64,000 nt of DNA from Eledone cirrhosa. Taxonomy: Eukaryota. The notes beneath the pieces were generated by a model. It ran no database searches, had not been told where the DNA came from, and saw only the letters and a program-made list of their open reading frames with translations. Position 1 is the first letter of the stretch; each line of letters starts with the position of its first letter. Shown one piece after another: positions 1 through 64,000 of this stretch. Made by a program: the position numbers and the translations under genes. The stretch spans positions 95,294,001-95,358,000 of the forward strand of contig OZ024741.1 of the NCBI GenBank assembly GCA_964016885.1, in the 5' to 3' direction.

Positions 1-704
1 TATTTTATGTGTGTGTGTATGTTTATGTGTGTGTGTGTGTATGTTTACCCTACATGGCTTAACTACAATTAAAGTAGGGCCTGAAGGATAATTAAGAAAT
101 ACTGTTAGAAGAACTGGAATTCAAGCAATTCTGCAACTGTGTTAATAAATTTCCCCTAAAAGCAGTCTTAAGTAAGGGTAAACTCCCAGTGAGCTATGTC
201 TTTTTTTTGTAGCCCATGGCTCTTTTCATGGCCTCTGAGAGACTTATGAGGCAGAAGGAATAAGAAAGATTTCCTCAAACTGGAGCAGAATTCTTGCAAT
301 AATATGGACACTGCTAAAAGCTCCCAAAGGCCAGACAGTTATGTTAAACCAGGTGAGCAAGATTTGAACTCAGAATGCAAAGAGTTGGAACAAATGCCGC
401 AAAGCATCTCAATTTATTCCTTAACAATTCCAAGTTTACCTTGGAATTTGAATTCAGATCACAGATGCGTTTATTTCTATGCTGTAAGGTGCATTTTGTT
501 CTATACTGTAAAATGTATTTTTTTTCTATGCTGCAAGGTGTATTTTTTCTATGGTATAAGATGCATTTTGTTCTATGCTGTAATGATTGCCAGTTTGCCT
601 CTGCACCCATTACAATTGATATTTCACTTTGTGACACTTACCAGAATCAGACCTGTTTTAGTACAGCTTAGTTAAATTACCATCTTATGAAGTTCAGTAC
701 TGGC

Positions 705-846
705 TTAACTGGCCACTTATACTGATGTTAAGGTATTGTTCTCAAAATAAATGATATCAAAATCTCATAGATTCAATATTATGTGAGATAAAATGTCTAC
801 TGGGAAAATACAATAGTATATAAAGAGTAATGTGAATGCTAAAGGG
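705..846 (+). mobile_element. Partial piggyBac-type MITE (family 1)
   Basis: Ends in ATGCTAAAGGG|TTAA; body matches the copies at 45191-45407 and 48510-48717. Confidence 0.7.
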
Positions 847-1010
847 TTAAGTAGATCTGTACCAATTCAACAATGTGTTGATCATAATCTATTATGGGTG
901 TGGTAACAGTCTTGTTTTCAGAGCATTTAATTGTAAACATATCTTATGAGTAGCTATCAATCGTAGCACCAAACAATATATATATATATCTATCTATCTA
1001 TCTATCTATG

Positions 1011-1603
1011 TCACTGACCTGTGGGGATATGTAGAACGACTATTGTCGCGGGTGGGACCAATCCAGTTGACCACCGAGTCCATTGTCATGATCAAACCGC
1101 CACCCTCCTTCAAAAACGAAGGAGAGGCGGTTTTCCTTTGTGTGATAGCTATGGCGAAAGAGGTTGTATGGTGGACAAGGTTGAAAGGGCTGAGGTCAGA
1201 CACCTTTCTCTCCGGCCAACAACTGATTCTTTTTTTCAAATACCACTTTGGAAGAAGAATCAGGATGGAGAGAGAGGTGCTGTACCCCAGCAAGTTTTAT
1301 GAAAGGTGGGTGAAAGTGGCGAGAATGGCCCGAGTGAATGGGCCTTCTCTCTATATCAGCCTGTAGATTGAGGAAAAGGAGGAGGAGAGGAAAGGAGTAC
1401 AAGCTCTTCGTACTCCTGGAGATGAGGGTTGCACATTTTTTCGGGGGTATGTGTTACCCATATAAACTGTCTCCCTCTATTGGGGAAAATCGACTAACTT
1501 TTAAATTCCATCTGTGATAACATTTTACACGTTTTTATTGTATGTAAACTTCCCCCTTTGTATTTGTCCCCTTCTTTTGTGCCCCTGTGGCTAATAAAGA
1601 AAT
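1011..1603 (+). mobile_element. Tx1/L1-clade LINE 3' fragment (ORF2 C-terminus and 3' UTR)
   Basis: Frame DLWGYVERLLSRV...AKEVVWWTR...FYERW resembles an L1/Tx1 ORF2 C-terminus; homologous to the zinc-knuckle-bearing fragment at 57900-58272; ends AATAAAGAAA in an (ATCT)/(AT) tract. Confidence 0.7.
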
Positions 1604-1711
1604 ATATCTATCTATATATATATATATACTACCAAGCCAGCTTCCTACCTTAATGGTCGCTTATATTTATGGTACGTCAAAATTATTTATAAAACTGTTT
1701 ATATATTGTAT

Positions 1712-1771
1712 TTTATCTGACGAAGGCATGCCATATTTTTAATATGGTATCCCTGAAATATGTATAATGAA
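1712..1771 (+). ncRNA. Type I minimal hammerhead ribozyme in a Penelope-like terminal-repeat remnant (~1630-1815)
   Basis: tttat-CTGACGA-stem II (tgccatatt/aatatggta)-GAAA-tatgtaTA-atgaa; paralogue at 26469-26527. Confidence 0.65.
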
Positions 1772-1814
1772 ATAAATATGGTTTTATAAATATAGTTTCC
1801 ATTTGTTTAATATC

Positions 1815-1857
<43 letters not shown>

Positions 1858-1880
1858 CATATAAGCATATATATATATAT

Positions 1881-2785
<905 letters not shown>

Positions 2786-3129
2786 GGAGGCACATGGCTT
2801 AGTGGTTAGAGCATTGGCCTTGCAATCGAAAGGTTGTGAGTTCAATTCTCAGACCGGGTGATGTGTTGTTTCCTTGAGCAAGACACTTTATTTCACATTG
2901 CTCCAGTTTACTCAGCTGTAGAAATGAGATGATAGGGACTGAGGTCCCTATCATTCCACTGTAAAGTGGACGTGTAGGCGCCACGGCAAAAAAGCATCCA
3001 CCACTCACTGTAAATGAGGTTGGTGTTAGGAAGGGCATCCAGCTGTAGAAATCAAGCCAGAATCAGTTCCCGTCCCACCCTTGCAAGCAGGGAAAAGTGG
3101 ACGTAAAATGATGATGATGATGATGATGA
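2786..3129 (+). mobile_element. tRNA-derived CORE-type SINE, full length
   Basis: A box TGGCTTAGTGG, B box GAGTTCAATTC, CORE-like CCTTGAGCAAGACACTT...CAGTTTACTCAGCTGTAGAAATG, RTE-derived 3' tail and (ATG)n. Confidence 0.88.
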
Positions 3130-3729
3130 TATACACACACATGCACACACACACACACACACACATATAAGCATATATATATAGAAAGTTTTCCAATATA
3201 GGTGATATAAGTGTGAGACAATTAGAAGCAAATAAAGTGGATGTAACAGCTTTAAGGTAGACCCCGCTTTGATGTAGTGTTTGTTAAACATTACTGAAGT
3301 AGTTTAGGTAACCAATTACACTCTTCAGTTATTTATCCAAATCACCAGAATTACACTTTCTTTTTAATGTTTGAAAGGTACTATAACTTTCCAGTAGATC
3401 ACAACAAAGAATCATAGGAATACTCTTAAAATTTTCAATACCACAATAAAAAAAAATGTTCAGATATATGTTTTAATCAGTTCACTATGTATTTACCAAA
3501 AGGAACCATCCAAACACATTACAATAGAGTACACACCAATAAAATTAAATAGAAAAGTATTAGTTGATAAAACTACATATCATCACATCATTTAACGTCT
3601 CGCTTGTATAGCACTGTTTCATATATATATGTTTTTATATATATATATATATGTATGTATATATACTAGCGTGGAAAGTGGACGTCGTTAAACAATGATG
3701 ATGATGATGGTGGTATATATATATATAAT

Positions 3730-3928
3730 CACATATTTTTATTGTTTGATCCAAATTACTTGGTCGTTTCTTTGGCTGTGCGGATGTTTGTTTAACCATC
3801 GTCTCAGTGTGTTTGGCCTTTAACGTATGTTGTAGCTCTGGTTCATCTGAATCATCGAGTGCTTGCCACACATATCGGAAGTTGTTTTTCGTTAATTCCT
3901 AAGCCGAAATACGATTCTCGCTAATTTA

Positions 3929-3930
<2 letters not shown>
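3730..3930 (-). repeat. Unclassified interspersed repeat inserted in (AT)n
   Basis: Reverse complement aligns with 12930-13100 and more distantly with 15223-15430. Confidence 0.7.
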
Positions 3931-3990
<60 letters not shown>

Positions 3991-4008
3991 TATATATATT
4001 ATATATAT

Positions 4009-4190
4009 ATATGACAGAGTCGGGACCCTGAGGGCTGAGCTCTTTCTGTTAGTTCCAAATGGAGTTGCAATAGCAAGAGCTCAGCCGCCAGGGTCCTGAC
4101 TCTTTCATATTACCACACTCTACTACTCCAAGTATTGAGTACTTTGGTGATTAATGGTCTAACAGTTTTTACTGCATCCATTTTGATTTA
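4009..4190 (+). mobile_element. Short fold-back Penelope-like terminal-repeat remnant
   Basis: Hairpin at 4009-4110 followed by CACTCTACTAC..AAGTATTGAGTACTTTGGTG, shared with 15955-16140 and 39915-40012. Confidence 0.6.
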
Positions 4191-4204
4191 TATAATATAT
4201 ATAT

Positions 4205-4406
4205 TGACACAACAAAAAGCACCCAGTACTCACTGTAAATGAGGTTGGTGTTAGGAAGGGCATCCAGCTGTAGAAACCAAGCCAAAATCAGTTCTGTATG
4301 TGCAAGACATGGTCACCTGACCTAGCATTGCCCACAACAGGACAACCCATCTAACCCATCTAGTGTGGAAAAATGGACGTAAAAAGGTGATGATGATGAT
4401 GATGAT
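4205..4406 (+). mobile_element. 5'-truncated RTE-tailed SINE-like element
   Basis: GGTTGGTGTTAGGAAGGGCATCCAGCTGTAGAAA motif, RTE-type tail and (ATG)n; homologous to 29915-30105. Confidence 0.75.
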
Positions 4407-5989
4407 AGAATCCCCTCCCACATCCACCCCAAAGAAAAAGGAGAAAAAAAAATAAAAGTATTTAGGGTAGCTTTACTAAAATTAAAATTCAAGCCCAAAA
4501 CCAACAGACAGATAAAGCACATGAAAAATTACCGTGTATACTCATGTATAAGTTGATTCAAATATAATTTTATGTCTTAGAAATGGGCAAAAATCCAAAC
4601 CCCATGTATAAGCCAAGGCAGCTAACAGACACATAATATTTAGATGGCATGGTTTTGTAAATTCCTTCAACTGAAGAATTTTTTTTATGAAGTTTTAATA
4701 TTTTGATATATAAAATGTTTTTAAGTGTCGGTTAAAGTGTAGTTTTTGTTTCACAATTCCATTACATAATGATTTTTTTACTATTTCTTCTGTTTTATAA
4801 AGTTTTATCAAGTTTCTCAAATTTTTTGTTTACTTCCTTTTAATGGATAGCGATAGCACCATCTTCCTCTCTTTTCTCTCCTTTCTCCTATCTTTTCCTC
4901 TTTCCTCCTATCTCCCCCTGCACTAGCCTATGTCTGTTAGAGTAAGTGTCTGTAAAAATTCTAAAATATAGTAAAACATTGTTTTATTGTAAAGCAATCA
5001 TCCCAGATATTTTGGTGCCTGAAGTTGGTGAAAATTGGCAAAATATTGACCTCAATTATAAGTCCCCACTCTCCATTAACACCGTTCTTTTTTTCTTGAG
5101 GGACATGTATTTCTCAGCTTACATACATGTATATATAGAAACTCTGAAATCTACTAGGACTTCACTGTTGAATAATTTTTTAAATATAGATTTGAAAATT
5201 TCTTCTAAAACTCCTCCTGTGATCCATAGAAAAGTGTGTGAATAACATGCCATTATTGCCAAAATTTTATTCTAAGGATGCCAGTGTAAAGGTCCTGGAA
5301 TGTTAATAGACTAATGGGTTTAGGGATGTTATTGTTCCAGAACTAAACCTAAAAGACTAATAAGGAAATCTGAAAAAAATCCATACCCCCCCCCCCCCCT
5401 TCCAAAAAAAAAAGAAACTCTCTCATATATTCTGTATGTATCCAGTTTAGAATATATACACTTATCCTGGTTATAGGAAGGACATCCAGCCATAGAAATC
5501 TTGTGAAATAAAGGGTTGGAAGGACCCTTCAGTTAAGTCAAGGACATGACAACCTCTTCTGTGCACTTGATAGAACATGAGATCGTACGTAAGTGAGATG
5601 CAGAGTCTGTCAGGTCAGTAGCTCTACTTCAGTGCTGACTTGGTCTATGTAGACTCATCCAATCCTTGCTAGCAGAGAAAGTGGATGTTAAAACAATGAT
5701 GATGATGATGATGATTCTTAATGAGCCATCAACTAGCCATAAGAATAGAGACATATTAGACGAAGCCCTCGACAACTGAAAGCTCCTACTATCTATTTAG
5801 CAAGAGGGTAAGCACAAAGGAAGAGGTTTGTCAATGTTCTACAATGTGAGGGCCAGATTTGGGAGGTGTTTCAGATTGCAAGACAGTGTATAAGAGAAAA
5901 GTAAAACTTTGTTGGGGAGAAGTATGTATTGTTATAACAATGTCTCACTTACCCTCAGTTACACCTAATACTCTGAGTCACTAGAGTAA

Positions 5990-6450
5990 GAACAGAATGG
6001 AAGTTCAGGGATCTAGCACCACTGCTAACAACTAAGGGCTTCTCTTTTAGAGTGAAGAGTAACTGTATGATGTCTGCATGCAAACTGCAATGCTACAAGG
6101 CAGCGAGGCGTGGACCTTGACTGTAGAAGACCTGTGAAAGGTAGAATGAAGTGAGGCTAATATGCTTCAGTAAATGTGTAATGTTAGTGTGCATGAACAT
6201 AGCAACATAAGTGAAATGAGAGAAAAATCTAGCCATGAATGGAATCTGTTGCAGTGTGTAAGTGAGGAAAACTGTGTTGGTTTGGACATGTGATGTGTAT
6301 GGAAGATGACAGCTGTATAAAGAGGATGGGACTAATGGATGTGGAATGAAGTAGTGAAAACTGACTGTAAGAAGCTAAATCTCTCAATGGGGATGACAAA
6401 GGACTGTGAGGAATGGCAACATGCTGTTCTGGGGAAGCCCTGCCTACCAG
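5990..6450 (+). mobile_element. Old degenerate RTE LINE fragment
   Basis: WKFRDLAPLLTTKGFSFRVKSKLYDVCMQTAMLQGSEAW with stops; homologous to the RTE families at 22555 and 25259. Confidence 0.8.
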
Positions 6451-6678
6451 CTAAAATGTTATCTGACCCATCCACTTGCCTTCCACCCCCAAACTCAAGT
6501 GCAGTGCCTGCAAAAATTCGGTATACAAGGATGCAATTTACTTCTAGCACTCAACGTCATATTACTTTCTAAAAACAAGGATGACGGAGTATATTTATAA
6601 AGAGGAAAATGCAAAGTTGAAGATATTAGTCCTTTATTAATTGAGATGTTATACATATTTCCAAAATATGTTTGTGTG

Positions 6679-6713
<35 letters not shown>

Positions 6714-6887
6714 TGTAGGTTGTAGTTGAGTGGTCAGCCACCCACACTCTTGTGACTGCGCAGTGCTGTCGGGATGTTCTGAAAGTTAGAAGGGAGCAGA
6801 CACTCAAAGCATAAACATACACATTTTTATAGTCTGCTCCCTTCCACCCAAAGTTGCCTTGGAAATGTTACCTATTAATCAAATTTT

Positions 6888-6938
6888 GCTGTCTGAAGAA
6901 ATCATGATGTCTATCATCATGGAAATATGTATAATGGC
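6888..6938 (+). ncRNA. Imperfect type I hammerhead motif in a remnant at ~6715-6990
   Basis: gctgt-CTGAAGA-aat-catgatg/catcatg-GAAA-tatgtaTA-atggc; 3 extra nt before stem II. Confidence 0.5.
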
Positions 6939-6991
6939 TCAATTAATAAAGGACTCAAACATCTTCAACTTCGCATTTTCCTCTTTATATA

Positions 6992-7942
6992 TCTATATAT
7001 ATAAAACTGTGGTTGTCTGTCTGTCTATCGATTTTTGGCACACATCTCCTCTTAGAATCTCTCACGGAATTGCACTGAAATTGCTATACTTGTACATTGA
7101 GCCCTAGCGAAGACATTGGAAAAAAAAAATTTCAAATTGACCCACCCTATGTGACGGAATCGAATATAATGTATCGATTTTTGAGCGTAAGTTATCAGTT
7201 ATTTCCCTTTGTTCTGTTTACATTGAGCGTCTTACGTAAAAAATTACGCTGGCTTTCTCAGCGTTTAAAATGACATTAACACAATACACGAAGCTTCCGT
7301 TTTGCTTCATTTCCATTTAAAAGCATTTTAAAACAATATTTTTACTTGAAAACAAGTCTATTTAAAGACTACGTAAAACAAGCAAATATTTCGTCGTTAG
7401 GCGTGCAGACAGACAGTCATGCAGAGAGGTGATATACGCGTGCAGACAGACAGTCGTGCAGAGAGGTGATATAGGCGTGCAGACAGACAGTCGTGCAGAG
7501 AGGTGATATAGGCGTGCAGACAGACAGTCGTGCAGAGAGGTGATATAGGCGTGCAGACAGACAGTCGTGCAGAGAGGTGATATAGGTGTGCAGACAGACA
7601 GTCGTGCAGAGAGGTGATATAGGCGTGCAGACAGACATAACTGATAATTTGGTTACGCTAATGTTTTTCTCTGCGTTGCAGTGTTTACATTTTCGATCTT
7701 TGTTAATAAGTAACCAGTGCAGTTTCTATCCCCAGCATCCTCTTTTGTTATAACATTCGGGTTATCGTTATGTTTTCTTAACTTCATAAGGCATATTGTT
7801 GGTTGAGGGAATATTAATCAAAAACACCACATGCAAGTCTGCACAGTAGACACTACAGTTTTTAAGCCAAGAAAGAAACTTAACATTGTAACTTTAACAC
7901 AGCTACTGAGCGACCTCGAGCAACGCCGGGCTTTACTGCTAG
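6992..7942 (+). mobile_element. Non-autonomous Helitron
   Basis: 5' TCTATATATATAAAA, (GTCT)n near the 5' end, 3' hairpin CGAGCAACGCCGGG and terminal CTAG, inserted between A and T; second copy at 21344-22243. Confidence 0.85.
7399..7637 (+). repeat. 37-bp minisatellite inside the Helitron (~6.5 units)
   Basis: Unit AGGCGTGCAGACAGACAGTCGTGCAGAGAGGTGATAT. Confidence 0.95.
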
Positions 7943-8334
7943 TATATATATAAAGAGGAACGATTCAAACTGTGACTAATCCCACTCAAAAGTTTCGTGA
8001 AATAGTCTTTTTAAGACTATATAGAGCATTTGTAGTTTTTCCAAATTGAAGGATGAGTATTTAAACTTTATTTTATTCTGAGTTAAGGCTCTATTGGTTT
8101 TTTCCCTGGATTTCACAAAATCTGTGGATAAAATCTGTTTTAATTTTTTTTAAATTGAGTTTGAATTATTTTCCCATATCTTACGTTAATTATTTTCCAT
8201 TTTGACGTTATAGTCACTTATATATTATGAAATACTGTTGGCTTCTTGCTCACATTAATTTCTCTATTTTTCATTATATATATATATATATATATACACC
8301 CATGCAAGCGTGGAACACAGACGTTAAACGATGA

Positions 8335-8379
<45 letters not shown>

Positions 8380-8680
8380 TGTATCTATATATGTATGTAT
8401 CATGTATAGATATGTATGTATTCACATATGTATGTATGTATGTATCATTTTATATTGGAATCAGATCATTTTCAGGGTGTGGTGGCATTATTTAATTATT
8501 GATGACTTGTATTGATTGTTTCAATAAAAAGACTTGAATAGCTCTGTTGAAAATCTGGAAAATAACAGAAAATATATTACCCACTAGAATATAAATATGA
8601 TTTAAATCACTAGATAATCTTTACTCTCTCTTTCCTCCCGGCTCTTAGAACCGTAATAAAGTATACTGTTTTGTATTGGA

Positions 8681-9131
8681 TCTTCTTCTTCTTCTTCTTC
8701 TTCTTCTTCTTCTTCTTCTTCTTCTTCTTCTTCTTCTCTTCTTCTTCTTCTTCTTCTTCTTCTTCTTCTCTTCTTCTTCTTCTCTTCTTCTTCTTCTTCT
8801 TCTTCTTCTTCTTCTTCTTCTTCTTCTTCATCTCTTCTCTTCTCTTCTTCTTCTCTTCTTCTTCTTCTCTTCTTCTTCTTCTTCTTCTTCTCTCTTCTTC
8901 TTCTTCTTCTTCTTCTTCTTCTTCTTCTTCTTCTTCTTCTTCTTCTTCTTCTTCTTCTTCTTCTTCTTCTTCTTCTTCTTCTTCTTCTTCTTCTTCTTCT
9001 TCTTCTTCTTCTTCTTCTTCTTCTTCTTCTTCTTCTTCTTCTTCCTTCTTCTTCTTCTTCTTCTTCTTCTTCTTCTTCTTCTTCTTCTTCTTCTTCTTCT
9101 TCTTCTTCTTCTTCTTCTTCTTCTTCTTCTT
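8681..9131. repeat. (CTT)n/(GAA)n trinucleotide tract, ~450 bp
   Basis: Direct reading; abuts the 3' end of a minus-strand LINE fragment. Confidence 0.98.
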
Positions 9132-9345
9132 GAGAGAGAGCCTCAAACACTTCTTCCAGCAATCTCTAACTCATCCAACTGGATCCCCAAGCAAGACCAT
9201 CCAGCTCATAGATGTCATCCAACCATCTTGCTCTGGATCTCCTGCTGGTTGGTTTTGCCCATAAAGTTTGTTCAGCAATTCTTTCCTGAGACATTCTAAC
9301 CACATGGATACATACTAGAGAAAATTGATACTGCCTATTATGAAA
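9132..9345 (-). mobile_element. Degenerate RTE-like LINE 3' end with (GAA)n tail
   Basis: HVVRMSQERIAEQTLWAKPTSRRSRARWLDDI resembles the RTE C-terminal motif GHV.RM...GRPR.RW.D.I. Confidence 0.6.
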
Positions 9346-9579
9346 CAAACATTGAATAGTATCTATTAAAATATAAGAAATGCCTGAAACTAAGCTGATA
9401 TATCTTTCTCTGTCTGACTGTCATTCTGCTGGGTTGAAATTCAATCAGGGTTTGATTTAATCTTTTATCTTTTCAAATATCTCTAAAAATGTATATATAG
9501 ATGCATGCATTGGACCCAATACAGTCATTATGAACAACTAATGATGTACCAATACAGGTACTAGGAGCCAATACAATTA

Positions 9580-9779
9580 NNNNNNNNNNNNNNNNNNNNN
9601 NNNNNNNNNNNNNNNNNNNNNNNNNNNNNNNNNNNNNNNNNNNNNNNNNNNNNNNNNNNNNNNNNNNNNNNNNNNNNNNNNNNNNNNNNNNNNNNNNNNN
9701 NNNNNNNNNNNNNNNNNNNNNNNNNNNNNNNNNNNNNNNNNNNNNNNNNNNNNNNNNNNNNNNNNNNNNNNNNNNNNNN
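9580..9779. other. Assembly gap (200 N)
   Basis: Run of 200 N; probably a fixed-size scaffolding gap. Confidence 0.99.
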
Positions 9780-10280
9780 TTAGATAAGCAAGGAATCAGG
9801 GTGGAGGGGGGGATTCAGGCAACTGACTACAACCCAATCTTCTACATTCACTCATACCCCACCCTTCTGCTGCCTTCCATTGTCAAAGAAGGACAGTGTT
9901 TGTCCCCTTCTAGCAGTTGAAGCCCCATTGGAGTGGTGGAGGGTGGGGGTGTAGATGGAGTGCTGGGAGAAAGCAGGAAGGTGTTTTAAGAAAGCATCAC
10001 AGCCACCCCTACCCCCTGCTTCATCCCCAGTTCCCTGCTCTGTCCTTTATTCCTCCTCCTTGTCCTCTTCCTGTCTATCTTACCTGCTGGTGACTGCTTT
10101 TATTGTAATTCTCATTTCTCTTTACCTTTTTCTCCTACTTCCCACAGAATTCTCTCTCTCTCTCTCTCTCACACACACACTCACACCCACAGATAAGCAC
10201 TTCCCCCAAGATTAGACTCAGCAATAGCATCAGCAGCAGTTAGAATGTGATCTGTAATAGAATGTGCTATTGTGCTTATA

Positions 10281-10337
<57 letters not shown>

Positions 10338-11270
10338 TGTATACATACATACTATAAGCACACTATATATATATATGTGTGTATATATATATGTGTATGT
10401 GTGTGTATATATATATATATATACACACACACACATATACAGCTTCTTCCTTTGCTCCTGCACTGACTACTATGACAGATAACAGGCAGCACTAATGAGA
10501 ATATAGAAGAAAGAGGAGTGAACTGAAGGGACTCAGAGAAACATATCTTTCTGTCTTCCCTACCCAATTGCTTTTGCAAACTAGCCTCATCAAAACAATA
10601 TTTCCTTTTTACCTGTTTAATATGTATTTTTACCTACTTTTTTAATTAAAAAAAAGAAAAACAGCAAAACTTATGCAGGTGTACAATAAAATGTTTTATT
10701 TGCCACCTGGATTGTTCTCTAATTTGCTGCCATTCTTCTCCCCCCTCACTCTATCCCACCCTACTCTCTACCAATTCTTGGAATTGCTGGGACTAGTAAA
10801 ATCAAACAAAGAAATATCTAACTCTATCTAAATATTCATGCCATTTATAATTGTATTCTGCTCCAAAATTGTGAAAATCATTTCCACTTATTTTTACAAT
10901 GAAAATATGTAATATATAATATAAGTGTAAGGTGGAGTGTGTGTACTTGCACAACACATGGACACACATATGTATGTATGTATGTATGTACCTACGTACA
11001 TACGTATGTACATATGTATGTATGTGTGTGTGTATGTGTATATTTATCATCATCATCATCATTTTCCCTGCTAGTAAGGCTTAGACAAACTATCACAGAC
11101 TATCACTCAAGCAAAGCTATTGGATTCTCAGATGGAATAGGGGAGAGCATCTCAGGGTCCCACATGTTGCTTACAAGATGTCCCCTCACTCAATCGAGTA
11201 CATTTTATTATGGCACCAGTACTATTGAGGCCATCGTGTCTTTATGTATATTTCTCTTTCATGTACATAT

Positions 11271-11622
11271 CATCATTCATCATCATTTCATTTTACGTCC
11301 GCTTTTTCCCTGCTTGCAAGGGTGGGACGGGAACTGATTCTGGCTTGATTTCTACAGCTGGATGCCCTTCCTAACACCAACCTCATTTACAGTGAGTGGT
11401 GGGTGCTTTTTTTTTTTGCCGTGGCACCTCCACGATCACTTTGCAGTGGAATGATAGGGACAGTTTAATTAGATGATAGGGACCGCAGTCATCTAATTAA
11501 ACTGGAGCAATGTGAAATAAAGTGTCTTGCTCAACGAAACAACACATCACCCGGTCTGAGAATTGAACTCACAACCTTTCGATTGCAAGGCCAATGCTCT
11601 AACCACTAAGCCATGTGCCTCC
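11271..11622 (-). mobile_element. CORE-type tRNA SINE
   Basis: Reverse complement of 2786-3129 with a small internal rearrangement. Confidence 0.88.
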
Positions 11623-11777
11623 ATATATATATATATATAAATAGATTTCATCATCGTTTAACGACTATTTTCCAGGTTAGATGGGAATTGTCCAACTTGA
11701 GGCAACATTAGTCAGGTGACCGTGTCTTGTCGTAATATATATATTAAATATATTAAATATATATATATTATATGTTT

Positions 11778-11808
<31 letters not shown>

Positions 11809-11835
11809 TTATATATATATATATATTATATGTAT

Positions 11836-12177
11836 TCATCATCATCATCATCATCATTTCATTTTACGTCCACTTTTCCCTGCTTGCAAGGGTGGGACGG
11901 GAACTGATTCTGGCTTGATTTCTACAGCCCTTCCTAACACCAACCTCATTTACAGTGAGTGCTGGGTGCTTTTTTGCCGTGGCACCTCCATGACCACTTT
12001 GCAGTGGAATGATATGGACCCCAGTCTCTATCATCTCATTTCTACAGCTGAGTAAACTGGAGCAATGTGAAATAAATTGTCTTGCTCAAGGAAACAACAC
12101 ATCGCCCGGTCTGAGAATTGAACTCACAACCTTTCGATTGCAAGGCCAATGCTCTAACCACTAAGCCATGTGCCTCC
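11836..12177 (-). mobile_element. CORE-type tRNA SINE
   Basis: Reverse complement of 2786-3129. Confidence 0.88.
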
Positions 12178-12213
12178 ATTAATTATTATATATATATATA
12201 TTATATGTATTAT

Positions 12214-12215
<2 letters not shown>

Positions 12216-12247
<32 letters not shown>

Positions 12248-12880
12248 ACGTTTAACGTCCGTGTTCCATGCTTGCATGAGTTTGGACGGGGGTAGTCCCA
12301 CTTGAGGCAAGAGTGATTGTCTTGCTCGCATAGGACTGTCTGGCAGGTTTTCTACAGTTGGATGCCCTTCCTAACACCAACCACATTTACAGTGTGGGTC
12401 TGGGAGGTTTTTACCGTGTTGCCTACACGACCACATTACAGCGTGGACTGTGTGTTTTTTTGTCGTGACACCTACACGATCTCATTTGTTTCGGCCTGGA
12501 TGGCGCGGCACCAACATAACTTTACATAGAACGGGGTGGTGTGGATGGGGTGGGGGTGGTGGGACGGGGTGTATTTTGTTAGAGATGCCTACTGGCTGCA
12601 GTAGGTTTTACTATATATTTAGGTAAGGCGGGTCTTCTCTGTTACTGAGTACCGCCAAAGGTCTCGGTCCAGTGACATTGTCTTGGAGAGGTGTAAGTGT
12701 GTGATGTCGGAATTTATCAGCTCGTCCCAGGTTTTTCTAGGTCTGCCTATTCCGTGACTACCGTCTATCTTTATTGCCCTGCACTTTGTTATACAGCTAT
12801 CGACTTTCATGCGCATCACGTGTCCATACCAACGTAGCCTTCTCTCGAGTAAACAACATCTGATCCCTCTTATCTCTAAT
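12216..12880 (-). mobile_element. RTE LINE 3' fragment (family B)
   Basis: [24 protein letters not shown]...GRPRKTWDEL, 3' UTR and (ATG)n. Confidence 0.9.
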
Positions 12881-12924
12881 ATATATATATATATATTTAT
12901 TATATGTATTATACATATATATAC

Positions 12925-13185
12925 AAACATAAATTATCGAGATTCGCATTTCGGCCCACGAAATAACGAAAAACAACCTCCGAGATGTGCGGCAAGTGCT
13001 CAATGATTCAGATGAACTAGAGCTATAACAAACGTTAAAGGCCAAACACACTGAGACGATGGTTAAACAATCATTCGCAAAAAACGATCAAGTAATTCGG
13101 GTATTGAAAATTTACCCGGATCCCTGGAAGGTTGGTAAAATCCAGTATTTGGGTTTCTGCGGCTCCTAAATCAAGTACCGTCCGC
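12925..13185 (+). repeat. Unclassified interspersed repeat (family of 3730 and 15223)
   Basis: Shared blocks ATTCAGAT.AA..AGAGCTATAAC and TTACCCGGA...TGGGTTTCTG. Confidence 0.65.
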
Positions 13186-13280
13186 TAACTTTGTCTTTCA
13201 TCCTTACGGGGTCGATAAAATAAAGTATCAGTAATGTACTGGGTAATTGCTGGCCGTGTGCCTAAAATAGAAACAGTTAT
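13186..13280 (+). mobile_element. 3' part of the Meta-like tRNA SINE
   Basis: CTTTCATCCTTACGGGGTCGATAAAATAAAGTA central domain plus tail. Confidence 0.8.
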
Positions 13281-13352
13281 ATATATATATATTATATGTA
13301 TTATATATATATATTTATATATATATTTACATATATATTTATTATATGTATT

Positions 13353-13384
<32 letters not shown>

Positions 13385-13385
13385 T

Positions 13386-13416
<31 letters not shown>

Positions 13417-13484
13417 TATATGTGTTATATATATGTATTTTATATATATATATTATATGTATTATATATATATATATATATATA

Positions 13485-14240
13485 TGTCCATCTTCCATGC
13501 TTGCATGGGTTTGGACGGGAATTTTCCCACTTGAGGCAAGATTGGTTGTCTTGCTCGTATAGGACTGTCTGGCGGGTTTTCTACGGCTGGATGCCCTTCC
13601 TAACACCAACCCCGTTTACAGTGTGGACTGGGAGGTTTTTACCGCGTTACCTACATGGCCACATTACAGCGTGGACTGTGTGTTTTTTTTTTGTTGTGAC
13701 ACCTACACGACCTAATTTATTTTGGACTGGATGTTGTGGTACCAACATAACTTTACATCGAAAGAGGTTGGTGTGGATGGAGTGCGGGTAGTGGGACGGG
13801 GGTGTATTTTTGTTAAGAGGTGCCTACTGACTGTAGGTTTCGCTTTGTACTTAGGCAAGGCGGGTTTTCCGTATTACTGTGTAGCGCCAAAGTTCTCGGT
13901 CCAGTGACATTGTCTTGGAGAGGTGTAAGTGTGTGAGGTCGGAATTTATCAAGTCCCAGGTTTTTCTGGGTCTGCCTACTCCACTGCTACCGTCTATTTT
14001 TTTTTTTTTTTTTATCGCCCTGCACTTTGTTATACAGCTGTCGTCTTTCATGCGCATCACGTGACCATACCAACGTAGTCTTCTCTCGAGTAAACAACAT
14101 CTGATCTCTCTTATTCCTAATTTCTCACTTAGTTCATTTTTGCTTTGCCGTTCACGTATATTACTATTACACATCCAACGGAGCATGCAAGCTTCGTTCC
14201 TCTCCAGTCTGCGTATATCCTCTGCACACATTGCATGCCC
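13485..14240 (-). mobile_element. RTE LINE 3' fragment (family B)
   Basis: ORF 13851-14231 [19 protein letters not shown]...GRPRKTW, followed by the 3' UTR. Confidence 0.9.
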
Positions 14241-14994
<754 letters not shown>

Positions 14995-15138
14995 CATCAT
15001 TCATCATTTCATCATCATTCATCATTTCATTTTACGTCCGCTTTTCCCTGCTTGCAAGGGTGGGACGGGAACTGATTCTGGCTTGATTTCTACAGCTGGA
15101 TGCCCTTCCTAACACCAACCTCATTTACAGTGAGTGCT
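14995..15138 (-). mobile_element. 5'-truncated CORE-SINE 3' fragment
   Basis: Matches the SINE 3' half; flanked by a 67-bp direct duplication. Confidence 0.85.
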
Positions 15139-15222
15139 GTATTATATGTATTATATGTATTATATGTATTATATATATATATACATATATGTATTATATA
15201 TTTTTATATATATATGTATTAT

Positions 15223-15904
15223 AGTAGAATAATCAAGTATCGAAAAATCGGCGCACGAGTTCATGATAAACAAAATTCGACATGAGTGGCAGAGGGCTCA
15301 ATAATTCAGATAAATCAGAGCTATAACTATCGTTAAAATACCAATACACATAGATTATGTCTAAAATCAACCATACGACTGAAAAATTACGATCAGGAAG
15401 ATTCGGGTCACTCAGATAAAATATCAATAAATCAATAAATCATATGAATGTAAAAAGCTTACCCGGACCCACTAGAAAGATGGTAAATCTAGCTTCTTGG
15501 GTTTCTGTAAATCCTTAAATCGCCCACTATCAGCCCACATAAAAATATATAAGACTTCTAGAGAGCGGCGGACAGGAAATACTTTATCAACGAGCTTTGT
15601 CCAAACGAATAAAAAAGCCAACCCTAGCTGAAAACGCACGTGGAATCCAGCAAGGGAGATAACCTCTATATCCGCGAAAAATATTCGGGAATGTGGAAAA
15701 TCACATATCGAATAAGAGTGCTCAATAGACATGTTAAAATAAACAGGAGCTATTCATCATTTAATAGAATCGACAAAAAATGAACAATAAAATTAACTGG
15801 TCAATAGCTAAGTCTAGAGCTAAATATAGTAGAATAATCGAGTATCGAAAAATCGGCGCACGAGTTCACGATAAACAAAATTCGACATGAGTGGCAGAGG
15901 GCTC
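15223..15904 (+). repeat. 605-bp unit plus a 77-bp terminal direct repeat, unclassified
   Basis: 15223-15299 is repeated at 15828-15904 (2 substitutions); flanked by (AT)n. Confidence 0.8.
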
Positions 15905-15954
15905 TGTATTATATATAGATATATGTATTATATATATATATATATATATATATA

Positions 15955-16138
15955 GGAACCAGTAAGACCCCGACGGCTGAGCTCAAGCTGTTTCGACGGC
16001 TATTTCAGAATTAGCTGTCGAAACGGCTTGAGCTCAGCCGTCGGGGTCTTACTGGTTCCAATTACCCACTCTACTACCCTAAGTATTGAGTACTTTGGTG
16101 CGTTATGGTCCACCTGGTTCCTTACCACATTTCCTTCG

Positions 16139-16140
<2 letters not shown>
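15955..16140 (+). mobile_element. Fold-back Penelope-like terminal-repeat remnant
   Basis: Near-perfect hairpin at 15955-16059 containing CGAAAC, then CACTCTACTACCCTAAGTATTGAGTAC. Confidence 0.6.
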
Positions 16141-16203
<63 letters not shown>

Positions 16204-16286
16204 TTATATATATTTATATATATATATATATATTATACGTATTATATATATTTATATTTATATATTATATGTATTATATATATTTA

Positions 16287-16325
<39 letters not shown>

Positions 16326-16467
16326 TTATATATATATTTATATATATATATATATATATATACTATATGTATTATATATATATATATATTATATGTATTA
16401 TATATATTATATATATATATGTATTATATATATGTATTATATATATTATATATATATATAATATATG

Positions 16468-16511
<44 letters not shown>

Positions 16512-16568
16512 TTATATATATATATATATTATATGTATTATATATATTATATATATATATAATATATG

Positions 16569-16612
<44 letters not shown>

Positions 16613-16758
16613 TTATATATATATATATATTATATGTATTATATATATATATATTATATATATATATATTATATGTATTATATATATATATATTATATGT
16701 ATTATATATATATTATATGTATTATATATATATTATATGTATTATATATATATATATG

Positions 16759-16790
<32 letters not shown>

Positions 16791-16793
<3 letters not shown>

Positions 16794-17304
16794 TTAGTTA
16801 AGCAAAACAAGACCACAAATTTCACAAGGAAGACATTATTAAAAGATTGTCAACATATTTTAGTTTGATGTAAGGAATGTAGAGAATAATAATATTAATA
16901 ATAATTGTTTCTACTTTTGGCACAAGGCCAGCAATTACCCAGTGCATTACTAATGTCCGTTTACAATTGTTTCGCTACTCCATATAATATTTTTGGATCA
17001 GAGTCCTATATATCATAATTGATCTGGTTCAGTTGAAAATAATTAACATATTTAAAAAACGGAATGGCTCATCGGAACTTCAAAGGAATATAAATTAAAA
17101 TAATGGGATAATGTTACATAATATAATGTTCCATATATTGCTTTTTACTATGGTGTCTTGGTTGCATCAGTTGTCAGCCATAATCAAGCAGTATTCATCT
17201 GTCGAGGCTGCATTGTGTGAGATCTGCCTATCCTCACCAATCTCTCCTCTCATATCTCCTCTACTATCTCCATCTCTCTCTTTAAGATTGGTTACTCTTG
17301 AACC

Positions 17305-17307
<3 letters not shown>
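16791..17307 (-). mobile_element. Hammerhead-bearing non-autonomous element (copy 1), with a SINE tail inserted at 16901-16951
   Basis: Reverse-complement homologue of 63302-63857 with the same two ends; hammerhead-like motif at 16959-17078. Confidence 0.75.
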
Positions 17308-17402
<95 letters not shown>

Positions 17403-17583
17403 TTATGTATATATATATATATATTATATGTATTATGTATATATATATATATATTATATGTATTATGTATATATATAGATATATATTATATGTATTATGT
17501 ATATATATATATATATTATATGTATTATGTGTATATATATATATATATATATTATATGTATTATGTATATATATAGATATATA

Positions 17584-17621
<38 letters not shown>

Positions 17622-17630
<9 letters not shown>

Positions 17631-18027
17631 TAAACAAATAATGAATAAACAATTCCTTATATTAAACAAAAAAAGTTCATTATTTAACGATCGTTTCTAG
17701 GGTATATATGTGTTATAATTGGTATGCATATTCAACAGATCTATGTACAAAATTATACAAAATTATACAAATTATCAAGATTAAATATACATACCTAACA
17801 CATATATACGCCGTCTTCAAAAATATTTCTGAAGACGGCGTATATATGTGTTAGGTATGTATATTTAATCTTGATAATTTGTATAATTTTGTATAATTTT
17901 GTACATAGATCTGTTGAATATGCATACCAATTATAACACATATATACCCTAGAAACGATCGTTAAATAATGAACTTTTTTTGTTTAATATAAGGAATTGT
18001 TTATTCATTATTTGTTTAATATTTTAT
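17622..18027. repeat. 406-bp spacer-less palindrome
   Basis: Arms are reverse complements about 17824.5; one A/C mismatch seen (17820/17829). Confidence 0.95.
17824..17968 (+). ncRNA. Type I hammerhead ribozyme with extended stem II
   Basis: tattt-CTGAAGA-long stem II (gtatatatgtgtta/taacacatatatac)-GAAA-cgatcgTT-aaata. Confidence 0.65.
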
Positions 18028-18215
18028 CTTGACTCTGTATACCGTTTATCTTTCACCGAAAGTGGATTTTCATTACATCTCTTCTTTCCATGATATCCGG
18101 AATACATTGAGTTCTTCATACGGATTGGACACTACCGTAAACTCTTGGCAGATTTATCTACATATATATATATATATATATATTATATGTATTATGTATA
18201 TATATAGATATATAT

Positions 18216-18275
<60 letters not shown>

Positions 18276-18329
18276 GCATTATGTATATATATATATATAT
18301 TATATGTATTATATATATATATATTATAT

Positions 18330-18373
<44 letters not shown>

Positions 18374-18385
18374 ATATATTATATG

Positions 18386-18425
<40 letters not shown>

Positions 18426-18570
18426 TATATATATATATGTATTATATATATATATATATATATATGTATTATATATATATTATATGTATTATATATATAT
18501 ATATATATGTATTATATATATATTATATGTATTATATATATATATATATGTATTATATATATATTATATG

Positions 18571-18612
<42 letters not shown>

Positions 18613-18629
18613 TATATATATATTATATG

Positions 18630-18671
<42 letters not shown>

Positions 18672-18910
18672 TATATATATATATATATTATATGTTAAGT
18701 TAAAGTGTACATCTACATATGTATACGGAAGTATTAGTATGCATATAAATACACACATGTATACATATGTACATGTACTCAGCTTTTCACTAGACACTTT
18801 ACAGTGAGTGTCAGCTAGTCTGTATGTAACCACACAGACGGACCGGGTTTTAGAGTCATACGGGTTTTCAAGGAAACACATTTCCTCTATTCTCTAGAGG
18901 GCCAGACAGG

Positions 18911-18955
18911 AATATTGGACTAGTTTCGATGTTATTACATCTCATCAGCAATATT
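18911..18955 (-). ncRNA. Minimal type I hammerhead ribozyme
   Basis: Reverse complement reads aatattg-CTGATGA-gatgt aata acatc-GAAA-ctaGTC-caatatt. Confidence 0.92.
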
Positions 18956-19379
18956 TACCCATCTTCCGGCTTCTCTGGAGAATTGTAAAAGCACATATCG
19001 TTATATGCTTTTTCTATGAAAATTAGTAGTGGGTAGACTAATTTGCATAGAACGTGAGTCATTGTACGCACCGGTTCAGCGGAAACGATAAAAACAAATA
19101 ACGAAACGAAATTAAATTTCGTTTCGCTTCTAACTCACTTTTGTATGACTGACGCTTAAACAATTAAGTTAAAGTGTACATCTACATATGTATACGGAAG
19201 TATTAGTATGCATATAAATACACACATGTATACATATGTACATGTACTCAGCTTTTCACTAGACACTTTACAGTGAGTGTCAGCTAGTCTGTATGTAACC
19301 ACACAGACGGACCGGGTTTTAGAGTCATACGGGTTTTCAAGGAAACACATTTCCTCTATTCTCTAGAGGGCCAGACAGG

Positions 19380-19424
19380 AATATTGGACTAGTTTCGATG
19401 TTATTACATCTCATCAGCAATATT
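19380..19424 (-). ncRNA. Minimal type I hammerhead ribozyme
   Basis: Identical to 18911-18955, 469 bp away. Confidence 0.92.
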
Positions 19425-19942
19425 TACCCATCTTCCGGCTTCTCTGGAGAATTGTAAAAGCACATATCGTTATATGCTTTTTCTATGAAAATTAGTAGTG
19501 GGTAGACTAATTTGCATAGAACGTGAGTCATTGTACGCACCGGTTCAGCGGAAACGATAAAAACAAATAACGAAACGAAATTAAATTTCGTTTCGCTTCT
19601 AACTCACTTTTGTATGACTGACGCTTAAACAATTAAGTTAAAGTGTACATCTACATATGTATACGGAAGTATTAGTATGCATATAAATACACACATGTAT
19701 ACATATGTACATGTACTCAGCTTTTCACTGGACACTTTACAGTGAGTGTCAGCTAGTCTGTGAGTTAGAAGCGAAACGAAATTTAATTTCGTTTCGTTAT
19801 TTGTTTTTATCGTTTCCGCTGAACCGGTGCGTACAATGACTCACGTTCTATGCAAATTAGTCTACCCACTACTAATTTTCATAGAAAAAGCATATAACGA
19901 TATGTGCTTTTACAATTCTCCAGAGAAGCCGGAAGATGGGTA

Positions 19943-19987
19943 AATATTGCTGATGAGATGTAATAACATCGAAACTAGTCCAATATT
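19943..19987 (+). ncRNA. Minimal type I hammerhead ribozyme (GUC cleavage predicted after 19980)
   Basis: 7-bp stem I, CUGAUGA, 5-bp stem II with G-C base, GAAA, palindromic CUAG stem III, GUC triplet. Confidence 0.93.
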
Positions 19988-20411
19988 CCTGTCTGGCCCT
20001 CTGGAGAATAGAGGAAATGTGTTTCCTTGAAAACCCGTATGACTCTAAAACCCGGTCCGTCTGTGTGGTTACATACAGACTAGCTGACACTCACTGTAAA
20101 GTGTCTAGTGAAAAGCTGAGTACATGTACATATGTATACATGTGTGTATTTATATGCATACTAATACTTCCGTATACATATGTAGATGTACACTTTAACT
20201 TAATTGTTTAGCGCGTCAGTCATACAAAAGTGAGTTAGAAGCGAAACAAAATTTAATTTCGTTTCGTTATTTGTTTTATCGTTTCCGCTGAACCGGTGCT
20301 TACAATGACTCACGTTCTATGCAAATTAGTCTACCCACTACTAATTTTCATAGAAAAAGCATATAACGATATGTGCTTTTACAATTCTCCAGAGAAGCCG
20401 GAAGATGGGTA

Positions 20412-20456
20412 AATATTGCTGATGAGATGTAATAACATCGAAACTAGTCCAATATT
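20412..20456 (+). ncRNA. Minimal type I hammerhead ribozyme (cleavage predicted after 20449)
   Basis: Identical to 19943-19987. Confidence 0.93.
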
Positions 20457-21065
20457 CCTGTCTGGCCCTCTGGAGAATAGAGGAAATGTGTTTCCTTGAA
20501 AACCCGTATGACTCTAAAACCCGGTCCGTCTGTGTGGTTACATACAGACTAGCTGACACTCACTGTAAAGTGTCTAGTGAAAAGCTGAGTACATGTACAT
20601 ATGTATACATGTGTGTATTTATATGCATACTAATACTTCCGTATACATATGTAGATGTACACTTTAACTTAATTGTTTAAGCGTCAGTCATACAAAAGTG
20701 AGTTAGAAGCGAAACGAAATTTAATTTCGTTTCGTTATTTGTTTTTATATTATATGTATTATATATATATATATATTAGATGTATTATACTTATATATAT
20801 ATTATATGTATTATATATATATATTATATTATATATATATTATATGTATTATATATGTATTATATTATATGTATTATATTATATATATATATATTATATG
20901 TATTATATATATATATTATATGTATTATATATATATATTATATGTATTATATATATATATTATATGTATTATATATTATATGTATTATATATATATATTA
21001 TATGTATTATATATATATATTATATGTATTATATATATATTATATTATATTTATAATATGGATTG

Positions 21066-21252
21066 CCGGTGGATTGGCAGTATCGGTAGAGGGTCGGGTG
21101 CCATGCTTTCCAGCATAGTTACGTCCCTTTACGATCTGAGTTGAAATCCCGCCGAGGTTGACTTTGCCTTTCATCCTTACGGGGTCGATAAAATAAAGTA
21201 CCAGTAATGCACTGGGTAATTGCTGGCCTTGTGCCTAAAGTAGAAACAATTA
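21066..21252 (+). mobile_element. tRNA-derived SINE with Meta-like central domain
   Basis: TGGCAGTATCGGTAGA A box, GAGTTGAAATCC B box, GACTTTGCCTTTCATCCTTACGGGGTCGATAAAATAAAGTACC, (ATT) tail. Confidence 0.82.
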
Positions 21253-21343
21253 TATTATATATATGTATTATAAATATATATTATATATATATTATATTAT
21301 ATATTTATATATTATATATATTATATATATATTATATTATATA

Positions 21344-22243
21344 CTAGCAGTAAAGCCCGGCGTTGCTCGGGGTCGCTCAGTAGCTGTGTTAAAGTTACAA
21401 TGTTAAGTTTCTTTTTTGGCTTAAAAACTGTAGTGTCTACGGTGCAGACTTGCATGTGGTGTTTTTGATTAATATTCCCTCAACCAACAATATGCCTTAT
21501 GAAGTTAAGAAAACATAACGATAACCCGAATGTTATAACAAAAGAGGATGTTGGGGATAAAAACTGCACTGGTTATTTATTAACAAAGATCGAAAATGTA
21601 AACATTGCAACGCAGAGAAAAACATTAGCGTAACCAAATTATCAGTTTTGTCTGTCTGCACGCCTATATCATCTCTCTGCACGACTGTCTGTCTGCACGC
21701 CTATATCACCTCTCTGCACGACTGTCTGTCTGCACGCCTATATCACCTCTCTGCACGACTGTCTGTCTGCACGCCTATATCACCTCTCTGCACGACTGTC
21801 TGTCTGCACGACTGTCTGTCTGCACGCCTAACGACGAAATATTTGCTTGTTTTACGTAGTCTTTAAATAGACTTGTTTTCAAGTAAAAATATTGTTTTAA
21901 AATGCTTTTAAATGGAAATGAAGCAAAACGGAAGCTTAGTGTTCGTGTATTGTGTTAATGTCATTTTAAACGCTGAGAAAGCCAGCGTAATTTTTTACGT
22001 AAGACGCTCAATGTAAACAGAACAAAGGGAAATAACTGATAACTTACGCTCAAAAATCGATACATTATATTCGATTTCGTCACATAGGGTGGGTCAATTT
22101 GAAATATTTTTTTTCCCGATGTCTTCGCTAGGGCTCAATGTACAAGTATAGCAATTTTGGTGCAATTCCGTGAGAGATTCTAAGAGGAGATGTGTGCCAA
22201 AAATCGATAGACAGACAGACAACCACAGTTTTATATATATAGA
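21344..22243 (-). mobile_element. Non-autonomous Helitron (copy 2)
   Basis: Reverse complement of 6992-7942 with the same TC/CTAG ends and a shorter 37-bp minisatellite (~21649-21828). Confidence 0.85.
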
Positions 22244-22554
22244 TTATATATATATTATATTATATATTATATATATATATATATATTATATTATATATAT
22301 ATTATATTATATATTATATATATATTATATTATATATTATATTATATATTATATATATATTATATTATATATATATTATATTATATATATATTATATTAT
22401 ATATATATTATATTATATATTATATATATATTATATTATATATTATATATATTATATATATTATATATGTATTATATTATTTATTATATTATATATTATA
22501 TGCATATTATATATATTATATTATATATATTATACATTTATATATTATATATTA

Positions 22555-23372
22555 AAGGAACAGGCATAAATACTATAAAATGTACACAATGTAGATCTTG
22601 GGTACACAAGTGATGTAGTGGGAAAGCAGGCAAACTAACAGGTAGAGAAAAATATGTATACATGCAGTAGATGTACAGGGAAATTTGACAGTAGAAGTCG
22701 CATTGATAGACACATTTTTCAGATGCAGGAGGGCGCTATAGAAGTGGTGGATAGCTTCCGGTACCTAGGAGATCAGATTAGCATGGGAGGAGGGTGTTCC
22801 GAGGCCATAGTATCTAGAATAAGGACGGTTTGGAAGAAGTTGAGGGAGTTGCTTCGTCTGCTGACGAAGAAGGGTTTCTCCCTGTGTACGAAAGGCCGGT
22901 TATATGATACCTGTGTGAGGTGCGCGATGCTGCATGGTAGTGAGTCATGGGCAGCAACTGCAGAGGATATGCGATGGCTGGAGAGAAATGAGGCAAGCAT
23001 GCTCCGTTGGATGTACAACGCCAATGTACGTGAACGACCGAGCATGGATGTGTTGAGAGAGAAACTGTGTATAAGAGGGATAAGTTGTAGTGTGCGGGAG
23101 AGAAGACTGCGATGGTATGGACATGTGATGCACATGGAGGATGACCGCTAGGTAAAGAAGTGTTAAGAAATGCCGGTTGAAGGAAAACGCAGTAGAGGTA
23201 GACCACAAAAAACATGGGCAGAGGTGGTGAGAGCAGACCTCAGATCGCTGAAGCTCACGGTGGAGATGACAAAGGACCGTGACAAGTGGAGAAATGCTGT
23301 GCTCAATCGGACCCGTCCCACCCTTGCAAGCAGGGAAAAGCGGACATAAAATGATAATGATGATGATGATGA
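22555..23372 (+). mobile_element. RTE LINE 3' fragment (family A)
   Basis: CTQC..WVHK*C...[26 protein letters not shown]; short tail CCCACCCTTGCAAGCAGGGAAAAG and (ATG)n. Confidence 0.9.
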
Positions 23373-23414
23373 TATATTATATATATATATATTATATATA
23401 TTTATTATATATAT

Positions 23415-23700
23415 ACATCAGGTGCACTATAACTCGTCAAAGGTGCATGTATAGTACATAGAATAATATACAAATGTCAGGGAAGTGAATAGTATATGAG
23501 TCATGATATATGTGTGTATGTGTATGGAGGGGGAACATTAGGTATAGTGTTGGCGAATCTTGGGAGCAACTCTGTGCGTGAAAAAATGTTTCCGAAAGTC
23601 ATGGGAACTGTGCTGTGTTCTGACTTTGTGGGCATGCCCACGTGTGTTAGACACATGGAAATCATAAAGGTACTCAGGGTTGTTGTTGGCAAGATGGTCA
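23415..23700 (-). mobile_element. CR1-clade LINE 3' fragment
   Basis: Minus frame NTRGHAHKVRTQHSSHDFRKHFFTHRV matches the CR1 ORF2 C-terminal motif TRGH..K...R..FF..RV. Confidence 0.75.
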
Positions 23701-23709
23701 TATATGTAT

Positions 23710-23744
<35 letters not shown>

Positions 23745-23945
23745 TTATATATATATATTATATGTATTATATATATATATTATATGTATTATATATATAT
23801 ATATTTTGTTTCTGAATTTGTTTAGCAAGATTCTTTATCTGAAAACGTGTGTTGAAACCGATATTGTTATACTTTGGGAGGGTCATGTTGCCAGTAAGAA
23901 ACCAATAAGAAACTGGTGCGTGTGTTTCAACAATATATATATATA

Positions 23946-24208
23946 TGTGGTATGGACATGTGATGCGCATGGAGGATGACCGATGGATGAAGAAGTGCCC
24001 GGAAATGCCAGTTGAAGGAAGACGTGGTAGAGGTAGACCACGAAAAACATGGGCGGAGGTGGTGAGAACAGACCTCAGATCATTGAAGCTCACGGTGGAG
24101 ATGACGAAGGACCGTGACGAGTGGAGAGATGCTGTGCTGAATAAGACCCGTCCCACCCTTGCAAGCAGGGAAAAGTGGACGTAATATGATGATGATGATG
24201 ATGATGAT
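23946..24208 (+). mobile_element. RTE LINE 3' fragment (family A)
   Basis: [17 protein letters not shown]...GRGRPRKTWAEVV and (ATG)n. Confidence 0.9.
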
Positions 24209-24211
24209 ATT

Positions 24212-24242
<31 letters not shown>

Positions 24243-24277
24243 TATGTATATATATAGATATATGTATATATATATAT

Positions 24278-24397
<120 letters not shown>

Positions 24398-24398
24398 G

Positions 24399-24547
<149 letters not shown>

Positions 24548-24667
24548 GTATGTATATATATATGTATGTATATATATATGTATGTATATATATATGTATG
24601 TATATATATATGTATGTATATATATATAATATATATATATGTATATATATATAATATATATATATGT

Positions 24668-24762
<95 letters not shown>

Positions 24763-24763
<1 letters not shown>

Positions 24764-26083
24764 CATCATCATCAGGTTTAGCGTCCGTGTTCCACGCTTG
24801 CATGGGTTTGGACGGGGGTTTTCCCACTTGAGGCAAGAGTGGTTGTCTTGCTCGCATAGGACTGTCTGGCGGGTTTTCTACAGTTGGATGCCCTTCCTAA
24901 CACCAACCACATTTACACTGTGGGGCTGGGAGGTTTTTACCGTGTTGCCTACACGGCCACATTACAGCGTGGACTGTCTGGCGGGTTTTCTACAGCTGGA
25001 TGCCCTTCCTAACACCAACCACATTTACAGTGTGGGGCTGGGAGGTTTTTACCGTGTTGCCTACACGGCCACATTTACAGCGTGGACTGTGTGTTTTTTG
25101 TCGTGACACCTACACGATCTCATTTGTTTCGGCCTGGATGTTGTGGGACCAACATAACTTTACATTGAAAGGGGCGGTGTGGGTGGGGTGGAGGTGGTGG
25201 GACGGGTGTGTGTTTTGATAGAGGTGCCTACTGACTGTAGTAGGTTTTTACTTTGTATTTAGGTAAGGCGGGTCTTCTCTATTACTGAGTACCGCCAAAG
25301 GTCTCGGTCCAGTGACATTGTCTTGGAGAGGTGTAAGCGTGTGAGGTCGGAATTTATCAGCTCGTCCCATGTTTTTCTGGGTCTGCCTACTCCGTGGCTA
25401 CCGTCTATCTTTATTGCCCTGCACTTTGTTATACAGCTGTCGTCTTTCATGCGCATCACGTGACCGTACCAACGTAGCCTTCTCTCGAGTAAACAACATC
25501 TGATCCCTCTTATTTCTAATTTTTTCCTTAGTTCGTTTATGCTTTGCCGTTCACGTATATTACTATTGCACATCCAGCGGAGCATGCAAGCTTCGTTCCT
25601 CTCTAGTCTGCGTATATCCTCTGCACACAATGCCCAGGTCTCACTGCCATGCAGCATTGCTGTTCGTATGCAGGCATCATACAACCTGACTTTCATTTTT
25701 AGGGAGAACCCTCTAGCGGCTAATAGTGGTATAAGCTCTCTGAACTTTTTCCATCCAGTTCTGACTCTAGCTACTGTACTTTCAGAGCACCCTCCCCCAC
25801 TGCTGATTATGTCACCCAGATAACGGAAGCTGTCCACTATTTCTATAGAACCCTCTGCGCAGTTGAAGGAGCTAGTATTTTGTGGGCACTTGCTGCTACT
25901 TATTGCACCAGAGCACCGGCCACATGTAAAATCTATGTTCTTAGTTAGCTTACCTGTGATCCCACTACATCTTTTATGCACCCATACTTTGCATTTGGGA
26001 CATAAAATGGAGTATCTACCTACGCCTTTCCTACACACTGAGCATGGCCATTTCCCCGATGGGACCGCCGCCTTATTTTCTTT
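24763..26083 (-). mobile_element. RTE LINE 3' fragment (family B) with an uninterrupted ~275-codon frame
   Basis: ORF 25259-26083 with a C4HC3 finger, FRYLGD and RRLRWYGH; 3' UTR with a 112-bp tandem duplication. Confidence 0.92.
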
Positions 26084-26468
26084 ATATATATATATATATA
26101 TATGGAATAGAAGGAAACAAAATTTCATTTCTCGCTCTTAGTCCGGCACTTACTTAAATGTAAGTATGTATGTATGTATACGTACATACATATATGTATA
26201 CAGACGTACAGTAGTATGTATATATATACACACATGCACACATATATACATGCACGTATCGGTTTACCGAACATTTATTATAATGCTTAGTTTGTTTGTT
26301 TGTAAACAAACAAACAGTCCGAATTATACCATACAGTGTTTAGGCAACCACGTCACCTTTTTGTTCAACACTGACACTGACACTGACACTGACACTGTTT
26401 CCAACAGTAATGGTCGCGTTCATTAAGGGTATGTCAATATTTATTTATAAAACTGCTCTATATTATAT

Positions 26469-26527
26469 TTTATCTGATGAAAGCACACCATAATTTGACT
26501 TGGTGTCCTTGAAATATGTATAATGAA
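26469..26527 (+). ncRNA. Type I minimal hammerhead ribozyme in a Penelope-like remnant (~26105-26775)
   Basis: tttat-CTGATGA-acacca/tggtgt stem II-GAAA-tatgtaTA-atgaa. Confidence 0.65.
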
Positions 26528-26774
26528 ATAAATATGGTTTTATAAATATAGTTTCCATTTGTTAATATCGTATTTTTAGTCCAATTATTTGTTGAGTGCT
26601 TTATATCAGTTATAAAAATATTTGCTTGTTGTATCCCAACAATTTAAATAGAACTTCTACATGTATATATATATATATATGTTTGATTACATTGAGCTAT
26701 ATCTTATACTGTCATTTCTCTAATACGACGAGTGTGTTTAACTCTAATGCACTCAAGTATTTTTATTTTTATCT

Positions 26775-26869
<95 letters not shown>

Positions 26870-26885
26870 ATATGTATATATATAT

Positions 26886-27762
26886 ATGATGCCTGCATAC
26901 GAACAGCAATGTTGCATGGCAGTGAGACCTGGGCATTGTGTGCAGAGGATATACACAGACTAGAGAGGAACGAAGCTTGCATGCTCCGCTGGATGTGTAA
27001 TAGTAATATACGTGAACGGCAAAGCGTAAACGAACTAAGGAAAAAATTAGAAATAAGAGGGATCAGATGTTGTTTACTCGAGAGAAGGCTACGTTGGTAT
27101 GGTCACGTGATGCGCATGAAAGATGATAGCTGTATAACAAAGTGCAGGGCAATAAAGATATAAATATATATAACGGAGTAGGCAGACCCAGAAAAACCTG
27201 GGACGAGCTGATAAATTCCGACCTCACACACTTACACCTCTCCAAGACAATGTCACTGGACCGAGACCTTTGGCGGTACTCAGTAATAGAGAAGACCCGC
27301 CTTACCTAAATACAAAGTAAAATCTACTACAGTCAGTAGGCATCTCTAACAAAATACACCCCCCCCCCCCACCCCATCCACACCGCCCCTTTCAATGTAA
27401 AGTTATGTTGGTGCCACAACATCCAGGCCGAAACAGATGAGATTGTGTAGGTGTCATGACAAAAAACACACAGTCCATGCTGTAATGTGGCCGTGTAGGC
27501 CCACACTGTAAATGTGGTTGGTGTTAGAAAGGGCATCCAGCTGTAGAAAACCCGCCAGACAGTCCACGCTGTAATGTGGCCGTGTAGGCAACACGGTAAA
27601 AGCCTCCCAGCCCCACACTGTAAATGTGGTTGGTGTTAGGAAGGGCATCCAGCTGTAGAAAACCTGCCAGACAGTCCTATGCGAGCAAGACAATCACTCT
27701 TGCCTCAAGTGGGAAAACCCCCGTCCAAATCCATGCAAGCGTGGAACACGGACGTTAAACGT

Positions 27763-27795
<33 letters not shown>
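26886..27795 (+). mobile_element. RTE LINE 3' fragment (family B)
   Basis: [16 protein letters not shown]...RRLRWYGH; 3' UTR with the duplicated block; (ATG)n. Confidence 0.9.
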
Positions 27796-27796
<1 letters not shown>

Positions 27797-27797
27797 A

Positions 27798-27860
<63 letters not shown>

Positions 27861-27862
<2 letters not shown>

Positions 27863-28195
27863 AGGCACATGGCTTAGTGGTTAGAGCATTGGCCTTGCAA
27901 TCGAAAGGTTGTGAGTTCAATTCTCAGACCGGGTGATGTGTTGTTTCCTTGAGCAAGACACTTTATTTCACATTGCTCCAGTTTACTCAGCTGTAGAAAT
28001 GAAATGGTAGGGACTGGGGTCCATATCATTCCACTGCAAAGTGGTCGTGGAGGTGTCACGGCAAAAAGGCACCCAGCACTCACTGTAAATGAGGTTGGTG
28101 TTAGGAAGGGCATCCAGCTGTAGAAATCAAGCCAGAATCAGTTCCCGTCCCACCCTTGCAAGCAGGGAAAAGCGGACGTAAAATGATGAAAATGA

Positions 28196-28198
<3 letters not shown>
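27861..28198 (+). mobile_element. CORE-type tRNA SINE, full length
   Basis: Near-identical to 2786-3129. Confidence 0.9.
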
Positions 28199-28231
<33 letters not shown>

Positions 28232-28236
<5 letters not shown>

Positions 28237-28810
28237 CAATAGTAATATACGTGAACGGCTAAGCATAAACCAACTAAGGAAAAAATGAGAAAAAATTAGA
28301 AATAAGAGGGATCAGATGTTGTTTACTCGAGAGAAGGCTACGTTGGTATGGTCACGTGATGCGCATGAAAGACGACAGCTGTATAACAAAGTGCAGGGCA
28401 ATAAAGATAGACGGTAGCCATGGAGTAGACAGACCCAGAAAAACCTGGGACGACATGATAAATTCTGACCCCACACGCTTACACCTCTCCAAGACAATGT
28501 CACTGGACCGAGACCATTGGTGGTACTCAGTAATAGAGAAGACCCGCCTTACCTAAACACAAAGTAAAACCTACTACAGTCAGTAGGCATCTCTATCAAA
28601 ATGTGGCCGTGTAGGCAACACGGTAAAAACCTCCCAGCCCCACACTGTAAATGTGGTTGGTGTTAGGAAGGGCATCCAGCTGTAGAAAACCCGCCAGACA
28701 GTCCTATGCGAGCAAGACAACCACTCTTGCCTCAAGTGGGAAAACCCCCGTCCAAACCCATGCAAGCGTGGAACACGGACGTTAAACGTTGATGATGATG
28801 ATGATGGTGA
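28232..28810 (+). mobile_element. RTE LINE 3' fragment (family B) with an internal 3' UTR deletion
   Basis: MRMKDDSCITKCRAIKIDG...RPRKTWDD; deletion near 28600. Confidence 0.88.
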
Positions 28811-28823
28811 TATGTATATGTAT

Positions 28824-28874
<51 letters not shown>

Positions 28875-29047
28875 GTATATATATATGTATATATATATGT
28901 ATATATATATGTATATAAATATGTATATATATATGTATATATATGTATATATATATGTGTATATATATATGTGTATATATATATGTATATATATATATGT
29001 ATATATATCTATGTATATATATATGTATATATATATATATATATATG

Positions 29048-29092
<45 letters not shown>

Positions 29093-29217
29093 GTATATAT
29101 ATATATGTATATATATATGTATATATATATATGTATATATATATGTATATATATCTATGTATATATATATGTATATATATATATGTATATATATGTATAT
29201 ATATATGTATATATATG

Positions 29218-29252
<35 letters not shown>

Positions 29253-29263
29253 GTATATGTATA

Positions 29264-29298
<35 letters not shown>

Positions 29299-29625
29299 AT
29301 ATATATGTATATATATATGTATATATATGTATATGTATATATATATGTATATATATGTATATGTATATATATATGTATGTATATGTATATATATATGTAT
29401 ATATATATGTATATATATATATATATATATATGTATATGTATATATATATGTATATGTATATATATATGTATATATATATGTATATGTATATATGTATAT
29501 GTGTATATATATGTATATGTGTATATATATGTATATGTATATATATATATATGTATGTATATATATATGTTTGTATATATATATGTATATATATATGTAT
29601 ATATATATGTATGTATATATATATG

Positions 29626-29658
<33 letters not shown>

Positions 29659-29675
29659 GTATGTATATATATATG

Positions 29676-29728
<53 letters not shown>

Positions 29729-29733
29729 GTATA

Positions 29734-29778
<45 letters not shown>

Positions 29779-29812
29779 GTATGTATATATATATGTATAT
29801 ATATATATATAT
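28811..29812. repeat. ~1 kb (AT)n/(ATGT) microsatellite
   Basis: Direct reading. Confidence 0.97.
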
Positions 29813-30219
<407 letters not shown>

Positions 30220-30254
30220 ATACATATATATATGTGTATATATATATACGTGTG

Positions 30255-30285
<31 letters not shown>

Positions 30286-30302
30286 GTGTATATATATATA
30301 TA

Positions 30303-30343
<41 letters not shown>

Positions 30344-30563
30344 TAAGGGCAGCAGCAACGAACTCCCTCTTGCACCAGTGGCCAACCAATACAGGCTGGA
30401 GATAAAATGTGTTCATTTAGTAAATGTGTTCAGCGCATCGGTAGGGGTTCTCCTACATGGATATAAAGTAGTGGCCGTACTCGAAAACGAGTTGGCAGCC
30501 ACCATATATATATGTATGTATATATATATGTATGTATATATATATATATAAGTATATATATAT

Positions 30564-30612
<49 letters not shown>

Positions 30613-30628
30613 TATGTATATATGTATG

Positions 30629-31183
30629 TCTCATGTTCGGGTTGTTGGCGACTAAACTGGCAACCCCACCAAGGTTTCTTGGTGAGGAGGGTGACTTTGG
30701 ACATCCTGCAGGACTAAAAACAAAACCTGTCAAAGGGCAAAGGAGCTCTTAAGAGTCAATGGCCATCCAAAACCACCAGGAGAGATGACCCCTTAGCCTT
30801 TGTCAAGGCAGAATTCTAGGAGAAGGAAAACTCTGATATAACACCTGCAACCCTGATGCTATCCAATGATGTTGACTTGTTATTCTTTTTGGTAAATATC
30901 ATCTTGGTTAAGAGAGTGGGACTGGCTTTGTGCAGTGCCTTTGCTCACTATAAAAGCTTCACGGCACAGGCATTGCTTTATATCTGGAGATCTCTCTGCA
31001 CTTGTCGTCACATGGTGCCATGGGCCCAGCACTATGTGTCAACAATTGTCACAGGTGTAGTGTTTGTACCAGAGTTTTCAAGTCGCTGACTGGACTAAAA
31101 AGTCACACTTGTTTAGCGCATTGGTAGGGGTTCTACATGGATATAAAGTACTGGCCGTACTCGAAAACAAGTTGGCAGCCACC
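30629..31183 (+). mobile_element. Probable internally deleted RTE element (5' UTR-like part plus C-terminal C2H2 finger and 3' end)
   Basis: CTAGGAGAAGGAAAACTCTGA motif; [23 protein letters not shown] at 31056-31127; 3' end repeated at 30427-30503. Confidence 0.6.
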
Positions 31184-31300
31184 ATATATGTATGTATATA
31201 TATATGTATGTATATATGAATGTATATATGTATGTATATATATATATATGTATATGTATGTATATATATATGTATGTATATATATATATGTATGTATATA

Positions 31301-31580
31301 TCATCATCATCATCATCGTTTAACGTCCATGTTCCACGCTTGCATGGGTTTGGACGGGAGTTTTCCCACTTGAGGCAAGAGTGGTTGTCTTGCTCGCATA
31401 GGACTATCTGGCGGGTTTTCTACAGTTGGATGCCCTTCCTAACACCAACCACATTTACAGTGTGGGACTGGGAGGTTTTTACCGTGTTGCCTACACGGCC
31501 ACATTACAGCGTGGACTGTGTGTTTTTTTGTCGTGACACCTACACGATCTCATTTGTTTCGGCCTGGATATTGTGGCACC
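31301..31580 (-). mobile_element. RTE family B 3' UTR fragment
   Basis: Aligns with 12216-12510. Confidence 0.88.
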
Positions 31581-31616
<36 letters not shown>

Positions 31617-31695
31617 GTATGTATATATATATATATGTACATATGTATGTATATATATATATATATGTATGTATATATATATATGTATATATATG

Positions 31696-31740
<45 letters not shown>

Positions 31741-32341
31741 ATATATGTATATATATGTATGTATATATATATATATATATGTATATATATGTATGTATAT
31801 ATATATCAAATGTATATAAAATTAAAATTGGCGTTGTTAACTTAGATAGATTTACAAATAACCAGAAACATTTAGTGAAGTGTGTGTATGTGTGTGGAGG
31901 ACTCCATACTGATAGTAGAGGGAAATAATTATACATCCGGCATTGATTGGGGGGCTCTGAGAGTGTTTAAACTGAAACTTAGAGTTCCAGTTAATCCAAG
32001 ACGAATGACATGCGTACAGACACACACACATATATATTCATATTATATATACACACATATATATATACAGTCTGATGGACCTGTGATGAACAGGTGAAAG
32101 TCCAGAGTAACAAGACTCACTTTTAAGCCTTAACATAAATGATTATTAAAACCCTACTTCGGTATTGAGTACTCTTTCAGCTGTCAACCTCATATGTATA
32201 TTACTTTATTAACAGGTGGCTTTTCCCTGACTAAATATATCACTTCTGAATGAAATAAAATAAATCCCTGCTCTACCTGATGTATTGAGTACCTTTCTTT
32301 AATTATATCTCCCTTCCATTCTCTAACTAAACATCACTCTA

Positions 32342-32379
<38 letters not shown>

Positions 32380-33974
32380 GCAGAGAGAGAGCGAGAGGGG
32401 AAAGAAGAGGGAGAGAAATGTGTGTTACTTTTTCCCAAAATTCACGGAAACCATTCCGACTAAAGATTTTGTAGAGAATTTTTTTATAGAACAGTAATGA
32501 ATAAAATTTAAAAAACAAACAAGCAAAAGACTCAAAGGATCAACAACTGTGTAGGTATATGTTTATCTGTGTGTGTGTGCCTATATACACAACACTATAT
32601 ATCTTAACAATGTTGGTGGCAGGTGATACATGTGAAAACAAAAGGTGAGATAAATAGGAGTGCAGTAGATATTTTAGCCTGAGAACAAACAGGAAGTGAG
32701 AAAGTTCTAGTGACTCAATGAGCATGGTAAAGGTATGTTAAAAACTTAAAAGATGGCCTCCCTCTGCTTTCCCAGACATCTAAAGATGTATACAGGTGAA
32801 TATATAAGCTGGACTGCCAGCCCAGCTAGCTTGCTAGCTAGCTATCATGTCTTCTTTCAATGGAGAGAATTTACCTGCTCAGGTGTGTCCTCACTTAGCT
32901 ATGTCTGAAGCTTCATCAATTTTTTACTCCCTCTCTTTATCTTTCTCACTCTTTCTCTCTCCTTCCTCCTCCTCCTCTCACTGGGCAGCTGTCACTGCTA
33001 AAAAGTTTCAGAAGTAATTGGTTATCGTAACAGTAGTAATAGTAGTTGTTGTGATAGTGGTAGTAGTAGTAGTTGTTGTAGTCGGAGCAGCAGTAGCAGT
33101 AGCTGCAGTAGTATTGGCAGCGGTGGTGGTGGTGGTGTTGTTGTTGATGGTGGTGGCGGTGGTGGCTATAAACAAGGAATAACATTTGTTGAGAACAGCT
33201 CACTTCTTTACTTTGTCTGCTTATATGGATACCTCGAACTTTACATCATGGTGGGTCTGACTTTTAATTCTTCATTTGTGTTCAAATTTCTATAAGTTCT
33301 GCATATTGAGATGGTTTATTTATTTTTTTTCTCCATATTTTTTCTTTTCTTTTCTATCTATTCTCCCCCACCCACCCTTTCTTGTGAATCTGTAGAAGTG
33401 GCGGTATTTTCATATTTCTTCAAGTTTTGAATTTATAATTTGTTTGATGTATTTTTGTGTGGGACGGTTAGATTTGGTTTGATAAATTTTGTCAAAATCT
33501 AGGAATCTTAGAATTATTGTCTTCCCACCTATTCTAATTCTTCATACACACTCACACCTACATACGTAATCACATACATAAATGTACACATACATGTATG
33601 CACACATATATTTCTTCCATGTATATAGTTATATTAAATGCAATATGCTACCTTTTCATTGAAAAATTTCATTGAAAGTTGCAACTATTAAATATATAAA
33701 TATTTTTTAATATGTCATTTAAAAAATAATAATAATTATAATTTCTTTTCTTTTAATTCTTTAATTTTCCAAAAAGTTTCCATTATATATTATCAATTAT
33801 CATTTTGGAATGGCACCCCACTCCAAAGCTTTTCAAAATCGTTCGAAATGTTTTATTAATTTTCTTAAATTTCTTTACAGTATATTTATATTCTTTATTT
33901 ACTGTGTACACACACACACACACACACATGTGTGTTTATATATTCACATTGTAAGCATTATTTCTCCCCCCCCC

Positions 33975-34146
33975 AGTATCGGTAGAGGGTCGGACGCCAT
34001 GCTTTGATGCATAGAGTTACGGCCCTTGCTATTCTGAGTTCAAATCCCGCCGAGGTTAACTTTGCCTTTCATCCTTACGGGGTCGATAAAATAAAGTACC
34101 AGTAATGTACTGGGTAATTTCTGGCCTTGTGCCAATAGTAGAAACA
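33975..34146 (+). mobile_element. Meta-like tRNA SINE with target-site duplication
   Basis: Same family as 21066; flanked on both sides by ATTATTTCTCCCCCCCC. Confidence 0.85.
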
Positions 34147-35745
34147 ATTATTTCTCCCCCCCCCCCCCCCTCATTCCAATCTCGGTTTTCATTCTTATTT
34201 TTTTTTAAATAATTCCGGTTAACAACGTTCCATACAGTTTCAATATTAATTCATTTAAAATTAAATTTTAAAGATTGATCTTTAAAAAGGATTTCATTTT
34301 TTAAAGATTTTATTATTATTATTATCATTATTATTTTTGTTGTTGTTACCACTACTACTACTACTACTACTACTACACCCTGGAATTTTTTTTCACTTCA
34401 TTGTTCTAGGTGTTAACAGGTTCTGAGTTCTTCGGCTTTTTTTTCTTTTTTTTTCTTTTTACTGTTGAAGTTTTAGATTTTTTTAAAATATTTATTTTTA
34501 AAACTTACCTGTAAACTATTCAGGTATTAGAAGAAGAAGAAAAAAAAGCAGTTGAGTTTAAAAAGTTATTCCTAAACCTTTTGATATCAACATTACCTGG
34601 TTGTATCATAGAGAACATCACATTTAAAAGTGTTCATATTAAATTAAAACCTTCCACCATTATGTTATGTAAGAACTTTTTGTAAAAAAGATAAGTGAAA
34701 TATTATATGAATATACCAATAATAAATGTAAAAGTTATATTCTACTGAATCCCTCCAAATTCTTTATTATTTCCCAAATTAACTGAAACTTGTAGATTGT
34801 ATACGAAAGAAGAAATATAGTCACGAGAGTATTTCAAATCTTCTTTCTACATTTCTGTTCTGTAATAAAAACTTTTGGGCACCCTCCTGCCCCTGAATGT
34901 AGCTAGTAGTATTTAGTATTTTTTAAAAAATTATATTTTCTCTTGTCTGTTATTCTTTACCTCACCTCTACCACCACAACCACCACCACTATTTAACAGT
35001 CTGTGATGGTGGCAGGTTTTAAAGTTACATATCTATGTATGTAAGTGGTTATTTTTTTAAAATTTGGTGAATCCATGAGGAGACTAACTCAGGTGTTGTT
35101 ACTCCAGAGGTCATATTGACACCTTTGATTGGCTTAATTAATGTCTTTTAGGACATCAGTACTAATATATTAGTACTCTCTCAATGTCTTCGTGGCACTG
35201 GGGAGGAGAGAACCCCTATAAAACCTTATTTTCTTCAACATCTTTGTATGATGAATAAGATTCTATAATTTTATGAAATGAGTATCCAAACATACTTGGA
35301 TTTTCTTTTGTTTCTTTTTTTTGTTTTATTTTTTCCATATATTTTTTTAAATATATGTTTTAGAATGAATGATTTTGACACTAACATGTGTTGAACATGA
35401 AGCTGCCTCCACTAAAGTATACTCAGATTTACATAGTAGTCAGCTACTTGCACACATGAGTCTGCATAACCTGCATGCACAGAGACACACACACACGTCC
35501 CATACCTGAACTTTGGCATAGATATTAATGAGTCTCACTGTAATGGAAAGTCATTTTATTAATAAGAAACTCATGTTTATGTCTGAGGGAGGATAACATG
35601 GTCTAATATTTCATGCAGGACCATTCTTTTGCAATCACAGAAAAACATTAGTTTCGTCTTACTCTGCTTGTTTGTATTCCTTTTTTTATTTTTGGTTGTA
35701 GTAAATTGGACTTTAGCATGTGTTTCAGTCTCTCCTTCTCCCCCT

Positions 35746-35781
<36 letters not shown>

Positions 35782-35788
<7 letters not shown>

Positions 35789-35995
35789 TTCAAAATATTA
35801 ATAAATATAGACATTCAACATAATCAAAATATATTATATTATATATATTTCGGAGGTACTGTGCTGTTTTTCCAGTACGTCCTCCTTCTGATGAGCACGT
35901 ACTGATAAAACAGCACAGTACCTCTGAAATATATATAATATAATATATTTTGATTATGTTGAATGTCTATATTTATTAATATTTTGAATTAATAT
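35782..35995. repeat. Fold-back with 99-bp arms and a truncated hammerhead core
   Basis: 16-nt spacer containing CTGATGA (35888-35894); gtactg/cagtac stem, then GAAA tatatata. Confidence 0.85.
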
Positions 35996-36083
35996 TAATA
36001 ACTCCAGAAAACTTTTACTGTTGAGTGCTTCTATTGTAAAACTATATTCATTGATTAATCAATGAACCTTGTTTAACTTTTGG

Positions 36084-36127
<44 letters not shown>

Positions 36128-36251
36128 ATGTGTGCATATATGTATACGCACACACATACATAGATACATGTGTGTGTGTATATATATATATATACAAACA
36201 CAGAGAGAGATATGTTTAAAATATATATTATATTATATATGTATGTAGCCC

Positions 36252-36282
<31 letters not shown>

Positions 36283-36457
36283 ACTTCTCTCATATTTTAT
36301 TAGCAGTTTCCATCTCTTTTTTATCTAATGTTATTTAAATACTCAGTTGCTTGTTGAAGTATTTGGTTCTTTTTTATTTATAATGTCTGTTTTGCTAAAT
36401 AATCTATCAAGTGGAAACAAAAATGTTCTTCATTATAAAGATCTCATTCATGTGAAA

Positions 36458-36682
36458 TTAACCCTATCATTACCATATTTATTATAAAATACACTGCTAA
36501 TGTGTTTCAATTAATTTTGCAACCAATAAACAATTTATCAGAAATTAGTGCAATAGCAAAGTCTTTCATTAGTAAGCCGGAACATTTCATACACTGTTAG
36601 GGTTTTTAATGTTATCTTTCAAACAAGCAGTTTATAATTGTAGAATCACGGGCAGTTTCAGGAGGTTTGTTATTAAAGGGTT
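36458..36682 (+). mobile_element. Old piggyBac-type MITE (family 2)
   Basis: TTAACCCT...AAAGGGTTA ends; related copies at ~45982-46230 and ~46493-46731. Confidence 0.5.
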
Positions 36683-37011
36683 AGGTTGTTAAATACAGTG
36701 TGTGTCCCCAAAATGTATACACACTTCAACAGCCCCCCCCCCCCCCCCCCCCCCAAAAAAAATGCATTAAATTAAATGATTTATATGCATTATTTCAATT
36801 ATGTAAACATTTTGGGGTGTTTACATACATTTTCTTGGAATACCGTGTGTGTGTGGGGGGGGGGGGGGGAGAGGGGTGATCTACATACATATATGATATA
36901 TAGATATTTTAAACATCTCTCTCTCTCTCTCTCTCTATGATATATATATATATCATCATCATTGATTAACGTCTATCTTCCACGCTAGCATGGGTTAGAC
37001 AGGTTTGTTTC

Positions 37012-37041
<30 letters not shown>

Positions 37042-37043
<2 letters not shown>

Positions 37044-37124
37044 GATGTTACTGGAGACAGTATCTTTGGATGCATACATGGACATAATAAAAAAAAAAGT
37101 TTGTAAATCAACAACAGGTAAAGA

Positions 37125-37180
<56 letters not shown>

Positions 37181-37265
37181 GTTCTTTATCTGTTGTTGAT
37201 TTACAAACTTTTTTTTTTATTATGTCCATGTATGCATCCAAAGATACTGTCTCCAGTAACATCAT
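37042..37265. repeat. Inverted repeat (~88-bp arms) centred on an (AT)n tract
   Basis: ATGATGTTACTGGAGACAG... / ...CTGTCTCCAGTAACATCAT with 2 mismatches. Confidence 0.92.
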
Positions 37266-37274
37266 GGTAGTTGT

Positions 37275-37687
37275 AATAATAATAATGGTTTCTGATTTAA
37301 GCACAAGGCCAGCAATTTTGGGGGAAGAGAAAGTCGATTAGATTGACCCAAGTGCATTACTGGTACTTTATTTTATCGATCCCGTAAGGATGAACGGCAA
37401 AGTTAACTTCGGCGGGATTTGAACTCAGACCGTAAAGGGCTGTAACTATGCTGAAAAGTATGGCGTCCGACCCTCCACCGATATTGCCAATAATAATAAT
37501 AATTGTTTCTACTTTAGGCACAAGGCCAGCAATTACCCAGTGCATTACTGGTACTTTATTTTATCGACCCCGTAAGGATGAAAGGCAAAGTAAACCTCGC
37601 CAGGATTTCAACTCAGATCGTAAAGGGCGTAACTATGCTGGAAAGCATGGCGTCCGGCCCTCTACCGATACTGCCAATCCACCGCCA
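37275..37687 (-). mobile_element. Two tandem Meta-like tRNA SINEs
   Basis: Each is the reverse complement of 21066-21252; joined through (AAT)n. Confidence 0.85.
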
Positions 37688-37699
37688 ATAATAATAATA

Positions 37700-37937
37700 A
37701 TGGTTTCATTTATTGGCCACAAGGGCTGACATGTAGAGGACAATACAAAAACAGACAAAATCGAGTAAAAATACACAATAACAAAAACAAACAAAAAATA
37801 TGACAAAATAAATTCCCCAATAGAGGGGCGATCTAACCAGGGGTGACTCAGGTACCCCACCAATCCTGAACCACCCGATGCTTTGCGGGCACCCATGAAG
37901 GGCACCCTCTCCTCCTCAAGTTAACCAGCCTACAGAT
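37700..37937 (-). mobile_element. Tx1/L1-like 3' UTR fragment
   Basis: Shares CCCTCTATTGGGGAA and CCTTGTGGC.AATAAA.GAAA with 1360-1603. Confidence 0.55.
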
Positions 37938-37939
37938 AA

Positions 37940-38710
37940 TAATAATTTCTAAAGATTTTTACAAGACAACATATATTATAGGGAGGGTATAGTGAATTAT
38001 ATTAACCTCATTTTTGACTAGTACTTATTTCAATTATTTTTAAAGAAGAAAGTCAAAGACAACAACTTATGGGATTTGAACTCAGAATGTAAAGGGATGC
38101 AATTAAGGCATTTAGTTAGCTGCTTCATTGATTCTGCCATCCTCTACCTATGTTTGAGTTAATAATAATAATTGTTTCTACTTTTGGTTCAAGGTCAGCA
38201 GTTTGATTAAATTGACCCCTGTACATGACTGTTACTCTATTTTATTGACTCCAGAATAAAAATCAAAGTTGACCTCTGCACAATTTGAAATGAGAATATA
38301 GAGGGCTGTAATGAAATACTGCAATGCATTTCATCCGACAAACTAAAATAGTAATAATAATAATAATAGGGTACTGCATATATCCTAAAAAAGTGCTGTC
38401 TATCTAACCTCCTTATTAAGACTTAACAGACAAGGGAAGACCCAGTGATCATCATATTTACTGTGTAAACCCTCAATAATAATAATAATCTTTAATTTAG
38501 GTACAAGGCCAACAGTTTGGGGAAAGGATTTAGTCTAATAAATCAACCCCAACACACAACTGGTATTTTATTTTATTGACCTTCCCCTTCCTCCTCTTAG
38601 TGATCAAAAATAAAGTTTCCTTGGTAGGATTCTAACTCAGAATGTAAAGAGATGGGAATAAATGCAACAAATCCTTTTTGTCCAACAGTGTAATGATTCT
38701 GCCAATCCAT
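37940..38710 (-). mobile_element. Cluster of three older degenerate Meta-like SINEs
   Basis: Repeated tail-domain-B box remnants separated by (AAT)n. Confidence 0.65.
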
Positions 38711-39138
38711 TCACTACCCTTGCACCATCTGTAATAAGGATTCCTTTTATTTCCCACAAGGACCTAAAACATTGGGGACAATAGATATGTTTATTTTCAG
38801 ATTTATGTTCTCACCTGCCAATAATATCATCTCCTCTCCTATCTCTAATATGTATGTATGGTCCTGTAACTTCTGATGGAGTTGTAGGGCACCGTATTGA
38901 CATACGGCATTTCTAGGGTATTTTAAACCTGGCTGAGCCCATTTCCTCTCCAGGCCTGAGTACAGCAAATTTCTTCCAAAGAAAGACAGAAAGTATGAGA
39001 GAAGAAAATGAGAAAGAGATATATCTACTAATATAAACTTCTCTACCTTTTCTACAGAAATACTACGGAGATAAAGGAAAGTAGAGTGCTCTATGTAGTG
39101 TACAGAGCTATTTAATTACATAATAAACAGCTCAATAT

Positions 39139-39218
39139 AATTATTCCATTACCAAAGGTTTCAAGAAACCAGACGATTCTTACAGAAACGTCTAGCCCGT
39201 TCATCAGATAGAATAATT
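39139..39218 (-). ncRNA. Type I hammerhead ribozyme
   Basis: Reverse complement: aattattctat-CTGATGA-ctagacg/cgtctgg stem II-GAAA-cctttgGTA-atggaataatt (11-bp stem I). Confidence 0.8.
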
Positions 39219-39480
39219 TAAAAAAATTATATATATATTTGTTTTAAATTTATGAGGTGTCATATACGCAGTGTGTGTGTGAACAATATTTTCTCTTACT
39301 GTTTTTATTTGTGTTGTGTGTTAGGATATGTTCAAGTTGTTGGGTGATTCTAAACTGCATACACACCATGCATTATATTATCCTATTTGGCTGTAGGAAT
39401 GGCAACAGAGATTGGGAATTATAACTGATTATATATCATCATCATCATCATTTAATGTTCATTCTCCCTATGTAGGTATG

Positions 39481-39511
<31 letters not shown>

Positions 39512-39797
39512 ATGTGTAAACACATACTTTGCACTAGTCAGGAATATTTTAATCAGCACAACTCCATAAATCATCGTAAAACCAGACAGGTAGTTATATA
39601 TATAGATAATAAATATAGATATGTCTGTTTTATATGCTGTTTGATTTAGCTTGGATTTGAGCTTGTCACCTAACTGACTGGTCTAAAAAAAATTCACTAT
39701 TGCAATTCTTAAATTTTTATATATTTTCTTTCACAGTTGGAATAAATTAATTGATTGTTCTTCAGGTTTCTTGTCAAACAGTAAATGAACAACATCG

Positions 39798-39832
<35 letters not shown>

Positions 39833-40011
39833 CGTCTAACCCATGCTAGCATGGAAGATGGATGTTAAACGATGATGATGATGATGATTATGATGATATA
39901 TATATATATATATAGGAGTAAGTAAGACCCCGACTAATTCTGTACTGAGTATTAAGTATTGAGTACTTTGGTGCGTTATGGTCCACCTGGTTCCTTACCA
40001 CTTTTCCTTCG

Positions 40012-40133
<122 letters not shown>

Positions 40134-40204
40134 GTTGTGTGTGTGTGTGTGTTTCTTATTCCTCAATGCTTCAAGCAAACTGCAACACTTTGATATATAT
40201 TTTG

Positions 40205-40540
40205 TGAAAATCAGTCATATGGAACTATTGTCATCTTGCCTGACGGTTTGAACTTTACAAAACCACCTGCCTCTTTGAGGTCAAATACCAACCCTACTAC
40301 CATCTACAAACTGACCAATGAAAATCAAGACTATTCCTGCTGACAACATTAATTTATTCCTAACAAGCTCATATGTCCCAAGGCTCTGATACCATCAACA
40401 CTATAAACACAGAGCTGGCATATCTCAGAACTGACTAACTGCCTGATGAGGTCATAGCCATTCAATGGCTATCATCGAAATATATATAGCAGTAAATAAA
40501 GGATTATGAGTTCATGCAATTGACTTATGTTTTGTCACTA
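40205..40540 (+). mobile_element. Penelope-like element 3' end
   Basis: PDGLN at 40239-40253 (PxGLN is typical of the PLE GIY-YIG C-terminus), then a hammerhead; ends in (AT)n. Confidence 0.6.
40438..40493 (+). ncRNA. Minimal type I hammerhead ribozyme
   Basis: actgc-CTGATGA-g..atagccat/atggctat..c-GAAA-tatatATA-gcagt. Confidence 0.8.
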
Positions 40541-40718
40541 TATATATATATATATACATACACACATGCACTGTGTATACATTTTTGGGATACCCCATAT
40601 ATATATATATATATATATATACTAATTGTAGTTGATGAAAATATCCAAAATTTTAGAATAACTCAAGACTGTAGACATGCATCCTATTAATTATGAATTC
40701 TTTGTAGTGTAAATTGAT

Positions 40719-40789
<71 letters not shown>

Positions 40790-42336
40790 ATATATTGTTC
40801 TACACATTTCTAAACCCTCTCACTTCATTATCACCATTCATCCTCCCCTCATACACACATGCACACACATACAACCCTTGTTAAGACTATCTACTTTGGT
40901 TGAATTATTGGATTAATTCTAAAATTGCCAGAATTAATGCTTTAATCTTCCTAGCTGTAGGAATAATCCTTTTATGAAAGCCATACCATGTAAAATACTC
41001 TTTTTTTTTGCTGCTGGTTGTCTTGTCTGTTGCAGCAAAACCTGGGTTGGCCTATCCAGCTGCCTTACACTTCACATTCAAATCAGTTTATAGTTGTCTG
41101 CGATTACAAATTTATAGTAATCCACTTGAAAACTCTTCTTTAGCTTTTTGTTTTCTGTTGTTGCTGCTTCTATTGTTGTTATTGTTGTTGTTGTCTTTGT
41201 TGCTGTTGTTATTTCTGCCTACCCCCTCCCCACTTATACTTATTTTTTTAAATACTAAATAATAATTGTGTTAGGTAGGATTGGAAATTGGCAGAAATTA
41301 TATTGTAGTAGACTAAATATGGCTTACTGTATTGAGTTTTCTTCTGTCTTTTTTTCTAACTGGAAATATAACTATTAATAAACACAATCTATACATTAAT
41401 ATATAAATACAATTTATATTTAAAAAAATTATATAATATAAAAAAGGAAAAAGGTGAGAGAAAACCTGCACACTCAGTCACACACCATAACAAGGAGCAC
41501 TGGAGTTTCCCTGTAATTATTTTTTAGGCAAGCCAAACACACTTGCTGCTTTGCCACAGGTGATAGCATGACTAAGACACAAGCATCACCTGATACGTCA
41601 GTGAGGTGAACCACCAACAATGACAAGAACCTCATTGTCAGCATCCTAGCTGCAGCTCCTCCTAATATCACAGGCTCCAAAAATATAGTTTGTGGATAAT
41701 TCCTGGTTTAGGTTCAATACCTGCTGTATTATGTCTTCTATTACCTCTCAGTCAGTTGACATAAACGACTCACTTGACTTATAAAACTGAAAACATTTAG
41801 TCTTGTGCCTTGTTAAAAACATATAGATATATATTTATTTACTCTTTTAAACTTTTATTTCTTTACCTGTTCCAGCCCATGAGCTGTGGTCATTCTGGGG
41901 CATTGTTTTATTTATTTATCTATTTTCTACTGCAATTGCTGAACAATTACAGGTAAACTGCATTTCTGATGGCAAGATTGACTATGTTATGTCTGTAAAT
42001 CAACGCAGAAAAAATATCACAGAGGACTTCATTTGAAGAGCACTGGTTTTACGGTTTCTTCACTGATGTTTTGCATTTGTTGATAAACATTGCTGATATA
42101 TATATATATATCAGACCACATTGTAAATCTTGCCTCAAGTGGGACAAAACTGTCCGACCCTGCTAGCGTGGAAGATGGACGTTAAATGATGATGATCATG
42201 AGGATTGATGATATATATAATATATATAGTTGACAGATGAAAGAAAAAAAAGTACTCAGCACCAAAGTAGAGTTTAGATATTCATTTATTATGGTGAGTC
42301 TTGTTACCCTGGAGTTTCCCTTGTGAATTCACAGAA

Positions 42337-42645
42337 TCATCATCATCATCATCATCATCGTTTAACGTCTATCTTCCACGCTAGCATGGGTTAGATGGAA
42401 GTTGTCCCACTTGAGGCAAGATTGGTCGGGTGACCGTGTCTTGCTCATATTAGACTATCTGGCAGGTTTTCTACGGCTGGATGCCCTTCCCAACACCAAC
42501 CACATTTACAGTGTGGACTGGGAACTTTTTATATATATATATAAAATGAGGTTGGTGTTAGGAAGGGCATCCAGCTGTAGAAATCAAGCCAGAATCAGTT
42601 CCCGTCCCACCCTTGCAAGCAGGGAAAAAGCGGACGTCAAATGAA
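42337..42645. mobile_element. RTE family B 3' UTR (minus) joined back-to-back to a CORE-SINE 3' fragment (plus)
   Basis: 42337-42530 matches the LINE tail and 42545-42645 matches the SINE tail; short (AT)n between them. Confidence 0.8.
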
Positions 42646-44117
42646 ATATATACATGCACATACAATGGGCTTCTGTACAGTTTCCTTCTAACAAACTCCA
42701 CACACAAGGCTTTTGGGCAACCTGAGGCTATAGTAGATGATACTTCCCTAAGGTTCCACATAATAGAACTAAACCCAAACCCACAGATGTGAACTGAACT
42801 TGTTAACCGCTTAACGGTGCCTTTAGTGAAACTTCTTTGAATTTCTATTTTTTCTTTTTCTATTCATACTTAATTGTGTGTAGTTTCTATTAAGTGTTGT
42901 TTCAACTGAATGGATAAAATGTTGGCTGTTTGACTGAAGGAAATCTTAACTCCATATCTATAATCACAAGTATGTGACTAGTTGGTGAGGCAATAGAGCA
43001 GAGAGAGTATAATGAAGAGTATTTGAGGATAGGGAGTCTTTGAGTAAACCATTGAATCTTAACCTACTTACTATTTATATCAAGCATGTCAAACATGTGG
43101 CCTGCGGTCCACCTGCAGCCCTTTACAAGCACACCTGCAACCTGCACAAAGGTTTTTACAGTGCGAGCATGTTTTATCTTCGTAATATAGAATAAAAAGA
43201 TTAGTTGTAATGAGCGCAATTAGTAAAGAAAGTAAAAGTGGAAAGAAGAGAAAGTGAGAAAGACGGAAGAGATATTGAGAGTGGAAAGGGCAAGAGAGAA
43301 TGAGAGAGAGGGATTCCAAGTAATGTTTGAGACCTAAATGTACATTTATGTATAGAAGTTAACTTATTATGAAGTCAGAATTGTAATAATGCACCATTCA
43401 ATACTTACTGTATCATAAGTGTTATGGTAATTGTTTCTAGAACAAACTAGAAATTTCAGGCTATGGGAAGTTGATCATGTTGATTCAGTAATTAATTAGT
43501 ACTTTATTTTATCAACCCTGAAAGGATGAAAGGTAAAGTTGAACTCAGAAGAAATACTGCAAAGTATTTTGTTTGATGTTCTAAAGATTCTGCTAATCCA
43601 ATGCATTAAAAAGTGCTAAGTCATTGGAAATTTTTCTCAGTCACTTTTCTGAAAATTTGAACAATTTGAAATCTAGTTTTTTACAGTATCAAATACAATG
43701 TACACACATAAGCAGGCAATGAACTGCTTTTTGTATTATTTTTTCAGAAATGATACAAATCATTGTGACATGTGCAGAAAAGCCATTAAAAAGAATTCTA
43801 AATGAAAAAAAAAAAAAAAAAAAAATCTAGCGCAATCACTATAGTGTAACTGGTAGAGACTTTTGGTATTCTGGGTCCTTGTACCACCTCCATACCTTTC
43901 AAGATGGAATTGGCCACCCACATGAGTGAGCCCTATCCTCTTGGGTAAACACTTTCTCTATTCTGTCTGCTGGGACCATGTGGCAACATATACTGGGGAT
44001 TCTGTACATTGGAGAGGCACAACAGATGAACAGGGTAGTGGGGTGAATGACAACCTTTCACCGACTGGTTTGTGCAGTTACCACTGGACACTACATACAT
44101 ACACAATACACTACTAA

Positions 44118-44328
44118 CGCTTTAGCATTTATATTACTCTATATTTACTATTATATTTTCACAGTAAAGGCTTTACCTCACATAAGTATCTCACATAATA
44201 TCGAATCTATGAGATTTTGATATTATTTATTTTGAGAAAAATACCTTAACATCAGTATGAGTGGCCAGTTTGAACAGAGAGAAGTGAGAAAATTCTGGTT
44301 GGATATGGCCAGTTTAAATGCTAAAGGG
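44118..44328 (-). mobile_element. piggyBac-type MITE (family 1)
   Basis: TIR CCCTTTAGCATTTA, TTAA-like flanks. Confidence 0.8.
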
Positions 44329-44897
44329 TTAAGCTAATTTTCCATGTTTGAAGTGTATATACAAACAATCGCTCAATATTTTAGTTTGTTCTAGAAAAAT
44401 ATTAAATTTATGTGAGGTTTATTTAGCTAAACTATGCTTGCTAAATCTCAGGTCAGTTTGAAGTAAACAAGTTTAGATAACTCAGATTTCTAATGTGGCA
44501 CACATTTCTTATGTATGTTTTGCACCTCAAATAATAAAGTTTCTAAATAAGTCTTAAAATATCCTGGCTACCAAACTGAGTTCTCCTAATTAAGTTTCTT
44601 AAGAATTTCATTCAAGCTCTCTACTCTCTGCCAATGCCACCGTAATGATTTGGTTCTGTACCAAAATATAGATGGGCTCCAATTTCTTATCTAAATCAAT
44701 ACTTCTGTTTGAAATTGTTCCATTGTTTGTTTAGAAGAATATTGGAAAGCCAACCTTTTTCTCCACTTCTCGCTTTATATCCATTGTTTTTGCCTAAAAT
44801 TTTAGCACCTCTTCGTCTCAAAATCTTACTTTATATTTTTCATATAATTCCCATTCTTCACCTCTCATTTTCTTCACTTTCTTCTTGGCATATTGGA

Positions 44898-44962
<65 letters not shown>

Positions 44963-45190
44963 TGTGTGTGTTCCATTTGGAACTCTTCAAATTTCTCTTT
45001 CCCTCTCTCTATCTCATTAACTCTGTTTCTCTGTTCCCCTCTCAATAACATGTTTATATGTACCTAATTTTCAGCATCTCAAATTTCTTTTTTTCTTCTG
45101 TCTGTCTCTTTGTCTAGCCCTTGCTCTATATCTCTCTCTCCAATATGTATGTTTGTCAACAAACACAAAAGTAATGAAAGTGTCTGTTAA

Positions 45191-45407
45191 CCCTTTAACA
45201 TTTAAACTAGCCATATCCGGCCAGAATTCTCTCACCTCTTTCTGTTAAAACCGGCTGTAAATGGCCATACCGATGTTAAGGCATTGTTCTCAAAATAAAT
45301 AATATCAAAGTCTCATAGCTTCAATATTATTTGAGATAATTATGTGAGATAAAGCTTTTATTGTGAAAATACCATAGTAAATATAGAGAAATGTAAATGC
45401 TAAAGGG
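45191..45407 (+). mobile_element. piggyBac-type MITE (family 1)
   Basis: TTAA|CCCTTTAACATTTA...TAAATGCTAAAGGG|TTAA. Confidence 0.85.
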
Positions 45408-48400
45408 TTAAATTCCTACCTGGTCTTTTTCCTTATCTTTACACACACACACTTCATTATTAGCATAATCATGAAGTGAGTTTTTCAATGTTTTTTGTAT
45501 TGCTATTATTCTTACCATCACACTCACTCCCTCTCCAAACTCTGCATTGCACTCTCTCCCTCTCCAAACTCTGCATTACACTCTTTGCCTATTCCTTTCC
45601 CCTATCCAACCACAACCACTTCCATACCACCACCAAGTACTACAGCTGTCTGGAACTCTCTCATCCTGTTTACATTCTCCTTGGACCCATCAGTCTGCAC
45701 AAGTTTAAGTTTTACATTTATTGCACTAAACTTACCAATCTAGGAAGGCCTTGTAAATGTCATGAGTGCCACCACACCTCTTCTATGCACAAAACCTCAG
45801 CACTGAAAACAGTCTATGAACTGTCTTCTTCTCTGCTGATAATCTGGATCTTTATCAACTTGGTCAGTTGCATAGCTCCCTCCTCTCCCCTCTAATTATG
45901 TGTAGGCACTTGATTAAATTCATAGCCCCTATCATGTTTAAGTTCCGCTTGTATCATCATATTAGGTAACTTAAGTTAAATTTAACCCTTTCATAATTCT
46001 GTTTCTAATGAAAAATCCTGCTTATATAATTTTCAAAGAATTTGGTAGAATTTAATGACATAACTAATTCTCTCATTATTAAGTTGTTGTTTAGAGCACA
46101 ACTTAACAAAGGTTCTTACATGAAATTGTGATGGAAGACAGGTTTTTAGATAAGTATAAACACTTTAAACAAGCAATTTTGTATTGTAGAATCAGGGGCG
46201 GTTTCAGGTGGGTTAGTATGAAACAGATTGTTAGTTCTCAGATGTTCTGTGTTTTTCTCATATATTCTTAAGAAGTAGAAGATATCTCAGAAACTGAAGT
46301 CTTTTATCTTTGTGTTAATTTTAAATTATTAATATATATATATCAGATATTATAAGCTCCAGTTTGAGACAAAAAAAGCAACTGTCCGATTGACATCATG
46401 TATCTGTCAGTTACTAGCTGACCAATTTACTGATTGCATTTCTCTATATTAACCTTTTCATTGGTGTATTTCTAATGGGATACTTTGTATTCTAACCCTT
46501 TCATGACCATATTTCTAATGATATATACTATATTTCAATTAATTAATGAAGAATTTTGAGGGATTTACTAAAATTATCAATTATTTCGCTACTAAGATTG
46601 TAACTTAATGTATAGTTCTTATATAAAATTATATTGGAAGATTTTAATTTAAATTAGAAATCTTTAAAATGGGTGGTCTTGTTTCACAGTACCAAAGCCA
46701 GTTTTGGTAGGGTTGGTAACTAAAGGGCTAAGTAATTAATGAAGAATTTGGGAAGTGTTTAGTCAAGATGATATTTGTAAAATACTCTTATATAAAATTA
46801 TGTTGGAAAGTTTTTATTTAAGGTGAAGCCCTTTAAAAAGGCAGTCTTGTTTCATAGAACCCAAGGCAGTTTTAAGCAGGTTGATATATAATTCTTACTA
46901 GTTTATGATTCAAAATTAGTTTTTTTTTTAAACTTTAGTATAAGGCCCTAAATTTTGTTGTTGTTGTTGTTGTTGTTGGTAGTGGTGGTGGTTATATAAT
47001 TGATTGACTTTATTTATCTTATATCACAATTAGTGAACAAGAGCATTGTGGGTTACAAATTTTGAACAGGTCACTTACTTGTTCACTACATTTCTGATGG
47101 CAAGAATAATGAGGGAGTGTCTTAAACTTGGTACAGAGCAAACAACTCAAAAGCTTTTGTTCATAAAGCAGCAGTTTTTCGATTTTCTCACTGATGTTTA
47201 TATACTTTACTGATATACATTGGGTGAAAGACACACACATGGGCTTCCACATAGTTTTCATGTCCCAAATGTTTGCCACAACGTATTGGTCAACCAAATA
47301 CTCTGTTAGAAGACATACGCTCAAGGTGCCATGAATTGAGATCAAATCCAGAGCTATGCTGTTGCAAAGTGAACTTTTTATTTACACATCCCTCTCTGTT
47401 ACCTATTTATCAACTTTATTGATGTGAAAGACTGTAGCAAGATTTCTATTCAAACCAGTTCAGATTACAATTTCTGCCATTTCCCTGTTATGTAATTCTA
47501 TAAACTGCTCACTCTATTTCTCTCATAAAACATGGACTCCAGTGAGAATTCTATACCCCCCCCCCCCAAAAAAAAAACACATTTGAAGATTATTTCTGAG
47601 TCTTATCCTTTCTTGCTGTTCTTTCTCGGAATATTTTCCCCTTGTTCTTCTAAGTATTTTCTTCATTGCTTTCATTGCTGTTCTTTCTGGGAGTTTAATT
47701 TTCCTTACTCTGCTTTCTTAATTTTGTTTCTACTGTTCTCTATTCTAATCTCTCTCTCTCTCTCTCTTTCTTCGTGCTGATTGTGTTCTATTAAACTATA
47801 TATATACATTTTTCTAAACAGCCTTTGTCCTGATAAAAAAAGCAAACATGAAAGTAAATATAAACTGAGATCAAAAATATCTCCCTTTGTGGCTGTCTCA
47901 TTCTATTTACCACAATTTCTACCTACCATAATCCTTCTGACAATATACACTTGTCACACTAACACTTTTTATTTATATCTACATAGTAGGTTTGAGATTT
48001 CTTTGAATCCTATACATACTTATTTATCAAGCCCTTTTTTTATAAAAATACATTAATGTTTTTTTATTGTATTTACTCTTCCCTCAATGTTAATCAAGGT
48101 TTTTATTGTGAAATCGTTTCTTTGTTACTCCCCACCCCAAGTTATAACACTACCCATGACCCCTTTCAGAGTCTCCAAGATTGGGGTAGGTAGGGTGCAA
48201 AAGGGGAAGGTGTCTTCAAACCAAAGGCCTGGTTCAAATGTTTCTTGTGGCGTGGACTGCGTTTAGTCAGACAAGGACCAGCTGTTACCCAATTTAATAC
48301 AACCACCTTGTCCTTGGGGACGTTTAATGGAGTTCATTCTGTTGTAAATATTCAGAGCAGGTTTCTGGCTTGAGGATGCCTTCTTTTCTCCCTTCCACAA

Positions 48401-48509
48401 GTCTTGGGGATACTGAAGAAAGTCATTGGCTTTGCCTTAACCCACGACTGGATTAACTAACCATGTTTTGGACATCAAGGGAATAAGAGCACCATTTTAT
48501 TCAAATTAG

Positions 48510-48717
48510 CCCTTTAGCATTCAAACTGGCCATATCCGGCCGGAATTCTCTCACCTCTTTCTGTTCAAACTGGTCGTAATTGGCCACTCATACTGATGTT
48601 AAAGTATTGTTCTCAAAATAGATAATATCAAAATCTTATAGATTCAATATTATGTCAGATAAAGGGTTTACTGTGAAAATACATTTGTAGATATAGAGTA
48701 ATGTAAAGGCTAAAGGG
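48510..48717 (+). mobile_element. piggyBac-type MITE (family 1)
   Basis: Same TIRs and body as 45191-45407. Confidence 0.8.
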
Positions 48718-49175
48718 TTAAATCTATTTGTCATAAAAAAAATTGCGGACTTTAAATATGGTGGTGGTGAGGAGCACCATATTCTTCCTTTCTCTGAGAT
48801 ACTGCCCAACAACAAGTGGTTAACCTTATCCACTTGCCATTGGACAGTAACTTATTACAATATCTACACTCTACTTTCTTAGTATTGAGTACTAAGCTGA
48901 AGAATAGACTTATGGGTAACTCCCAATCTCTCTCCCTCTCTCTCTCCATATATATTTTCTGCTTGTAGAGCTGTTTTTATGTGCCTGTGTATATGCGTAT
49001 ATTTATGAGAACATATATGTATGTATTTGTATGAGTGGCCATTCGTATGTATGCGTATAGTTGTGTGTACGTGCGTTCATATGTACCTGCATATGGGCAT
49101 GTATGTGTATGTTTGTGTATATATATATATATATATACACACACACTGGACTACCTATAACAATAATTTGTTACC

Positions 49176-49231
<56 letters not shown>

Positions 49232-49280
49232 ATATATATGTATATATATATGTGTATATGTATGTGTGTGTGTGTATATA

Positions 49281-50678
49281 TCATCATCATCATCATCTTT
49301 GTTTAACGTCCATTTTCCACGATAGCATGGGTTAGACGGGAGTTGTCCCACTTGAGGCAAGGCTAGTCGTGTGACCGTGTCTTGCTCATATAGGACTATC
49401 TGGCAGGTTTTCTACGGCTGGATGCCCTTCCTAACACCAACCACATTTACAGTGTGGAACTTTTTACCATGTTACCTACACAGCCACATTACGGCGGGGA
49501 CTGTGTGTGTTTTTTGTCGTGACACCTACACGAACTCAATCTCATTTTCTCGTGCGGTTGGTCGGAGTGGGAGGATAGGGTAGGAGTAGTAGATTGGGTT
49601 GTATATTTGGTTAAGAGGTGCCTACTGACTAGGTTTCGCTTTGTACATAGGCAAGGCGGATCTTCTGTATTACTGAGTAGCGCCAAAGATCTCGGTCCAG
49701 AGACATTGTCTTAGAGAGATGTAAGTGTGTGAGGTCGGAATTTATCAGATCATCCCAGGTTTTTCTGGGCCTACTGACTCCGTAACTACCATCAATTTTG
49801 ATCGCCCTGCACTTTTTTATACAGCTGTCGTCTTTCATGCGCACCACGTGACCGTACCAACGTCGTCTTCTCTCAAGTAAACAGCATCTGATCCCTCTTA
49901 TTCCTAATTTCTCACTTAGTTCATTTATGCTTTGCCGTTCACGTATATTACTATTATACATCCAATGGAGCACGTATGCTTCATTCCTTTCCAGTCTACG
50001 CAGGTCCTCTGTACGCAATGCCCATGTCTCACTGCCATGTAGCATTGCTGTTCGTATACAGGCATCATACAATCTGCCTTTCATTTTTAGAGAGAAACCT
50101 TTTGTGACCAACAGCGGTATAAGCTCTCTGAACTTTTTCCATCCCGTTCTGACTCTTCACCACTGCTGATTTCGTCACCCAGGTAACGGAAAGTGTCTAC
50201 TATTTCTATAGAACCATCTATAATGGAAGGAGCTAGTATCCTTTGGACACTTGCTACTTATTGCACCTGAGCATTGGCCACATATAAAGTCTACGTTCTT
50301 AGATAGTTTACCTGTGATCCCACTACATCTTTTATGTACCCATACTTTGCATTTGGGACATAAAATGGAATTTCTGCCTACTCCTTTCCTACACACTGAG
50401 CATGGCCATTTCCCTGAGGGCACCTGTGCCCTATTTTCCTTTCTACAAACTAGAACTTTAGTCTTAGACAAGTTAACTTTAAGGCCTTTTTATTCTAGGC
50501 CATGCTTCCATGTTTCGAATTTCTTCTCTAGTTCAGCCATTGATTCAGCTATGAGCGTTAGATCATCTGCGTATAGGAGTTCCCATGGGCAGCCGGTCTT
50601 GAACTCCTCTGTTATAGCCTGAAGGGCAATAATAAATAAGAGGGGGCTAAGGACAGAGCCTTGATGAACACCAACTTT
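49281..50678 (-). pseudogene. RTE LINE (family B) fragment including the reverse transcriptase core
   Basis: [29 protein letters not shown]4HC3 finger, RRRRWYGH; frameshifted; 3' UTR and (ATG)n. Confidence 0.93.
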
Positions 50679-50696
50679 TATATATATATATATATA

Positions 50697-50745
<49 letters not shown>

Positions 50746-50810
50746 GTGTATCTATGTGTGTATATATATATATATATGTGTATATTTATATATATGTGTA
50801 TGTGTGTATT

Positions 50811-50864
<54 letters not shown>

Positions 50865-50992
50865 CATGTATGTAGGTGTATGTGTGTGTGTATGTATATG
50901 TATGTGTGTATATGTATGTATGTATGTATGTGTATATATGTATATATATATATACATGTATGTATGTGTGTGTGTATGTATATGTATGTATG

Positions 50993-51037
<45 letters not shown>

Positions 51038-51117
51038 GTGTGTATGTGTATATATATATATATATATATAATATATATATACATGTATGTATGTGAGTGT
51101 ATATATGTGTGTGTATG

Positions 51118-51192
<75 letters not shown>

Positions 51193-51428
51193 ATATGTGT
51201 GTGTGTATATATGTGTATATATGTATGTTAAACGAAGATGATGATGATGATATATATATATTTGTGTATGTGTATTTATGTATATGTGTAGATGTGTTTG
51301 TATATATATATATTAATAAGAGGAATTCCAACTTTGTCTGATTTACTCGTTTTATTTACAATCCTTTAACATTTATAATGGTATTATAATGAAATAGTAT
51401 GATAGAATATTAAATGTTAAGCGTTAAT

Positions 51429-51467
51429 TGAACAAGTACTTTCATGCTTTTGCAATCTTCAGGTTCA
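51429..51467 (-). ncRNA. Degenerate minimal hammerhead motif
   Basis: Reverse complement: tgaac-CTGAAGA-ttgc aaaa gcat-GAAA-gtaCTT-gttca; weak stem II and CUU triplet. Confidence 0.5.
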
Positions 51468-51509
51468 TAATGTGTGGTGATAGTCAAGTTTGCAATTTTC
51501 AACTGTGTT

Positions 51510-52085
51510 GGAGGCTTAGTGGTTAGAGCATTGGCCTTGCAATTGAAAGGTTGTGAGTTCAATTCTGAGACCGGGTGATGTGTTGTTTCTTTGAGCAAGA
51601 CACTTTATTTCACATTGCTCCAGTTTACTCGGCTGTAGAAATGAGATGATAGGGACTGGGGTTCATATCATTCGACTGCAAAGTGGTCGTGGAGCTGCCA
51701 CGGCAAAAAAGCACCCACCACTCACTGTAAATGAGGTTGGTGTTAGGAAGGGCATCCAGCTGTAGAAATCAAGCCAGAATCAGTTCCCGTCCCACCCTTG
51801 CAAGCAGGGAAAAGCGGACGTAAAATGATGATGATGATGATGATGATGATGATATATATGGAGGCACATGGGTTAGTGGTTAGAGCATTGGCCTTGCAAT
51901 CGAAAGGTTGTGAGTTCAATTCTCAGACCGAGTGATGTGTTGTTTCCTTGAGCAAGACACTTTATTTCACATTGCTTCACTTTACTCAGCTGTAGAAATG
52001 AGATGATAGAAATCAACCCAGAATCAGTTCCAGTCCCACCCTTGCAAGCAGGAAAAATCAGACGTAAAATGAAATGATGATGAAG
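51510..52085 (+). mobile_element. Two tandem CORE-type SINEs (second internally deleted)
   Basis: 51510-51851 and 51860-52085 match 2786-3129. Confidence 0.88.
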
Positions 52086-53372
52086 ATATATATATATATG
52101 TGTGTGTGTGTATGTGAATGTGTCTGTTGACACCTGTCATATAGCTTAAGAGAAACATGACAATAATGATAGGCACCCAATATTTGAACTGGTTTATAGA
52201 ATTCTCTTGGCCTTTGTCACTCTAAGAATTAGCTTTTAAAGAATTTCCCTTTTTTTTAAAATCCACCAACCATGACCCCCCCCCCCCCCCTAACCATCTT
52301 ATATATACCTGAAATATAGCATTGTTAGCTTAAGAGAAACTAACTTAAAAATAAGGAGTGGCACCCTAATTTGAACTTGTTTATAGAATTCTTTCCGCCT
52401 TTGTCACTCTAAATACTATTATAGCCTTAAAGAATTAGCTTTTAATGAATTCCCTTTTCTTTCAACCAATGACCTCCACCCATCCCACTCCCCACTATCT
52501 CCTACCACCAGAAAAGATATAAATACCACAACATTTATTTTGGACAGCCAGATTGCTGATGATTTCTAAAGAATGAAACAGTTCTAGTCCTGTAGAATCT
52601 CATCTATATTAAAACTATATATATATGTATATATATATAATTCAAGTTTTTAAAAAGTATATATATATATAGCCATATATCATTAGAGAAACACAGTATT
52701 TTGTACATATATATATATATATATATAGATATATATAGTATATAATACTTAGGAAACCCTATATACTTTAAGATGGAAAAGTTGATATCCCGTATGGCAC
52801 CATTTCATAGTTCCTAGAACTGTGTTTCTCTAATGATATATGGCTATATGAATTATTGATGCTCTGGACAAACGTCCATTGAGCTTTTTTGCTGAGAAAC
52901 CTTTTCATCATACATATATATGTTATGATACTTTAAATTAGTGTATATATATATAACAAACTATAAATATATATATTGAGCAGATATTGTAGGTGAATGA
53001 CCGAATTGGTTAGTGGAATATTGTTAGCTATCGCTAGTAAATAAAATAGCAATCAATTGATTTATCATCATCATCATCATCATCAACAACAGTTTTATGT
53101 CTGTTTTTCCATGCAGGCATTGATTGCACTAGATATTTTTGTGACATAATTGTATGTTTAGATACCTGCACTCACTTGTCTTTTAGGTATATTACAGATC
53201 TTTGTACATCTAACTACTAAGCTGTGAGGCCTCTGTTTATGCAGAACTTAAACAAATGACCATGCTTAATACATTGTGATTTTACATCCCTTTGCATTCT
53301 CAGTTTTAATTCTAACCAGATTCTCTTTGTTTTTTTATCCTTCTAAATAGCCATCAAAATAGTTATCAGCCA

Positions 53373-53409
<37 letters not shown>

Positions 53410-55489
53410 GTAAGTGGGAAAGTTCAACATACTAGCACAAACTCAGTTTGTCTAGTTCAATACACTGATATATATATATATATTCATGCAAGTTTGGTGG
53501 TTTACCACTGGATAGAACGGGTCACTCCTAATTATGCAAAACACACCTGATGATATTGGCAGGATTTTATGTGACCTGGCCATTGAAATATATATATAGT
53601 GTTTTTGAAACAATAAAACTTTAAGGGAACTTCACCAGTCTGGCCTCCTGCCATTTTAATCAAAACAATATATATATATGTGTATCCTAGGTTCAATTGG
53701 AGGTAACCCACAGTAAGTAAGGTACTCAATACATAGAGTATATATAAGATTTGGTATAGAAATGGCTTCTACAGGACTAGAACTGTTTTATTCGGAGGAA
53801 ATCATCAGGAAAGCCCTTTTATATATTGACAGACAAGAACATTTTTTTTTAGGATTGTGTAATTTGATACTTATGCTATTTTTTGTTTTGACTGCATGCC
53901 CATATATGGATTGTACTCCTTGATAAGTTCAGCTAGGTCTCTGCCGTCCTAATACTGCTGGGTTAGTTCGGATCTGGCTTTTGAAACAGCCAGAGCTCAG
54001 CCGTCGGGGTCCTGACTATTTTCCTATATATATATAAACCATGCCAAACCAAACTGGAATATATGAGCAGGATGTGGTCATCTGACTTGTCTTGTCTGAG
54101 AATCTGACAATCCATCCAACCCATGCCAGTGTGTAAAACAAATGTAAAACAGTGATGATGATACTTATTTAGTATTCAATCCTTGTCTAGTCATTAGTAA
54201 ATCTAAATTCAATTGTTGTACTTTCTCGTTTTTCCTCTACTTTTGATTTTTGTTTCAATACCTTTTTGTGTTTTTACTAGAATGATATAAAACTCAATAA
54301 TGTCTTGATCGTGATTGCTAACTACAAACTGGAAAGCTAAACATTTAGTGCATGACCCTTAGTTTACTTTTGATATGTGGCGGCAGTTGTTGTTGTTGTG
54401 GTGGTGGTGGTGGTGGTGGTGGTGGCTGTGGTGCTGGTGGTAGTGCTGCTGCTATTATGATTCTCTATAAGATGTTCCACTTCAATGTTTCAACCTTCTC
54501 TGGGTCATTATGTTGAGAATCTATCAGCTTTGCCGTGGTGGTGGTGGTGGTGGTGGTAATTTGATTATATTGTTCTCACTGCAAGTAATTTCATGATTTA
54601 CCTCAGTAGCAGCTATGGGTTGCCATCATACAACTGTAAATATAGTTGTTGTTGTTGTTGTTGCTGTATGTATATCTTAATTGCCATTAAGATTGTCTTA
54701 CTGAATCAGGACCCTAAAGTATGATATCAACTCTGTAGTTACTGTTTAGTAGAAATATAACTCTCATTTACAACTAGGGGACTAGTGGTGTCAATAATGC
54801 TGGTGATAATGGTGAACGAATCTATTTCATTTTTTAGTCCATGATTGGTATGCCACATATATCAAGATTACTGGATATATGAACAATCATGCAAACTTTG
54901 AAATTTGCAATTTAACCTCTTCAGTGCCATGGACGAGATAACTCCTTTCCAACAGTTCATAACTTCATTTTACTGAGAGAAAAAAAACAAACCCTGGCAC
55001 AGCAACTGTAGCTATGTAAAATATATGTGGCAGTCAACAGGTGGTTTACGTAAGAGAATCCCTATAGTTTATGTTGATTACTGACATGTGTAAGTGATTA
55101 ATGATAAAAATGATATTTTAATCATACAATTCTAGGATATAATTACATAAATGTTCAGCATGTATGTACAAATAACATACACGATTAAATGTATGACCAC
55201 CTTTAGAGAAATAACTATTTACAGTGACAAATGTAAGGTTAGAACCCAGAACCTTGTGATTGGAAGGCAAACTTCTTATTGTAGCAGCATGACTGATATA
55301 GGAAATGTATTGTTTGTATGTAAGTTTGTGTAAATTTTAAAGAATTACAGATGGGGTTATATATAACTAAACAAACACATGATAAATTATTATGGTTGAT
55401 AATGGTTTCATATTCTTGTTGAAAAACAAAACAAAAACCAATGTAATGTTTTAACTACACTTTTTAAGGTTTTAACTACAATTACAAAG

Positions 55490-55780
55490 GTATATAGAGC
55501 TGTATGGGAGCCTCCCAAAAGTCAGCTCAAAAGTGACACAGAGGAGACTGAGGTTAGCTGAACATGCTCACCGACATCCAGAGTTGACATTGCACTCAGT
55601 GCTCCTGTGGGAGCCCCTACATGGACACACTGGAAGAGGAAGACCAAGGTTAACGTATGTTGATGCCCTAAGGACAGACACTGGTCTGTTGGAGATGCAG
55701 GACATGGCAGCGATAATGAGGGACAGAGACCGCTGGCGAGAACTCGTCCATGGATCTCGGGAATTTTACCCGCCCTAGAA
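55490..55780 (+). mobile_element. RTE-like LINE 3' fragment (distinct family)
   Basis: RRLRLAEHAHRHPE...LLWEPLHGHTGRGRPRLTYVDALRTD...DRDRWRELV. Confidence 0.8.
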
Positions 55781-57490
55781 AAATAGAGGACAATGCATGT
55801 GGTTTAGTGGTTAGAGAGTTGGATTCACAATCTTGAGGTTGTGAATTTCATTCCTGGACTGGGTGATGCATTATGTCCTTGAGAAAAACACTATATGTTG
55901 TTCTTTATGCCTGGAGTTGTGACCAGTAGATAGTATCATCAATGGAAGGATCAATAGAACTATTGTTTCCTTGGTCTGATTTGATGAGTTCCACCCCACA
56001 TGGTAAACGAATGATATCTGGGATCTTGTTGATCTATTTAAGATAAAAAATGAAAAGGATTTAGTTGATAAGAACACAAACACAGTTGAATCCAGAGACC
56101 TGTTTTTCAGTAAGTGATGTCACAGTACTAAGAGAGAGAGAGATTGTTGATTTTACAATGCATTGATCTTTCTCATATTGCACACATTTTCTTTATATTT
56201 ATATTTTTTAGCAACCTTTTTTTAAAATGTCTTTGTCAGAAAATGGGGAGGGGGCAGCACCTATGGCATTTTAAGGGTCATTAATACTGATGGGAGGACG
56301 GCAAGCACCTATGGAACTTTTCAGGGTCTCTGATACCGATAGGGGCACATGTTAAACTTAGGAAAGATATTTAGCTTGAATGCCTGTAATAGAGTTTTCC
56401 ATTCCATTCAAAACTTTTTGACCCACTGTTGGATAAATAAAACCCCAGCATATCATTACCTGCTTATCTATGCTAGTTGTAGGCGTGCCAGTTCATGTAG
56501 GCCAATTATGAGTTGGATGGAGTGCACCCTTAGTTGAGTGATTAGTTCTGGCTAATAACATCTAGACAGAACTGCAAGGACTCTACTATATGCACCTAGT
56601 AGCCAGGTGGTGGTGGTGTTAAATTGGCTGACTGCTCAAGAAAAGGAGCAGATCTTCTGATAAACTTCCACACAGTTTCCATCTTCCAAATTTCATTCAT
56701 AAAGCTTATAGTAAAAGACACTTGCCCAAGATATCACACTGCGTGACTGAACCTGAAACCATGTGGTTGCAAAGCAAACTTCTTCACCAAGCAACCATGC
56801 CTCATGCTATAATTGTTGCTATACACTTCATTTTATGCAGTTCAATTCACCTTGATGTCAGAAATAGGTAGGTGATTGGTTCTTGAGAAATGTTACCAGT
56901 TATAGACTAGCATCTTATCCATGGAGATATTTACCTGTCTTTCTCATAAGACCATGCAACCAAAGCCACGTAGCTGTCTTTAAAACCTTACAAAACTGAG
57001 GGATTAGAAGACATTTACATTCCTTGAATAACAACCACAATCAACATGAAAGTCATTCTTAATTACTTAATGCAGATCCCTATATATATATACATATATA
57101 ATTAAATGGTTGTTAAATTAAAAACATACAATTAATTCTTCATTCAGTGCTATTTAATTTCTTTCAGTAAAAATAACAAACAAAACTTATAAAAAACAGA
57201 CTTATTTTGTGGTCACTGTTAGATTTAATGAAGAGATCAAAGTTAATGAGTAGATCAAGGTTTATAAACATTTTAGTGTTTTTTCTTCTTCTCTAGCTTG
57301 TTTGTATTTGTTATGTGGTAAACCATTTTATTATATGACAGTATTGGTAGAGCATCAGACAACATGCTTTGCAGCATAGAGTTACGTCCCTAACATGGAG
57401 TCTGTCGCTCCCTCTCCCTTTCGTTGCTTAATTCCTTATTTCTGCCTTTTCTTCCTTTCCTTTCTTTTTTTGTTTCTTTATTGCCATGTA

Positions 57491-57688
57491 CAAGAGTTAG
57501 CTGAAAAGTTCATAGGCTGACCAAGATACTCTCATGGAATGACCAAATGAGATTTATTTTTCAACATAGTCCTTGAAAAGAAACAATACAGTTATTAATA
57601 AGAAGACTTGAAATTAATGCATGCAAGATTTCACAGCTCTAGCACCAATCCTTTATTGTCAGCATATGAACTTTTCAGCCAACCCTCG
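57491..57688. mobile_element. Tc1/mariner-type MITE
   Basis: TA|CAAGAGTTAGCTGAAAAGTTCATAGGCTGAC ... GTCAGCATATGAACTTTTCAGCCAACCCTCG|TA. Confidence 0.8.
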
Positions 57689-57899
57689 TATAATAACTTT
57701 GATAAGTTTTGGCCAGTATTGGTCTAGGCCATGTCTAACTTCATAATAGTTTTTTTTTAATCACATTTTATGTATAGTCTGATATATGTATGTTTATTTA
57801 ACTATAAACACACATACCCATGAACTATTGGATTCATGAGTGAATTGGCATGTGGTAAGGGCATTGTTGGACCGATTGTCTGTCAGGCACTGTGATCTG

Positions 57900-58272
57900 T
57901 GGAAAATCCACTTCAGTGTTCTATAGAGGATTAGTGGCTGGGAAAAGCAGTGACATTCTTGGGGAGATCTTGGGTGTCGAAGATGAACAACTAGCCGCTT
58001 TCTTCTAGAGAACTTTCTTTCCAGGGCGAATGGATAGCTTTCAGAAATCCCTGGCTTGGCTGTGGGTGACATTTGCTAGTTTGAGATAAACTCTACAGGC
58101 ATGGAAGTGCTGTCAGCCGAGCATGTTTGAGATGTGCGCAGGGCAATGAAACCCTCGTTCAGTGCCTGAGCATTGCTGACCTGTGGGTTTATGTCGAACA
58201 TCTGCTGTCATGTGTAGGATGGATCCAGCTATCAACTGAATCCCTTACAAAGATTGCATCACTACCTTCTTT
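57900..58272 (+). mobile_element. Degenerate Tx1/L1 LINE ORF2 fragment with zinc knuckle
   Basis: DKLYRHGSAVSRACLRCAQGNETLVQC..ADLWVYVEHLLSCVGWIQLSTES; homologous to 1015-1110. Confidence 0.7.
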
Positions 58273-58284
58273 TAATTTTTAGCC

Positions 58285-58660
58285 CATCAGACGACATGCT
58301 TTATGGCATATAGTTACGACCCTTTATGTTCTGAGTTCAAATTCTGCAGGAAACTGGGGACAATTTAATTGACTTTCCCCTTTCTTTCAAATTGCTGGGT
58401 TTGTGCCTAATGCAGAAACAATTATTATTATTATTGGTGGGTTGGCAGTATCGGTAGAGCATTGGATAACATTCTTTGCAGCATGTAGTTACATCCCTTT
58501 ACGTTTTGAGTTCAAATCCTGCTGAGGTTAACTTTGCCTTTCATCCTTACCAGGTCAATAAAATAAAACACTAGTAACTCACTGCGGGTTAATTTAATTG
58601 ACTTTCCCCTCTTCCCAAAATTGTTGGCTTTGTGCCTAAATCAGAAACCATTATTATTAG
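58285..58660 (+). mobile_element. Two tandem older Meta-like SINEs
   Basis: B box, GCCTTTCATCCTTAC domain, GTGCCTAA..GAAAC(ATT)n tails. Confidence 0.75.
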
Positions 58661-60664
58661 TGGTGAAGCTGTTGGTAAATTAAACATAAATTTAATGGTT
58701 AGGTGGAGCCATTTAATGACCAGCTGGATTAAACACTCATTGTTGAAATTAATGGAGGTCAAATTATTTCCTCCATAGGGATGAAAATCAAAGCTTATCT
58801 TCCTCAGACAGGAATTAATGTTTACTTAGAAATAAGAGGAAGACATTTACAGTTCATCAACGTTTGCATATTTAGAAAGGAAAGAAAAATAAAGAAAAAT
58901 AAATTCAGTAGTAAAAGGGTGGGGGTAGGGGGTGGCAGATCTTACAACCTTGTCCAAGTGTTAAGTTTCAACTGCATCTCCATGGACAGAATGGCAAAAG
59001 CTGTGCAGCACATAACAGCCAGCAATATCCATTACATCAACCACTTAATCTCATGGGGATCCTTTCTCAGGTGGGATGCACTCTTTTTGATTTTATGGAA
59101 GAAAACTGGCAGTTTGAGGACTGAGAGCACCAGAGATCTTGTCAGCAACTGACACAAAAGTGAAGCAGTCTGGTCAATTGAATCTAGAAATGTGAGATAC
59201 TGCTGATATAGTTAGAAATAGTAGCTTGAAGTAAGATATACAATTGGAAAGGTGAGGAAGAAATAATTAAGGAGTATGTTGGAAGCGGGGTAGAAATTAG
59301 GATCTGTAAAATGCACTCACCCACCCATTTTATTATTTATTATATATATTTTTGACATTCATAAAGAACACAACAGTAGGGGGCTGAGCAAATTATTGTT
59401 CATTATCTCTCTCACACACACTCTTTCTCTCTCTCCTCTCACTCATTCACTCGCTTACTCCCTCTTTCTTTCTCAAACACAGTATTTTGTCTAAATAAAA
59501 GAGATTAAGCTAGCCACTTGTATACTTCCTCTTTTCATTCTTACTATACCACTAGAGTTATTAACTATTAGAGAGAAAACCCTTCCTTCTCACTCTCTCC
59601 TTGTTCAACTCAGCTCAGAAATTCCACTGTCCTCCAGCTTATTCTCTCATTCTTTATTTCTTTATTTTTTTATTTATCAAAGTTGTTTATTATTAACTGG
59701 GGACATTTGATAAATCAAATGTCAAAACTACTAAGATATTTATAGAACAACAACAACATGAACAAGAATACAATGAACAAAGAAACTGGAAAGACAGAAT
59801 TCTGTCAAACTTTAGAATTAACTAGAAATATTTTCATATTCAGTTCTTAACATCCTGTAGCATGTGAAATTGCATTAGCAAAACATTCTTGAAAAGTATA
59901 GAAGAGCATCACATGAAATATTTAAGTGTTTACCTCTAATATACTGCAAAATTTGTTAACAATCTGTCCACTAGTAAAGATATTATAAACATTTGAATTA
60001 ACAAATCTGTTGTTAAATATTCTTGACTAAATCATTAGAGAGGTTAAAAGTTAGAAAGAGTTCATAAATTTGTCTTGGTTTAAGAGTTACTCTTACGTGT
60101 TTCAGCCAACAGGCTGAAGCACTTCATAATTTTTTTTTGAAAACTGATGAATTCAAGAGAAAAATATATGTTGTGTGTGCACACAAATGCACACACGCTG
60201 AAAACAACAAAAATACTTTTTAAAAATTTGTGCAGTTATATAATTGTTAATGGAGAATCTTGTTTATAATGATATTTCTTTGCTTGCTATGGGAATTTCT
60301 TTTGATTTTGTTTATCTTTAAATGCCACCATATTGAAATATATTATAAAGCCCTTTAAACCCTTTTGGTACCAAATCTTTTGAAACTTTAGCTGTAAAGT
60401 GTTTGTATTTGTCTAAGAAATTTCCATAGTAATTTAATGTAAGTAGTTTAATAATGAAAAACTTAGTCACATTATACTAAAGCCTTTCAAAATCTTGATT
60501 ATTTTGAAAATTATTTGAAATTCAATGACAATGTCTGCCCCCCCCCCCTCTCTGTATATCTTTATATATATGTAACGCTTGAATAATATACATAATCAGT
60601 TGCCTGGTATAATGATTGTCTAACTTTCAGGTGTTTTTGATAGAGTCCACTCTACCTTGTTGCA

Positions 60665-60816
60665 ACCAGCCGCTCATACTGACGTTAAGGTATTATTCTC
60701 AAAATAAATAATATCAAAATCTCACAGATTTGATACTATGTGAGATAATTATGTAAGATAAAGCCTTTATTGCGAAAATACAATAGTAAAAATAGAGTAA
60801 TGGAAATACTAAAGGG
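60665..60816 (+). mobile_element. Partial piggyBac-type MITE (family 1)
   Basis: Body match and AAAGGG|TTAA end. Confidence 0.7.
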
Positions 60817-61852
60817 TTAATGTAATTCTCCGGGAGATTCAACAAGACACAGTGTATGACAAGGCTGGAGCCACGTAGGTAGGTTGGATGATTGGTAGGT
60901 AGAATGGATCTCTAGGTAGGTTTGATGAGTGGTAGGTAGAATGGACCTCTGTTGGTTTCAATGGTGAGTGTTCTAGTTATTTGATCAACAGCCTGCTGGT
61001 GAAATTAATGTAGAATTGGCTGAACATTTCACAGATACGTGTATGTTTAACACAATTCTCAGGGAGATTCAGCATGACACAGTGTGTGACAAGGCTACTC
61101 TTTGAATTAAAGATACAGTCCATTTGACAGGCTTCTACCCAATTTCACTCACAAGCAAGGCCTCCAAGAGAAACTTTGCAAGGCGGTACAAGGCCCCTTT
61201 GGGGACCAAAGTAGGCAAAGATTTTTCTCAAAATGTATCTTGCGTGGTTGCTGTGGGGCCTTCTTAGCTCTTGAGCCCTGGAACAAAGTACCGACTGGAT
61301 CCCCCCCCCCCCCCCTCCTCCTCTTATAGCCTCTGCTCACAAGGTGTAGGTTGACCTGACTGGAGGCTATGATAAATGAAACTTGCTTACATGCTTAAGA
61401 TGCCATGCTGTGGGATTGAACCTGGGAACTAATGATTACAAAGCAGACTTCTTAACCATTCAGCCATGCTGTGTTGACTGGATGGTAGGTCGGCCTGCTG
61501 GTAAGGAACTCAGATTTCTACCTTGGTGTTGTTTTTTTAACATCCAAACTAACAATAGCTTGCAGGCAAAACAGCAGCAGCAGCTGCTGCCTGACAACAC
61601 AACTGATAGGAAAATAAACTGATTAAAGCATTAAAGCAAACGGATGTGCAACACTTATTTATTTATTTATTCATTAATTTATTAATTTATTTATTTATTT
61701 AATTATTTATTCTTTTATTATTGACTGGAGGCTTCTTATTTGTTACTCTTATCAAGATTAAATCCTAATCCTCTCTCATGATAGTGAACTGATTTACACT
61801 TCAATATGATGATTTATCTATCTATCTGTCTGTCTTTCTCTGTTAAAATATA

Positions 61853-61975
<123 letters not shown>

Positions 61976-62276
61976 ATATATATATATATATATATACACT
62001 TATACATACAGATATATATGTGTGTGTGTGTGTGTGTGTGTATATACATGAGTGTGCGTAATTAAAAATGAGTATCTGAAGAGGAACGAAAGGGAACCTC
62101 AGTTATATAAGGTACTCAATATATTAATAGACAAGGTGCATATTTAATTCACATAGAAATGATTTCTACAAAACTGCAACTGTTTCATTCAATTGAAACC
62201 ACTGTGGAAGACAAATAATTACTTGATTTTCCTGATGGTTTCAAACTAATAAAGCTGCTCTAGTTCTGTTGAGGTT

Positions 62277-63301
<1,025 letters not shown>

Positions 63302-63857
63302 CACAGTTCAAGAGTAACCAATCTTAAAGAGAGAGATGGAGATAGGAGAGGAGAGATTGGTGAATTAGTTAGAAGCCAAAGCGTAAAGGCATGTGCTCAA
63401 TGTGCAATATGCAGTGGAAGGCAGCTAGGTGGCTGGGTTCATGCAGAGGTTAGGTGCACGATCTCACACAATACAGCCTCGACAGAAGAATACTTCTCCA
63501 GTATGGCAGACAATTGATATACCCAGGACACCATAGTGAAATACCAACATCTGCAACATTACATTTATGTAACATTCTTTTCTTATTTTAATTTATATTC
63601 CTTTTGAAGTTCCGATGAGCTGCTCTATTTCTACCTATGTTAATTATTTTCAACTGAACCAGATCAATAATGATATATAATCATTTGATCCAGAAATATT
63701 ATATGGAGTAGCGAAACAATTGTAAATGGACATTATTATTATTAATATTATTATTATTATTCTCTACATTCTTTTATATCAAACTAAAATATGTTGACAA
63801 TCTTTTAATAATGTCTTCCTTGTGAAATCTGTGGTCTTGTTTTGCTTAACTAATGAA
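63302..63857 (+). mobile_element. Hammerhead-bearing non-autonomous element (copy 2)
   Basis: Homologous end to end with 16791-17307; gtt-CCGATGA-gctgctctat...atggagtagc-GAAA-caattGTA-aat at 63609-63727. Confidence 0.75.
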
Positions 63858-64000
63858 TATATATATATATATATATATTTAAATCATTATCATTTAACAT
63901 TCATTTTCCTTACTAGCAAGAGCTGGACAGTCTGTTGCCGACTGAGTCTCTACTCAAGCAGCTACTGATCTCTCAAATGGGCCAGGGTTCTGTATATCAC

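Follow-up and report, generated by a model that had tools for sequence, protein, structure and literature searches.

The 64,000-nucleotide stretch of Eledone cirrhosa DNA that was analysed here (the window) carries at 18695-20748 two divergent arrays of one 469-bp non-coding unit, embedded in a (TA)n tract and furnished with type I hammerhead ribozymes. We propose that this is a non-autonomous hammerhead element which has very probably been mobilised by a Penelope-like element (PLE). The PLE insertion footprint is complete, at near-nucleotide resolution, in very young copies of this retrozyme family, and as sequence evidence goes the case for PLE mobilisation of a retrozyme is unusually direct. 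On balance, we also favour the whole proposal, namely that of a non-autonomous, Penelope-mobilised retrozyme copied via a circular monomer.

The features of the locus are listed in Table 1, where phase, as in all unit numbering, is the number of bases after the GUC cleavage site. The arms are ~99-100% complementary and the period is 469 in both, and the head-to-head arrays with 469-bp spacing in an (AT)n tract that were described in the original prediction are thus confirmed by the period and by arm mapping. The four full units counted there correspond to four hammerheads, but each arm contains a single complete cleavage-to-cleavage monomer, which makes two in all. Likewise, the monomer that was expected to be released, 19981-20449, is a predicted 469-nt cleavage-to-cleavage unit, although the chosen copy is the least typical one, with five differences from the family majority. 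An overlap of 2 nt, as at the inversion junction here, is the commonest in the family, with 9 of the 24 junctions measured, and both left units of the window carry 23A, an arm-specific haplotype. A hairpin at 20710-20734 lies inside the tail, a stretch of the unit that is itself one of its best conserved. The longest ATG ORF in a trimer of the unit is 64 amino acids, in agreement with the earlier report of no recognisable protein ORF, and we regard the unit as non-coding; no LTR layout was seen in it. The interrupted motif TATTATATGTAT is present in 7 copies in the left flank and 10 in the right, and the element therefore sits inside a pre-existing (TA)n tract; because the flanks are (TA)n, a target-site duplication is not discernible.

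Table 1. Features of the divergent 469-bp unit arrays in the window.
Feature	Position	Strand	Details
Left arm	18695..19761	-	2.28 units; phase 95 (junction) to 'short' outer end, phase 223
Right arm	19760..20748	+	2.11 units; phase 249 (junction) to 'long' outer end, phase 299
Inversion junction	19760..19761	.	joins two 5'-truncated arms; 2-nt overlap
Tail	20673..20748	+	76 nt, right end only; stretch between two putative reverse-transcription starts
Predicted monomer, right arm	19981..20449	+	469 nt, cleavage to cleavage; 36.9% GC; strongly self-paired
Predicted monomer, left arm	18918..19386	-	469 nt; one difference from family majority
Type I hammerhead	19943..19987	+	predicted cleavage after 19980; stem I 19943-19949 with 19981-19987, CUGAUGA 19950-19956, stem II 19957-19970, GAAA
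Type I hammerhead	20412..20456	+	predicted cleavage after 20449
Type I hammerhead	19380..19424	-	predicted cleavage between 19387 and 19386
Type I hammerhead	18911..18955	-	predicted cleavage between 18918 and 18917
Motif ATGCAAAT, presumed octamer-like	19850..19857	+	
Motif ATGCAAAT, presumed octamer-like	20319-20326	+	
Motif ATGCAAAT, presumed octamer-like	19041-19048	-	
Motif ATGCAAAT, presumed octamer-like	19510-19517	-	
Left (TA)n flank	18162..18694	.	interrupted motif TATTATATGTAT in common with right flank
Right (TA)n flank	20749..21059	.	

A further motif, ATGCAAAT, which we take to be octamer-like, has been retained by 185 of 186 monomers and by a sister family of 62% identity, and is possibly a promoter element. 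A parallel in snRNA-type promoters between the unit and newt satellite 2 was considered, but a literature search for it returned no supporting passage.

A pairing-checked scan of the whole window recovered the four hammerheads of Table 1 and no others. Rfam Hammerhead_HH9, a scan of the kind suggested in the original prediction, also matched all four (E 2e-5 to 4e-5), with a score of 32 bits that lies below the gathering score of 52. All of the parts first described (7-bp stem I, CUGAUGA, 5-bp stem II, GAAA, CUAG and GUC) are present; in addition stem I continues into a further helix past a bulge, and stem III is 1 bp capped by the palindromic CUAG loop. The description of the ribozyme as 'minimal' had to be abandoned. 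In the available text of PMC4209133 the minimal PLE hammerhead (min-HHR) has a helix II of 7-8 bp with an extra 5' base and a helix I of 4-5 bp, whereas the unit hammerhead has a helix I of 7 bp plus the extension, a helix II of 5 bp and no extra base, so that by the definitions given there it is a canonical animal type I ribozyme.

The monomer is predicted to fold far more stably than its shuffles (z = -8.9 linear, -11.6 circular, the latter with 40 shuffles), in a structure that leaves the hammerhead formed, with stems I and II; the probability of stem I is 0.97 in a dimer context. Covariation among 15 subfamily monomers gave four compensatory pairs, one of them in hammerhead stem II, as against 0-1 in slid controls, and is thin across the 145 pairs (4 compensatory, 19 one-sided, 13 broken in some rows and 109 invariant). 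Core and stem II are intact in 177 of 186 extracted monomers. Rfam miRNA matches in the window were below threshold and reflect TA-rich hairpins.

The exact 31-nt hammerhead core occurs 3,096 times genome-wide and a reversed control pattern 0 times, and these counts, taken with the fold z-scores, are therefore not due to chance. When the 3.0-Gb genome was searched with the unit, 1,020 candidates yielded at least 400 matches; the top ones have 98-100% identity and lie on many chromosomes. The first 100 listed core sites form 36 clusters, which extrapolates to ~1,100 loci, and the alternative of a single-locus repeat, raised at the outset, is thereby answered. A genome search had been expected to find dispersed multimers with permuted ends: the multimers are indeed there, on many chromosomes, but their outer ends are fixed, as described below. 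Subfamilies are known at about 96%, 90% and 89% identity to the unit, and non-diagnostic substitutions in family copies amount to 0.23%, in keeping with the recent activity first deduced from the near-identity of the units. CpG decay was considered as the source of private variants and accounts for only 15 of 169. Local expansion is also evident, since one locus (L058) carries periodic variants along its array, and an array of more than 16 kb lies at C1:95.64 Mb. We conclude that the family is a young, dispersed non-coding hammerhead repeat; as a tandem, non-coding unit with a type I hammerhead and a GC content below 50% it agrees at the sequence level with the non-LTR retrozyme originally suggested. 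The genome holds at least three ribozyme-repeat families, with 3,096, 3,923 and 24,472 exact hammerhead cores. Its molluscan haemocyanin domains are grouped by sevens, as fits a cephalopod of the octopod type.

Insertion ends were mapped in the window and at 36 other loci, obtained from 40 stretches fetched from the top genome matches after L027, L059 and L060 had been merged into L026, L058 and L045, and L057 dropped as a duplicate of L056; as top-scoring matches, the outside loci are biased to young long arms. The 37 loci have 63 arms, of which 30 have a long outer end (phase 295-299), 31 a short one (222-231) and 2 another, so that 61 of the 63 stop at one or other of two fixed sites ~70 nt apart; 60 run directly into TA repeat. 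All 26 two-armed loci are divergent, as are the two-strand clusters among the first 100 core sites (18/18), and 23 of the 26 pair one long end with one short. The exceptions are one long/long locus (L021, with a chimeric arm) and two long/other loci; L105 is a short/short exception to the end rule. The phases of the inner 5' ends are uniform over the unit (Rayleigh p 0.18), and the junctions show 1-6 nt of overlap in 16 of the 24 measured and insertions in 6. It follows that, although the two arms of the window do end at different phases away from the cleavage site (223 versus 299), these are not the arbitrary start points on a circle that had been envisaged: the argument from permuted ends fails, because the outer ends are family-wide fixed sites and only the inner ones are random. 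Randomly permuted ends are thus ruled out. L1-type twin priming on one linear template is likewise rejected, as it predicts that the long-end arm stops at phase ~226-231, yet only 2 of the 27 long arms that belong to two-armed loci end within 224-234.

The same ends are found beyond the youngest copies. Sister subfamilies (89-96% identity) keep both: of their 11 two-armed loci, 9 pair a long end with a short one. In the family of 62% identity, the end lies at the site homologous to the long one. The end region (phases 213-300) is variable at 4 of 88 positions, against 45 of 212 in phases 1-212 (p 2e-4, which overstates the difference as the sequences are related), and such conservation is what would be expected of a protein-recognised RNA element.

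PLE insertions, as set out in the accessible part of PMC8557442, comprise partial tandems and an inverted 5'-truncated copy with a 30-40-bp tail that is often at one end only; they show a microsatellite bias, which the CX2-5CxxC linker of Neptune elements has been hypothesised to underlie. Purified Poseidon protein cuts and extends both strands of AT-rich DNA, and its reverse transcription begins at two adjacent internal sites, the tail being the sequence between them (PMC11167929). The unit loci display an inverted 5'-truncated copy, a one-sided tail, two fixed 3' ends and a (TA)n target; their tail is ~70 nt, versus the 30-40 nt published and 37-64 nt in sampled autonomous copies. The genome abounds in PLEs, with 10,596 GIY-YIG candidates, and of eight ORFs submitted to Pfam six have both RT and GIY-YIG and two have RT alone. 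The autonomous RT+GIY-YIG elements of this genome lie in (TA)n and have an inverted copy, a hammerhead-like motif upstream and tails of 57-64 nt. Two of the elements, L151 and L152, have ORFs of 1,239 and 1,227 aa with a CX4CxxC linker by sequence reading (Pfam gave no match for the L151 ORF). Their repeats contain a hammerhead-like motif, (TA)n lies on either side, and the short and long ends are 57 nt apart; L151 has an inverted 5' copy as well. In elements of the L136/L139 type the tail is 64 nt long, and in their hammerhead-like motif C3 and G8 are replaced by U and A. Judged by its organisation, the 469-bp element is a miniature of autonomous PLE architecture.

If a PLE did mobilise the element, its template was probably a circular monomer. 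Of the 63 arms, 59 run across one or more cleavage sites and none (0 of 63) stops within 5 nt of one, which rules out a cleaved linear monomer as template. At diagnostic site 55 the two arms agree in state at 20 of the 21 loci, where a fraction of 0.57 was expected (P 1e-4), and at L040 (4/4) and L055 (5/5) every copy, whichever the arm, carries variants private to that locus. Arms that cross cleavage sites, and one haplotype on both arms, therefore favour the circular monomer. Across 25 two-armed loci there are 114 informative variants (25 more were uninformative, and L021 was left out for its chimeric arm), made up of 86 singletons, 15 fixed, 8 in several copies of one arm and 5 that are polymorphic and shared; only one of these 5 is at a matching position on the two arms. 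The star-like pattern suits repeated copying of one monomer, which for a circular monomer is the model proposed in the portions of PMC4209133 and PMC7229834 available to us. The 20 partly shared variants and two arm-specific haplotypes, one of them in the window, show later duplication or conversion, or two templates, and later duplication or conversion can also homogenise arrays.

A less likely account, but one that keeps a real share of the probability, is that the same PLE enzyme and starts used as template a linear multimer, read through from a donor array and left uncleaved, with the hammerhead silent or irrelevant at that step and with local duplication regenerating the array length. All of the end statistics fit it equally well, local expansion does occur (the periodic variants of L058 and the array at C1:95.64 Mb), and a 1-bp stem III is expected to make a poor monomer cleaver, according to the consulted text of PMC7229834. 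In vitro, uncleaved RNA was the dominant template of the Poseidon protein, with no RNA-seq reads ending at the cleavage site (PMC11167929), and one of nine Xenopus retrozyme dimers cleaved in vitro in the available part of 10.64898/2026.07.22.740005. However, linear copying is unable to lengthen an array. It should also have carried the donor's unit-specific variants onto both arms, whereas polymorphic and shared variants are the 5 of 114 noted above. Moreover, for private variants to be fixed on either side of the inversion in short arrays, a bottleneck of a single monomer is needed, and core and stem II are intact in 177 of 186 monomers. The circular monomer thus remains our preferred template.

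It is improbable that the unit is instead a pseudo-LTR (pLTR), left by 5'-truncated insertions of an undiscovered autonomous PLE and made tandem later by local amplification, as discussed in the part of 10.64898/2026.07.22.740005 available, where Xenopus retrozymes are homologous to pLTRs. The footprint is exactly that of PLE insertions, and ~50 of the ~1,100 loci were read; yet an RT/GIY-YIG ORF contiguous with the unit was found neither in the 37 loci nor at two candidate kilobase-scale spacings, which also bears on the possibility, conceded in the original prediction, of a terminal repeat of an ORF-bearing Penelope element. The two-armed loci are unit sequence up to the junction. Within the first 100 sites, one PLE-like spacing of 4.6 kb turned out to consist of two distinct insertions, and a 4.2-kb spacing lay inside pure array; at L030 a PLE ORF lies upstream, but its own end, a TA tract and some unrelated sequence stand between it and the unit. 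The 2-4 near-identical units per arm would demand many independent duplications within 0.2% divergence, and the ribozyme is canonical, unlike the motifs in sampled pLTRs.

Searches for a driver covered a small share of the PLE families, and a parent or driver may lie among the remainder. The unit end region gave no convincing alignment with six sampled PLE ends and one neighbouring element, the best being a TA-rich match reached by 7 of 200 shuffles. Hammerhead-variant patterns returned sister subfamilies and diverged single motifs, with no ORF-linked copy among the fetched sites. A GIY-YIG scan, in which 150 of 10,596 candidates were scored and 25 short loci plus 20 long stretches were read, returned autonomous elements, as did a search for PLE proteins (150 scored of 18,863; 2 read); none of the elements so found was homologous to the unit.

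Foldback, Helitron-like and circle-reinsertion elements also show long inverted arms and tandem arrays, but that the family is a DNA-level mobile satellite of such a kind (foldback, Helitron-like or reinserted from an extrachromosomal circle), merely carrying a hammerhead, is very doubtful, as its polarity is strictly tied to the ribozyme strand (18/18), its outer ends are asymmetric and fixed, its inner truncation is random, and its loci match autonomous PLE insertions in the same genome. An assembly or library artefact (a read palindrome) is scarcely credible: inverted repeats in AT tracts are error-prone and the window holds an N gap elsewhere, but the junction is asymmetric (phases 95 and 249), the arms differ by variants, and dozens of loci with unique junctions obey the same end rule.

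We therefore return to the Penelope-mobilised retrozyme, for which the following cycle may be envisaged. Unit arrays would be transcribed, and tandem hammerheads, probably paired via the palindromic stem III, would excise 469-nt monomers that a host ligase may circularise, by analogy with the retrozymes of coral, mussel and axolotl. The presumed enzyme, an RT/GIY-YIG protein encoded by an endonuclease-bearing PLE, would then bind the conserved phases ~213-300 and nick both strands of a (TA)n tract, the target seen at the loci. Reverse transcription would be primed at phases ~297-299 and ~222-231, one per strand, as the observed ends and their polarity indicate. Each cDNA would extend round the putative circle, past the cleavage junction and over a variable distance, and microhomology would join the two at their random far ends, giving the structure observed, that is, divergent arms with a ~70-nt one-sided tail. 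Some arrays then grow by local duplication, of which shared adjacent variants and the array of more than 16 kb are the visible trace. More tentatively, and with somewhat less than even confidence, we suggest that the loci could be a genomic record of rolling-circle target-primed reverse transcription, in which a PLE protein acting in trans on a non-homologous 469-nt circle from two internal starts makes head-to-head multimers, and that the three or more families could form a major SINE-like class, each possibly matched to a PLE lineage by tail length.

PLEs have been called a 'strong candidate' for the helpers of animal retrozymes (PMC7229834), and retrozyme repeats were said to show no motif that identifies the helper (PMC7761336), in the portions of those papers seen. 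The footprint of the present family supplies a helper-identifying mark of the kind described there as absent. Its presence in young copies means that two start sites and a target can be named for direct in vitro test in an assay of established design, and ~1,000 natural insertion events are available to decide between a circular and a linear template. The family thus sharpens the questions of which enzyme spreads animal retrozymes and whether the circle is the template, and it extends retrozymes to a cephalopod, at high copy number.

In the accessible literature on retrozymes and hammerheads in octopus and other cephalopods, no description of this 469-bp family was found, nor, in that on retrozyme insertion structure, a PLE footprint for a retrozyme. 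The class of element is itself already known, from coral, mussel and axolotl (PMC7229834) and from many vertebrates (10.64898/2026.07.22.740005), as far as the accessible text of both goes. The metazoan non-LTR retrozymes of Cervera and de la Pena (2020, PMC7229834), from coral, the mussel Mytilus (350-390 bp) and axolotl (330/350 bp), are likewise head-to-tail non-coding units of low GC with a type I hammerhead and a strongly self-paired predicted circle that leaves the ribozyme free; the stem III of the unit resembles that of axolotl HHR_Amex1, with 1 bp and a palindromic tetraloop. At 469 bp the unit is slightly above the 150-450 range given there; the available text of that paper mentions no divergent two-armed insertion into (TA)n that has fixed ends and a tail on one side. 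Newt satellite 2 (PMC2114352), to which we liken the unit by description only, is also a dispersed, transcribed tandem unit, of 330 bp and from a vertebrate, and its hammerhead too has a weak palindromic stem III (per PMC7229834).

Li, Clavereau and Pollet (2026, bioRxiv 10.64898/2026.07.22.740005) treat vertebrate non-LTR retrozymes as non-autonomous PLE derivatives, and our family shares a class with theirs, for which they too propose PLE machinery and report lengths of 51-972 bp; their sample, as given in the available text, is 35 genomes (31 vertebrates, 3 insects and 1 coral) with no mollusc. Their evidence is co-occurrence and pLTR phylogeny, whereas ours is insertion footprints; they discuss local amplification after PLE insertion, whereas the arrays here appear to have been inserted as multimers; and among the PLE ends sampled here the unit has no pLTR homologue.

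There is a further likeness in structure to PLEs. Elements of the Neptune/Nematis type (Craig et al., 2021, PMC8557442, as available) and Poseidon PAc (Frangieh et al., 2024, PMC11167929) share with the unit the partial tandems, the inverted 5'-truncated copy, the one-sided tail, the microsatellite or AT-rich target, the two internal RT starts and a hammerhead upstream of the ends. Pairs of minimal hammerheads that lie 100-700 bp from each other, on opposite strands, have been noted as well (PMC4209133). Compared with endonuclease-bearing (EN+) PLEs, the unit is without an ORF and is 469 bp long rather than ~4.1 kb (L152), and its hammerhead is canonical where theirs, in the papers as consulted, is minimal.

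Variation within arrays of the 469-bp family was seen at other loci in the genome. We found that units of the single-strand array in L086/L087 are 96% identical to the window's unit and that some of them carry a mutated stem III palindrome; this array is an expansion of satellite size. In L021 both arms have long ends (the outer end at phases 295-299, counted in bases after the GUC cleavage site), and the arm at 2657-3305 is chimeric, with a unit of the 89%-identity sister subfamily fused, near phase 300 and in register, to a unit of the window's type, which may reflect a template switch or gene conversion. In the array at L050 3564-5780, successive units switch back and forth at site 80 (T, C, T, C, C), as would be expected from a template of two units or from conversion at a later stage.

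Features of the window and of other stretches fetched from the same genome (L-numbers)
Feature	Position	Strand	Remarks
Fragment of L151-type Penelope-like element (PLE)	window 23800-23930	-	short 3'-end piece including its long end; in (TA)n
37-bp tandem repeats	window 7398-7637 and 21649-21810	opposite orientations	GC-richer
LINE-type reverse transcriptase fragments	window 13851-14378, 22639-23151, 25259-26137, 49629-50622		C-terminal region
Second, different PLE-type insertion	window 17622-18162		adjoins 469-bp element; in (TA)n
Single-strand array	L086, L087 (G000 C1:95,641,000-95,657,000)		at least 34 units
Distant sister family	L141 9288-10000; window 26106-26377; genome-wide		
310-bp hammerhead family	L089 5880-7800; genome-wide		unrelated to 469-bp unit

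No host gene was recognised within the 64-kb window. The two tracts of 37-bp repeats have a nearly identical unit, and the LINE-type fragments, which we take to be RTE-like, belong to an abundant element. The second PLE-type insertion, of which L140 contains a further copy, comprises a perfect 203-bp inverted repeat (17622-17824/17825-18027) with a tail of about 135 nt on one side only. Its right arm contains a hammerhead-like motif (CUGAAGA near 17830, GAAAC near 17953) whose stem II carries a very long insertion and which has palindromic GAUC as a loop. Hammerhead-like motifs were also found in the terminal repeats of the autonomous PLEs L131, L136, L139, L137 and L143, with UUGAAAA replacing CUGANGA and, in L137 and L143, GCAA additionally replacing GAAA; standard descriptors would overlook motifs of the UUGAAAA type.

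The distant sister family (unit about 420-540 bp, ~62% identical to the 469-bp unit) was met by chance in 14 of 109 stretches, and its exact core gave 24,472 matches genome-wide versus 0 for the control. It has its own hammerhead, with a GUA/GUU triplet, and shares the ACUAGU palindrome and the octamer-like motif with the 469-bp unit; one end lies at the site homologous to the long end of that unit. In the 310-bp family (3,923 exact cores genome-wide) the hammerhead has the palindrome ACGCGU and a GUA triplet, and the tail is about 34 nt; the layout is divergent, as in the 469-bp element, and this holds for all eight of the clusters with copies on both strands that the first 100 sites form.
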